From Acetobacteraceae bacterium (GTDB lineage: Bacteria; Pseudomonadota; Alphaproteobacteria; Acetobacterales; Acetobacteraceae): a DNA stretch of 38,281 nucleotides. The stretch covers positions 1-38,281 of the forward strand of contig JAYVCG010000169.1 in assembly GCA_043750075.1 (NCBI GenBank), in the 5' to 3' direction. Below the pieces are notes generated by a model. It saw only the letters and a list, made by a program, of their open reading frames with translations. It was not told where the DNA came from and did no database searches. Made by a program: the position numbers and the translations under genes. This document shows, in pieces, positions 1 to 38,281 of this stretch (position 1 is the first letter of the stretch; every line of letters begins with the position of its first letter).

Positions 1-498
1 CGGCGCGGCGATCCCGCAGGCATGGGCCAGCCACAGGACGATCGCGCGCGAAACGAGGTCTTCTTCAGCGGCGCGATCCCGCCGGCCCTTGGCCATCACG
101 CCCGTGCAGTGCGCGATGCCGGCGGAGGTGGCGAAGGCAATATGAAACCGGTGCTCGCCCTTGCGCGGCCGATCGCTTACCAGCGCCGCCGTCGCGCCAA
201 GGCCAACCAGATCGGTGTCCGCTGGCGCCAGCCTGGCCGCGCGCGCCCGCGCGCTCCGCGCCATCGCGATCGCGGTATCGGCACTGCATGCCTGTGCCGG
301 TGCGAAGCCGAGAAACGCCGCGAGCGCCAGCGCGTCGTAGGGAATGTGTGCCTCGATCAGCAGCCGGGAGCCGCCGGGAACACGCAGCAACTCGCCGACC
401 GCCCCGCTGCCGCCCCCGGTGATCGCGAGCGCGGCCTTGCGGCCGGACGCGTGTACCGTGGAGATCAGTTGCCGCCACGCAGCGTCCGGTGGTGTCAT
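1..498 (-). CDS. 5' part of a gene for a CinA-C-like domain protein (family often fused to a C-terminal nucleotidyltransferase); runs off the window edge
   Basis: Not in the ORF track. Manual translation from ATG at 498: MTPPDAAWRQLISTVHASGRKAALAITGGGSGAVGELLRVPGGSRLLIEAHIPY...GLGATAALVSDRPRKGEHRFHIA..., open to base 1. Confidence 0.6.
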   Translation of the reverse strand, partial: MTPPDAAWRQLISTVHASGRKAALAITGGGSGAVGELLRVPGGSRLLIEAHIPYDALALAAFLGFAPAQACSADTAIAMARSARARAARLAPADTDLVGLGATAALVSDRPRKGEHRFHIAFATSAGIAHCTGVMAKGRRDRAAEEDLVSRAIVLWLAHACGIAAP

Positions 499-578
499 GG
501 TGCGTGTGTTGTCCAAAGGTGAATGGCGCGTCGCGGAGGGTGAGAGACAATGCGGACGGAGTCAACGGAGTCTTCTGG

Positions 579-812
579 CCCAAAAAACCGACCCATCTTC
601 CCCCCGCCCGCGAAACCCCCGAATAAGCTTCCCCACGGTAAGACACGGCGAGGCGGACAAGGCATGGCGGGCACATGACATCGGTTGATCTGGCCGTACT
701 GGGCGTGATGTTCCTCTCGGGGCTGGTCGCCCTCATGCGCGGTCTCGTCCGCGAAGTGCTCAGCGTCGCCGCCTGGCTGGGCGCCGCGGCGGTCGCCACC
801 ACCTTCATGCCC
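579..812 (+). repeat. Left copy of a ~230-bp direct repeat (cvpA upstream region plus first 46 codons)
   Basis: Matches 3669..3900 except for about 6 substitutions and an A-run length difference. Confidence 0.95.
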
Positions 813-824
813 AGGCATTCATGA
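675..824 (+). pseudogene. cvpA: Truncated cvpA 5' fragment (49 codons)
   Basis: MTSVDLAVLGVMFLSGLVALMRGLVREVLSVAAWLGAAAVATTFMP is identical to the CvpA N-terminus at 3763, then RHS-stop. Confidence 0.9.
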
Positions 825-925
825 ACGCGGGTTACCCGGCGCCCCATTGGGTTTCATTCGGAATCTCCGCCAGCGCGGCCCGTGGCGGAAGACAGCCGTG
901 ACCGCTCCGTGTTAGGCTCGTCCCC

Positions 926-1513
926 ATGAACAGTGCTCTTCGTCATCCCCCCATGACGCGCGAGGCCTTCCTCGATTGGGCCGCGCTCCAGGACCAGCGG
1001 TACGAGTTCGATGGCTTCCAGCCCGTCGCGATGACTGGCGGCACGCGCGACCACAGCCAGATTTGCCAGAACATTTACGCCGCCTTGCGCGCGCGGCTGA
1101 AGGGCACCGGTTGCGTGCCGCTGGGGCCGGATGCCGGTGTCGCCACCATCGGCGATGCCGTCCGCTATCCCGATGCCCTCGTGACCTGCACGAAGGGACC
1201 GGGGAGCGATCGCGTCGTGCCAGGGGTCGTGGTGGTCTTCGAGGTGCTCAGTCCAACCTCCGGGCGGACGGACCGGATCGATAAGCTGCGCGAATACCAG
1301 GCGGTTCCGTCCATCCGCCGCTACGTCATCCTGGAACACGGCAGCGTTAGCCTCGCGGTCCATGCCCGTGCGAGGGGGGAGGATGCCTGGACCGCGACCG
1401 CCCTGACCGAGGGTGACGTGTTGCAGATGCCGGAAATTGGGATCGAGGTTCCGGTGGTTGAGTTTTACGAGGAGACGGATTTTGTGGGGGGCATCTTTCC
1501 ACCTGCTCAATGA
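926..1513 (+). CDS. Uma2 (DUF820) family PD-(D/E)xK endonuclease-like protein
   Basis: MTREAFLDW..RYEFDG..VAMTGGTRDH, RYPDALV, VVFEVLSPTS..DRIDKLREYQAVPSIRRYVILE. Confidence 0.9.
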   Translation: MNSALRHPPMTREAFLDWAALQDQRYEFDGFQPVAMTGGTRDHSQICQNIYAALRARLKGTGCVPLGPDAGVATIGDAVRYPDALVTCTKGPGSDRVVPGVVVVFEVLSPTSGRTDRIDKLREYQAVPSIRRYVILEHGSVSLAVHARARGEDAWTATALTEGDVLQMPEIGIEVPVVEFYEETDFVGGIFPPAQ

Positions 1514-1597
1514 AGTAGATGATGACCACTGCTGACACATGAATAAAATGGCTTAAGTTCCGGCCTTAGCTTGCTCGACGGACAATAGGAGGATAAA

Positions 1598-2776
1598 ATG
1601 GATATCAGGAATATTTTTAAGGCAATAAGTGAGCAGCTTATCCTTGAATTTCGAAAAACCGCAGAGGTATCCCACTCTGGAGGCAAGGGAACCCTGAGAG
1701 AAGACGCTTTCAGCGAATTTCTTGGGAAGCACCTGCCTTCGCGATATGGAATTGGTCGTGGCGAAGTGATAACGCCGGAAAATCGTGTAAGCGGCCAGTT
1801 AGATATTATCATATATGACCAGACGCACTGTCCCGCGTTACTCGCTTCGTCATCACATTCTGTTTTTCCCATTGAAAGTGTCTATGGCGCCATAAGCATG
1901 AAATCAAAGCTGTCTTCCCAAGGGTTAGAAGATGCCTATGGAAATATATCAGCCTTCAAAAAAATAATATCCAAAAAGGGATTTACACATTCTTTGATAT
2001 CAGGATTGAGCACAGGCTTCTCTTATCCTGTTCCTGTTACTGGTATAGTAGCTTACGGTGCTGACCGTAGCCTTGAAGCAATTGCCAAACAAGTAAAAAA
2101 ACTCGATGAGAACTTACCAGATTTGATGACAAGACCGGATTTTATAGCGATCATTGGTGTAGGTATCGTAGGTCCACGCAATCAATTGCGAGGAGATTTT
2201 AATAAGTGTGAATTCACCACAGATATTAATGACATGTCTCAAATTCGGAAAACCGGTCGGCACACACTCTTGCGTCTTTATCTGCAAATATTGCAGGAGT
2301 TGAATACAGTTACGCTAAGACCATTAAATCTCCGTAGTTATGACGACATGCCTCGAATTATAGGTCCGCACCGTGTTGGTCGACACAGCCGGTTTGGAAG
2401 GCACGGAGATGACAGAGGGTTTGTGCTGCGTCTTACAGAACGTGCGATCCAAGAGATATTGTCGAAATCCAAGCCAGTAACTTTTAAAGAACACTGGCAA
2501 AATAGATTTGAGAGTATAGAGATAGACCAAAATTTTCTTGGAAATCTCGATGAAACTGTGTACGAATATAATCCTAATAATCTGCCTCCATTTAATCCGA
2601 TCAACATTCAACGGGGCGAGGAAGGCTCCGTATACTCAGCCGTTCCAGCATTTCTTCCACTCCCTCTGGATATAGATGGTAAGCAATACTCAGTAGATGT
2701 GACCGCCTTGTCGGAAGCAGATGGTCATTTAGAGCCAGACCCAGATTTTACATTTGAAGAGCTGATGTCGTCCTGA
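1598..2776 (+). CDS. DUF6602-like restriction-endonuclease-fold protein with C-terminal extension
   Basis: HSGGKGTLRE..FLGKHLPSRYGIGRGEVI..SGQLDIIIYD..P..FPIESVYGAISMKSKL; RBS AGGAGG upstream; visibly AT-rich relative to flanks. Confidence 0.75.
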   Translation: MDIRNIFKAISEQLILEFRKTAEVSHSGGKGTLREDAFSEFLGKHLPSRYGIGRGEVITPENRVSGQLDIIIYDQTHCPALLASSSHSVFPIESVYGAISMKSKLSSQGLEDAYGNISAFKKIISKKGFTHSLISGLSTGFSYPVPVTGIVAYGADRSLEAIAKQVKKLDENLPDLMTRPDFIAIIGVGIVGPRNQLRGDFNKCEFTTDINDMSQIRKTGRHTLLRLYLQILQELNTVTLRPLNLRSYDDMPRIIGPHRVGRHSRFGRHGDDRGFVLRLTERAIQEILSKSKPVTFKEHWQNRFESIEIDQNFLGNLDETVYEYNPNNLPPFNPINIQRGEEGSVYSAVPAFLPLPLDIDGKQYSVDVTALSEADGHLEPDPDFTFEELMSS

Positions 2777-2980
2777 CTATCCTGTCTCGCCGCTTGAGAC
2801 ATTTCCCTCTTGTTGATCGTCAGGGTGAATCCTTAAGGAGCGGACCTCAGTAATAATTTTGGCAAACGCTTCACACCTTTTCCGTCAGTCCTATCGCTCC
2901 GTACTCCGAACAGGCGGACCCCCGCCACTTCCGCCCAAAACAAACCCTGGTTTCACCATCCAATCCCATGACAGGCCCCC

Positions 2981-3274
2981 ATGGACCCCAACACCGCCAT
3001 CACCCTGCTGAAAGCCCACGAAGCCGAATTGCGCCACCTTGGTGTTCAGCACCTCTGGCTGTTCGGCTCCACCGCGCGAGGAGAAGCCAGACCCGACTCA
3101 GACGTCGATCTGTTTTTTGACCATGAATGGGGCGCATTGAGTCTGTTCGACATCATGGAAATTCAGGACGTCACAACCCGCATCCTCGGCCGCGAGACGG
3201 ATGCGATGACCCGCTCCAGTCTGCATCCGGTCTTGCGGGAACGCATCGAACATTCCGCCCTCCAGGTATTTTGA
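2981..3274 (+). CDS. Minimal nucleotidyltransferase (MNT) antitoxin
   Basis: LWLFGSTARGEARPDSDVDL (GS-x10-DxD motif), 97 aa. Confidence 0.9.
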   Translation: MDPNTAITLLKAHEAELRHLGVQHLWLFGSTARGEARPDSDVDLFFDHEWGALSLFDIMEIQDVTTRILGRETDAMTRSSLHPVLRERIEHSALQVF

Positions 3275-3627
3275 TGGCCGTGTCCTCCCCCGCGCCACGC
3301 CTGAAGGACATCGTGGAGGCGATTGGATACATCTGGTCGGACATGGACAACGCCACGCTGGAAGCCTTCGCCGGCGACCGCCGGAAACGATGGCAGGTTG
3401 AGCGAGGTCTGGAAATCGTCTCGGAGGCAAGCCGCCACTTGCCAGAGGCCATGAAAGCCCGGCATCCGGAAATCCCCTGGCGGAAGGTCGCGGGGATCGG
3501 CAACGTGCTTCGCCACGAATACGCGCGCGTCGCCGCCGATGCCCTGTGGCGTCTGGTCAGGGACGATCTGGGTGTGTTGGAGCAGGTCTGCCGCGCGGAA
3601 CTGGCGGCCCTGCCACCCTCTCCGTGA
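3274..3627 (+). CDS. HEPN (DUF86/HepT-like) toxin of an MNT-HEPN module
   Basis: ATG overlaps the MNT stop (TGATG); VERGLEIVSEASRHLP..HPEIPWRKVAGIGNVLRHEY. Confidence 0.9.
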   Translation: MAVSSPAPRLKDIVEAIGYIWSDMDNATLEAFAGDRRKRWQVERGLEIVSEASRHLPEAMKARHPEIPWRKVAGIGNVLRHEYARVAADALWRLVRDDLGVLEQVCRAELAALPPSP

Positions 3628-3668
3628 CCAGCCCGCCGCCAGAGGAAGTCGGCCCTGTCCCCCCTCCC

Positions 3669-3900
3669 CCCAAAACCGACCCATCTTCCCCCCGCCCGTG
3701 AAACCCCCGAATAAGCTTCCCCACGGTAAGACACGGCGAGGGACACAAGGCATGGCGGGCACATGACATCGGTTGATCTGGCCGTACTGGGCGTGATGTT
3801 CCTCTCGGGGCTGGTCGCCCTCATGCGCGGCCTCGTCCGCGAGGTGCTCAGCGTCGCCGCCTGGCTGGGCGCCGCGGCGGTCGCCACCACCTTCATGCCC
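3669..3900 (+). repeat. Right copy of the ~230-bp direct repeat; supplies the upstream region and 5' end of intact cvpA
   Basis: Matches 579..812. Confidence 0.95.
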
Positions 3901-4341
3901 CTGGCGCGACCCATGGTCAGCCAATGGGTGCCCTCCCCCGAGTGGACCGACCCGGCGGGCTACATCATCCTGTTCCTGGTCTCGCTGATCCTCTTCACGC
4001 TGATCGCCAAGCTGATCGGCGGCGCGGTCCGCTCGTCAGCCATCGGCGGGGTCGATCGCAGCCTGGGGTTTTTGTTCGGTCTGGCGCGCGGCGCGGCCAT
4101 CGCGGTCGTGGCCTACATCATCGCGGGCATGGCCATCCCGGTCGATCATTGGCCGGCCCAGGTGCTGGAGGCGCGGTCATTGCCGTATGTGTATGATGGG
4201 GCGAAACTGGTGGTGCGGTTGATTCCGCCGGAATACCAGCCACCTGTTCAGGCGCCACCGCCCGCGCGACAAACCGGCGTGGAAGGGGTAAGAAGCGCCA
4301 CCCCGGCGGGCCGGGCAATCGACAGGCCCTCTCCCAGGTGA
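3763..4341 (+). CDS. cvpA: CvpA family membrane protein
   Basis: RGLVREVLS..W and DRSLGFLFGLARG motifs; directly upstream of purF. Confidence 0.95.
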   Translation: MTSVDLAVLGVMFLSGLVALMRGLVREVLSVAAWLGAAAVATTFMPLARPMVSQWVPSPEWTDPAGYIILFLVSLILFTLIAKLIGGAVRSSAIGGVDRSLGFLFGLARGAAIAVVAYIIAGMAIPVDHWPAQVLEARSLPYVYDGAKLVVRLIPPEYQPPVQAPPPARQTGVEGVRSATPAGRAIDRPSPR

Positions 4342-4356
4342 CAGGAAAGCTTCCAC

Positions 4357-5874
4357 ATGGCCGATGAAATCCGGGACGCCACCGACGACGCTTTTCACGA
4401 CAATGCCGTGCGCGGCGCTTACTCGCGCGACGATGACGACGCCTTCCATGAGGAATGCGGCGTGTTCGGCGTCTGGAACGTCCCCGACGCCGCCGCCGTG
4501 ACCGCCCTGGGTCTGCACGCCTTGCAGCACCGCGGCCAGGAATCGGCGGGCATCGTCACCTTCGACGGCGACAAGTTCCACTCCCATCGCGGCCTGGGCT
4601 CGGTGGGCGATAATTTCGGCGACAAGGCGGTGATCGACCGGCTGCCGGGCCGCATCGCCATCGGCCATAACCGCTATGCCACCACCGGCGACACGGTGCT
4701 CCGCAATGTCCAGCCGCTGTATGCCGATTTCGAGTTCGGCGGCTTCGCGGTGGCGCATAACGGCAACCTCACCAACGCGCACCTGCTGCGCCGCGCTTTG
4801 GTGCGCCGGGGCTGCCTGTTCCAATCGACCACCGACTCCGAGGTGTTCATCCAGCTCATCGCCATCAGCCTCTATTCCACCGTGGTGGACCGGCTGATCG
4901 ACGCGCTGAAACAGGTGATCGGCGCCTGGTCCCTGGTCGCCCTGTCGAACGAGGCGATGATGGGCGTGCGCGACTCCCTCGGCGTCCGCCCCCTCATCCT
5001 GGGCCGCATCGGCTCGGAGGGCACCGGCGGCTGGGTGCTGGCCAGCGAAACCTGCGCCCTCGACATCGTCGGCGCCGATTTCGTGCGCGATGTCGAACCG
5101 GGGGAGATCGTCATCATCGACGACCAGGGCGTGCGCAGCATCCGCCCCTTCTCCAAACAGCGCGAACGCTTCTGCGTGTTCGAGTATATTTATTTCGCCC
5201 GCCCCAGTTCGCTGATGGAAGGCACCTCGGTCTACGAGGCGCGCAAGCGCATCGGCCGCGAACTGGCCATCGAATCCGCGGTGGATGCCGATGTCATCGT
5301 CCCCGTGCCCGATTCCGGGATGCCCGCCGCCATGGGGTATTCCACCGAAAGCGGCATCCCGTTCGAGCTTGGCATCATCCGCAACCAGTATATCGGCCGC
5401 ACCTTCATCGAACCCACCGAGCACATCCGCCATCTGGGCGTGAAGCTGAAACACTCCGCCAACCGGCCCGTGCTGAAGGACAAGCGCGTCATCCTGGTGG
5501 ACGATTCCATCGTCCGCGGCACCACCAGCAAGAAGATCGTCGAAATGGTCCGCGCGGCGGGCGCGAGCGAAGTCCACATGCGGATTGCCTCCCCGCCCAC
5601 GATGCATTCCTGTTTCTATGGCATCGACACGCCGGAACGCTCGCAACTGCTCGCCGCCAGCCATGACGTGGAGCAGATGGCGCACCTGATCGGCGCCGAC
5701 AGCCTGGCGTTCGTGTCCATCGACGGCCTCTACCGGGCGCTTGGCAAGGCGGGCCGCGACCCGGCCGCGCCGCATTACTGCGATGCCTGCTTCACCGGCG
5801 ATTACCCGATCCCGCTGCCGGATCAGGCGGATAACGGCAACCGGCAACTCAGCCTGCTGTCCGAACTGCGCTGA
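4357..5874 (+). CDS. purF: Amidophosphoribosyltransferase
   Basis: EECGVFG, ALQHRGQESAG, IGHNRYAT, CVFEYIYFARP, VILVDDSIVRGTT. Confidence 0.98.
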   Translation: MADEIRDATDDAFHDNAVRGAYSRDDDDAFHEECGVFGVWNVPDAAAVTALGLHALQHRGQESAGIVTFDGDKFHSHRGLGSVGDNFGDKAVIDRLPGRIAIGHNRYATTGDTVLRNVQPLYADFEFGGFAVAHNGNLTNAHLLRRALVRRGCLFQSTTDSEVFIQLIAISLYSTVVDRLIDALKQVIGAWSLVALSNEAMMGVRDSLGVRPLILGRIGSEGTGGWVLASETCALDIVGADFVRDVEPGEIVIIDDQGVRSIRPFSKQRERFCVFEYIYFARPSSLMEGTSVYEARKRIGRELAIESAVDADVIVPVPDSGMPAAMGYSTESGIPFELGIIRNQYIGRTFIEPTEHIRHLGVKLKHSANRPVLKDKRVILVDDSIVRGTTSKKIVEMVRAAGASEVHMRIASPPTMHSCFYGIDTPERSQLLAASHDVEQMAHLIGADSLAFVSIDGLYRALGKAGRDPAAPHYCDACFTGDYPIPLPDQADNGNRQLSLLSELR

Positions 5875-6617
5875 TGCCAGAGGCAGTGTTGCCAGAGGGA
5901 GCGTTGCCGGAGGGAGCGTTATCCGGCCGCGTGGCCCTCGTCACCGGCGCCAGCCGGGGACTGGGCGCCGCGGTGGCGATCGAACTCGGGCGTCTGGGCG
6001 CGCATGTCGTCATCACCGCCCGCACCCAGGGCGGGCTGGAGGACACCGACGACGCCATCCGCGCCGCTGGCGGCACCGCCACGCTGCTGCCTCTCGACCT
6101 GCGCGAGCCTGACAGGCTGGAAGCCATCGGCCCCAGCATTTTCGCCCGTTTCGCCCGCCTGGACATCGTGGTCCACGCCGCCGCCGTACTGGGCAAACTG
6201 ACCCCCGTGGGCCACGCCACGTCCGAGGACCGCACGGAAGTGCTGGCGGTGAACACGCTCGCGCCCTGGCGGCTGATCCAGGGCTGTGACGCGATCCTGC
6301 GCCGGTCCGACGCTGGCCGTGCCGTGTTCGTTACCGACGACACCCGCGTTCGCGAGCCCATGGCCTATTGGGGTCCCTACGCCGCTTCCAAGGCCGCCGC
6401 CCATCATCTCGTCCTCACCTGGGCCGCCGAGGTCACGGGCACGGCGCTGCGGGTCAATCTGTTCGACCCCGGCCCGATGCGTACCCGGCTGCGCGGCACC
6501 GCGTTTCCGGGCGAGCCGCCTGCTTCGGTCCCTCCTCCCGCCGCCGCCGCCGCCGCCCTGTGCGTCCTGTGCCTGCCCGTTGAGACACGGCATGGCCTGG
6601 TGATCCCCCACCGCTGA
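5874..6617 (+). CDS. Short-chain dehydrogenase/reductase (YciK-like)
   Basis: VTGASRGLG, YAASK, DPGPMRT; coupled to the purF stop. Confidence 0.9.
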   Translation: MPEAVLPEGALPEGALSGRVALVTGASRGLGAAVAIELGRLGAHVVITARTQGGLEDTDDAIRAAGGTATLLPLDLREPDRLEAIGPSIFARFARLDIVVHAAAVLGKLTPVGHATSEDRTEVLAVNTLAPWRLIQGCDAILRRSDAGRAVFVTDDTRVREPMAYWGPYAASKAAAHHLVLTWAAEVTGTALRVNLFDPGPMRTRLRGTAFPGEPPASVPPPAAAAAALCVLCLPVETRHGLVIPHR

Positions 6618-6778
6618 GACGGAGAAAGGTCCGGGCTCCGCCCTGAAACCCGCCCCATGGCCCTTTGGGAGGCTTTGCCCCCTGGACCCGCGGGTTCATG
6701 GCGCCTTCCCCCAAATTCACCCCCCCTCCCCCGGATAAGGCGCATGACGGCGCCCCGCGCGCGATGTTATGCTGCGGA

Positions 6779-8110
6779 ATGACCGCTGAACCCGAGGACA
6801 CCTCCCCCGCCCCCACCATCGCCGAACTGATCGCCGCGCGGACGCATCTGCGCGCGCACGCTCAGGACGGGCTGGTGATGGAGGATGTGCCGCTGCATCG
6901 CCTCGCCGCCGCCGTGGGCACGCCCGCCTGGGTCTATTCCGCGGGCGCGTTGCGCACCCGTTACCGCGCCCTGACCGCCGCTCTAAAGGACGCGGGCCTC
7001 GACGCGCATGTGCATTACGCGGTGAAGGCCAACGACCATCTGGCGATCCTGTCGCTGCTGGGACGCGAGGGCGCCGGGGCCGACGTGGTTAGCGAGGGGG
7101 AAATCCTGCGCGCCCGCGCCGCCGGCATTCCCCCCAGCCGCATCGTCTATTCCGGCATGGGCAAGACGGAGCGCGAACTGCGCCTCGCGCTCACCGAGGA
7201 CATTGGCCAGATCAACGTCGAAAGCATCGAGGAACTGCGGATGCTCTCCGCCATCGCCAGCGCGATGGGGCGGACCGCGCGGATCGCGCCCAGGATCAAT
7301 CCGGATGTGGATGCGGGAACGCATGAGAAGATCTCGACCGGACGGGCGGGCGACAAGTTCGGCATTCCTTATGCGGAGGCAGTCGCTTTTTACGCCGAGG
7401 CGGCGCGGCTGCCGGGGATCGAGCCGGTCGGCCTCGCCACCCATATCGGCAGCCAGATCATGGATCTGGCCCCGTACCGCGCAGCCTTCGCGCGGATCGC
7501 CGATCTGGTCCGCGTCCTGCGGGACCAGGGCCACACCGTCCGCGTGGTCGATTGCGGCGGTGGTCTGGGCATTCCCTACCGCAACCAGCCCGGTCCTGGG
7601 CCGGAGGGACTGGCGGGCGCGATCAGGGGCGCGTTCCACAATATGGACGTGCGTGTGGCGCTGGAGCCGGGACGCTGGCTGGTGGGCCCCGCGGGCCTGC
7701 TGCTGACCTCCGTTGTGCTCCAAAAGCAGGCGCCGGGCATGCGGTTCGTGGTGCTCGACGCCGCCATGAACGACCTCGTGCGGCCCGCGATGTATGATGC
7801 CTGGCATGGCATCGTCCCGGTCGCGGCGGCGGACATCGTGGCGCCGGTCAGCCCGGCGGATGTGGTTGGCCCGATCTGCGAAACCGGTGATACCTTCGCG
7901 CGCGACCGGCTGCTGCCTGACCTGGCGCCTGGCGCGCTGATGGCCATCCTCGACGCCGGTGCCTATGGTTCGGTCATGAGTTCGCCCTACAACGCCCGTC
8001 CGCGCGCGGCCGAGATCATGGTCGATGGCGCCCGCTGGACCCTCATCCGCGCCCGCCAGACGCATGCCGCGCTCTGGGCTGGCGACATCATCCCGGACAC
8101 GCCCGCATGA
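6779..8110 (+). CDS. lysA: Diaminopimelate decarboxylase (start probably ATG 6779)
   Basis: HYAVKAN (PLP lysine), HIGSQI, GGGLG, EPGR, GPICETGD, GAYGSVMSSPYN. Confidence 0.95.
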   Translation: MTAEPEDTSPAPTIAELIAARTHLRAHAQDGLVMEDVPLHRLAAAVGTPAWVYSAGALRTRYRALTAALKDAGLDAHVHYAVKANDHLAILSLLGREGAGADVVSEGEILRARAAGIPPSRIVYSGMGKTERELRLALTEDIGQINVESIEELRMLSAIASAMGRTARIAPRINPDVDAGTHEKISTGRAGDKFGIPYAEAVAFYAEAARLPGIEPVGLATHIGSQIMDLAPYRAAFARIADLVRVLRDQGHTVRVVDCGGGLGIPYRNQPGPGPEGLAGAIRGAFHNMDVRVALEPGRWLVGPAGLLLTSVVLQKQAPGMRFVVLDAAMNDLVRPAMYDAWHGIVPVAAADIVAPVSPADVVGPICETGDTFARDRLLPDLAPGALMAILDAGAYGSVMSSPYNARPRAAEIMVDGARWTLIRARQTHAALWAGDIIPDTPA

Positions 8111-10647
8111 CCGATCAGACGCACGTTCCCCCCGGTCTTGGCTGGCGCCGCGCGCTCGCCCGTCTGGTCCTGTGGTTCGAGCGTCTGTTGCCGGCCATGC
8201 TCCCCGCCGCCCGGATCGCGGGCCTGTTCGTCTGCGCCGCCCTGCTGGACCTGCCGCCGCTGCTGCCCTGGTGGGCGCATGGCCTGCTGCTGGCGGGTGT
8301 CGCGGGAACGATCGCGGTTCTGCTCTGGCGCGGCCTCTCTGGGCTGCGCGCTCCCGGCGCCACCGACGCCGACCGGCGGCTGGAACACGATTCCGGCCTG
8401 ACCCACCGCCCTCTGGCCGCGTTGAACGATCCGCCCGTCAACGGCGATCCCGCCAGCCTCGCGCTGTGGCGGGCGCATGTCGCGCGCGGCCTCGCCCGCG
8501 TGCGCCGCCTGCGCCTGAACTGGCCGCATCCGGGTCTGGCCGCGCTGGACCGGCGGGCGTTCCGCCACGCGGTGCTGCTGAGCCTGCTCGCTGCCTTCGT
8601 GATCGCCGGACGCGACGCGCCGGGCCGCCTCATGGCCGCGTTCGAGCCCGCCCTGCCCCGCCCCGTACCCGCTCGCGCCGTGGAAATTCAGGCCTGGGCC
8701 ACGCCGCCCGCCTATACGGGGCTGGCGCCGGTATTCCTCAAACGCGATCAGCCCGCGGTCTCGGTACCCGCGGGCGCGCGGTTGACGGTGAACGTCACCG
8801 GCGGCGAGGCGGTACCCGACCTGGTGCTGGACGGCGAACGCACCGCCTTCACCACGCTGGACCAGACCAGCTTTCAAAGCGAACAAACGCTGACGAAGAA
8901 CAGCCGCGTCACGGTGGCGCGGAACGGGCGGGAACTGGCCGGGTGGGACATCGTGGCGGTGCCCGATCAACCGCCCGTGGCGCGATGGGCCGATCCGCCC
9001 GGCCGCTCGGAAACCGGGCTGCGCTCGCGCCTGCCGTGGTCCGTCAGCGACGATCATGGCGTCACCGGACTGAAAGCCGAACTGCGGCTGACCGCGCGCC
9101 CCGGCGCGCCGCCGCTGGAAGTGCCGATCCCCTTGCCCGGCGGCACGCCCAAAACCGCCAAGGGCCTCCAGCAACAGGATCTGCTCGCCCATCCCTGGGC
9201 CGGCCTCGGCGTCACCGCCCGCCTGATCGCCCGCGACGGCGCGGGCCAGACCGGCGCCAGCGAGGACGCCACGTTCGACCTCCCCGAACGGGTGTTCCAG
9301 AACCCGGTCGCCAAGGCGCTGATCGCCATGCGCAAGGCTCTCAGCCTCAACCCGGATGAGCGCGGCGAGGCGCTGGAGGGGCTGGACGCGCTGATGCAGA
9401 AACCCGATCTGTTCGGCGCCGACTCGGGGGCGTTCCTTAATCTGAGCGCGCTCTATTACCTGATGGTCCGCAACAAGACCCCGGCCGCCATCCCCGAGGC
9501 GCAGGAACGGATGTGGAGCCTCGCACTCCAGATGGAGGAAGGCCGCACCGAGGAAACCGCCCGCGCCCTGGAAGCCGCCCGCCAGGCCGTGCGCGATGCC
9601 ATGGACAAACTGCAAAACGAGCAAACCGACGCCAACCGCCAGGCGCTGGAGCAAAAGCTCAACGAACTGCGCGAGGCGATCGAGCGCCACATGCAGGCGA
9701 TGACCGAGGAAGCCAACCGCAACAACGAATTGCTCCCCTTCGATCCCCAGGCCGAGCGGCTGACCAGCGAGGAGATGGAGCGCCTGGCCCAGGAGGCCAA
9801 TCAGGCGGCGCGGGAGGGGCGCATGGACGAGGCGCGGCAGAAGATGGAGGAACTGGAACGCCTGCTCGAACGCCTGAAGGAAGCCCGCGCCGAGAAGGGC
9901 CAGGGCAACAGCCAGCAGCGCCAGAAAGGCAAACGCCAGATGGGCGCCGTGCAGGACATGGTGGGCCGCGAGGGCGAACTGCTCGACCACGCCGAGAATC
10001 GCGCCGATCAGGGCGCCCGCCCGCGCCGTCCCTCGACCGACACCGCCGAGACCAACCCCGCCACGCAACGCCCCGCCGATCAGCGCGTGCAACAAGCCCT
10101 GCGCAACGCTCTGGGTGAGTTGATGCAACAGTTCGGCGACCTGACCGGCGAGGTGCCCCCCGCCCTGACCGAAGCCGATCAGGCGATGCGCGAGACCATC
10201 CAGCAACTGGGCAAGGGCGACGACAAAGGCGCCGCCCAATCGGAACGGCAGGCGATTGAGGCGTTGCAGAAGGGCGCGCGGGAGATGGGCCGTGCCCTGG
10301 CCCGCCAGTTCGGGCCTGGCCGTCCGGGCGGCGATCCTGGCGACGGTGAAGGCGATGGCTTCGGCGCCGAGGGACCGATGGGCATGATGATGCCCGGCAA
10401 CCGCGATGGCCGCTCCCGCGGCGGCCCCCTGCCCGGCCCGCCCAACCGCGCCGATTCCCGCGGCCGCGATCCTCTGGGCCGCACCAACCAGGGCAACAGC
10501 CTCGACAGCGGCGATGTGCGCGTCCCCGAGGAAGCCGAACGCCAGCGCACCCAGGCGATCCAGGAGGAATTGCGCCGCCGCGGCGCCGAACGCGAACGCC
10601 CGCGGCGCGAACTGGACTACATCGACCGGCTGTTGCGGCAGTTTTAA
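8107..10647 (+). CDS. DUF4175 / TIGR02302 family membrane-anchored coiled-coil protein
   Basis: N-terminal TMs, AWATPPAYTG, HPWAG, C-terminal RDPLGR..ELRRR..ELDYIDRLL; conserved position after lysA. Confidence 0.9.
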   Translation: MTDQTHVPPGLGWRRALARLVLWFERLLPAMLPAARIAGLFVCAALLDLPPLLPWWAHGLLLAGVAGTIAVLLWRGLSGLRAPGATDADRRLEHDSGLTHRPLAALNDPPVNGDPASLALWRAHVARGLARVRRLRLNWPHPGLAALDRRAFRHAVLLSLLAAFVIAGRDAPGRLMAAFEPALPRPVPARAVEIQAWATPPAYTGLAPVFLKRDQPAVSVPAGARLTVNVTGGEAVPDLVLDGERTAFTTLDQTSFQSEQTLTKNSRVTVARNGRELAGWDIVAVPDQPPVARWADPPGRSETGLRSRLPWSVSDDHGVTGLKAELRLTARPGAPPLEVPIPLPGGTPKTAKGLQQQDLLAHPWAGLGVTARLIARDGAGQTGASEDATFDLPERVFQNPVAKALIAMRKALSLNPDERGEALEGLDALMQKPDLFGADSGAFLNLSALYYLMVRNKTPAAIPEAQERMWSLALQMEEGRTEETARALEAARQAVRDAMDKLQNEQTDANRQALEQKLNELREAIERHMQAMTEEANRNNELLPFDPQAERLTSEEMERLAQEANQAAREGRMDEARQKMEELERLLERLKEARAEKGQGNSQQRQKGKRQMGAVQDMVGREGELLDHAENRADQGARPRRPSTDTAETNPATQRPADQRVQQALRNALGELMQQFGDLTGEVPPALTEADQAMRETIQQLGKGDDKGAAQSERQAIEALQKGAREMGRALARQFGPGRPGGDPGDGEGDGFGAEGPMGMMMPGNRDGRSRGGPLPGPPNRADSRGRDPLGRTNQGNSLDSGDVRVPEEAERQRTQAIQEELRRRGAERERPRRELDYIDRLLRQF

Positions 10648-10720
10648 CACGGAATGCCGGATCGGGGTGATGATCGGGGCTTTCACCGGGCGCGCGTTCG
10701 GGGTAAGAGAGAAGGGATAA

Positions 10721-10797
10721 GGACCCGTAGCTCAGCTGGATAGAGCGTCGCCCTCCGAAGGCGAAGGTCGCACGTTCGAATCGTGTCGGGTCCGCCA
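10721..10797 (+). tRNA. tRNA-Arg(CCG)
   Basis: GGACCCG/CGGGTCC acceptor stem, TCGCC-CTCCGAA-GGCGA anticodon arm, TTCGAAT T-loop, CCA end. Confidence 0.97.
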
Positions 10798-10990
10798 ATC
10801 CTTTCAATGGCTTATTTGAATACAGCCATGATTGCGAAACCCTTTAGCCACCATATAGCTAGCAAAAGCTGGTGATATCCTTGCTTTCCGTTGTGGTCAT
10901 GGACGATCAGGGGACACGGATTATCTCTCACCAGCTTTAAAAGCATTGACGCGGTCGCACCCTCCTGGAACAGGTGATCGGATTGGAAGC

Positions 10991-12910
10991 GCTGGTTCCC
11001 TTGCATACGCGGGGAACACCATGCCGCTATCCTCACGGTCACGATTAGGTGCGGTTCATCCCCGCACACGCGGGGAACACTTTCTGCCGGGCCGGAGGGG
11101 AGCCGATTATTCCGGTTCATCCCCGCACACGCGGGGAACACGGATCGCGCGCCGCGGTTTCGCGGCCCGTGATCGGTTCATCCCCGCACACGCGGGGAAC
11201 ACGACCACCAACCATTCCCAATCGGCGGACGGCCCGGTTCATCCCCGCACACGCGGGGAACACGGTTTGACCCGGCGCCGGACCCGCGGCAGCGGCGGTT
11301 CATCCCCGCACACGCGGGGAACACGGCGTTCATCGCGTCTTGCCTGTGGTGAAACACGGTTCATCCCCGCACACGCGGGGAACACGCGGTCTATTGCGAG
11401 GATTGCGCCAGGGGGCTCGGTTCATCCCCGCACACGCGGGGAACACTTGGCGGGTTGGGCCGCGGGCGATTGGGTTTACGGTTCATCCCCGCACACGCGG
11501 GGAACACGAGGGAAAGTGGCGTTTGACCAAACAGCCCGACGGTTCATCCCCGCACACGCGGGGAACACCTCCAACCGCCCGTATCGTTTTCCAGGGCAGC
11601 CGGTTCATCCCCGCACACGCGGGGAACACTGCCCGGTCGCCGTTTCCGACAGGTTGCCCGGCGGTTCATCCCCGCACACGCGGGGAACACGTCTTCCAGG
11701 TCGCCTACGCCCCAGGGGAAACCGGTTCATCCCCGCACACGCGGGGAACACACGTTCCGCGGCGGAACGGGCGGCGCCCCCGACGGTTCATCCCCGCACA
11801 CGCGGGGAACACGATTGCAACAGCCAGTTCTCGGCGATCGCCGTCGGTTCATCCCCGCACACGCGGGGAACACGCCGGGAGGCAGGGGATCGAAACCCCG
11901 GCTGTCGGTTCATCCCCGCACACGCGGGGAACACTTCCAGGATTCCCATCTCCTGGAGCCGGTGCGCGGTTCATCCCCGCACACGCGGGGAACACGTTGG
12001 TCTCGTCAGGAAATACGAGCAAGGCGACGGTTCATCCCCGCACACGCGGGGAACACCGCGATCGTGCATTTCAGCGCCGGGACACTGACGGTTCATCCCC
12101 GCACACGCGGGGAACACCCTTTTCATGCTGCCGGGTCTGTTCCCGGCGGCGGTTCATCCCCGCACACGCGGGGAACACTGGTGTGGCTGAAAGAGGATCT
12201 GGACGCCTGGCGGTTCATCCCCGCACACGCGGGGAACACAGGTCGCCGCGTTCACAGAACTGGTGGACGGGCGGTTCATCCCCGCACACGCGGGGAACAC
12301 GCATCGCGCATGTCGAGGGCGCGGACACGCCACGGTTCATCCCCGCACACGCGGGGAACACGCGGCCTCGGCCCAAAGCTGATCCCGGTTGACCGGTTCA
12401 TCCCCGCACACGCGGGGAACACGGGGCGGGGGCGTCCTACGGCAAAAGGTGGGTCGGTTCATCCCCGCACACGCGGGGAACACATGAAACATCGATTTTC
12501 CTTTACGGTCGCAACCGGTTCATCCCCGCACACGCGGGGAACACGGCACCGATGCGGTATGCGTGGCGCTGGGCACCGGTTCATCCCCGCACACGCGGGG
12601 AACACGCGGGATCGATCCGGCCAAACGCCGCGGCGATCGGTTCATCCCCGCACACGCGGGGAACACGCCCGCCAGCCCAACTCAACATCAACAGGAGCCG
12701 GTTCATCCCCGCACACGCGGGGAACACACAGGAGCCTCCGCGATGTGGGAATACCGCGCCGGTTCATCCCCGCACACGCGGGGAACACCTGGCGGCAAGG
12801 ATTCGTCAGTCATGCTGCACCGGTTCATCCCCGCACACGCGGGGAACACCGCTGCCCGATGGCAGGGACGTGGGGGACATACGGTTCATCCCCGCACACG
12901 CGGGGAACAC
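10991..12910 (-). CRISPR. Type I-E CRISPR array: 31 repeats GTGTTCCCCGCGTGTGCGGGGATGAACCG plus one degenerate terminal repeat, 31 spacers of 32 bp
   Basis: 61-bp period from 11052 to 12882; degenerate repeat 10991..11019 at the leader-distal end; adjacent to cas2. Confidence 0.99.
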
Positions 12911-12981
12911 TCTTCCCAGAAGCCCCTGATACATAACCCAGATTCACTTGTCAAAGAACCCACCGATCAGAACGTCCGTTC
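12911..12981 (-). promoter_or_regulatory. CRISPR leader with candidate promoter and IHF-like site
   Basis: Minus strand TTGACA (12954-12949)-N17-TATCAG; TATCAGGGGCTTC (12931-12919) resembles the IHF consensus WATCARN4TTR found in type I-E leaders. Confidence 0.6.
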
Positions 12982-14269
<1,288 letters not shown>

Positions 14270-14297
14270 ATGCGAACCCGCCGGATCAGGATTTCGC

Positions 14298-14987
14298 TCA
14301 TATGCGGATCCTCCGGATCAGCATGAGGCCGTAGCCGTGCGCCCGCGCCCGGCCAAACCCGGCGGCGAGCTGGGTCAGGAAGGCGGCCGGATCCCGCACC
14401 TCCAGCACGCCGCTGATGTCCATCACCCCGAAGACCGCCGGTGGCTGCTTTCCTGGCCGTGGCAGCCTGATCCGGTCATAGCCATCGCACACCGCCGGGC
14501 CAAGCGGCGTGAACCCATGCGCCGCCCCCTGCCGCGCCAGCCATGCCCGGCCGGCGGTGGAGATGGCCTCGAACCGCGCGGACGCCCGCTCCCCGTCCGG
14601 CACGTCGCGCAGCGCGTCCATCACCACGTCATGGCGTTTGCCGCGCTGGCCCCTGGCCTCGGGGCGGGCGATCACCGGATTGACGCGCAGGGTGAAGCTG
14701 AGTGCGTCCCCGGCTTCCAGGGCGGGCTCGAACGCCTTGCTTTCGAGGTCGAACAAGTCGTGCGGATCGGCGGGCGGGCGGGACGACAGCGTCATGAAAT
14801 GGCCCGGTTTTTCCTCCCGCCACAGGAAGTCGCGGCGGCGGTCCGGGTCGTCGGCGAACAGCGACCAGACCAGCCGGTGCGCGGCGGCGACACGCGCATG
14901 CGGATCGTCCGGCACCAGCAATCGCGCCAGGGCCGCCACTGATGCGTCCCGCTTCAGATGGGCGCGGCCAAGCCAGAGGCTGGTCAT
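14298..14987 (-). CDS. cas6e: Cas6e (Cse3/CasE) crRNA-processing endoribonuclease
   Basis: AHRLVWSLF, FTLRVNP, C-terminal Gly-rich loop GFGRARAHGYGLM. Confidence 0.95.
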   Translation of the reverse strand: MTSLWLGRAHLKRDASVAALARLLVPDDPHARVAAAHRLVWSLFADDPDRRRDFLWREEKPGHFMTLSSRPPADPHDLFDLESKAFEPALEAGDALSFTLRVNPVIARPEARGQRGKRHDVVMDALRDVPDGERASARFEAISTAGRAWLARQGAAHGFTPLGPAVCDGYDRIRLPRPGKQPPAVFGVMDISGVLEVRDPAAFLTQLAAGFGRARAHGYGLMLIRRIRI

Positions 14988-15802
14988 GGTTCTCCCAGGG
15001 CAAGCACCGCCTCCTCCCGCAATCCGAACTGCCAGCGGCGGCGGGACAAGGGCTGATCGCGCCGGAACTCGATGCGGCGGCGCAGCGGATCGTCTTTATC
15101 CGTGAGGGCCGCATCCATGGCGATGAGGGTGGGCTGCGCGGGATCGGCCTGAACCGAACGCAGGCCGCGCCCATTGGGGAGACGCAGCAATGCCTCCGGT
15201 CCGGCGGCGTGCCGGGTCCGCAAGGCGGCGCGCGCGTCCTCCGCTTCCTCGATCCGGGGGGCGAGCGGCAAGCCCAGGGGACAGGACTTGCGGCCGAGAT
15301 AGGGGACGAACACGGGACGCGCCATCGCCGCCGCGAGCGCGTCGAGGGACCAGCGCGGTTGAGGCGGTTCTTGCTCCCGTGCGCCCGTTTCACGCGCTCC
15401 CATCTCCCGCGTCCCTGGCCCGCGTGGCCAGAGCGCGCCCAGATGCCAGGCGCCGGTGCGGTAATCGCGGCGGGACAGGATGGTGTTGAGTTCGGATTTC
15501 GGCACCGCGAGTTCTTCGGCCCGCGTCGCGAAGCGCCGTCCGCGTTTGGAGGACGGCGCCTGCGTGGTGTGGTAATCCGCCAGCAGCCGTCCCGGAGAAT
15601 GGCACAGCAGGGCGAGATGATAACTCTCCGCCAGCGCCGCCTGTCCGGCATCGTCCTCCCGCTCCACCCCCAGGCAGGCGCCGATCAGGCCAAGCACCGC
15701 CGATCGCGCGGGCCGGTCCCAGCCCGAGCGGCGTTCCCCCACCGCGAGGCCGCCGAACGAGGCCATGGGCGCCACCAGCGCGAAGGTCAGGAAGCGGGTC
15801 AT
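14984..15802 (-). CDS. cas5e: Cas5e (CasD)
   Basis: MTRFLTFALVAPMASFG..PARSAVLGLIGACLG, DYHTTQ, LSRRDY, YLGRKSCP. Confidence 0.95.
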   Translation of the reverse strand: MTRFLTFALVAPMASFGGLAVGERRSGWDRPARSAVLGLIGACLGVEREDDAGQAALAESYHLALLCHSPGRLLADYHTTQAPSSKRGRRFATRAEELAVPKSELNTILSRRDYRTGAWHLGALWPRGPGTREMGARETGAREQEPPQPRWSLDALAAAMARPVFVPYLGRKSCPLGLPLAPRIEEAEDARAALRTRHAAGPEALLRLPNGRGLRSVQADPAQPTLIAMDAALTDKDDPLRRRIEFRRDQPLSRRRWQFGLREEAVLALGEP

Positions 15803-16848
15803 CACGCCTCCCCGCGCGCGAAGGCGGCGATCTCCGCGAGACTGCCCTCGCCGCCGACGGTCATGGCGCGTTCGGCATCGCATCCGGCGCCATAGGCTTT
15901 CGTGAGGCTGGCACGGAACGCCATCATTTGTTTGATCGATTCCCCCATCAGATCCTTGTCCTCCACCGCCCGCGCGAAAGCCCCCGCCAGCGTCCTGGGC
16001 TGTTGCTCGCCGCGTTCGGCCAGGATGTGGTGCGCCCGTCCGTGCGCCGCGAAGCTGTTCTGCTTGCCCCTTGGCGCGGCGGTCGCGGCGGCCTCGGCCA
16101 GGGCGCCCAGGGCGGTGGCGGCCAGGGCCTTGTCGCCGCCGAGGTTGTGAAGGAGCAATGTCTGGTTCACACACAGATACAGATAGAACACGCCCGATCC
16201 GAACGCGGCCTCGCCCAGGAAGCCCGCGCCCGCGTCGTCCTCGCGGGTCTTGAGGTCGTCAACGGCGGTGTAATAATCGTCCTCGATGGTGACGCGGTGG
16301 GTGGTGATCGCGTGCGCGACCTGCGCCGCGGCGTCGCGGTTGAAGTGCGGGTTGTCCGCCAGCATCCGCCCGAACAGCGCGATGTCGGCGGCGGTGTCCA
16401 CCGCGCGCAGCAGGGTCTCGTTCTTCATCTCCAGTTTCTCGCCCTTCAGCGCCCGGTCCGCGAGCGCCAGCGCCGCCGCGCGTTCCTCGGGGGAAATGAA
16501 CGCGAGTTGTTCGATCTGCGCCGGGTTTTTGCCCTTCACGTCCTTGATTTTGCCAAACACCTCGGCGATCTGGCGCGCGACCTCCATCGCCCTGGCCTCC
16601 GCCATCTGACCCGCAAGGAGGTGGTCCAGCACCGCCTCGCCCAGACGCTGCGTGCGCTGGCCCATGTGGCCTTCGAGCGCGGTGGCGAACACTGGCGATT
16701 CCCGCCACGCGCGTTTCAGCGCCTGCGAGGAAAGCCGCAGCCTTGTCGTCCCGCCGACCACGGCGGTCTTGGGGCGGCCGGTATCGTCACGGTTCAAATT
16801 CGCGGGTGGAAAGAACGTCAGCAGATGCAGTTGCAGGAAATGGCTCAT
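15802..16848 (-). CDS. cas7e: Cas7e (Cse4/CasC)
   Basis: PANLNRDDTGRPK, SSQALKRAWR, DIALFGRMLA, QVAHAITTH, DYYTAVDD. Confidence 0.97.
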   Translation of the reverse strand: MSHFLQLHLLTFFPPANLNRDDTGRPKTAVVGGTTRLRLSSQALKRAWRESPVFATALEGHMGQRTQRLGEAVLDHLLAGQMAEARAMEVARQIAEVFGKIKDVKGKNPAQIEQLAFISPEERAAALALADRALKGEKLEMKNETLLRAVDTAADIALFGRMLADNPHFNRDAAAQVAHAITTHRVTIEDDYYTAVDDLKTREDDAGAGFLGEAAFGSGVFYLYLCVNQTLLLHNLGGDKALAATALGALAEAAATAAPRGKQNSFAAHGRAHHILAERGEQQPRTLAGAFARAVEDKDLMGESIKQMMAFRASLTKAYGAGCDAERAMTVGGEGSLAEIAAFARGEA

Positions 16849-17369
16849 GGCGTGGTTTCCTCGGCATGCGGGGCGGCGGGCTGCCCGGCGTTCCAGTACT
16901 CGTAGACCCAGCGGGTCCGGCGTCCCTCGTCCCAGCGCGCCAGCGCGGCGGCGAGGTCGCGGACGTTCACCTTGTCCTTCGCCAGCGCGACCAGACGGCG
17001 GAAGGCGGTCAGCCGCTCGTCCGGCGTGGCGGCGTCGAGCAGGCGGCGGAAACGGAGAGGTTTCATCAGCGCCGTCTCGGGCGTGCCGGTGCCGTCCGGG
17101 CCGATGCGGCGGGCGACCGCCACGCCTGGATCGTCCTCCCGCACATGCGCCAGCACGGCGGCGGCGAGACCGGCGGCGGACAAATCATCCATGCCCTGTC
17201 CGCCGCCCAACCGGAACAACACGATCGCCGCTGGCTCCTGCATGGCCTCGGCGACCGTCGCGCAGCGGCGCAAACGCGCCAGCGCGGCGCGATCGCCTGG
17301 TTTTTTCTTGTCCGGATCGGGCTGGAGATCGCGCCACCACGCGACCATGCCCCCGCTGGCGAGGCTCAT
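16845..17369 (-). CDS. cse2: Cse2 (Cas11/CasB) small subunit
   Basis: DRAALARLRRC, LAHVRED, LRFRRLL, WVYEYW; lies between cas8e and cas7. Confidence 0.92.
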   Translation of the reverse strand: MSLASGGMVAWWRDLQPDPDKKKPGDRAALARLRRCATVAEAMQEPAAIVLFRLGGGQGMDDLSAAGLAAAVLAHVREDDPGVAVARRIGPDGTGTPETALMKPLRFRRLLDAATPDERLTAFRRLVALAKDKVNVRDLAAALARWDEGRRTRWVYEYWNAGQPAAPHAEETTP

Positions 17370-18982
17370 GTTCCCCTCCCTTTCGGTTTGACTTGTTTCG
17401 TTTCGGGGAGATTGAGATTGAGTTTCCCGAACAGATCGTTCCCCGCCTTCCCATATCCATGCAGCGCGAACCCCAGGAACTTCCGCGCCTGGGCGATGCG
17501 GGCGGCATTCTTCTGATCCGTGTCCGGGGCAAGCGGCGCCGCCTCATCGAACAAGGAAAACGCCAGGGGCCGCAGCATTTTCAGCCACTCCTCACGAGTC
17601 TTGCCCATGGTATCCGGTTGCCTCGCGACCTTTTCCAGGGCGGTGAAGAATGACGATTCCGTTTGTTCCCACAAACGTTCGCGCACGGTGTTGAACGGCA
17701 ATGCATCCGCCTTGACCGTCGCCCCTCGGTCGAACAGCGCGTCGCGGACGGCGTTGCGCGCCAGGCTGGCGACCTGATTGGCGGATTCGACAAGGGATTT
17801 GGCCAGATCATCCATGGCGTCCCTGGCCGCCTCCGTTGGCGCGGCGGGCAAGGGCAATTCGCTTTCGATGAAGGAACGCGCCTTCATGTTGTCCATGTCG
17901 AACCCGGCGGCCAGGATGCGGGCACGGGGATCACCGGCGTCACGGCCGCGAACATCGCGCCATTCGGGAACAACCGCCGCGGGGATGCGCGATCCATCCT
18001 CGCTTTTCAGCACCAGCCCGAGCCAGTCGCGATAGCCGATCCCCCCCGGCTGGGGATGCACCGGCAGCCATTCCTGGCTGTTCTTCGGCTGATAATGCGG
18101 CGTGAGCGGATGTATCCTGCCCCAGTCCGTGTAGTTCGCGCCATGCGGACGCTGCCGCCATGTCGCGACCTGAACGCTGTCCGGCTCCCCCGTCAGACCG
18201 CAGGCGCGCGGCGTTTCCAACGCCGTGAAATCCAGCCGGATGCGCCGCGGCATGCCCCACCAGCATTGCAGCCCGTGCGCGTTCTCCGGCGTCACCACAT
18301 GCCCGCTTTTGGAACCCGCGGCGGGCGCGAGCCAGGGGAACACGTGCGGGAAATCCCTGGATTTCAGGGCATTCTCCCGCGCCGGGACGTTGGCCCAGAG
18401 CAATTGCCACAGCGTCGGCGCGTCCCCCGGCACGATCAGGGTCACGAGTGGTCCGCCACCGCGCAACCCGGTGCGATTGCCCGCCCCCCCCGCCGGAGCC
18501 CAGGACTGGAAGGTGTACAGGACGATGGCGGCGGCGGGACGGCCAAGGGAGGCGACGCCATCGCGATGCACCAGCAGATCGGTGTTCTTGCTGATGGTGC
18601 TGCCGCCAGGCGCCTCGATCAACAGCCGCTCGACCGGTTCGGCGCCGGAGTCGAGGTCTTCCATGTCCTGCAAGAAACGAGGCCCGTTCCCATCGAGTTC
18701 GAACGCATGGGCGAAGGGCGCGAAAGCCTCGGTCAGTTGCTCGGGAGGGGGCGGGTCATGCCATTTCCTCAGCCACTCATCCCCATCCTCGGGTGGACAG
18801 AAAGTGGCGAGTGCGCCGGTCAGCAGTTCGAGCGTCGCGATCCGCAGATCAGGACGTGGCCAGTCGATGGCAATGATGGGGTTTTCGGCGTGATGTTCCG
18901 TGATCTGGGAAAGACGGATCGTATAGGGGCCGGAATCTCGGCGTAGGACGGGCAACCAGGAATCGGTCAGGAGATTGAGCAC
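17366..18982 (-). CDS. cas8e: Cas8e (Cse1/CasA); start likely GTG 18982
   Basis: AAGGAGGT RBS 5 nt before GTG; (V)LNLLTDSWLPV, PRFLQD, GNRTGLRGGGP, WGMPRRIRL, HPLTP. Confidence 0.93.
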   Translation of the reverse strand: MLNLLTDSWLPVLRRDSGPYTIRLSQITEHHAENPIIAIDWPRPDLRIATLELLTGALATFCPPEDGDEWLRKWHDPPPPEQLTEAFAPFAHAFELDGNGPRFLQDMEDLDSGAEPVERLLIEAPGGSTISKNTDLLVHRDGVASLGRPAAAIVLYTFQSWAPAGGAGNRTGLRGGGPLVTLIVPGDAPTLWQLLWANVPARENALKSRDFPHVFPWLAPAAGSKSGHVVTPENAHGLQCWWGMPRRIRLDFTALETPRACGLTGEPDSVQVATWRQRPHGANYTDWGRIHPLTPHYQPKNSQEWLPVHPQPGGIGYRDWLGLVLKSEDGSRIPAAVVPEWRDVRGRDAGDPRARILAAGFDMDNMKARSFIESELPLPAAPTEAARDAMDDLAKSLVESANQVASLARNAVRDALFDRGATVKADALPFNTVRERLWEQTESSFFTALEKVARQPDTMGKTREEWLKMLRPLAFSLFDEAAPLAPDTDQKNAARIAQARKFLGFALHGYGKAGNDLFGKLNLNLPETKQVKPKGRGT

Positions 18983-19079
18983 GAAATACCTCCTTTTTAA
19001 TCGAGAAATACGTTGAACAGGTAAGCCAAAGCATATAAGTTGCTTAAGGAAAATCTTCTGGTCAGAGATTGCTCCCCGA

Positions 19080-19109
19080 CTACGATAATCCACGGCATGT
19101 GTCCAACAT
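19080..19109 (-). other. Mini-ORF MLDTCRGLS with very strong RBS (candidate CreT-like toxin or leader ORF)
   Basis: AGAAAGGAGGT (19125-19115) lies 5 nt before ATG TTG GAC ACA TGC CGT GGA TTA TCG TAG. Confidence 0.45.
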
Positions 19110-19144
19110 GCTCAACCTCCTTTCTATCGTGATAGCGGGTTAAT

Positions 19145-19175
19145 GGAACCGGTGGGATCGCACCCCACCGGTTCC
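19145..19175. other. Perfect 12-bp stem-loop
   Basis: GGAACCGGTGGG-N7-CCCACCGGTTCC. Confidence 0.85.
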
Positions 19176-19234
19176 CAATAACTGACATGGCAAATGAGCA
19201 GGTGTCAATGATAAAAGAAGGGATGCAGAATTTT

Positions 19235-19268
19235 TCTCACCTATAAGAGTGACTAGACCACTTATAAA
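19235..19268 (-). promoter_or_regulatory. Target of the mini-array guide (AAG PAM 19263-19261) overlapping candidate promoter TTTATA-N17-TATAGG
   Basis: AAG|TGGTCTAGTCACTCTTATAGGTGAGA versus guide TGGTCGAGGCAATCTGACGGTGAAAA. Confidence 0.7.
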
Positions 19269-19317
19269 AAAAGTCATGCGAAGGAGGTAAGGGTTATCGA
19301 TAGGGTGGACAGACAAA

Positions 19318-19348
19318 GTGCTGCTTTCAGGATAACTGAAAACAGCAC
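19318..19348 (-). terminator. Probable intrinsic terminator after cas3 and the mini-array
   Basis: GTGCTG/CAGCAC plus TTTCAG/CTGAAA stem, followed by TTTGTCT on the minus strand. Confidence 0.55.
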
Positions 19349-19350
19349 CA

Positions 19351-19433
19351 ATCTTTATCCCCGCAAATGCGGGGAACACTTTTCACCGTCAGATTGCCTC
19401 GACCACGGTTCATCCCGCTGGCGCGGGTTCCTC
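19351..19433 (-). CRISPR. Degenerate single-spacer mini-array (CreR/CreA-like regulatory crRNA)
   Basis: GAGGAACCCGCGCCAGCGGGATGAACCG (19433-19406) + 26-nt spacer (19405-19380) + GTGTTCCCCGCATTTGCGGGGATAAAGAT (19379-19351). Confidence 0.85.
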
Positions 19434-22211
19434 TCCGATCCACGAAAGACCGGACCGCGCGTCATACCGGGCCACTCTCGCCGCCCCTGATTTCACGCGC
19501 GTCTCGAATCTATACCCTTCTCCATCGGGAACCAGCAAGGCCACCAGGATGGTGTCCAGCGCCTCCCGCTCCCATCGCCCCCAGTGTGCCCTGGCCGACA
19601 GCACGGCCGCCTCAAGCGCCGCCGGAGCCGGGCAGGCCGCGACCAGCCTCTGGGCCACCGAGACCTCGGACAAGGCCCAGGCGCGGCGCGGGTCCGGGTC
19701 GCGGGCATAGGGTACGACCCGCCCCTCCACCATCACCGCGAGGCGCAGCGTGACGTGCGGCTCATTCTCGATCCGGGTGGGGGTCTTCGTATCCGGGTTC
19801 CAGTCCCCGGTGTCCGTGGCATAGCCCTTGTCCAAATCCAGCAGGTTCTGTTTCGCCACGCATGTCAGGGACATCTCGCTGCCCTCGGCGGCGAGGGAGG
19901 ACCGCGCCAGGCCCGGCGGCACGGCACCCTCGGCTTCCCGGTCGAACGCTTCCTCGATCAGCGGCCGCATGTCGTCCGGGGTCACGATCGCGCCCCGCCG
20001 GAACACCGCGCGGGCGGAGCGCCACAGCAGCGCGTGATCGCGATACACCGCGCCCGTGCCGGGCAGGCTGGCCTTGATCCAGTCGCTGGCGGGATCGGCC
20101 ACGGGCTCCGGCGATACAACGAGCAGTTCGGGGCCTGACACCGGCCGGAGTCCGCGCGCATGCCGCCACAGCCGCCCGGCGCGCTGGATCAGCAGATCGG
20201 CGGGCGCCACATCCGTCACCATCAGGTCGAAATCGAGATCGAGGCTCTGCTCGACCACCTGGGTCGCGACCAGCACGCGGTTCCGCTCCGGTCTGGCTTC
20301 CCCACCCCTCCCGCTTCCGGCATCCCCATCCCTGGCCTCCCCGGCCCTGGGATCACCCGCGCGGGGAGGACCGAACACCCGCAGCACCTCGTCCTCGATC
20401 GCCAGCCGGTCCGCCATCGCGAAGCGCGCGTGGAACAACACCGCCTCGATCCCCTGGGCGCGCAGCATCCGGGCCGCGTCAATGGCATCGTTGACGGTGT
20501 TGCGTATCCAGACCACGGCGGCGCCCGCGGCATGGGCGGTGGCGATGCGCTCCACCGCCGCCGCGGCGTCCGCCAGCCGCGTCACCGTCACGCGCCGCGG
20601 CAATCCCTCCCGTGGAGCACAGTACGTTTCCTCCACACCGGCCGCGCCCGCGAGCGTGGCCAGCGGATACGCCCGCCGCTCCGGCCCCGGCGTCCACCCC
20701 GGCGCCCGGAGACCGCCGAGGAAGGCGTTCACCAATTTCTGGCGCGATTCAAACGGCAGTGTCGCCGACAGCAGGATCGCCGACCCGCCCAGGGCGGCGT
20801 GGAAGCGGAGGAGGGTGACGAGTTCCTCGCGCATGTAGGGGTCGAACGCATGCACCTCATCGACGATCAGCACCTTCCCCGTGAGACCGCGCAACCGCAG
20901 CGGCGCGTGCCGGACGGGAAGGACCGCCAGCAGCGCCTGATCCAGCGTCCCCACCCCCACTTGCGCCAGCAACGCGCGCCGCCGGTCGTGCGCCAGCCAC
21001 GCCGCGCAATGCGATTCGGCGGGTTCGTCCGCCGCGTCCACGGCGCCGCGCGGATCGGCCCCGCGTGGTCCAGCCTCACGCGGGCCAGCCTCACGCGGAT
21101 CGCCGTCGATCGCCGCCATGAAACGGGGGTTCAGCTCCGCGCGCCCGTGCGCCAGCGCCAGGGAGGGACGCGCCCCGGCGTCGAACAGCGCCTGATACGC
21201 CGTGGCGAGCCGCCTATGCATCGCGTTCGCCGTCGCCATGGTGGGCAGCGCCAGATACACGCCCTCGGCCCGGCCCGACGCCAGCAGGCGGTGGGCGAGC
21301 GTCACTGCCGCCTCGGTCTTGCCGCTACCGGTCAGATCCTCGATGACGGTGAGGCTCGGCCCCTCCGGCAACGGCACGGTTTCCGCCCATGCCTGGACCG
21401 GCGTGGGGAGCGTGATGCCGGGGAACAACCCGCGCAGCCCGGTGAACGGCGCCACGCGGGCATGCGCCAGCCCGGCCTCCGCCAGCGCCGCCGCCGCGCG
21501 CGGCAAGGCATGGCCCCAGAAATAAGCCCCCGGATCGGTGACGGCCACGGCGGACACATACGGAAACCATTGTTGGCGCGACCCGATCCAGTCCGCGAGC
21601 GTGGTCAGGCCCGCGAGCCGCCACGACAACAGCGGCACATCCTTTTCCCGCATGGGCCGGGGCCACGCCGGCGGACGGAACACCTCCCGCATCGCGTCCA
21701 GGAACTGGCCCGCCGCGTCGTGGCAGGCGGCACAGGCCACATCCGCGTCCAACCGCGCGGGGATCTCCGTCGGCCGTCCGTGATGTCCCGCGACGGCCCG
21801 CCAGAGCCTGTCACGGTCGCTTGGCTTCCAGACCGGCCCCGCCGCCGCGCGCTCCGGCAGCAGATCGGTCAGCCGCGGCGCGAGCGGCCTCGACAGGAAA
21901 TACGCCCCCACCGCGTCGTGGCGCGGCCAGGATCGTTTCTCCATCGGCCACGCCCCCAGCCACTCCACCGGCCAGTGCTCCCGCGCCTGGGCCTGGAACG
22001 CGCGCGAGAACTTGCCGATGTCATGCAGCGCGACGAGGAACCCGAGCATCCTGGGGTCCAGGCGCCCGCCCTCACGGCCCGCCAGCAGCACCGCCACCGC
22101 CGCGACATCGAGGCAATGCGCCACCAGCGGATGCGCCTCTTCCGTGGCTCCCTTCTCAGGCTGGGCCTTACCCCAGAATTGGGCCAGCACTGGCATGATG
22201 TGTTCCCCCAT
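19410..22211 (-). CDS. cas3: Cas3 HD nuclease-helicase
   Basis: FWGKA, HCLDVAA, HDIGK, GHHG, ADWIGS, TGSGKTE, DEVH, SAT, QRAGRLWRH. Confidence 0.98.
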   Translation of the reverse strand: MGEHIMPVLAQFWGKAQPEKGATEEAHPLVAHCLDVAAVAVLLAGREGGRLDPRMLGFLVALHDIGKFSRAFQAQAREHWPVEWLGAWPMEKRSWPRHDAVGAYFLSRPLAPRLTDLLPERAAAGPVWKPSDRDRLWRAVAGHHGRPTEIPARLDADVACAACHDAAGQFLDAMREVFRPPAWPRPMREKDVPLLSWRLAGLTTLADWIGSRQQWFPYVSAVAVTDPGAYFWGHALPRAAAALAEAGLAHARVAPFTGLRGLFPGITLPTPVQAWAETVPLPEGPSLTVIEDLTGSGKTEAAVTLAHRLLASGRAEGVYLALPTMATANAMHRRLATAYQALFDAGARPSLALAHGRAELNPRFMAAIDGDPREAGPREAGPRGADPRGAVDAADEPAESHCAAWLAHDRRRALLAQVGVGTLDQALLAVLPVRHAPLRLRGLTGKVLIVDEVHAFDPYMREELVTLLRFHAALGGSAILLSATLPFESRQKLVNAFLGGLRAPGWTPGPERRAYPLATLAGAAGVEETYCAPREGLPRRVTVTRLADAAAAVERIATAHAAGAAVVWIRNTVNDAIDAARMLRAQGIEAVLFHARFAMADRLAIEDEVLRVFGPPRAGDPRAGEARDGDAGSGRGGEARPERNRVLVATQVVEQSLDLDFDLMVTDVAPADLLIQRAGRLWRHARGLRPVSGPELLVVSPEPVADPASDWIKASLPGTGAVYRDHALLWRSARAVFRRGAIVTPDDMRPLIEEAFDREAEGAVPPGLARSSLAAEGSEMSLTCVAKQNLLDLDKGYATDTGDWNPDTKTPTRIENEPHVTLRLAVMVEGRVVPYARDPDPRRAWALSEVSVAQRLVAACPAPAALEAAVLSARAHWGRWEREALDTILVALLVPDGEGYRFETRVKSGAARVARYDARSGLSWIGEEPAPAG

Positions 22212-22355
22212 GCGCGAGAGCGTCGCGGCGCTCCCCTGGTATTGGTTTAAGGTTCGCGTTCACGGTGAAATAACCTGCGAAAATACAGGGATTTTCGCGA
22301 TTTCGCATATCGTGATCCACCCCATACGACAAACAGACCGGGGCGCCATGAACCC

Positions 22356-24008
22356 TCACCCCCTCCCCTCGCCAGATCGTTCAGCGGCGATGTGGATGCC
22401 TTCGACCCGTCTCTCCGTCTCGATTTCCTCATCGATCTCGCTGTCCGCGTGCGACGCATGCGGCCGGTGCGCGTCGCGGTGCCGCCGCGCGGTGACGACG
22501 CCGGAGACCAGCGCCAGCACCGTCGCCACCGCCACTGGCAGCCATTTCGGACCGTGATGCGGCAGCGCCTCCAGCACCTCCTTCAACGCGGTGTGCGTGG
22601 TCAGGAACGTCAGCATCCCGGCGAACAGGCCGACCACCGGAGCGTGAGAGCGCTCGCGCCGGTGGTGGCTGGCGGCGTCGCGCGCCCGGTCCTGGGCCGC
22701 GCGCTCCAGCGCCAGATCGCGCAGCCGGTCCTCGGCCTGGGCCACGTCGTCCATGATCTTGCGGGTCAGCGCCTCGATGCGCAGGCCGTGGCGCAGCGCC
22801 TCGTGGAACAGGTTATGCGCCGTCACGTGGCTGACCAGCGGCACCCGCACCCGCAGGCGCAGGGTCAGGAACCGGTCCACCAGGCGCCGCAGCGCCTCGG
22901 GCCGCCGCGACAGCGCGCCCTGGCCAAGGTCCAGCAGCCGCGCGTGCTCGTGATACGCCAGGATCACCAGCGGCAGGTAGATGCGCCGCACCCGGTCGTG
23001 GAACCCGGCCGCCAGGAAGGTCGAACCGGCGGCGGCAAGGGTGGCGGCGCCCTCCAGGCTCGCGGCGTGGATCACATCGTCGAACGCGCGGATCACCGCG
23101 CCGCCCAGACGGAAATCCGGCCCTGGGTGGTAGGCGTCGGTGTAATGACGGCTGAGCCGCCAGGCCGCGACCTCGGCGTCCGCAGGCAGCGCGGGCAGCA
23201 GCGCGAAGCAGTAGGCATAGACCCGCTCCGGCCGGCACCTGGCGCGGGCGAGCAGCGCGCCGGTCAGGTCGCGGATGGTGAAACGGTGGAGCGCGGGCTC
23301 CTCGCAGGCCCAGGCCAGGGTGCCGCGCCGCTCGGCGTGCGCCAGGATGTGCATGATCTCCTGGAGCAAGGGCAGGGTGATCCGGTCCATCTCCACCCGG
23401 ACCTCGATCAGCGCGAGGCCGAAATCGTCCGACAGCCGCAGCAGCGCCAGACCGGCGATCCGCAGCGTCACCGCCTCGGGCACCGCGCCGCCATGTGTCA
23501 GCGCGAGCCGCGCCCGGTGCTCCGCGCCCAGGGGCAGGAGCAGGCCGCGTCCGGCGCGGAAGCCGGGGATGCGCCTGGGATCGCCCTCGGGCCGCGCCCA
23601 CTCGCCGTTGACGACGGCGAGGCCGCGCGCGTTGAGGCGCAGGCAGGGCGGCGGCGTGGCCTCCGTGCCGCGTGGATGCAGCGCGGCGAGCACGGCGGGA
23701 TGCGGGGTCTCGGGCAGGTCGAGATGCCCCGCCTCGAACAGAAGCCGCGCCGGTCCCCTGGGGTTGGCGCGGCTGGGGTGGATCAGGCCGGCCATCGCCT
23801 CCGGCGGCAGGGCCTCCACCGCCAGTGTTTCGAGTTCCCAGGCGGCCGCGTCGTTGTAACCGGGGAAATCCAGCAGCAGGTGGATGGAATGATCCCGCAC
23901 CGTGCCGGTGGAGGTACTGGGCGGTGACTCTGACGGGTCCATCACGGCGGCCTGTTCCCTTTGCTCGACGGCGTGTGCCCGCGGGCACGGGCGGCGCGGA
24001 GGCGTCAT
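22356..24008 (-). CDS. CorA-like protein with C-terminal helical stalk and two TM helices (alternative start 23942)
   Basis: YLPLVILAYHEHARLLDL..FLTLRLRVRVPLVSHVTAHNLFHEALRHGLRIEALTRKIMDDV..LRD, then hydrophobic VVGLFAGMLTFLT and WLPVAVATVLALVSGVV; resembles defence-associated divergent CorA proteins. Confidence 0.55.
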   Translation of the reverse strand: MTPPRRPCPRAHAVEQREQAAVMDPSESPPSTSTGTVRDHSIHLLLDFPGYNDAAAWELETLAVEALPPEAMAGLIHPSRANPRGPARLLFEAGHLDLPETPHPAVLAALHPRGTEATPPPCLRLNARGLAVVNGEWARPEGDPRRIPGFRAGRGLLLPLGAEHRARLALTHGGAVPEAVTLRIAGLALLRLSDDFGLALIEVRVEMDRITLPLLQEIMHILAHAERRGTLAWACEEPALHRFTIRDLTGALLARARCRPERVYAYCFALLPALPADAEVAAWRLSRHYTDAYHPGPDFRLGGAVIRAFDDVIHAASLEGAATLAAAGSTFLAAGFHDRVRRIYLPLVILAYHEHARLLDLGQGALSRRPEALRRLVDRFLTLRLRVRVPLVSHVTAHNLFHEALRHGLRIEALTRKIMDDVAQAEDRLRDLALERAAQDRARDAASHHRRERSHAPVVGLFAGMLTFLTTHTALKEVLEALPHHGPKWLPVAVATVLALVSGVVTARRHRDAHRPHASHADSEIDEEIETERRVEGIHIAAERSGEGRG

Positions 24009-24101
24009 GCCGTGGCGCCTTCCCCCTGGGTGGCATCCTGCATACCGCCGGCGCCGCGGGAACGCGATCCTGCTTCAGGCCCGCCGCGCCCATCAGCGCC
24101 G

Positions 24102-27100
24102 CTACCGGTTCCACAACCGCCGCCACCATCCTGGGCGGCGCCCGGCCTCCCCCGCCAGCATCCGCCGCGCGAAAGCGGGCGCGTCTTCCCAGGGCGGCGG
24201 GAACTGATCCCTCAGCAACACCCGCAGCGCGTCCCACAACGTCAAGGCGCGCGCGAAATCCGCCTTGTCCCCGCTCGCGATCCCCCGGTTCACATACGCC
24301 CGCGCGAGATCGTTGCGCCAGGGGATGGGCCAGTCCGCGCCCAGCGTGTCGCGCAACGCCTCCCTCAGCGCGATCGCGCGGTCGTAATCCCCGATCGCCG
24401 CCGCCGCGCCAAAACCAGGGGCGGACTGTTTGGCGTTGCCCCGGTTCATGAAGGCGTTCGCGAGATCGTTGCGCCAGGGGATGGGCCAGTCCGCGCCCAG
24501 CGAGTCGCGCAGTGTCTCCATCAGCGCGACCGCGCGGTCGTAGTCCGCGATCGCCGCCGCCGCGCCGAAACCAGGGGTGTCCTGTTTGGCGTTGCCCCGG
24601 TTCACGAAGGCGCCCGCCAGATCGTTGCGCCAGGGGATGGGCCAGTCCGCGCCCATCGTGTCGCGCAACGCCTCCCTCAGCGCGATCGCGCGGTCGTAAT
24701 CCGCGATCGCCGCGGCCGCGCCGAAACCAGGGGCGGACTGTTTGGCCACGCCCCGGTTCATGAAGGCGGAAGCGAGATCGTTGTCGCGCGTCGGCGCCCC
24801 ATCGGCTGGGCCGCCTCCGTGATGCAGACAGGCGATCAATGTGTTATACCAAGTGACCTGACGCGCGCTCGCGGCAATTTGAGTGCCATGCCGCGCCTCG
24901 ATCCATTGCGCGACATCACACAGCGGGACGGTCGCGTAGCGGTGCCGCTGTGGATCGGAGCCCGCCTGGTCAACCAGCGCGGGCAGCAGGGGGAAAACCT
25001 CCCGCAGCCTGTGCTCGGCGTCCGGTTCCGGGTTGGTTTCCGCCACCATGTCCGCGTGCAACGTCTCCACGGCGTCCAGGCCCAGGGACACCATGCGCGC
25101 GGTGGCGCGGGCGACGGCGGCGGAGGACGCGGCGTGCTCCGCCAGGGCGGGCGCGAACCCCTTCAGGCCGAGGCGGTAGCGTGCCACGCCGCTCCCGCCG
25201 CGCCAGATCCACAAGGCGCCTTGCAGCAGCAGCAGCGCCTCCATCAGCGCGACGCCATAGCGGCGGCCCGCCGCGTCGGCGGGTTCGTCCAGCAGCGCGG
25301 TCTCGGCCAGCAGGCCGATCGACACGCCGGGCCAGAGGACGGGCAGCACGTCCAGCGGCAGGCCCGTCGCCGCGTCCACCAGTGGCGCCCCCGTCATCGC
25401 GTCCCGTGGCGCGGTGTCCGGGTTGAACGTCCGGGCATGGGCGAGGTCCGCGGCCGCCAGCCCCGCCAGCACGCCCAGCAGATCGGCGGCCAGCTTGGCG
25501 CCGAAGCGCGTCTCCAGCCCGGCGATGAAACGGCTGTATATCTCGGTGCCCGAGCCCAGGGCGGCCACCTCGTCCGCCGTCAGGACACGGAGTTGCCCGA
25601 TCAGCAGGCTGAACAGCGAGAAGCGGGAATCGGCCTGCTCGATCAGCGCCGCCACGCGCGTCACCGCCGCCAGGGCGCCGAGATTGACGGTGGCGTATTC
25701 GCGCAGCAAGGCGAGATAGCCGGGATCGTCCAGCCGCCCCTCGTGGATGCCGGAGACGCCACCGGTCAGCGGACCGGCCAGCGCGGGGCCGAGCCAGGAC
25801 GGCGCCTGGTCGCTGGCCTGTTCCGCCACCACCGGGCGGGAGGTCAGCAGCACATACAGCCCCGGCGTCAGATCGGCGGCGCGCGGCAGCAACAGCAGAA
25901 TGCTGCCGTCCACGCGCGGCTCCCCGGCGGGATCGTCCTCCTCCGGACGCGGTTCCACGGCCTCGTCGAGACCATCCACGATCACCAGCAGCCGCGGATC
26001 GGGCCGTGGCGATAGCGCGCGCCACCGGTCCAGCCAGGCCACGAACGCGGCGGGACGGTCCTGGGCGTTCAGCACCTCGGCGGGCGTGGGCAGAAGCTGG
26101 TTGGCGCGTTCGGGAATGCCGAGGGCGGCGCGCAGATCGCCCGCCAGGCCTTGCAGGAAGGCGGCCTGATTCTCCCGGAACTCCTGCCTGCAGAAGAACG
26201 CCACCACGCCGACGCCGCCGCCCAGGGCGGTGTCCTCCGGCCCGCGCGGCGCCGCGATCGGCTCCTCCGGCAGCAGCCCCGCCAGTCCCTGGGCGAAGGT
26301 GGTCTTGCCGACATGCGCCGGGGCCTGGAGCCAGAACACGCCGCGATCGTGCCCCGCGATGAACGCCGCGAGCGGATCGCGCAGATGGCCCGGCGACTGA
26401 TACCGCTGGTCGATGCGCATCCGGTCCAGATGCAGCATCGCCGCGCCGCTGGTCAGCCGCTCCGCCGGGCTTTGTGGAGGAATGGCCTCGCCGATCGCCG
26501 CGAACTCGGCACGCAGTCCCGGATCGTCGGAGTCGTTGATGCGTCCGCGGTGCCCGTTGGCGTAATCGAGGAACCAGCTTCGCCAGTGCCGCCCGCGCTC
26601 GGCGCTGTCGTAGAAGAACACGTCGCGGCGGCCGCATTCCTGGCAGACGCGCGCCGCGACCATCGGCCCCAGATCCAGGACAAGCCCAGGGCCGGTGAGC
26701 CGCACCGGCAGGACGCGGCCGCCGTGGTCATGGTGGCGCGGATCGCCGCGCCAGGCGTCCAGCGCCGCCGCCCCGGTCAGGTCAATCACATCCTCCCCAT
26801 CCTGGGCTTGCAGGCGCAGGCCCTCCCAGGGGTTTTCGGCGCACGCCGCCGCCAGACCGTCGAGCAGGGGGACCGGCCTGTCCCGGACGCCCTGGGGTAG
26901 TGGATCGCCCGGTCCTCGCGCGGCGTACCAGGCGACGAGGGCGGCGGTCTCCGCCGGGTTCGCGCGCATCGCGCCATGGCCGAGATACTGGTTGCGCGCG
27001 GCGGCGAGGCTCTCCAGCGCGGCGCGGAAGCGGTGCCCGTTGCTGAACAGCCGCGCCAGTCCGGCGAGCGGGCCGTTGGGTTCGGTCTGGCTCAGCCGCT

Positions 27101-27749
27101 CCGCGGCGGTGCGCGCCAGATCGTTCCAGTTGCCGCCGCTGGCCTTGGCGACCATCACGCGCATCGTGTGCGCGTCCGGCCCGCCCAGGGTGATGAGGCG
27201 GCGGGCGAGGATGCTGGCGGGGAGCTTGAGCATCGCCTCGCCGGTGTCGCGCAACTGGAGCAACGCCCCCTCCGGCGAGGGCACGCCGCCGCGCCCGTGG
27301 CCGTCGAGCGTGTCCGCCAGGGCCCGGACCTCATGCGCGACGGGCGCTGGCCATTGAGTCAGCAGCGCGTCAAACCACGGCGCGGCGCGGAGGCGGGCGG
27401 CGGCGGCGTGGCAGAGACGCCGTGCCTCGGTCAGGTCGGCACTGGTGGTCAGGCGGACGGAGAGTCCGGCCTCGATGGTCTTGACGCGCGCGATCGCCTG
27501 TTCCTCGTCCTCCGCCGACAGGCGCGCGAGCTGGAGGACGAGGCCCGCCTGCCGCACGAACGCCTCCCTTCCGCCCGCCTCGGTGTCGCGGCGGGTCTGG
27601 TCGAGGGCGTCCAGGACGGTGGCGAGATCGGTCAGGCGCGTGGTCCGATGGTGCGGCGGTGATCGTATGTGGTCCGAAATGGGAGGGGAAGCGGTGGCGG
27701 GATGGCGGCGCCCTGACGGTGCCCCGCCAGGACGTGGAGCGGCGAGCAT
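24102..27749 (-). CDS. STAND/NACHT-like NTPase with N-terminal HEPN-like and CxxC region and C-terminal TPRs (start uncertain)
   Basis: RNQYLGH (26996-26976), CQEC, Walker A APAHVGKT (26324-26301), Walker B LLVIVDGLDE, LLTSRP, TPR-like NDLA.AF.NRG..K..AIADYDRAIAL repeats. Confidence 0.8.
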   Translation of the reverse strand: MLAAPRPGGAPSGRRHPATASPPISDHIRSPPHHRTTRLTDLATVLDALDQTRRDTEAGGREAFVRQAGLVLQLARLSAEDEEQAIARVKTIEAGLSVRLTTSADLTEARRLCHAAAARLRAAPWFDALLTQWPAPVAHEVRALADTLDGHGRGGVPSPEGALLQLRDTGEAMLKLPASILARRLITLGGPDAHTMRVMVAKASGGNWNDLARTAAERLSQTEPNGPLAGLARLFSNGHRFRAALESLAAARNQYLGHGAMRANPAETAALVAWYAARGPGDPLPQGVRDRPVPLLDGLAAACAENPWEGLRLQAQDGEDVIDLTGAAALDAWRGDPRHHDHGGRVLPVRLTGPGLVLDLGPMVAARVCQECGRRDVFFYDSAERGRHWRSWFLDYANGHRGRINDSDDPGLRAEFAAIGEAIPPQSPAERLTSGAAMLHLDRMRIDQRYQSPGHLRDPLAAFIAGHDRGVFWLQAPAHVGKTTFAQGLAGLLPEEPIAAPRGPEDTALGGGVGVVAFFCRQEFRENQAAFLQGLAGDLRAALGIPERANQLLPTPAEVLNAQDRPAAFVAWLDRWRALSPRPDPRLLVIVDGLDEAVEPRPEEDDPAGEPRVDGSILLLLPRAADLTPGLYVLLTSRPVVAEQASDQAPSWLGPALAGPLTGGVSGIHEGRLDDPGYLALLREYATVNLGALAAVTRVAALIEQADSRFSLFSLLIGQLRVLTADEVAALGSGTEIYSRFIAGLETRFGAKLAADLLGVLAGLAAADLAHARTFNPDTAPRDAMTGAPLVDAATGLPLDVLPVLWPGVSIGLLAETALLDEPADAAGRRYGVALMEALLLLQGALWIWRGGSGVARYRLGLKGFAPALAEHAASSAAVARATARMVSLGLDAVETLHADMVAETNPEPDAEHRLREVFPLLPALVDQAGSDPQRHRYATVPLCDVAQWIEARHGTQIAASARQVTWYNTLIACLHHGGGPADGAPTRDNDLASAFMNRGVAKQSAPGFGAAAAIADYDRAIALREALRDTMGADWPIPWRNDLAGAFVNRGNAKQDTPGFGAAAAIADYDRAVALMETLRDSLGADWPIPWRNDLANAFMNRGNAKQSAPGFGAAAAIGDYDRAIALREALRDTLGADWPIPWRNDLARAYVNRGIASGDKADFARALTLWDALRVLLRDQFPPPWEDAPAFARRMLAGEAGRRPGWWRRLWNR
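24290..24785 (-). repeat. Tandem 156-bp (52-aa) TPR-like repeats, three full units plus a partial fourth
   Basis: GATCGTTGCGCCAGGGGATGGGCCAGTCCGCGCCC recurs at about 24308, 24464 and 24620. Confidence 0.9.
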
Positions 27750-27949
27750 TACCGTTGATCCGCGCGAGACAGTGAGGACGGAGACGGGACTTTCGTGGTA
27801 TCGCCCGCATTTTCGGCATCAGTGACGACATGATGTTCAATCGCGCACCCATTGCCTTATGAGGGACGCGCGCTTCTGAAGACGGATGAGACAAAGTTGA
27901 GTCCCGCGCGCGAGTACCCTCACATTCGGAAACCCCGATCAAATCCCAG

Positions 27950-28002
27950 GCGTCGCCCTCCGAAGGCGAAGGTCGCACGTTCGAATCGTGTCGGGTCCGC
28001 CA
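27950..28002 (+). repeat. att-like duplicate of the tRNA-Arg 3' 53 bp
   Basis: GCGTCGCCCTCCGAAGGCGAAGGTCGCACGTTCGAATCGTGTCGGGTCCGCCA identical to 10745..10797; tRNA 5' part absent. Confidence 0.95.
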
Positions 28003-28281
28003 GTGATTTCAGCACACTCCCCATCACGCTGGCCGCGATGTGACTGGCTCCATGCTCCCCGTATGTGTCCAACGCGGACCCCGGCACCTCACCCGCGCGG
28101 GGTGTGGGCCACATGCCACTCACCAACGCGAATCCGATGCCTGCTTTCCCGCGGACAGGGAACCCCCGCCCCGCCCCATGCGCGTGGAAAGAGGCCGGTC
28201 CGCCCAAAGGGAACCCCGCATTCCGCCGACGCCCGTGGCGTGCCAGTCTGAGGGACGAACATCCTGAAAGGCCCCCTCACC

Positions 28282-29115
28282 ATGGACATCTCCGGCAAGA
28301 CCGCCATCGTCACCGGCGCCGCGTCCGGCATTGGCCTCGGCATCGCCACCGCGCTGGCGGAGGCAGGCGCCAACGTGGTCATGGCCGACATTCAGAAAGA
28401 CGCGGTCGAGCAGGCGGCGCACGGCCTGTCGGGCACCAACAAGCGCGTCATGCCGGTGCGCATCGACGTGACCCAGGAACAATCCGTCCTCGACGCCCTG
28501 GCGGAAGCGGAACGCGCTTTCGGCAAACTTCACATCGCCTGTAACAACGCGGGCGTGCCGATGCACGGCACCCGCCTGACCGATGTGCCTCCCGCCGACT
28601 GGGCTTTTGTGATGGGCGTCAACATCTGGGGGATCATCCATGGCATCCGCCATTTCGTCCCCGCCATCCTGAAGCACGGGGAGGCAGGGCACGTCGTCAA
28701 CACCGCCTCGGTCGCCGGGTTCCAGAACCGCCGCGGCACCGGTCAGGGGCCGTATTCCATGAGCAAATACGCCGCCCTCTCCTTGTCCGAGGCGCTGGAG
28801 CAGGAACTGGAAGGCACCAATGTCGGTGTCTCCGTGCTATGCCCAGGACCGATCGCGACGAACATCGCGCGAGGGGGGCGTAACCGGCCGGATCACATGG
28901 GCGGGCCGCGCACCCAGGCCACGGATGAGGCGGTACTGGCCGAACGCCTCGCCGCCACGGGCCTGGACCCGAAAAAGGCGGGGGAACGGGTGGTGGACGC
29001 GATCCGCACGAAGACCTTCTACGCCTTCGTCAGCGCCGTGCCCGCCGATGTCATCCGGGCGCGTCATCGCCGCATCGAGGAAGCCCTGAACAGCCCGTGG
29101 GTCACGCATTACTGA
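28282..29115 (+). CDS. Short-chain dehydrogenase/reductase
   Basis: TGAASGIG, NNAG, NTAS, YSMSK, LCPG. Confidence 0.92.
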   Translation: MDISGKTAIVTGAASGIGLGIATALAEAGANVVMADIQKDAVEQAAHGLSGTNKRVMPVRIDVTQEQSVLDALAEAERAFGKLHIACNNAGVPMHGTRLTDVPPADWAFVMGVNIWGIIHGIRHFVPAILKHGEAGHVVNTASVAGFQNRRGTGQGPYSMSKYAALSLSEALEQELEGTNVGVSVLCPGPIATNIARGGRNRPDHMGGPRTQATDEAVLAERLAATGLDPKKAGERVVDAIRTKTFYAFVSAVPADVIRARHRRIEEALNSPWVTHY

Positions 29116-29155
29116 GGGTCGCGGCCACCCTTGTTCCGTCCGCGATCCCGCGCGT

Positions 29156-30160
29156 TCAAGGACGCAGCAACGGACCCACTTCCTCGGCGAGCCGATGCAG
29201 TTGTTCGAGGGCGAGGCTGTTCGGCATGCCCGGCCAATGGACCGAGGCGACGAGGTGATTGACCCCCAGCCGCTGATTGAGCCGGTTGATCTGATCCGCG
29301 ACCTCCGCCGGGGAGCCCATGAGGAAACGGTCTTCCAGTAATTCATTAAAGGCATGGTCGAAATCGTCGCCCTCGGGCATCACTTTGTCCTGCCCCCAGG
29401 CGCGGTAGGCCTTGTATTTCTCCTCAAGATACGGCTGCGCGAGGCGGATCGCCTCGGCGCGGCTCGCGGCGATGAACACCTCGCGGCGCATCGGCACCTC
29501 GGCGGGGAACGGGCGGCCATATTCATCAAGGGCGCGCTTGTACACATCCATTTGCCGCTCGATCGTCGCCAGGGTGTTGTGCGGGTTGATGTACCAGCAA
29601 TCGCCGAGACGCGCCGCGCGCCGGATCGCGACATCGGCGTTGGCGCCGATCCAGATCGGCGGAGTGGGTTTTTGCAACGGTTTCACGGTACAGGTGGCGT
29701 GATCGAGTTCGAAACCCGCGCCCTTCATGGTGACGAAATCCTCGGTCCACAGGCGGCGGATCGCGGTGAGGCATTCCTCGAAGCGGGCGCCAAGCTGGCC
29801 GCGCGGCACGCCGAACGCCTTGAACTCGACATCGCGGTAGCCGATTCCGGCGCCGAACACGAGCTTGCCGCCGCACAGCAGATCGAGCGTCGCCAGTTGC
29901 TCGGCGAGATCGAGCGGTTTGTGCAACGGCACCAGCACCAGTCCGCAGATGATCCGCAACCGCGGCGCTATCGCGGCGCAGTACGAGAGAAATGGAATTT
30001 GCTGCACGGACTCGAATGGATGCGCGCTGAAATGCGAACCCTTGACGATGCCATCAAAACCCAGGCGATCCGCGCAGCGCACGAGGTCGAGATCGTCGCG
30101 TAACCGTTGCGCGGTGTCGCCGGGCGGATGCTGGCCGCGCACCATCAGGCTGAGTTTCAT
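29156..30160 (-). CDS. Luciferase-like (LLM class) flavin-dependent oxidoreductase
   Basis: PLDLAEQLATLD..GKLVFGAGIGYR..EF, PPIWIGA, RRAARLGD, GSPAEV. Confidence 0.9.
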   Translation of the reverse strand: MKLSLMVRGQHPPGDTAQRLRDDLDLVRCADRLGFDGIVKGSHFSAHPFESVQQIPFLSYCAAIAPRLRIICGLVLVPLHKPLDLAEQLATLDLLCGGKLVFGAGIGYRDVEFKAFGVPRGQLGARFEECLTAIRRLWTEDFVTMKGAGFELDHATCTVKPLQKPTPPIWIGANADVAIRRAARLGDCWYINPHNTLATIERQMDVYKRALDEYGRPFPAEVPMRREVFIAASRAEAIRLAQPYLEEKYKAYRAWGQDKVMPEGDDFDHAFNELLEDRFLMGSPAEVADQINRLNQRLGVNHLVASVHWPGMPNSLALEQLHRLAEEVGPLLRP

Positions 30161-30164
30161 GGTT

Positions 30165-31253
30165 TCAGCTTTCGCTCAGACGCCGGAACGCCGGGGAGGC
30201 GATCAGCGGTTTGTCGGTATCGACGCTGACGCCGGTGAACATGCGCCGCGCCCCCGGCACCCGCTTTGCCTGGAAGGCGGCGCGCGTTGCCTCATTGGCG
30301 CCGTGCAGGATGCCTTGCGGAACGTGCGACAGGATGCCCGCGCCGCGGCCGCCGTCCCCGTCGGCATGGACGAAGACGCTTTCGTCGTTATCGACGTTGC
30401 GGTGGTACGAGGGCAGTTCCTCGGCGTTGAGGTCGGCCACCGCCACCTGCGGCACGAAGGTGACGACGATGAAGCCCCGGGCCTCGAACGTGCACCAGGC
30501 CGAGGGCGCCACGTGCATCCGGTCGGAACTGATCGGGATGATGTCGCGGATGTTCAGTTTGAAGGGGAACAGATCGCCTTTCCAGCCCACCGAGACGAGC
30601 GGGTTGTTTCTGTAAAAAATCGAACTGTGCTCGCCGCCGGACTTCACCCGCAGTTCATGTTCATCGGCCTCGGGGAAGCGGTAATCGCACAGTTCCGGCA
30701 GTGTCAGGATCGTCGGATCGACCGGCATGTGGCGGCCGGTCTGCTTGTGCTCGGCCAGGGCCAGGGGCGCCGGGGATTCGACCACCAGCAGCAGGCTGCC
30801 GCCCGGATCGGGGATATGGCTGAATGTCACGCCTTTTGGGATCAGCACGTAATCGCCTGGCTCGTAGGGGAGGCGTCCGAATTCGGTGGCGAACATGCCG
30901 GTGCCCGTGTGGACGAAATACAACAGGTCGCCGTCGAGGTCGCGAAAGGCGCAAGGCATGGGCGCCACGCGGCGGCTGACCGCGAGGCTGACATCGGCAT
31001 TGGACAGCATCAGTTCCGGTCCGCCGCGCGGATCGCTTTGGTCGGAGGGCTCGGCGCGGGCCATGTCGGCGGCGCGGCGGGGGTGCAGCGGGCCCTCGAC
31101 GCGGATGATCTCGTTGGGTCCGTGTTCGCGGTAGATCATCGCCACCGGGCCGAAGAAGCCCTGGCGGCTGATGTGTTCCTCGCGCAGGTCGCCGAGACCG
31201 ACGCGGGCCTGGCGGACGTGGCGTCCGCGTGCGTGGTGGATCCAGGATCGCAT
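30165..31253 (-). CDS. hmgA: Homogentisate 1,2-dioxygenase-like protein
   Basis: REEHISRQGFFG, DGDLLYFVHTGTG..TEFG, VGWKGDL, PSYHRNVDNDE, PQGILHG; substrate not certain. Confidence 0.75.
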   Translation of the reverse strand: MRSWIHHARGRHVRQARVGLGDLREEHISRQGFFGPVAMIYREHGPNEIIRVEGPLHPRRAADMARAEPSDQSDPRGGPELMLSNADVSLAVSRRVAPMPCAFRDLDGDLLYFVHTGTGMFATEFGRLPYEPGDYVLIPKGVTFSHIPDPGGSLLLVVESPAPLALAEHKQTGRHMPVDPTILTLPELCDYRFPEADEHELRVKSGGEHSSIFYRNNPLVSVGWKGDLFPFKLNIRDIIPISSDRMHVAPSAWCTFEARGFIVVTFVPQVAVADLNAEELPSYHRNVDNDESVFVHADGDGGRGAGILSHVPQGILHGANEATRAAFQAKRVPGARRMFTGVSVDTDKPLIASPAFRRLSES

Positions 31254-31341
31254 GACGCCGCACTCCTCGCGTGGTGGTGGGAGGAGGGTAGCAGGGTGTG
31301 GGGTGGGGGGCCATGCGGAGCGGAGCCCCGGCCTTCCTTCC

Positions 31342-32426
31342 TCACCCCGGCATCAACGGCGCGTGCAACCGCGTCCCCTCACAAATAATCCCGCCCCGAT
31401 CCCCGATCGTCACCCCGCCGTAACACTCAGCGAACACCGGCGGCAGGGGCCGCGCATCCGGCGGCGCCAGCCACAACCGCAACAAATGCCGCTTGCGCTC
31501 CCCCTCCGGTCAGTCCTCATACGCGGTGCGCGCGTGCAAAACCGTGTGATTATGCAGAAACCGCACATCCCCCGGCCTGAAATCCATGTCGAGCCGCAAC
31601 TCCGGATCATCCGCCAGCACAGCCAGCAGGTCGAGTGCCTCGATGTCCTCGGGCGTCAGCCGCCGCGCCTCGGGAAACCGCTGCGCCGAGCCAATGTGCA
31701 GCCGGGAATACAACACCGACACCACACCATCATGCGCGTTGAACACGGGGGCTTCATGGAAAGGCCCCTTGCCGGCGGGCACCTCGCCACGGCGATCGAC
31801 GGGGAAGCTCTGGTATAACCGCTCCAGCAAATCGGGCCGCCGCGCCGCCATCACATTATGTACCATCATCGAACTGACGATCGCGGACAACCCGCCCGAT
31901 TTCGCGCGCCGCAAACACAACAGCGCCACGACATCGCAACGGTCGATGTGATAATTCTGCCGCTTGGCGGTCGCGTAACCGCGCGTGTTGGGATCGGTGG
32001 CGCTGCCGCCGCCCAGATCATGCACATGCCCGAGCAAATGCCCCTTCGCGTTCTGCGCGCGCGCTGCCGAAATAAGCGCCAACACCCCAGTACGCGACCG
32101 CGCTTTCCTCGATCGGCCACCCCTCGACCGGCAGGCCGCGCAGACGCGCGAAACCGCGGCCACGCAGCACTTCGTTCCGCAGCCGGTCCAGCACCGGGCC
32201 AGGCGAGGGCAGCGGAAAATCCTCCCGGCGGATGGCGGCGATAGCGAGACCGCGGCGGCGCACCGCCTGGTACCGCGGTTTCAATCCCGGCGATCTCGAT
32301 GGGCGAAAGCGCGTGGCTCCATTCCGCCTCGCGCGCGCGCATGTCCGCACCGGTCCAAACGGAGGGCCCCTCGATCAAAGGCCGCGATGGCGTCACGGCA
32401 CGCGCATGGGTCACGGACATCGGCAC
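31342..32426 (-). pseudogene. TauD/TfdA-like 2-oxoglutarate dioxygenase pseudogene
   Basis: Homology spans three frames (IEGPSVWTG / LRGRGFARLRGLPV / HIDRCD..NHTVLHART); in-frame TGA at 31512-31510, after which the frame continues ..RKRHLLRLWL..GDRGGI to a stop at 31342. Confidence 0.85.
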
Positions 32427-32883
32427 ACCTCACCGCACAGGTTGGCCAGCGGCTCCAGCCATGGGAAGACAGGGCGCATGGAAACGGGCGCGCATGGCAT
32501 ACACGCACGCGGCTCCTGGTCCAGCCGCGCCACGGCTTCCTTCAGGCTCATGACCACGCCCCAACCCGTTCGTATCTCCTGGGCCGCGCGAGCGATCCGC
32601 GTTGATGCCCTCACGCGAAAGACGGACACCGCCGCGATTTTCCGGCGCAACCGTTTCGCCATCCGTTTGCATCGAGTCCGGCCTGGCCGGGGGACGGCGG
32701 GGTAGCCGTGCCCTGTCTGACCCGCCCGGATTTTCGCGCGTGTCATGAGGACGGGCGCTTCAGGAATGCGCGGTCAGGGGCCGCGGGATCAACGCTTCGT
32801 CAACTACTTGCGTGTACAAGCGCACGGTTCCTTCCGGTCGCGATCGTGCGGCCGGGTTCACCGTTCGCACACAGGTTTCCTTC

Positions 32884-33780
32884 ATGCGCCTCAGAGTTTT
32901 TCGCGCCCCTGGCATGGCCGGCGCCATGGCCCAGGTGCGCGCGGAGCTGGGGGCGGAGGCGCTTATTCTGAACACGCGGCGGGTCGCGGGCGGGATCGAG
33001 ATCACCGCGGCGCTGGAACCGGACCCCGCGCCGCCGCCGCCTCCCTCGCCCGATCCTGGCCGTCTGGAGGCGCTGACATGGCATGGCGTTCCCCCCGCCT
33101 TGCATTCCAGCCTCGCCCTGGGCGATCTGACGGAGGCGATTGGGCGGGTCTTGCCGTTCGGCAGCCTGCCGCTCGCGCCGCATGACCATCCGGTGATGCT
33201 GACCGGGCCGCCCGGTGCGGGCAAGACACTGACCACGGCGCGGCTGGCGACGCGGCTGGTGATGAGCGGCGTTTCGCCCATGGTCATCACCACGGACGGT
33301 CAACGCGCCGGGGCCACCGAGCAACTCGCCGCCTTCACCCGGCTTCTGGGCGTGAAGCTGCTGGTAGCGAGCCAGCCGGTCAGCCTCGCCCGCGCGCTGG
33401 CGCAGCGGCGGGACGGGGCGCCAGTGCTGATCGACACCGCCGGCATCGACCCCTTCGATCCCGCGCGGACGGAGGAACTGAAGGCGCTGATCGCCACCGC
33501 GGGCGCCCTGGCAGCCCTGGTCCTGCCCGCTGGCCTCGATCCCGCCGAGGCCGCCGATCAGGCGCTCGCCCATGCCGCCTGTGGCGCGGCTTGTTTGATC
33601 GTCACGCGGCTCGATCTGACGCGCCGGATGGGCGGCGTGGTGGCGGCGGCATCCGCCTCGCGCCTGCCGCTGGCCGAGGCCGGGATCGGGCCGGGCGCGG
33701 CGGATGGGCTGATCCCTTTCACTCCCTCGATCCTGGCCGCCCGGCTGACGCGGCCCGAAGGCAAACGGCATGACAGTTGA
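32884..33780 (+). CDS. flhF: Short FlhF-like SRP-family GTPase
   Basis: MRLRVFRAPGMAGAMAQVRAELG..ILNTR N-terminus, GPPGAGKT, DTAG, TRLD; upstream of a MinD-like gene. Confidence 0.8.
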   Translation: MRLRVFRAPGMAGAMAQVRAELGAEALILNTRRVAGGIEITAALEPDPAPPPPPSPDPGRLEALTWHGVPPALHSSLALGDLTEAIGRVLPFGSLPLAPHDHPVMLTGPPGAGKTLTTARLATRLVMSGVSPMVITTDGQRAGATEQLAAFTRLLGVKLLVASQPVSLARALAQRRDGAPVLIDTAGIDPFDPARTEELKALIATAGALAALVLPAGLDPAEAADQALAHAACGAACLIVTRLDLTRRMGGVVAAASASRLPLAEAGIGPGAADGLIPFTPSILAARLTRPEGKRHDS

Positions 33781-34525
33781 TCGTCCGCGTTTCATCGCCA
33801 TCGCCTCGGGCAAGGGGGGCGTGGGCAAGACCTGGCTCGCGATCACGCTGGCGCACGCGCTGGTGCGGGCGCGGCGGCGGGTGCTGCTGTTCGACGCCGA
33901 TCTGGGGCTGGCGAATGTCGATGTGCAACTGGGGCTGACGCCGGAAGCCGATCTGACCGCGGTGCTGTCCGGGCGGATGGACGTGGCGGGGGCGGTCACG
34001 CGGCATGTGGCGAGCGGGCTGCACGTTCTGGCCGGGCGTTCCGGATCGGGCGCGCTGTCGTCCCTGGCGCCCGCCGCGCTGGAGGCATTACTGACCCGGT
34101 TGCGGGAGGAGACGGCGGAGTATGATACCGTGCTGCTCGATCTCGGCGCGGGGATCGACCGGGTGGCGCGCGGGCTCGCCGCCTGGTGCGACCTGCTGCT
34201 GGTGGTGGCGACGGATGAGCCGACCAGCCTGACCGATGCCTACGCGGTGCTGAAACTCCATACCGCCGACCGGCCGGACGGGGAGGCGCGGATCGTCATC
34301 AATCAGGCGGCCTCGGCGGCGGCGGGACAGCAGACCTATCTGACGCTGCGGCGGGCCTGCGCGACTTTCCTGCGCCGGGAGCCGCCGCTGGCCGGGGTGA
34401 TCCGTCACGATCCGAAGGTGCGGGACGCGATCCGGCGGCAGACACCGTTGCTCAGCCGCCATCCCAATTGCGCCGCGGCTCAGGATGTGGAGGCGCTGGC
34501 GCGGGGGATGGACGGGCGGGGGTAA
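33770..34525 (+). CDS. flhG: FlhG/FleN MinD-ParA family ATPase
   Basis: IASGKGGVGKT, DADLGLANVD, EPTSLTDAYAVLK. Confidence 0.88.
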   Translation: MTVDRPRFIAIASGKGGVGKTWLAITLAHALVRARRRVLLFDADLGLANVDVQLGLTPEADLTAVLSGRMDVAGAVTRHVASGLHVLAGRSGSGALSSLAPAALEALLTRLREETAEYDTVLLDLGAGIDRVARGLAAWCDLLLVVATDEPTSLTDAYAVLKLHTADRPDGEARIVINQAASAAAGQQTYLTLRRACATFLRREPPLAGVIRHDPKVRDAIRRQTPLLSRHPNCAAAQDVEALARGMDGRG

Positions 34526-34602
34526 GGAGCGGGCGTTCCGGTTCCGTGTTCCCTGGACTCGCGCACGGTTTCCGGCGCCGTGCCGCGGGAAGGGAGGCAG
34601 GG

Positions 34603-34767
34603 CTCACCACGGAGTTCACGGAGAACCACGAAGGGGCACGGAGAAGGGAAAACCAGGCCCTTTCTCACTGGCACGGGATTTCACTGGCACATCCGGTGCC
34701 GCTTTCCCCTGGTTTCAGGGAAGAAGCTCCGTGCGTCTCCGTGGTTCTCCGTGACCTCCGTGGTGAG
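34603..34767. repeat. Palindromic MITE/REP-like element A
   Basis: CTCACCACGGAGTTCACGGAGAACCACG..CACGGAG / CTCCGTG..CTCCGTGGTTCTCCGTGACCTCCGTGGTGAG; ~40-bp imperfect inverted ends. Confidence 0.8.
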
Positions 34768-34872
34768 AAGCTTTCCTGTCCTTTCCACCCGGCATGGCAT
34801 CCATCCGGGCGCACCCGCGAAGAACCGCGAGGTTCTTTCTTTGGTTCGTGTCCGTGCTCAGCACCGCCAGGC

Positions 34873-35039
34873 TTCATTCCAGAGGGCCAGAGGGCCAGAG
34901 AACCAGAGGGGAACACTACCCATGGGTTCGTGCGTCTGCCCTGTTGATGCACGGCCGCTGCGCGGCGGAGGAAGGCACGGTTCAGCCTGAAGCTTCTCTG
35001 GTTCTCTGGTTCTCTGGTTCTCTGGTCCTCTGAAATGAA
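34873..35039. repeat. Palindromic MITE/REP-like element B
   Basis: TTCATTCCAGAGGGCCAGAGGGCCAGAGAACCAGAG / (CTCTGGTT)3CTCTGGTCCTCTGAAATGAA inverted ends built from 8-nt units. Confidence 0.8.
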
Positions 35040-35141
35040 TCCTTCGCGGTGTTTCCCCACGGCGCTGGCCCTGCCGGTTCCCGTGCGGAAAACATGACAT
35101 GCGCCGCATCAGGGGAACGCGCCCCGCTCCACCCCGCGCGC

Positions 35142-36257
35142 CTACCCCGCGGGCGCGTGCACCAGGATGTCGCCGAGTTTGTCGATCAGATAATCGGCGT
35201 CGGCGGGGTCGATGGAGTCCGTCAGCGTCAGCACGCGGCTGATCACGCGGGCGCGGAAGCGTTCCAGGTCGCGGGTGGCGCCGTCGAAGCCGGTTTCGTC
35301 CACCACCTCGACGGCGGTGCTGATGGCGCCGAACAGCGCCTCCGGCATCACCGCCTTGCGATAGAGCGCGGCGAGTCCCCGGCGGCCTGGCTCATGGATC
35401 AGGATCTGGGCGTTGGTGACGGGGACATCGCCCTTGACCGCCATCGCCGTCTCGAAGAAGGCGATGTCGCCGGTGCAGAGCGCGCGCAGCATCAGCGTCG
35501 GCGTCAGGCGGCCGCTGTGGTGCATCTGCGCCACCATCCGCAGCAGCTCATCCTCGGAGGAGCCCATGCTGAGATGGATGATCGCCTGTTCCCGGCAGCG
35601 CAGCACGATATCGGAGGCGACGGAGGGCGGCAGGGCGTGCGCCTTCACCAGATGCTCCTGCAACTCACGCGAGACCAGGGTGACGAGGCGTTCGGAGACG
35701 GTCATCGGCAGGGTCTCGCGCTTCACCATCGCTTCCTTCACGCGGTCGCTGGCGGCGAAGCGGGTGACGGCGTGGATGAAACTGTGCTCGGCGATGCGGG
35801 CGGTCTGGTTGCCCATCAGCACGGCGACCGCCGGTTCGGTGGCATGGACGATGAGCGCGTCCGCGATCACCTCGGTCAAATTCGGACGGGAGGCGATGGT
35901 TTCCTGCTTGCGCGGCGAGCCCGCGCGGACCAGCGCCACCAGGTCTTCATCCGTCAGCACCAGCGAGTCGGCGAGCATGGGCAGCGCCACCGCGTCGATG
36001 TCATCGGCGAGGCGGCGGGCCACGTCGCGCGGCAGGTTCCGCGAGTGGCGCAACCCGTGCGACAGCGAGGCGCGCACCCGTGCCTCCACATCGCCCGCGA
36101 GCAGGCGCACGATGTCCTGCGCCAGCGCCACCTCCCCGGCGGCGAGGTCGTTGCCCGTGAGATCGGCCGCCAGCTTGTCCGCCAGTTCGATCCGCGACTC
36201 GGACGAGGGTTCGGCCAGCAGGCGGGCGACGTCGCGTTGCGTGAGGGAAGCGGCCAT
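35142..36257 (-). CDS. DUF2336 domain protein (start ATG 36257)
   Basis: DVARLLAEPS..R..LA.KLA, LA.D.E..VR..LS, VA.PML..S.VLTDEDLV, LRALCTGDIAFFE.AMA. Confidence 0.85.
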   Translation of the reverse strand: MAASLTQRDVARLLAEPSSESRIELADKLAADLTGNDLAAGEVALAQDIVRLLAGDVEARVRASLSHGLRHSRNLPRDVARRLADDIDAVALPMLADSLVLTDEDLVALVRAGSPRKQETIASRPNLTEVIADALIVHATEPAVAVLMGNQTARIAEHSFIHAVTRFAASDRVKEAMVKRETLPMTVSERLVTLVSRELQEHLVKAHALPPSVASDIVLRCREQAIIHLSMGSSEDELLRMVAQMHHSGRLTPTLMLRALCTGDIAFFETAMAVKGDVPVTNAQILIHEPGRRGLAALYRKAVMPEALFGAISTAVEVVDETGFDGATRDLERFRARVISRVLTLTDSIDPADADYLIDKLGDILVHAPAG

Positions 36258-36393
36258 GGGACCTCTGGGGAAAACGCCTGGGGGGAGCGCCTGGGGGAAG
36301 CGGATGCCCCAGCCTGCCAGCAAAGGTTGAACGAGGGGTTAACAACCGAGCCATGCCAAATCATCGTTTGCCAGACCGCGCGCGAACGCCCAC

Positions 36394-37035
36394 ATGGCGC
36401 GCATGATGTATCGCCGCACCGCCCTGCTCATGGGTTTGTCCTTCCTCGCGCCGCCAGGGATGTCCCGCGACGCCGCCGCTCAGGTCTCCCCCCAGGATCG
36501 CGCCGATCTGACCCGGATCGAGGGGTATCTGAACAGTGTCCGCAGCCTGCGGTCGCGCTTCATCCAGACCGCGCCGGATGGCGATGTCACCCAGGGCGTG
36601 GCGGTGATGCAGCGGCCCGGCAAGATGCGCTTCCAGTACGACCCGCCGACGCCGTTCCTGCTGGTGGCCAATTACGGCACGCTGTTCTTTCACGATTCCA
36701 GTCTGAAGCAGACCAGCAACATCCCCCTCAGCCGCACGCCGCTGGGGATTTTGCTGTCGGACCAGACGACGCTGTCGGGCGATGTCACGGTGACCAAATT
36801 CGTCCGCCTGCCCGGCCAGTTCCAGATCACCCTGGTCCGCACGGCCAATCCGGGCGAGGGAACGCTCACGCTACTGCTGGCCGACAACCCCCTGACCCTG
36901 CGCCAGTGGATCGTGGTGGATCAGCAAGGCAAGCAGACCCGCATCACCCTGACCAACCTCGAAGCGGGCGCCAGGGTCGATCCTAAACAGTTCGAATTCA
37001 ACAACCCCATTGCCTCCCAGGGCGGCGGCGGCTGA
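36394..37035 (+). CDS. lolA: Outer-membrane lipoprotein carrier LolA
   Basis: Signal peptide, IEGYLNSVRSLRSRFIQ, RPGKMRFQY, TPLGILL, LRQWIVVDQQG. Confidence 0.9.
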   Translation: MARMMYRRTALLMGLSFLAPPGMSRDAAAQVSPQDRADLTRIEGYLNSVRSLRSRFIQTAPDGDVTQGVAVMQRPGKMRFQYDPPTPFLLVANYGTLFFHDSSLKQTSNIPLSRTPLGILLSDQTTLSGDVTVTKFVRLPGQFQITLVRTANPGEGTLTLLLADNPLTLRQWIVVDQQGKQTRITLTNLEAGARVDPKQFEFNNPIASQGGGG

Positions 37036-37256
37036 ACCACGCGCCGGGTCCGGGCGATCCCGCCGCTCGTCCAGACCCGGTTCCTTGCCCGATCCGGTCT
37101 CTGTCCTTATTTTTGATATTTATCATTTTTCTTGGACTTTCCTTATGATCGCCTTATGGGCGGTTTACGTCCGGCCCATGATCGTGGCAGCCTTTCGTGG
37201 TCCATGAACCGATGGACAGGCTGGGATCGAAATCTCAGGAACAAGGGAAATGACAC

Positions 37257-37949
37257 ATGGGCATGAGCCAACGGCTCGGTGCGGAATTCTTCGGCACCTT
37301 CTGGCTAACTTTCGGCGGTTGCGGCAGCGCCGTGCTCGCCGCGGTGTTCGCGCCTCAACTGGGCATCGGGTTCGCGGGGGTCTCGCTGGCCTTCGGTCTG
37401 ACGGTGCTGACCATGGCCTACACGGTCGGACACATCTCCGGCGGGCATTTCAACCCCGCCGTGACGATTGGATTGTGGGCGGGCGGGCGTTTCCGGACGG
37501 CTGACATCGGCCCCTACGTCATCGCGCAGGTCGCGGGCGCCATCGCCGGAGCGGCGGTGCTGTATCTGGTCGCCTCCGGCAAACCCGAATTCGCCGTTGG
37601 CGGCTTCGCCTCCAACGGTTACGCGGCGTTGAGCCCAGGGAAGTATAACCTGGTGTCGTGCCTGCTCATGGAAGTCGTCGCCACCTTCTTCTTCCTCCTC
37701 GTCATCCTGGGCAGCACTTCCTCACGCGCGCCAGCGGGCTTCGCGCCGATCGCGATCGGGCTGGCACTGACGCTGATCCATCTGATCGCGATCCCGGTGA
37801 CCAATACCTCGGTCAACCCGGCCCGCAGCACCGGACCCGCGCTGTTCGCCGGGGGCGAGTATGTGATGCAACTCTGGCTGTTCTGGCTGGCCCCGATCGC
37901 GGGCGCCCTGCTGGCCGGTGCCGTGTCGCGCTGGTTGCAGGAGGAGTAA
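37257..37949 (+). CDS. aqpZ: Aquaporin Z
   Basis: [43 protein letters not shown]. Confidence 0.97.
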
Positions 37950-38150
37950 TCCGTTCCGGCGACCGCGAGGGACCGGCGCGCGGCGCCGGTCCGGTGCCGC
38001 GTTGAGGCGTCATGAGCCGTCACGGCGGAGGAACTGGCGCGGAGCCGTGGTGCGGATGGAAAGAAAGAGCCGCTCATGGGGCCAGAGTGTAAAACTCGTT
38101 TTCACTCTCCCCGTGACCCCTTGATAAGGCTGGGTGACCCCTTGAAAGAA

Positions 38151-38225
38151 TGGTAGCGGCGGACGGATTTGAACCGCCGACCAAGAGATTATGATTCTCC
38201 TGCTCTACCGCTGAGCTACGCCGCC
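38151..38225 (-). tRNA. tRNA with CAT anticodon (probably elongator Met; Ile2 not excluded; not initiator)
   Basis: GGCGGCGTAGCTCAGCGGTAGAGCAGGAGAATCATAATCTCTTGGTCGGCGGTTCAAATCCGTCCGCCGCTACCA; lacks the initiator GGG/CCC anticodon stem and C1:A72 mismatch. Confidence 0.93.
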
Positions 38226-38281
38226 ATCCGTCGAGAGGCGCGGGGAATACCCCCACAACGCCGGTGCCGTCAACCGCCCTG

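Follow-up and report, generated by a model that had tools for sequence, protein, structure and literature searches.

What is the short, structured cassette that lies between cas3 and cas8e in a type I-E CRISPR-Cas locus of an Acetobacteraceae bacterium: an RNA toxin held down by the Cascade it would guard, a toxic peptide, or a leader of the cas operon? The window, a stretch of 38,281 nucleotides from contig JAYVCG010000169.1 (GenBank assembly GCA_043750075.1), belongs to a 4.26-Mb genome that is 76% complete and has 65% GC; judged by Cas8e, its nearest named relatives are Acetobacteraceae. On the minus strand it carries a complete type I-E system, with cas3 (19410..22211; TIGR01587, TIGR01596), a 427-nt gap and then cas8e-cse2-cas7-cas5-cas6-cas1-cas2 and an array. 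The gene that heads this run, cas8e (17366..18998, minus strand), has its own Shine-Dalgarno (SD) sequence at 18998-18988 and a GTG start at 18982. The CRISPR array (11052..12910, minus strand) contains 31 exact repeats, and its spacers are 32 nt long in 30/30 cases. A 62-nt direct repeat (10745-10806 and 27950-28011), which matches the 3' end of tRNA-Arg(CCG) (10721-10797), flanks the entire CRISPR-cas locus together with a 1215-aa protein (24102-27749) that has a weak NACHT match. The locus and this protein are likely an island integrated at tRNA-Arg(CCG). Rfam gave no match across 18900-19500, and blastn of the cas3-cas8e gap against plasmids and phages gave none either. In viral contigs, neither a relative of Cas8e nor a mimic of the guide seed was found.

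The cas3-proximal part of the gap encodes a guide. Degenerate repeat 1 (19406..19430, minus strand), within which the cas3 stop codon lies, retains the 8-nt 5' handle of the array repeat, and degenerate repeat 2 (19352..19379, minus strand) has an intact 7-bp stem. Between them sits a predicted CreA/CreR guide spacer of 26 nt (19380..19405, minus strand), six nucleotides shorter than the 32-nt array spacers. The whole repeat-spacer-repeat unit (19430-19352) overlaps the cas3 stop, and the terminator-like hairpin beyond it (19317..19349, minus strand; z -6.59) likely ends the cas3/guide transcript. An AAG PAM (19263-19261) and a guide target running from 19260 follow (together 19235..19263, minus strand); the guide matches this target at 7/7 seed and 13/15 scored positions, with mismatches at positions 6, 12 and 18 and also at 9, 16 and beyond. 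Among 20000 shuffled spacers, none matched the gap equally well (0/20000). The AAG-flanked target is 52 nt upstream of a TTGACA hexamer and begins 151 nt before the mini-ORF described below, within a family range of 109-167. A second genomic site (G000:C665:2557-2574) equals the local target in guide score and also has an AAG PAM. A degenerate repeat-spacer-repeat in a cas intergenic region, with its 5' handle and 3' stem kept, and a partial PAM-proximal match to a local site beside a canonical PAM are both present, and by sequence the mini-array guide belongs to the CreA/CreR class. Spacer lengths across the guides of 37 loci cluster near 21-22, 26-27 and 32-33 nt, in steps of roughly one Cas7 subunit.

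Downstream of the target, the same strand carries a compact series of expression signals. The candidate promoter (19179..19208, minus strand) combines TTGACA (19208-19203) with a weak -10 candidate, CAGTTA (19184-19179), across an 18-nt spacer; a sigma-70 consensus scan found no promoter at the cassette above threshold, and the -10 stays a candidate. The 5' hairpin (19145..19175, minus strand), a predicted transcript stabiliser, has arms at 19175-19164 and 19156-19145 and a folding energy of -27.1 kcal/mol. The SD sequence AGAAAGGAGGT (19115..19125, minus strand; -12.6 kcal/mol) is among the strongest of the family and stands 5 nt before the ATG of a nine-codon mini-ORF, MLDTCRGLS and stop (19080..19109, minus strand), in which codons 7-8 are GGA TTA (19091-19086). 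[quoted passage not shown] Codons 7-9 are identical in a contig from a separate study (run X6, 18947-19097, 0 differences).

The first-pass annotation had placed TTGACA, the hairpin, the SD, the ATG, the ORF and the cas8e SD on the minus strand, all at the correct positions. The perfect 12-bp hairpin it described is far beyond chance (z -5.58, 0/200 shuffles), and its very strong ribosome-binding site followed by a nine-codon ORF is there. Its expectation that TTA, ACA and GGA would all be rare codons was borne out in part. By codon usage from 2183 heuristically called ORFs, TTA is rare (1.36 per 1000, rank 2 of 61), ACA is moderately rare (3.81 per 1000, rank 13) and GGA is not rare (9.35 per 1000, rank 26 of 61). 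The 11-mer SD occurs three times in the 4.26-Mb genome, and 20/107 AAGGAGG-plus-start sites in it give ORFs of <=15 codons. Since a strong SD ahead of a short ORF is by itself nothing unusual, the case rests on context and conservation.

Conservation was assessed among Cas8e relatives collected both from contigs of genomes and metagenomes and by searches at genus, family and order level. Near-duplicate loci, locus L142, relatives with Cas8e identity under 40% and those with no cas8e start were left out before counting, which gave 90 distinct loci (Cas8e identity >=40%, near-duplicates removed). The ribosome-binding site and mini-ORF are conserved among them, as the first-pass annotation had proposed to check: the layout of guide, target, promoter, 5' hairpin, SD, mini-ORF and 3' hairpin recurs in 28/90 loci, mostly Acetobacteraceae, although these modules were curated by eye, anchored on SD and start, and related loci are not independent. 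Twenty-two modules align with almost no gaps. A hairpin precedes the SD in 25/25 modules, at -11 to -33 kcal/mol (without shuffle control), and TTGAC-like hexamers sit before it in most relatives.

The guide rule is passed by 25/28 modules, a count that includes L018, whose guide target is on the other strand, and L218, whose repeat is further upstream. L225 falls just below the rule (seed 7/7, 11/15), L138 is cut by the end of its contig, and L004 is a module remnant with no guide and no evident promoter. A shuffle control of the rule (160/560 pass) was set aside because targets near the array had been left unshuffled. In L004 an apparent pair of AbrB-like antitoxin and Doc-like toxin (by eye) replaces the mini-array after cas3. 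Spacers and targets vary between loci yet still match, which argues that repression is under selection. A guide without a module occurs in 12/90 loci and neither element in 50/90. This asymmetry fits the prediction for an addictive toxin, and joint inheritance could give the same pattern. Broken cas8e genes (1/28 module loci versus 2/55) are too rare for a test of addiction.

Three loci appear to be natural knock-outs of the mini-ORF. L009 has lost the SD and start, L219 has a stop at codon 2 and L138 a stop at codon 6, both before the rare pair, and all three keep guide or cas genes. L138 is also the sole module locus with a frameshifted cas8e, a single case that may be an assembly error. An RNA model had no match in the 62 module-less loci, although it missed 4/6 curated members outside its training set. 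In 151 class and 151 family genomes (31 candidates scored each), model R1 found no copies outside cas loci, and the family draw returned training members and one chance-like match only. Weak R1 matches in L259-L261 were rejected on inspection, being the start of a long gene or having no start codon.

Other gaps in the survey hold other small genes. Seven more distant I-E gaps (L027, L053, L060, L070, L074, L179 and L079) combine a mini-array with an ORF of ~30-50 codons (by eye); these ORFs have a hydrophobic C-terminal stretch, several look homologous, and they are candidates for CRISPR-repressed membrane-peptide toxins. The gaps of L048, L078, L069 and L192 contain two further ORF types (by eye), one basic and of ~40-50 residues, the other Cys-containing and of ~52 residues. 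In L120 and L226 a guide and 5' hairpin are followed by a longer ORF (~80 codons in L226) that replaces the mini-ORF.

Within the 28 modules, what is kept at the mini-ORF is a position rather than a product. Neither its peptide nor its length (5-53 codons) nor the place of its stop is conserved, yet an A stands at +21 in 23/28 modules and at +24 in 22/28, the remaining codon positions being variable. Codons 7 and 8 are both rare in 16/28 modules in frame versus 0/28 in each of four shifted frames, against a background of 18%. Identical pairs fill the two positions in 8/28 modules: AGA-AGA (5), ATA-ATA, TTA-TTA and ACA-ACA. A held-out set of nine loci, fetched later, contributed three more modules, 3/3 with a rare-codon pair. 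Automatic picks (19 loci with a guide and an SD <= -8, counted without the duplicate L142) included 17 ORFs of >=8 codons, with a rare codon at 7 or 8 in 15/17 and at both in 10/17. Codon usage in 15 sampled hosts (15-20 kb of each) placed one or both slot codons among the nine rarest in every case. Over these modules, the comparison shows A-ending rare codons conserved in frame at codons 7-8 without conservation of the amino acid.

The 56 slots at codons 7-8 are dominated by AGA (18), TTA (10) and ATA (5), and the equally rare TCT, ACT, TGT and AGT appear in none of them across the 28 modules. By general decoding rules the latter four share abundant tRNAs, and the slot would pick codons that have a dedicated minor tRNA. 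Sister loci on a quick tree, which left out six loci with short or broken frames, differ in codon pair (L007/L010, L005/L140 and L001/this locus).

The present copy, GGA-TTA beside the AGA-AGA of its sister L001, may be weakened relative to the family, because its codon 7 is GGA where the family prefers AGA. An extension of this idea holds that the family is CreT-like, that this copy is weakened or dead and that the main role left to its guide is that of a CreR autorepressor for the cascade operon. In this genome GGA is not a rare codon, and it lies one base from AGA, the commonest slot codon; AGA-TTA is the pair in L118 and L225; decayed relatives exist (L009, L138, L219, L004); and guide-only loci are common (12/90). 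Yet the copy retains its SD (-12.6), its perfect 5' hairpin, its 6-bp start stem and its 3' hairpin at +30. L092, L101 and L143 likewise have TTA with no second rare slot codon, and L150 has GGA before AGA. In congeners, moreover, the tRNA for GGA was detected only once in each genome: tRNA-Leu(UAA) and tRNA-Gly(UCC) each gave a single pattern match in 4/4 near-complete congeners. On this balance, a lapse of this copy into simple autorepression seems doubtful.

The lack of a conserved peptide bears on a second explanation, in which the toxin is a peptide, either MLDTCRGLS or the overlapping 33-residue ORF (19098-18997). A translated 96-bp I-E CreT does occupy the same gap in Citrobacter rodentium (PMC12055562). 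The 33-codon frame was also singled out in the first-pass annotation; it is present, but as a product it fared poorly. It has no SD (-2.4 versus -12.6 kcal/mol for the mini-ORF) and no membrane helix (best 19-residue Kyte-Doolittle mean 0.84), and by eye its counterparts are absent from the 27 other modules, so that the locus offers no conserved equivalent of the C. rodentium type of translated ~31-codon ORF with its own ribosome-binding site. With sequence and length of the mini-ORF unconserved as well, a peptide toxin is highly improbable.

The opposite strand offers a rival RNA. A leaderless mini-ORF, ATG CGA AGG AGG TAA (19276-19290, plus strand), has three rare Arg codons in a pattern found three times in the genome, with a hairpin downstream and TATAAA 7 nt upstream, beside the PAM, and the guide target overlaps the place expected for its -35. 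Precedents exist in the leaderless CreT of H. hubeiense (PMC8501985) and in the Acinetobacter creT that diverges from creA (PMC10097628). Against it, the antisense frame occurs in 1/28 modules and has no recognisable -35, and the hairpin is accounted for by the opposite-strand guide terminator; that this frame is the toxin is a very long shot. Read another way, 19276-19290 (plus strand) is a strong SD with no start after it. The idea that read-through RNA masks the toxin SD was considered and rejected: in its best fold the upstream anti-SD-like stretch (19290-19281) and the SD do not pair with each other, and only 2/28 modules have a comparable motif.

Two structural traits, which the first-pass annotation did not contain, frame the codon slot: a start-codon stem with covariation, and a 3' hairpin usually 11-14 nt after codon 7. 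In the 22 aligned modules, 74% of cells in the start-codon stem are paired, with 23 double-sided changes, a result matched by 0/500 shuffles; the alignment shows that the stem covaries across the family. A start stem of >=5 bp is present in 15/28 modules versus 24-28% in three controls, about a twofold enrichment. The 6-bp stem of this copy is shifted in register by two, and loop bases vary among members. The 3' hairpin begins at +28..+35 in 18/25 modules versus 24/150 shuffles, with a peak at +31..+33; this spacing is not strict, being 3-10 nt in 13/23 by automatic pick. Hairpins 11-12 nt from the P-site codon are reported to hinder A-site tRNA binding (PMC7282821), and the 3' hairpin of this copy, 11 nt from codon 7, matches that spacing. 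In E. coli extracts, codons 7-8 are described as the weakest position at which AGAAGA causes minigene-type tRNA sequestration (PMC2490762). Plain peptidyl-tRNA drop-off therefore leaves the fixed position unexplained, and a hairpin-assisted stall is invoked because drop-off fits poorly.

Together these features point, at about an even chance, to a Cascade-repressed CreT-like RNA toxin that belongs to a conserved alphaproteobacterial I-E family and does not act as a peptide. The CreT-like reading first drawn from this copy now has strong comparative support, apart from the supposed rarity of GGA and the 33-codon ORF, which are not supported. In the proposed mechanism, Cas6 would mature the guide, and a shortened Cascade would bind without cutting at the AAG-flanked site upstream of TTGACA, to which the mini-CRISPR spacer directs it, holding transcription down. 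Loss of Cascade or attack by an anti-CRISPR would let the promoter fire and yield a hairpin-capped RNA, which, as no terminator was recognised, probably also continues into cas8e and serves as leader for the cascade mRNA. The strong SD would load ribosomes and the start-codon stem would shape initiation. Once codon 7 occupied the P site and TTA the A site, the 3' hairpin would meet the mRNA entry channel and prolong the stall; tRNA-Leu(UAA), tRNA-Gly(UCC) and ribosomes would be tied up, and growth would stop. A more specific and more tentative proposal is a programmable ribosome trap, in which the start stem and the entry-channel hairpin hold the ribosome at codons 7-8 while the tRNA (Arg, Ile, Leu, Thr or Gly) is swapped freely. 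If true, a single RNA transcribed together with the cascade operon would combine the rare-tRNA mechanism of archaea with the start-stem mechanism of Acinetobacter.

The probable read-through also suits a non-toxic translated leader, whose rare-codon pausing would stabilise mRNA or block Rho and couple cas expression to tRNA supply. The mini-ORF is on the same strand as cas8e and 97 nt upstream of it, with no terminator-like element between (none in 25/28 modules), and codons 7-8 suit minigene toxicity poorly. Attenuator leaders carry regulatory codons at a fixed position next to a hairpin, which the fixed codons here resemble. However, the folds expected with a stalled and with a passed ribosome shift the accessibility of the cas8e start by >0.1 in only 5/28 modules (mean change -0.011; 0.01 in this copy), and folding gives an attenuator switch no support. 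The operon also runs without the module in 62/90 loci, and the amino-acid identity of the slot switches freely. A purely regulatory leader is on these grounds rather unlikely. In L001, L088, L092, L139 and L138, a small hairpin and a TCGA-like motif lie 20-30 nt before the cas8e start (by eye), possibly a processing site that parts leader from cas mRNA.

How does the family of Cascade-repressed modules relate to known systems? The comparisons made here extend as far as the accessible text of each cited report. Haloarchaeal type I-B CreTs carry AGA-AGA in Haloarcula hispanica and AUA-AUA in Halobacterium hubeiense, and haloarchaeal CreTA resembles the present modules, by description, in its two-repeat degenerate guide in a cas gap, its strong SD and its downstream stem-loop (PMC8501985). 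Among haloarchaeal CreT homologues the rare-codon pair switches from Arg to Ile, as it does among the modules here, and the stop codon is not essential (PMC8501985). Unlike that I-B system, the modules are bacterial and I-E, place the pair at codons 7-8, also use Leu (TTA), Thr (ACA) and mixed pairs, and add a 5' hairpin and a start-codon stem. Of the features of a tRNA-sequestering CreT, the present copy shows the strong SD (-12.6 kcal/mol) with ATG and the stem-loop 3' of the mini-ORF (19080-19061); it has one clearly rare codon and, with GGA-TTA, lacks two consecutive rare codons for one minor tRNA. By sequence it lies strictly outside the tandem-rare-codon class of CreT, while more than half of the family shows the rare pair.

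Type I-F systems provide two further parallels. CreTA of Acinetobacter sp. WCHA45 has an SD and a ~10-codon ORF in the cas3-effector gap with its start codon in a short stem (PMC10097628), comparable to the predicted 6-bp stem of this copy. Acinetobacter CreT needs this stem and can dispense with its stop codon (PMC10097628). It differs from the modules here in being divergent from creA and in needing specific loop bases, and rare codons are not reported in the accessible text (PMC10097628); the modules have a variable loop, a conserved rare-codon slot and a 3' hairpin. A loop complementary to 23S rRNA is a further mark of the Acinetobacter type. The proline-codon CreT of Pseudomonas aeruginosa shares an SD, a mini-ORF and a GC hairpin downstream of the guide target, and further likenesses are slow codons before the stop, the 26-nt spacer of CreA2 and a CreTA1 promoter common to the cas genes (bioRxiv 10.64898/2026.06.02.729485). 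Two Pro codons before the stop are lacking in this copy; Pro-Pro is found only in L004 among the modules, and the ORF is longer here. In P. aeruginosa CreT, the hairpin could be moved 15 nt away without effect (bioRxiv 10.64898/2026.06.02.729485).

Among I-E systems, C. rodentium CreT is likewise Cascade-repressed in the cas3-cas8e gap, with its target upstream of the promoter core; as described, it is unlike the present modules in having a 96-bp ORF translated in frame, no rare codons and a guide on the opposite strand (PMC12055562). Salmonella enterica I-E CreR shares the mini-array between cas3 and cas8e, the AAG PAM and a partial match upstream of the cascade operon (bioRxiv 10.1101/2023.03.10.532045). 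Salmonella CreR is described without a toxin, whereas the present loci have a conserved SD-mini-ORF cassette between the target and cas8e. The CreA/CreR mini-array pattern also appears in a mini-array survey (bioRxiv 10.1101/2023.03.03.530964). A description of the present family was not found in the open literature, although supplements and subscription papers may list guides, and the accessible text of five further reports does not describe it (bioRxiv 2024.10.29.618823; bioRxiv 2024.01.05.574328; PMC12737573; PMC12362730; PMC9379143). Sequence comparison makes it likely that the modules represent, within the known kind of RNA toxin that guards CRISPR, a new family in bacteria.

In the accessible text of the literature surveyed, a natural rare-tRNA CreT has been shown only in haloarchaeal I-B systems, and the sole I-E example, a translated ORF, has no rare codons. 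The 28 natural variants, the codon-swapped sister loci and the natural knock-outs amount to a ready-made mutational series with which ribosome stalling becomes testable. Cultured strains carry the module in Acetobacter farinalis (L010, AGA-AGA), Komagataeibacter melomenusus (L007, ATA-ATA) and Rhodopseudomonas faecalis (L020, TTA-TTA). If the toxin reading holds, it predicts that single deletion of cascade genes would be impossible in these acetic acid bacteria.

Follow-up and report, generated by a model that had tools for sequence, protein, structure and literature searches.

A two-repeat CRISPR guide and a rare-codon minigene in the cas3-cas8e gap of an Acetobacteraceae type I-E locus: a likely CreA-type repressor and its candidate toxin

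Between cas3 and cas8e of a type I-E CRISPR-Cas locus from an Acetobacteraceae bacterium, two degenerate repeats enclose a short guide that partially matches a site upstream of cas8e, and a minigene of nine codons with a rare codon lies downstream of that site. (The window, throughout, is the whole stretch of DNA that was analysed, 38,281 nucleotides.) The reading that we favour, to which we give a probability of roughly 0.55 and which rests on sequence comparison, is that the guide is likely a CreA-type repressor of a promoter driving first a CreT-like minigene toxin that would jam translation and then the Cascade genes. The guide on its own is a member of a common, published class. What is new to the literature that we searched is the presence in Alphaproteobacterial I-E loci of apparently CRISPR-repressed minigenes that conserve the rarity of codons 7-8 but not the amino acids they encode. 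Also new would be the joining of a same-strand CreA-like guide, fused to the end of cas3, to a conserved minigene with rare codons, probably a toxin.

The locus in the window is complete and lies entirely on the minus strand, with cas3 followed by an AT-rich gap of 427 nt, cas8e, cas11, cas7, cas5, cas6e, cas1, cas2 and the array (Table 1). NCBIfam profiles identify casA, casB, casC, casD, casE, cas1e and cas2e, and the Cascade and Cas6e genes are intact. The host assembly is 4.26 Mb, 65% GC and 76% complete; the closest named relatives of the window's Cas8e are from Acetobacteraceae, and within the genus a cas8e match was found in 3 of the 76 other genomes. Positions 19214-19397 and 19338-19692 are also covered by contigs from a second study with 0 differences from the window, so the mini-array region is not an assembly artefact. 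(Note that the list of open reading frames places ORFs of 63 aa and 79 aa over the mini-array and gap region.)

Table 1. Features of the type I-E locus and of its cas3-cas8e gap (positions in the window)
Feature	Coordinates	Strand	Basis or remark
cas3, 933 aa	19410..22211	-	ORF; NCBIfam cas3_core and cas3_HD above cut-off; frame ends ...PAPAG*
Candidate internal promoter for the guide inside cas3 (tentative), TTGCTG-N18-TATAGA	19509..19538	-	position kept in L001, L002 and L009
PsiR1: 5-bp hairpin (19427-19414) and exact 8-nt 5' handle ATGAACCG (19413-19406)	19406..19434	-	sequence, fold
Pseudo-spacer (guide), 26 nt, compared with 32 nt for array spacers	19380..19405	-	sequence
PsiR2: full 7-bp repeat hairpin (3' handle), decayed 3' end	19351..19379	-	23/29 identical to array repeat; fold z -3.9
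Terminator-like hairpin, 14 pairs, T-rich tail, directly after PsiR2	19307..19349	-	1 found, 0.8 expected in region shuffles
AAG PAM	19261..19263	-	sequence
Guide target, positions 1-17, starting at 19260	19244..19260	-	13/15 informative positions match
Promoter of the original prediction (possible), TTTATA-N17-TATAGG	19240..19268	-	hexamers 4/6 each; overlaps target
TTGACA, likely -35 of the repressed promoter	19203..19208	-	TTGAC conserved; -10 at 17 nt (TCAGTT) poor
14-pair hairpin, likely 5' end of the leader RNA	19145..19175	-	z -3.9
Strong Shine-Dalgarno (SD) GAAAGGAGGT	19115..19124	-	-12.4 kcal/mol
Mini-ORF, CreT-like candidate: 9 codons, MLDTCRGLS*, ATG start, TTA at codon 8 (19088-19086)	19080..19109	-	sequence, relatives
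Hairpin directly after the mini-ORF stop	19061..19080	-	z -2.3
cas8e, first gene of cas8e-cas11-cas7-cas5-cas6e-cas1-cas2	17366..18982	-	GTG start 18982; own SD 18998-18990
Canonical CRISPR array with 31 repeats of 29 nt, all identical, and spacers of 32 nt	11052..12910	-	sequence

The guide and its co-variation with its target

As had been predicted from the window alone, two degenerate I-E repeats flank a 26-nt spacer, the upstream one (PsiR1) with a hairpin and the exact 5' handle and the downstream one (PsiR2) with the 3' handle. PsiR1 and the array repeat are equal over their last 11 nt (13 of 29 positions are identical in an ungapped alignment), and the PsiR1 hairpin is one base pair shorter than that of the array repeat; in several relatives it is weak. 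The terminator-like hairpin that follows PsiR2 is missing from the two closest aligned relatives. The AAG-flanked target about 120 bp downstream also bears out the predicted pairing: guide positions 1-5, 7-8, 10-11, 13-15 and 17 match, and positions 6, 9, 12, 16, 18 and 19 do not. A match of 13/15 at an AAG site in the 386-nt intergenic region was reached by 1 of 20,000 shuffled guides, and by 2 of 3,000 when no PAM was required. The re-pairing of GGTGA with a one-base shift, also part of the original prediction, is really there in the sequence; it is probably irrelevant, since Cascade reads its target in a fixed 6-nt register.

Among the 8 genomic sites with AAG and the seed, one besides the guide's own target reaches 13/15 (G000:C665:2557-2576, L226), and it lies inside what we take, by eye, to be an rmlB-like gene, upstream of an rmlA-like gene. 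We regard this second site as a probable chance match, for it falls in coding sequence and is only a little unusual when compared to shuffled guides (50 of 3,000 gave a comparable site).

Cas8e loci (designated by L numbers) were gathered from genomes, metagenomes and the family. Those with cas3 directly upstream numbered 191, of which 148 were non-redundant, and the 96 with a gap of 60-900 nt were scanned (48 loci with shorter and 4 with longer gaps fell outside this filter). Candidates with two repeats, 52 in all, were chosen by repeat motif alone, the target not being used; the motif missed at least one visible mini-array (L214) and took in one false one (L206). When PAM-flanked sites in each locus's own gap were scored, 49 of the 52 cognate guide-target pairs reached at least 12/15, compared with 1 of 2,652 non-cognate pairs. 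(Note that one of the 49, L038, is a palindromic self-match, and that the loci are kin rather than independent. Genus and class searches added one duplicate, G475, equal to L009 over the aligned region, and four distant loci recognized by eye, all outside the counts.) The guide and target thus co-vary across homologous cas3-cas8e gaps, as the original prediction had proposed to check.

The predicted AAG PAM and unpaired sixth positions recur among these relatives. Guide positions 6, 12 and 18 match in 12, 12 and 15 of 51 pairs, respectively, and the remaining positions up to 15 match in 44-51 of 51, except for position 9 (39); positions 16 and 17 match in 36 and 34 pairs. Positions 9 and 16, at which the window has mismatches, rank with the least conserved outside the sixth positions. 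The PAM was AAG at 45 of 51 best targets when eight PAMs were allowed, and spacer lengths cluster near 20-21, 26 and 32-33 nt, in steps of six (the detector reads 1 nt long). Six-step spacing, mismatches at 6, 12 and 18 and AAG together are the signature of Cascade binding and of the published crlRNA class. Moreover, what was found in the window is what is expected of CreR/CreA: two degenerate repeats, a 5' handle in the first and a 3' hairpin in the second, with a partial PAM-proximal match, a cognate PAM and tolerated mismatches at 6, 12 and 18. The guide is therefore very probably real and of the known CreR/CreA (crlRNA) class, and we are similarly confident that it directs repression by Cascade. 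The core of the original prediction, a crRNA-like guide that places Cascade upstream of cas8e with no cutting by Cas3, is strongly supported by the co-variation and by published I-E CreR.

That the repeats are instead the relic of a dead array, and that the match survives from a local duplication and regulates nothing, we consider very improbable. Real arrays do sit between cas3 and cas8e in L031 and L032, but their canonical spacers score just 7-10, and across unrelated guide sequences the mismatches focus on positions 6, 12 and 18 while the PAM persists, a pattern that drift would not produce.

Full canonical arrays on the cas3 strand, between cas3 and cas8e or just upstream of cas8e, were seen in L118 and L234 as well as in L031 and L032, and such arrays are a possible source of the same-strand mini-arrays. 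Among the other unusual loci, L038 and L233 have guides whose first 18 nt are a perfect palindrome with AAG on the opposite strand, such that each guide best matches its own gene. In L200 an inverted copy of the target comes after it; and in L026, where the minigene has lost its stop (53 codons), the best target lies on the other strand from the one used by the rest of the same-strand loci.

The CreR of Salmonella enterica I-E represses about 8.6-fold (Liu et al., bioRxiv 10.1101/2023.03.10.532045) and, like the element in the window, consists of two degenerate repeats with a 5' handle in PsiR1 and a 3' handle in PsiR2, with a partial match at an AAG site upstream of casA/cas8e. It differs in having 15 consecutive matches, compared with 13/15 with internal mismatches, and in being described as having no toxin, whereas the window has a conserved minigene after the promoter. 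Mini-arrays for crlRNAs lie between cas3 and cas8 in 19% of 3,741 I-E loci (Shmakov et al., PMC10120712) and resemble ours in location, PAM and sixth-position mismatches; however, those examined in that study run opposite to cas3, whereas the mini-arrays of the window and 33 loci run with it. These 33 same-strand loci are mostly from Alphaproteobacteria, and their mini-arrays often overlap the cas3 stop. Five taxon names gave no match in two supplements of PMC10120712. (Related literature comprises bioRxiv 10.1101/2024.10.29.618823, 10.1101/2024.12.27.630466 and 10.1101/2024.01.05.574328, and PMC12737573.)

Rfam returned no match for 18800-19700 at E up to 1, a plasmid search returned no match, and blastn against phages returned 11 weak repeat-like matches (E 0.08-0.3). 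A phage copy of the guide (Cracr) was considered and rejected: the one exact handle-plus-seed match in viral contigs lies inside an ORF of 504 aa with no second repeat, and so was judged to be chance.

The likely promoter and the rare-codon minigene downstream of the target

The original prediction had the target lie over a promoter, TTTATA-N17-TATAGG. Both hexamers are present, but this geometry occurs in 1 of 32 same-strand loci, the window itself, and a sigma-70 scan of 18900-19700 scored no promoter. (The 32 loci used here and for the TTGAC counts leave out L026, where the target lies on the opposite strand.) A TTGAC is found downstream of the target in 22 of these 32, compared with 2 of 32 in an upstream control, and in 20 of the 22 it lies at +20 to +37 from the target; in the window it is at +53, with 52 nt from the target start to TTGACA compared with 19-36 in most relatives. 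The window's TTGACA stands 26 nt before the strong hairpin, an arrangement shared by several relatives. Because TTGAC lies downstream of the target in most loci, the target more likely sits upstream of the -35 element, over an AT-rich UP-like tract. Such a placement would resemble that in Pseudomonas aeruginosa I-F, where the target is about 30 bp upstream of -35, and that in Citrobacter rodentium, where it covers a predicted UP element.

The mini-ORF had been mentioned in passing; it is present, and the analysis extends it to a conserved element made up of a hairpin, an SD, a short ORF and a second hairpin (Table 1). Relatives share this plan with unrelated sequence and have rare codons at positions 7-8. 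Rare codons were defined as the genome's four rarest, CTA, TTA, AGA and ATA, using a crude ORF set of this genome; they occur at 1.3-3.7 per 1,000 in the cas genes of relatives. TTA is the second-rarest codon in the crude count, and GGA ranks 27 of the counted codons. The minigene was tested in 27 long-leader loci (6 short-leader loci were left out), the strongest SD-start combination being picked automatically, and an SD of -6 kcal/mol or stronger was found in 22 of the 27. The four rarest codons occupy codon 7 in 9/19 and codon 8 in 13/19, compared with 4/108 for codons 2-6; they make up 30 of 174 codons in frame versus 7 and 9 out of frame. Base shuffles gave a mean of 11.5 rare codons, and none of 3,000 reached 30. 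As a genome background, 16 of 460 short ORFs with a strong SD have a rare codon at position 7 or 8. Once the pattern had been noticed, further same-strand loci were fetched, and 5 of these 9 have rare codons at 7-8.

Close relatives carry AGA AGA (Acetobacter farinalis and Gluconacetobacter takamatsuzukensis), ATA ATA (Komagataeibacter melomenusus) or TTA, and the amino acid at 7-8 thus swaps among Arg, Leu and Ile while rarity is kept. Because close relatives switch in this way, codon rarity rather than the peptide is what is maintained, and the comparison shows selection for rare codons at positions 7-8. Tandem copies include AGA AGA in L018, ATA ATA in L015 and TTA TTA in L028. Tandem rarity is not universal: two rare codons occupy 7-8 in 7 of 14 minigene loci, L009 has its tandem at 4-5, and the window has a single TTA preceded by the non-rare GGA. 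As exceptions, L231 has a guide, SD, mini-ORF and hairpins but none of the four codons, L089 has ACA ACA, and L098 and L011 depart from the 7-8 position. The flanking hairpins were examined in 21 hand-picked homologues; the upstream region had z below -1.5 in 18 of 21 when a wide span was folded (7 of 21 when the span cut the hairpin), and the downstream hairpin in 14 of 21, compared with 2 of 21 coding controls and 8 of 21 for the next span downstream.

The minigene occurs in 14 of 33 same-strand guide loci, in 0 of 18 antisense guide loci and in 1 of 37 guide-less loci. (A 15th match, in L046, was dropped as it falls in a spacer.) Guides thus often occur alone and the minigene almost never does, the one case being L012; this is the pattern that a toxin-antitoxin pair gives. 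In L012 (3503-4110) an antidote and Fic/Doc pair occupies the guide's slot in the cas3-cas8e gap. The gap of L184 holds a pair that looks by eye like DUF1778 and GNAT, and that is probably a protein toxin-antitoxin pair.

A model of the minigene built from sequence alone (R1; 32 candidates scored per genome) returned from 151 family genomes 4 loci, all training loci or duplicates, and 3 weak matches in ordinary coding genes. From 88 sources it returned, apart from the window and two loci nearly identical to training loci, one locus that had been kept out of the training, L028. ARAGORN did not find tRNA-Leu(TAA) or tmRNA in the 76% complete assembly.

Toxin, leader or remnant

Since the promoter region holds a conserved CreT-like minigene, the guide looks like CreA, an antitoxin, rather than plain CreR. 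For the family as a whole we hold it quite probable that the minigene is translated and acts through its slow codons, and we lean, with less assurance, towards a toxin rather than a tuner. According to the toxin reading, Cas6e would cut both hairpins to yield an RNA of about 55 nt (8 + 26 + 21) starting AUGAACCG at 19413. Cascade would bind with it through the seed and about 17 nt, too little for R-loop locking and Cas3 recruitment, and would block RNA polymerase upstream of TTGACA (19208). Loss of Cascade, inhibition by an anti-CRISPR or competition from crRNAs would open the promoter, which would both restock Cascade and release the minigene RNA. The strong SD would then load ribosomes, and these would pause at TTA (in relatives at AGA or ATA), tying up a rare tRNA as well as ribosomes and slowing growth. 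Such a toxin, if real, would make the CRISPR system hard to lose.

The minigene resembles CreT of archaea. The CreT/CreA systems of Haloarcula hispanica (AGA AGA) and Halobacterium hubeiense (AUA AUA), both type I-B, sequester tRNA (PMC8501985). They share with the window a strong initiation signal, a rare-codon mini-ORF, a downstream stem-loop and a two-repeat guide, and their homologues naturally swap AGA and AUA, as the window's family swaps rare codons. However, the rare codons in the haloarchaeal examples given there are always tandem and come directly after, or within 3 codons of, the start, whereas the window's family is bacterial and type I-E, places them at codons 7-8, includes TTA, is tandem in half of cases and has a 5' hairpin. 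Downstream of the guide-targeted promoter the window has the strong initiation signal, the mini-ORF and the stable stem-loop of a tRNA-sequestering CreT, but GGA TTA in place of two consecutive rare codons; although it would work like CreT, we therefore do not file it under that class.

The CreT of P. aeruginosa I-F (bioRxiv 10.64898/2026.06.02.729485) resembles the window in its cas3-cas8 gap, its guide of 20 or 26 nt and its SD, mini-ORF and hairpin, yet it uses proline codons (Pro-Pro) rather than rare ones, in a 15-nt ORF. The I-E CreT of C. rodentium (PMC12055562) is, similarly, a Cascade-repressed toxin in the cas3-casA gap; unlike the window's minigene it is a 96-bp ORF with no rare codons that needs in-frame translation, and its CreA lies on the opposite strand. 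The CreT of Acinetobacter is a structured RNA (PMC10097628). No rare-codon CreT in bacteria or in I-E was found in the literature searched, although supplementary tables outside that search may list such loci, nor was a CreT/CreA tied to Acetobacteraceae, Alphaproteobacteria or TTA.

The minigene might instead be a cis-acting leader, with the guide acting as CreR: ribosomes pausing at codons 7-8, on the 5' arm of the hairpin, would let the supply of rare tRNA tune either the stability of the cas8e operon mRNA or its read-through. We find this rather unlikely, but several observations speak for it. Slow codons at a fixed place a few nucleotides before a conserved hairpin suit a mechanism that depends on where the ribosome stalls, and single rare codons are common (7 of 14 loci). 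Furthermore, in E. coli extracts AGAAGA minigenes weaken as they lengthen, with +7/+8 the weakest position when tRNA is added, which makes 7-8 a weak site for tRNA sequestration; in that study all minigenes inhibited fully when no tRNA was added (PMC2490762). In the window the minigene SD is also able to form a duplex of 13-14 bp with the cas8e start, whose accessibility rises from 0.27 to 0.52 when initiation is modelled. This pairing is, however, unconserved in relatives, where cognate duplexes have a mean rank of 0.52 among non-cognate ones, and we rejected translational coupling of the two starts. A modelled stalled ribosome opened the cas8e start in none of 20 loci, and in the window no U-tract terminator follows the hairpin and none lies between minigene and cas8e, such that no conserved switch to a terminator or a downstream ribosome-binding site was found. 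Moreover, a guide would not be required for an attenuator to work, and still the minigene almost never lacks one.

More doubtful still is that the guide is a plain CreR of autorepression and that the minigene in this particular genome is a decayed, harmless remnant of a once-toxic element. Same-strand guides do exist with no minigene (19 of 33 loci), and the window has one TTA, a longer distance from target to promoter and a poor -10. But its start, length, codon-8 TTA and both hairpins are intact, and among 16 comparable sites in the genome its SD is the strongest and its upstream hairpin the most stable.

If toxic, the minigene would give bacteria an equivalent of the tRNA-sequestering CreT of archaea, and leucine (TTA) would join the list of sequestered tRNAs. 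The family also offers a natural series, single or tandem and Arg, Leu or Ile, in the culturable and harmless genera Acetobacter, Gluconacetobacter and Komagataeibacter, with which, given toxicity, one could ask how such RNAs stop translation. Similarity searches do poorly at detecting CreT genes, and the rare-codon pattern supplies a rule by which they can be sought in sequence.

Overlap with the end of cas3 and the surrounding island

PsiR1 lies inside the coding end of cas3, whose last codons and stop TGA (19412-19410) fall within it, an overlap that the original prediction left unremarked. In the window and in 14 of 33 same-strand loci, cas3 ends on the TGA that the handle contains. Cas6e is expected to cut 8 nt from the repeat end, and this cut falls inside the cas3 ORF in 16 of 33 loci. 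As PsiR1 carries the stop codon, processing of the guide would cut that codon off; cleavage would fall one base inside the final sense codon and give a cas3 mRNA that lacks a stop, and the level of Cas6e might throttle Cas3. The overlap thus predicts a post-transcriptional link from Cas6e to Cas3, for which no precedent was found in the literature searched. Translating ribosomes could mask the PsiR1 hairpin.

The overlap may be selected, or it may reflect compaction only, the latter view being favoured by the fact that the handle happens to contain TGA and that 17 of 33 loci stop earlier. On a Cas8e tree of 64 rows, from which antisense and distant loci were left out, the stop-overlap state is scattered, with 14 changes for 14 rows. 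The PsiR1 hairpin is part of the cas3 mRNA with or without an internal promoter. The candidate internal promoter lies at -104/-105 from PsiR1 in L001, L002 and L009, and the mean best promoter score was 9.8 compared with 8.2 for controls in 33 guide loci, and 8.8 compared with 8.2 in 28 guide-less loci.

One could go further and suppose that a single element wires three controls, namely repression of Cascade transcription by the guide, throttling of Cas3 by Cas6e, and a minigene whose rare codons, at a fixed place and exchangeable among AGA, ATA and TTA, read or drain rare tRNA pools. This combination seems improbable to us; if true, CRISPR output or growth arrest would be coupled to a tRNA supply that phages and anticodon nucleases disturb.

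Several further observations concern the surroundings of the locus. A 62-nt direct repeat (95%) at 10745-10806 and 27950-28011 is the 3' end of tRNA-Arg(CCG) (10721-10797), and it brackets the CRISPR locus with its upstream genes, which make up a 17-kb island integrated at this tRNA; none of the scanned ORFs was identified as an integrase. Upstream of cas3 the island encodes a protein of 1215 aa (24102-27749, minus strand) that shows a weak NACHT-like match and contains three internal repeats of 156 nt, and one of 550 aa (22356-24008, minus strand) with no match in Pfam, NCBIfam or PADLOC, both of which are candidate defence genes. Within the array, at 12728-12667, the end of one spacer (GCTCCTGT) reappears at the start of the next. 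Two long inverted repeats with arms of 40-41 nt, made of short internal repeats, lie at 34603-34767 and 34869-35043, and a 234-nt duplication, 97% identical, occupies 579-812 and 3667-3900.
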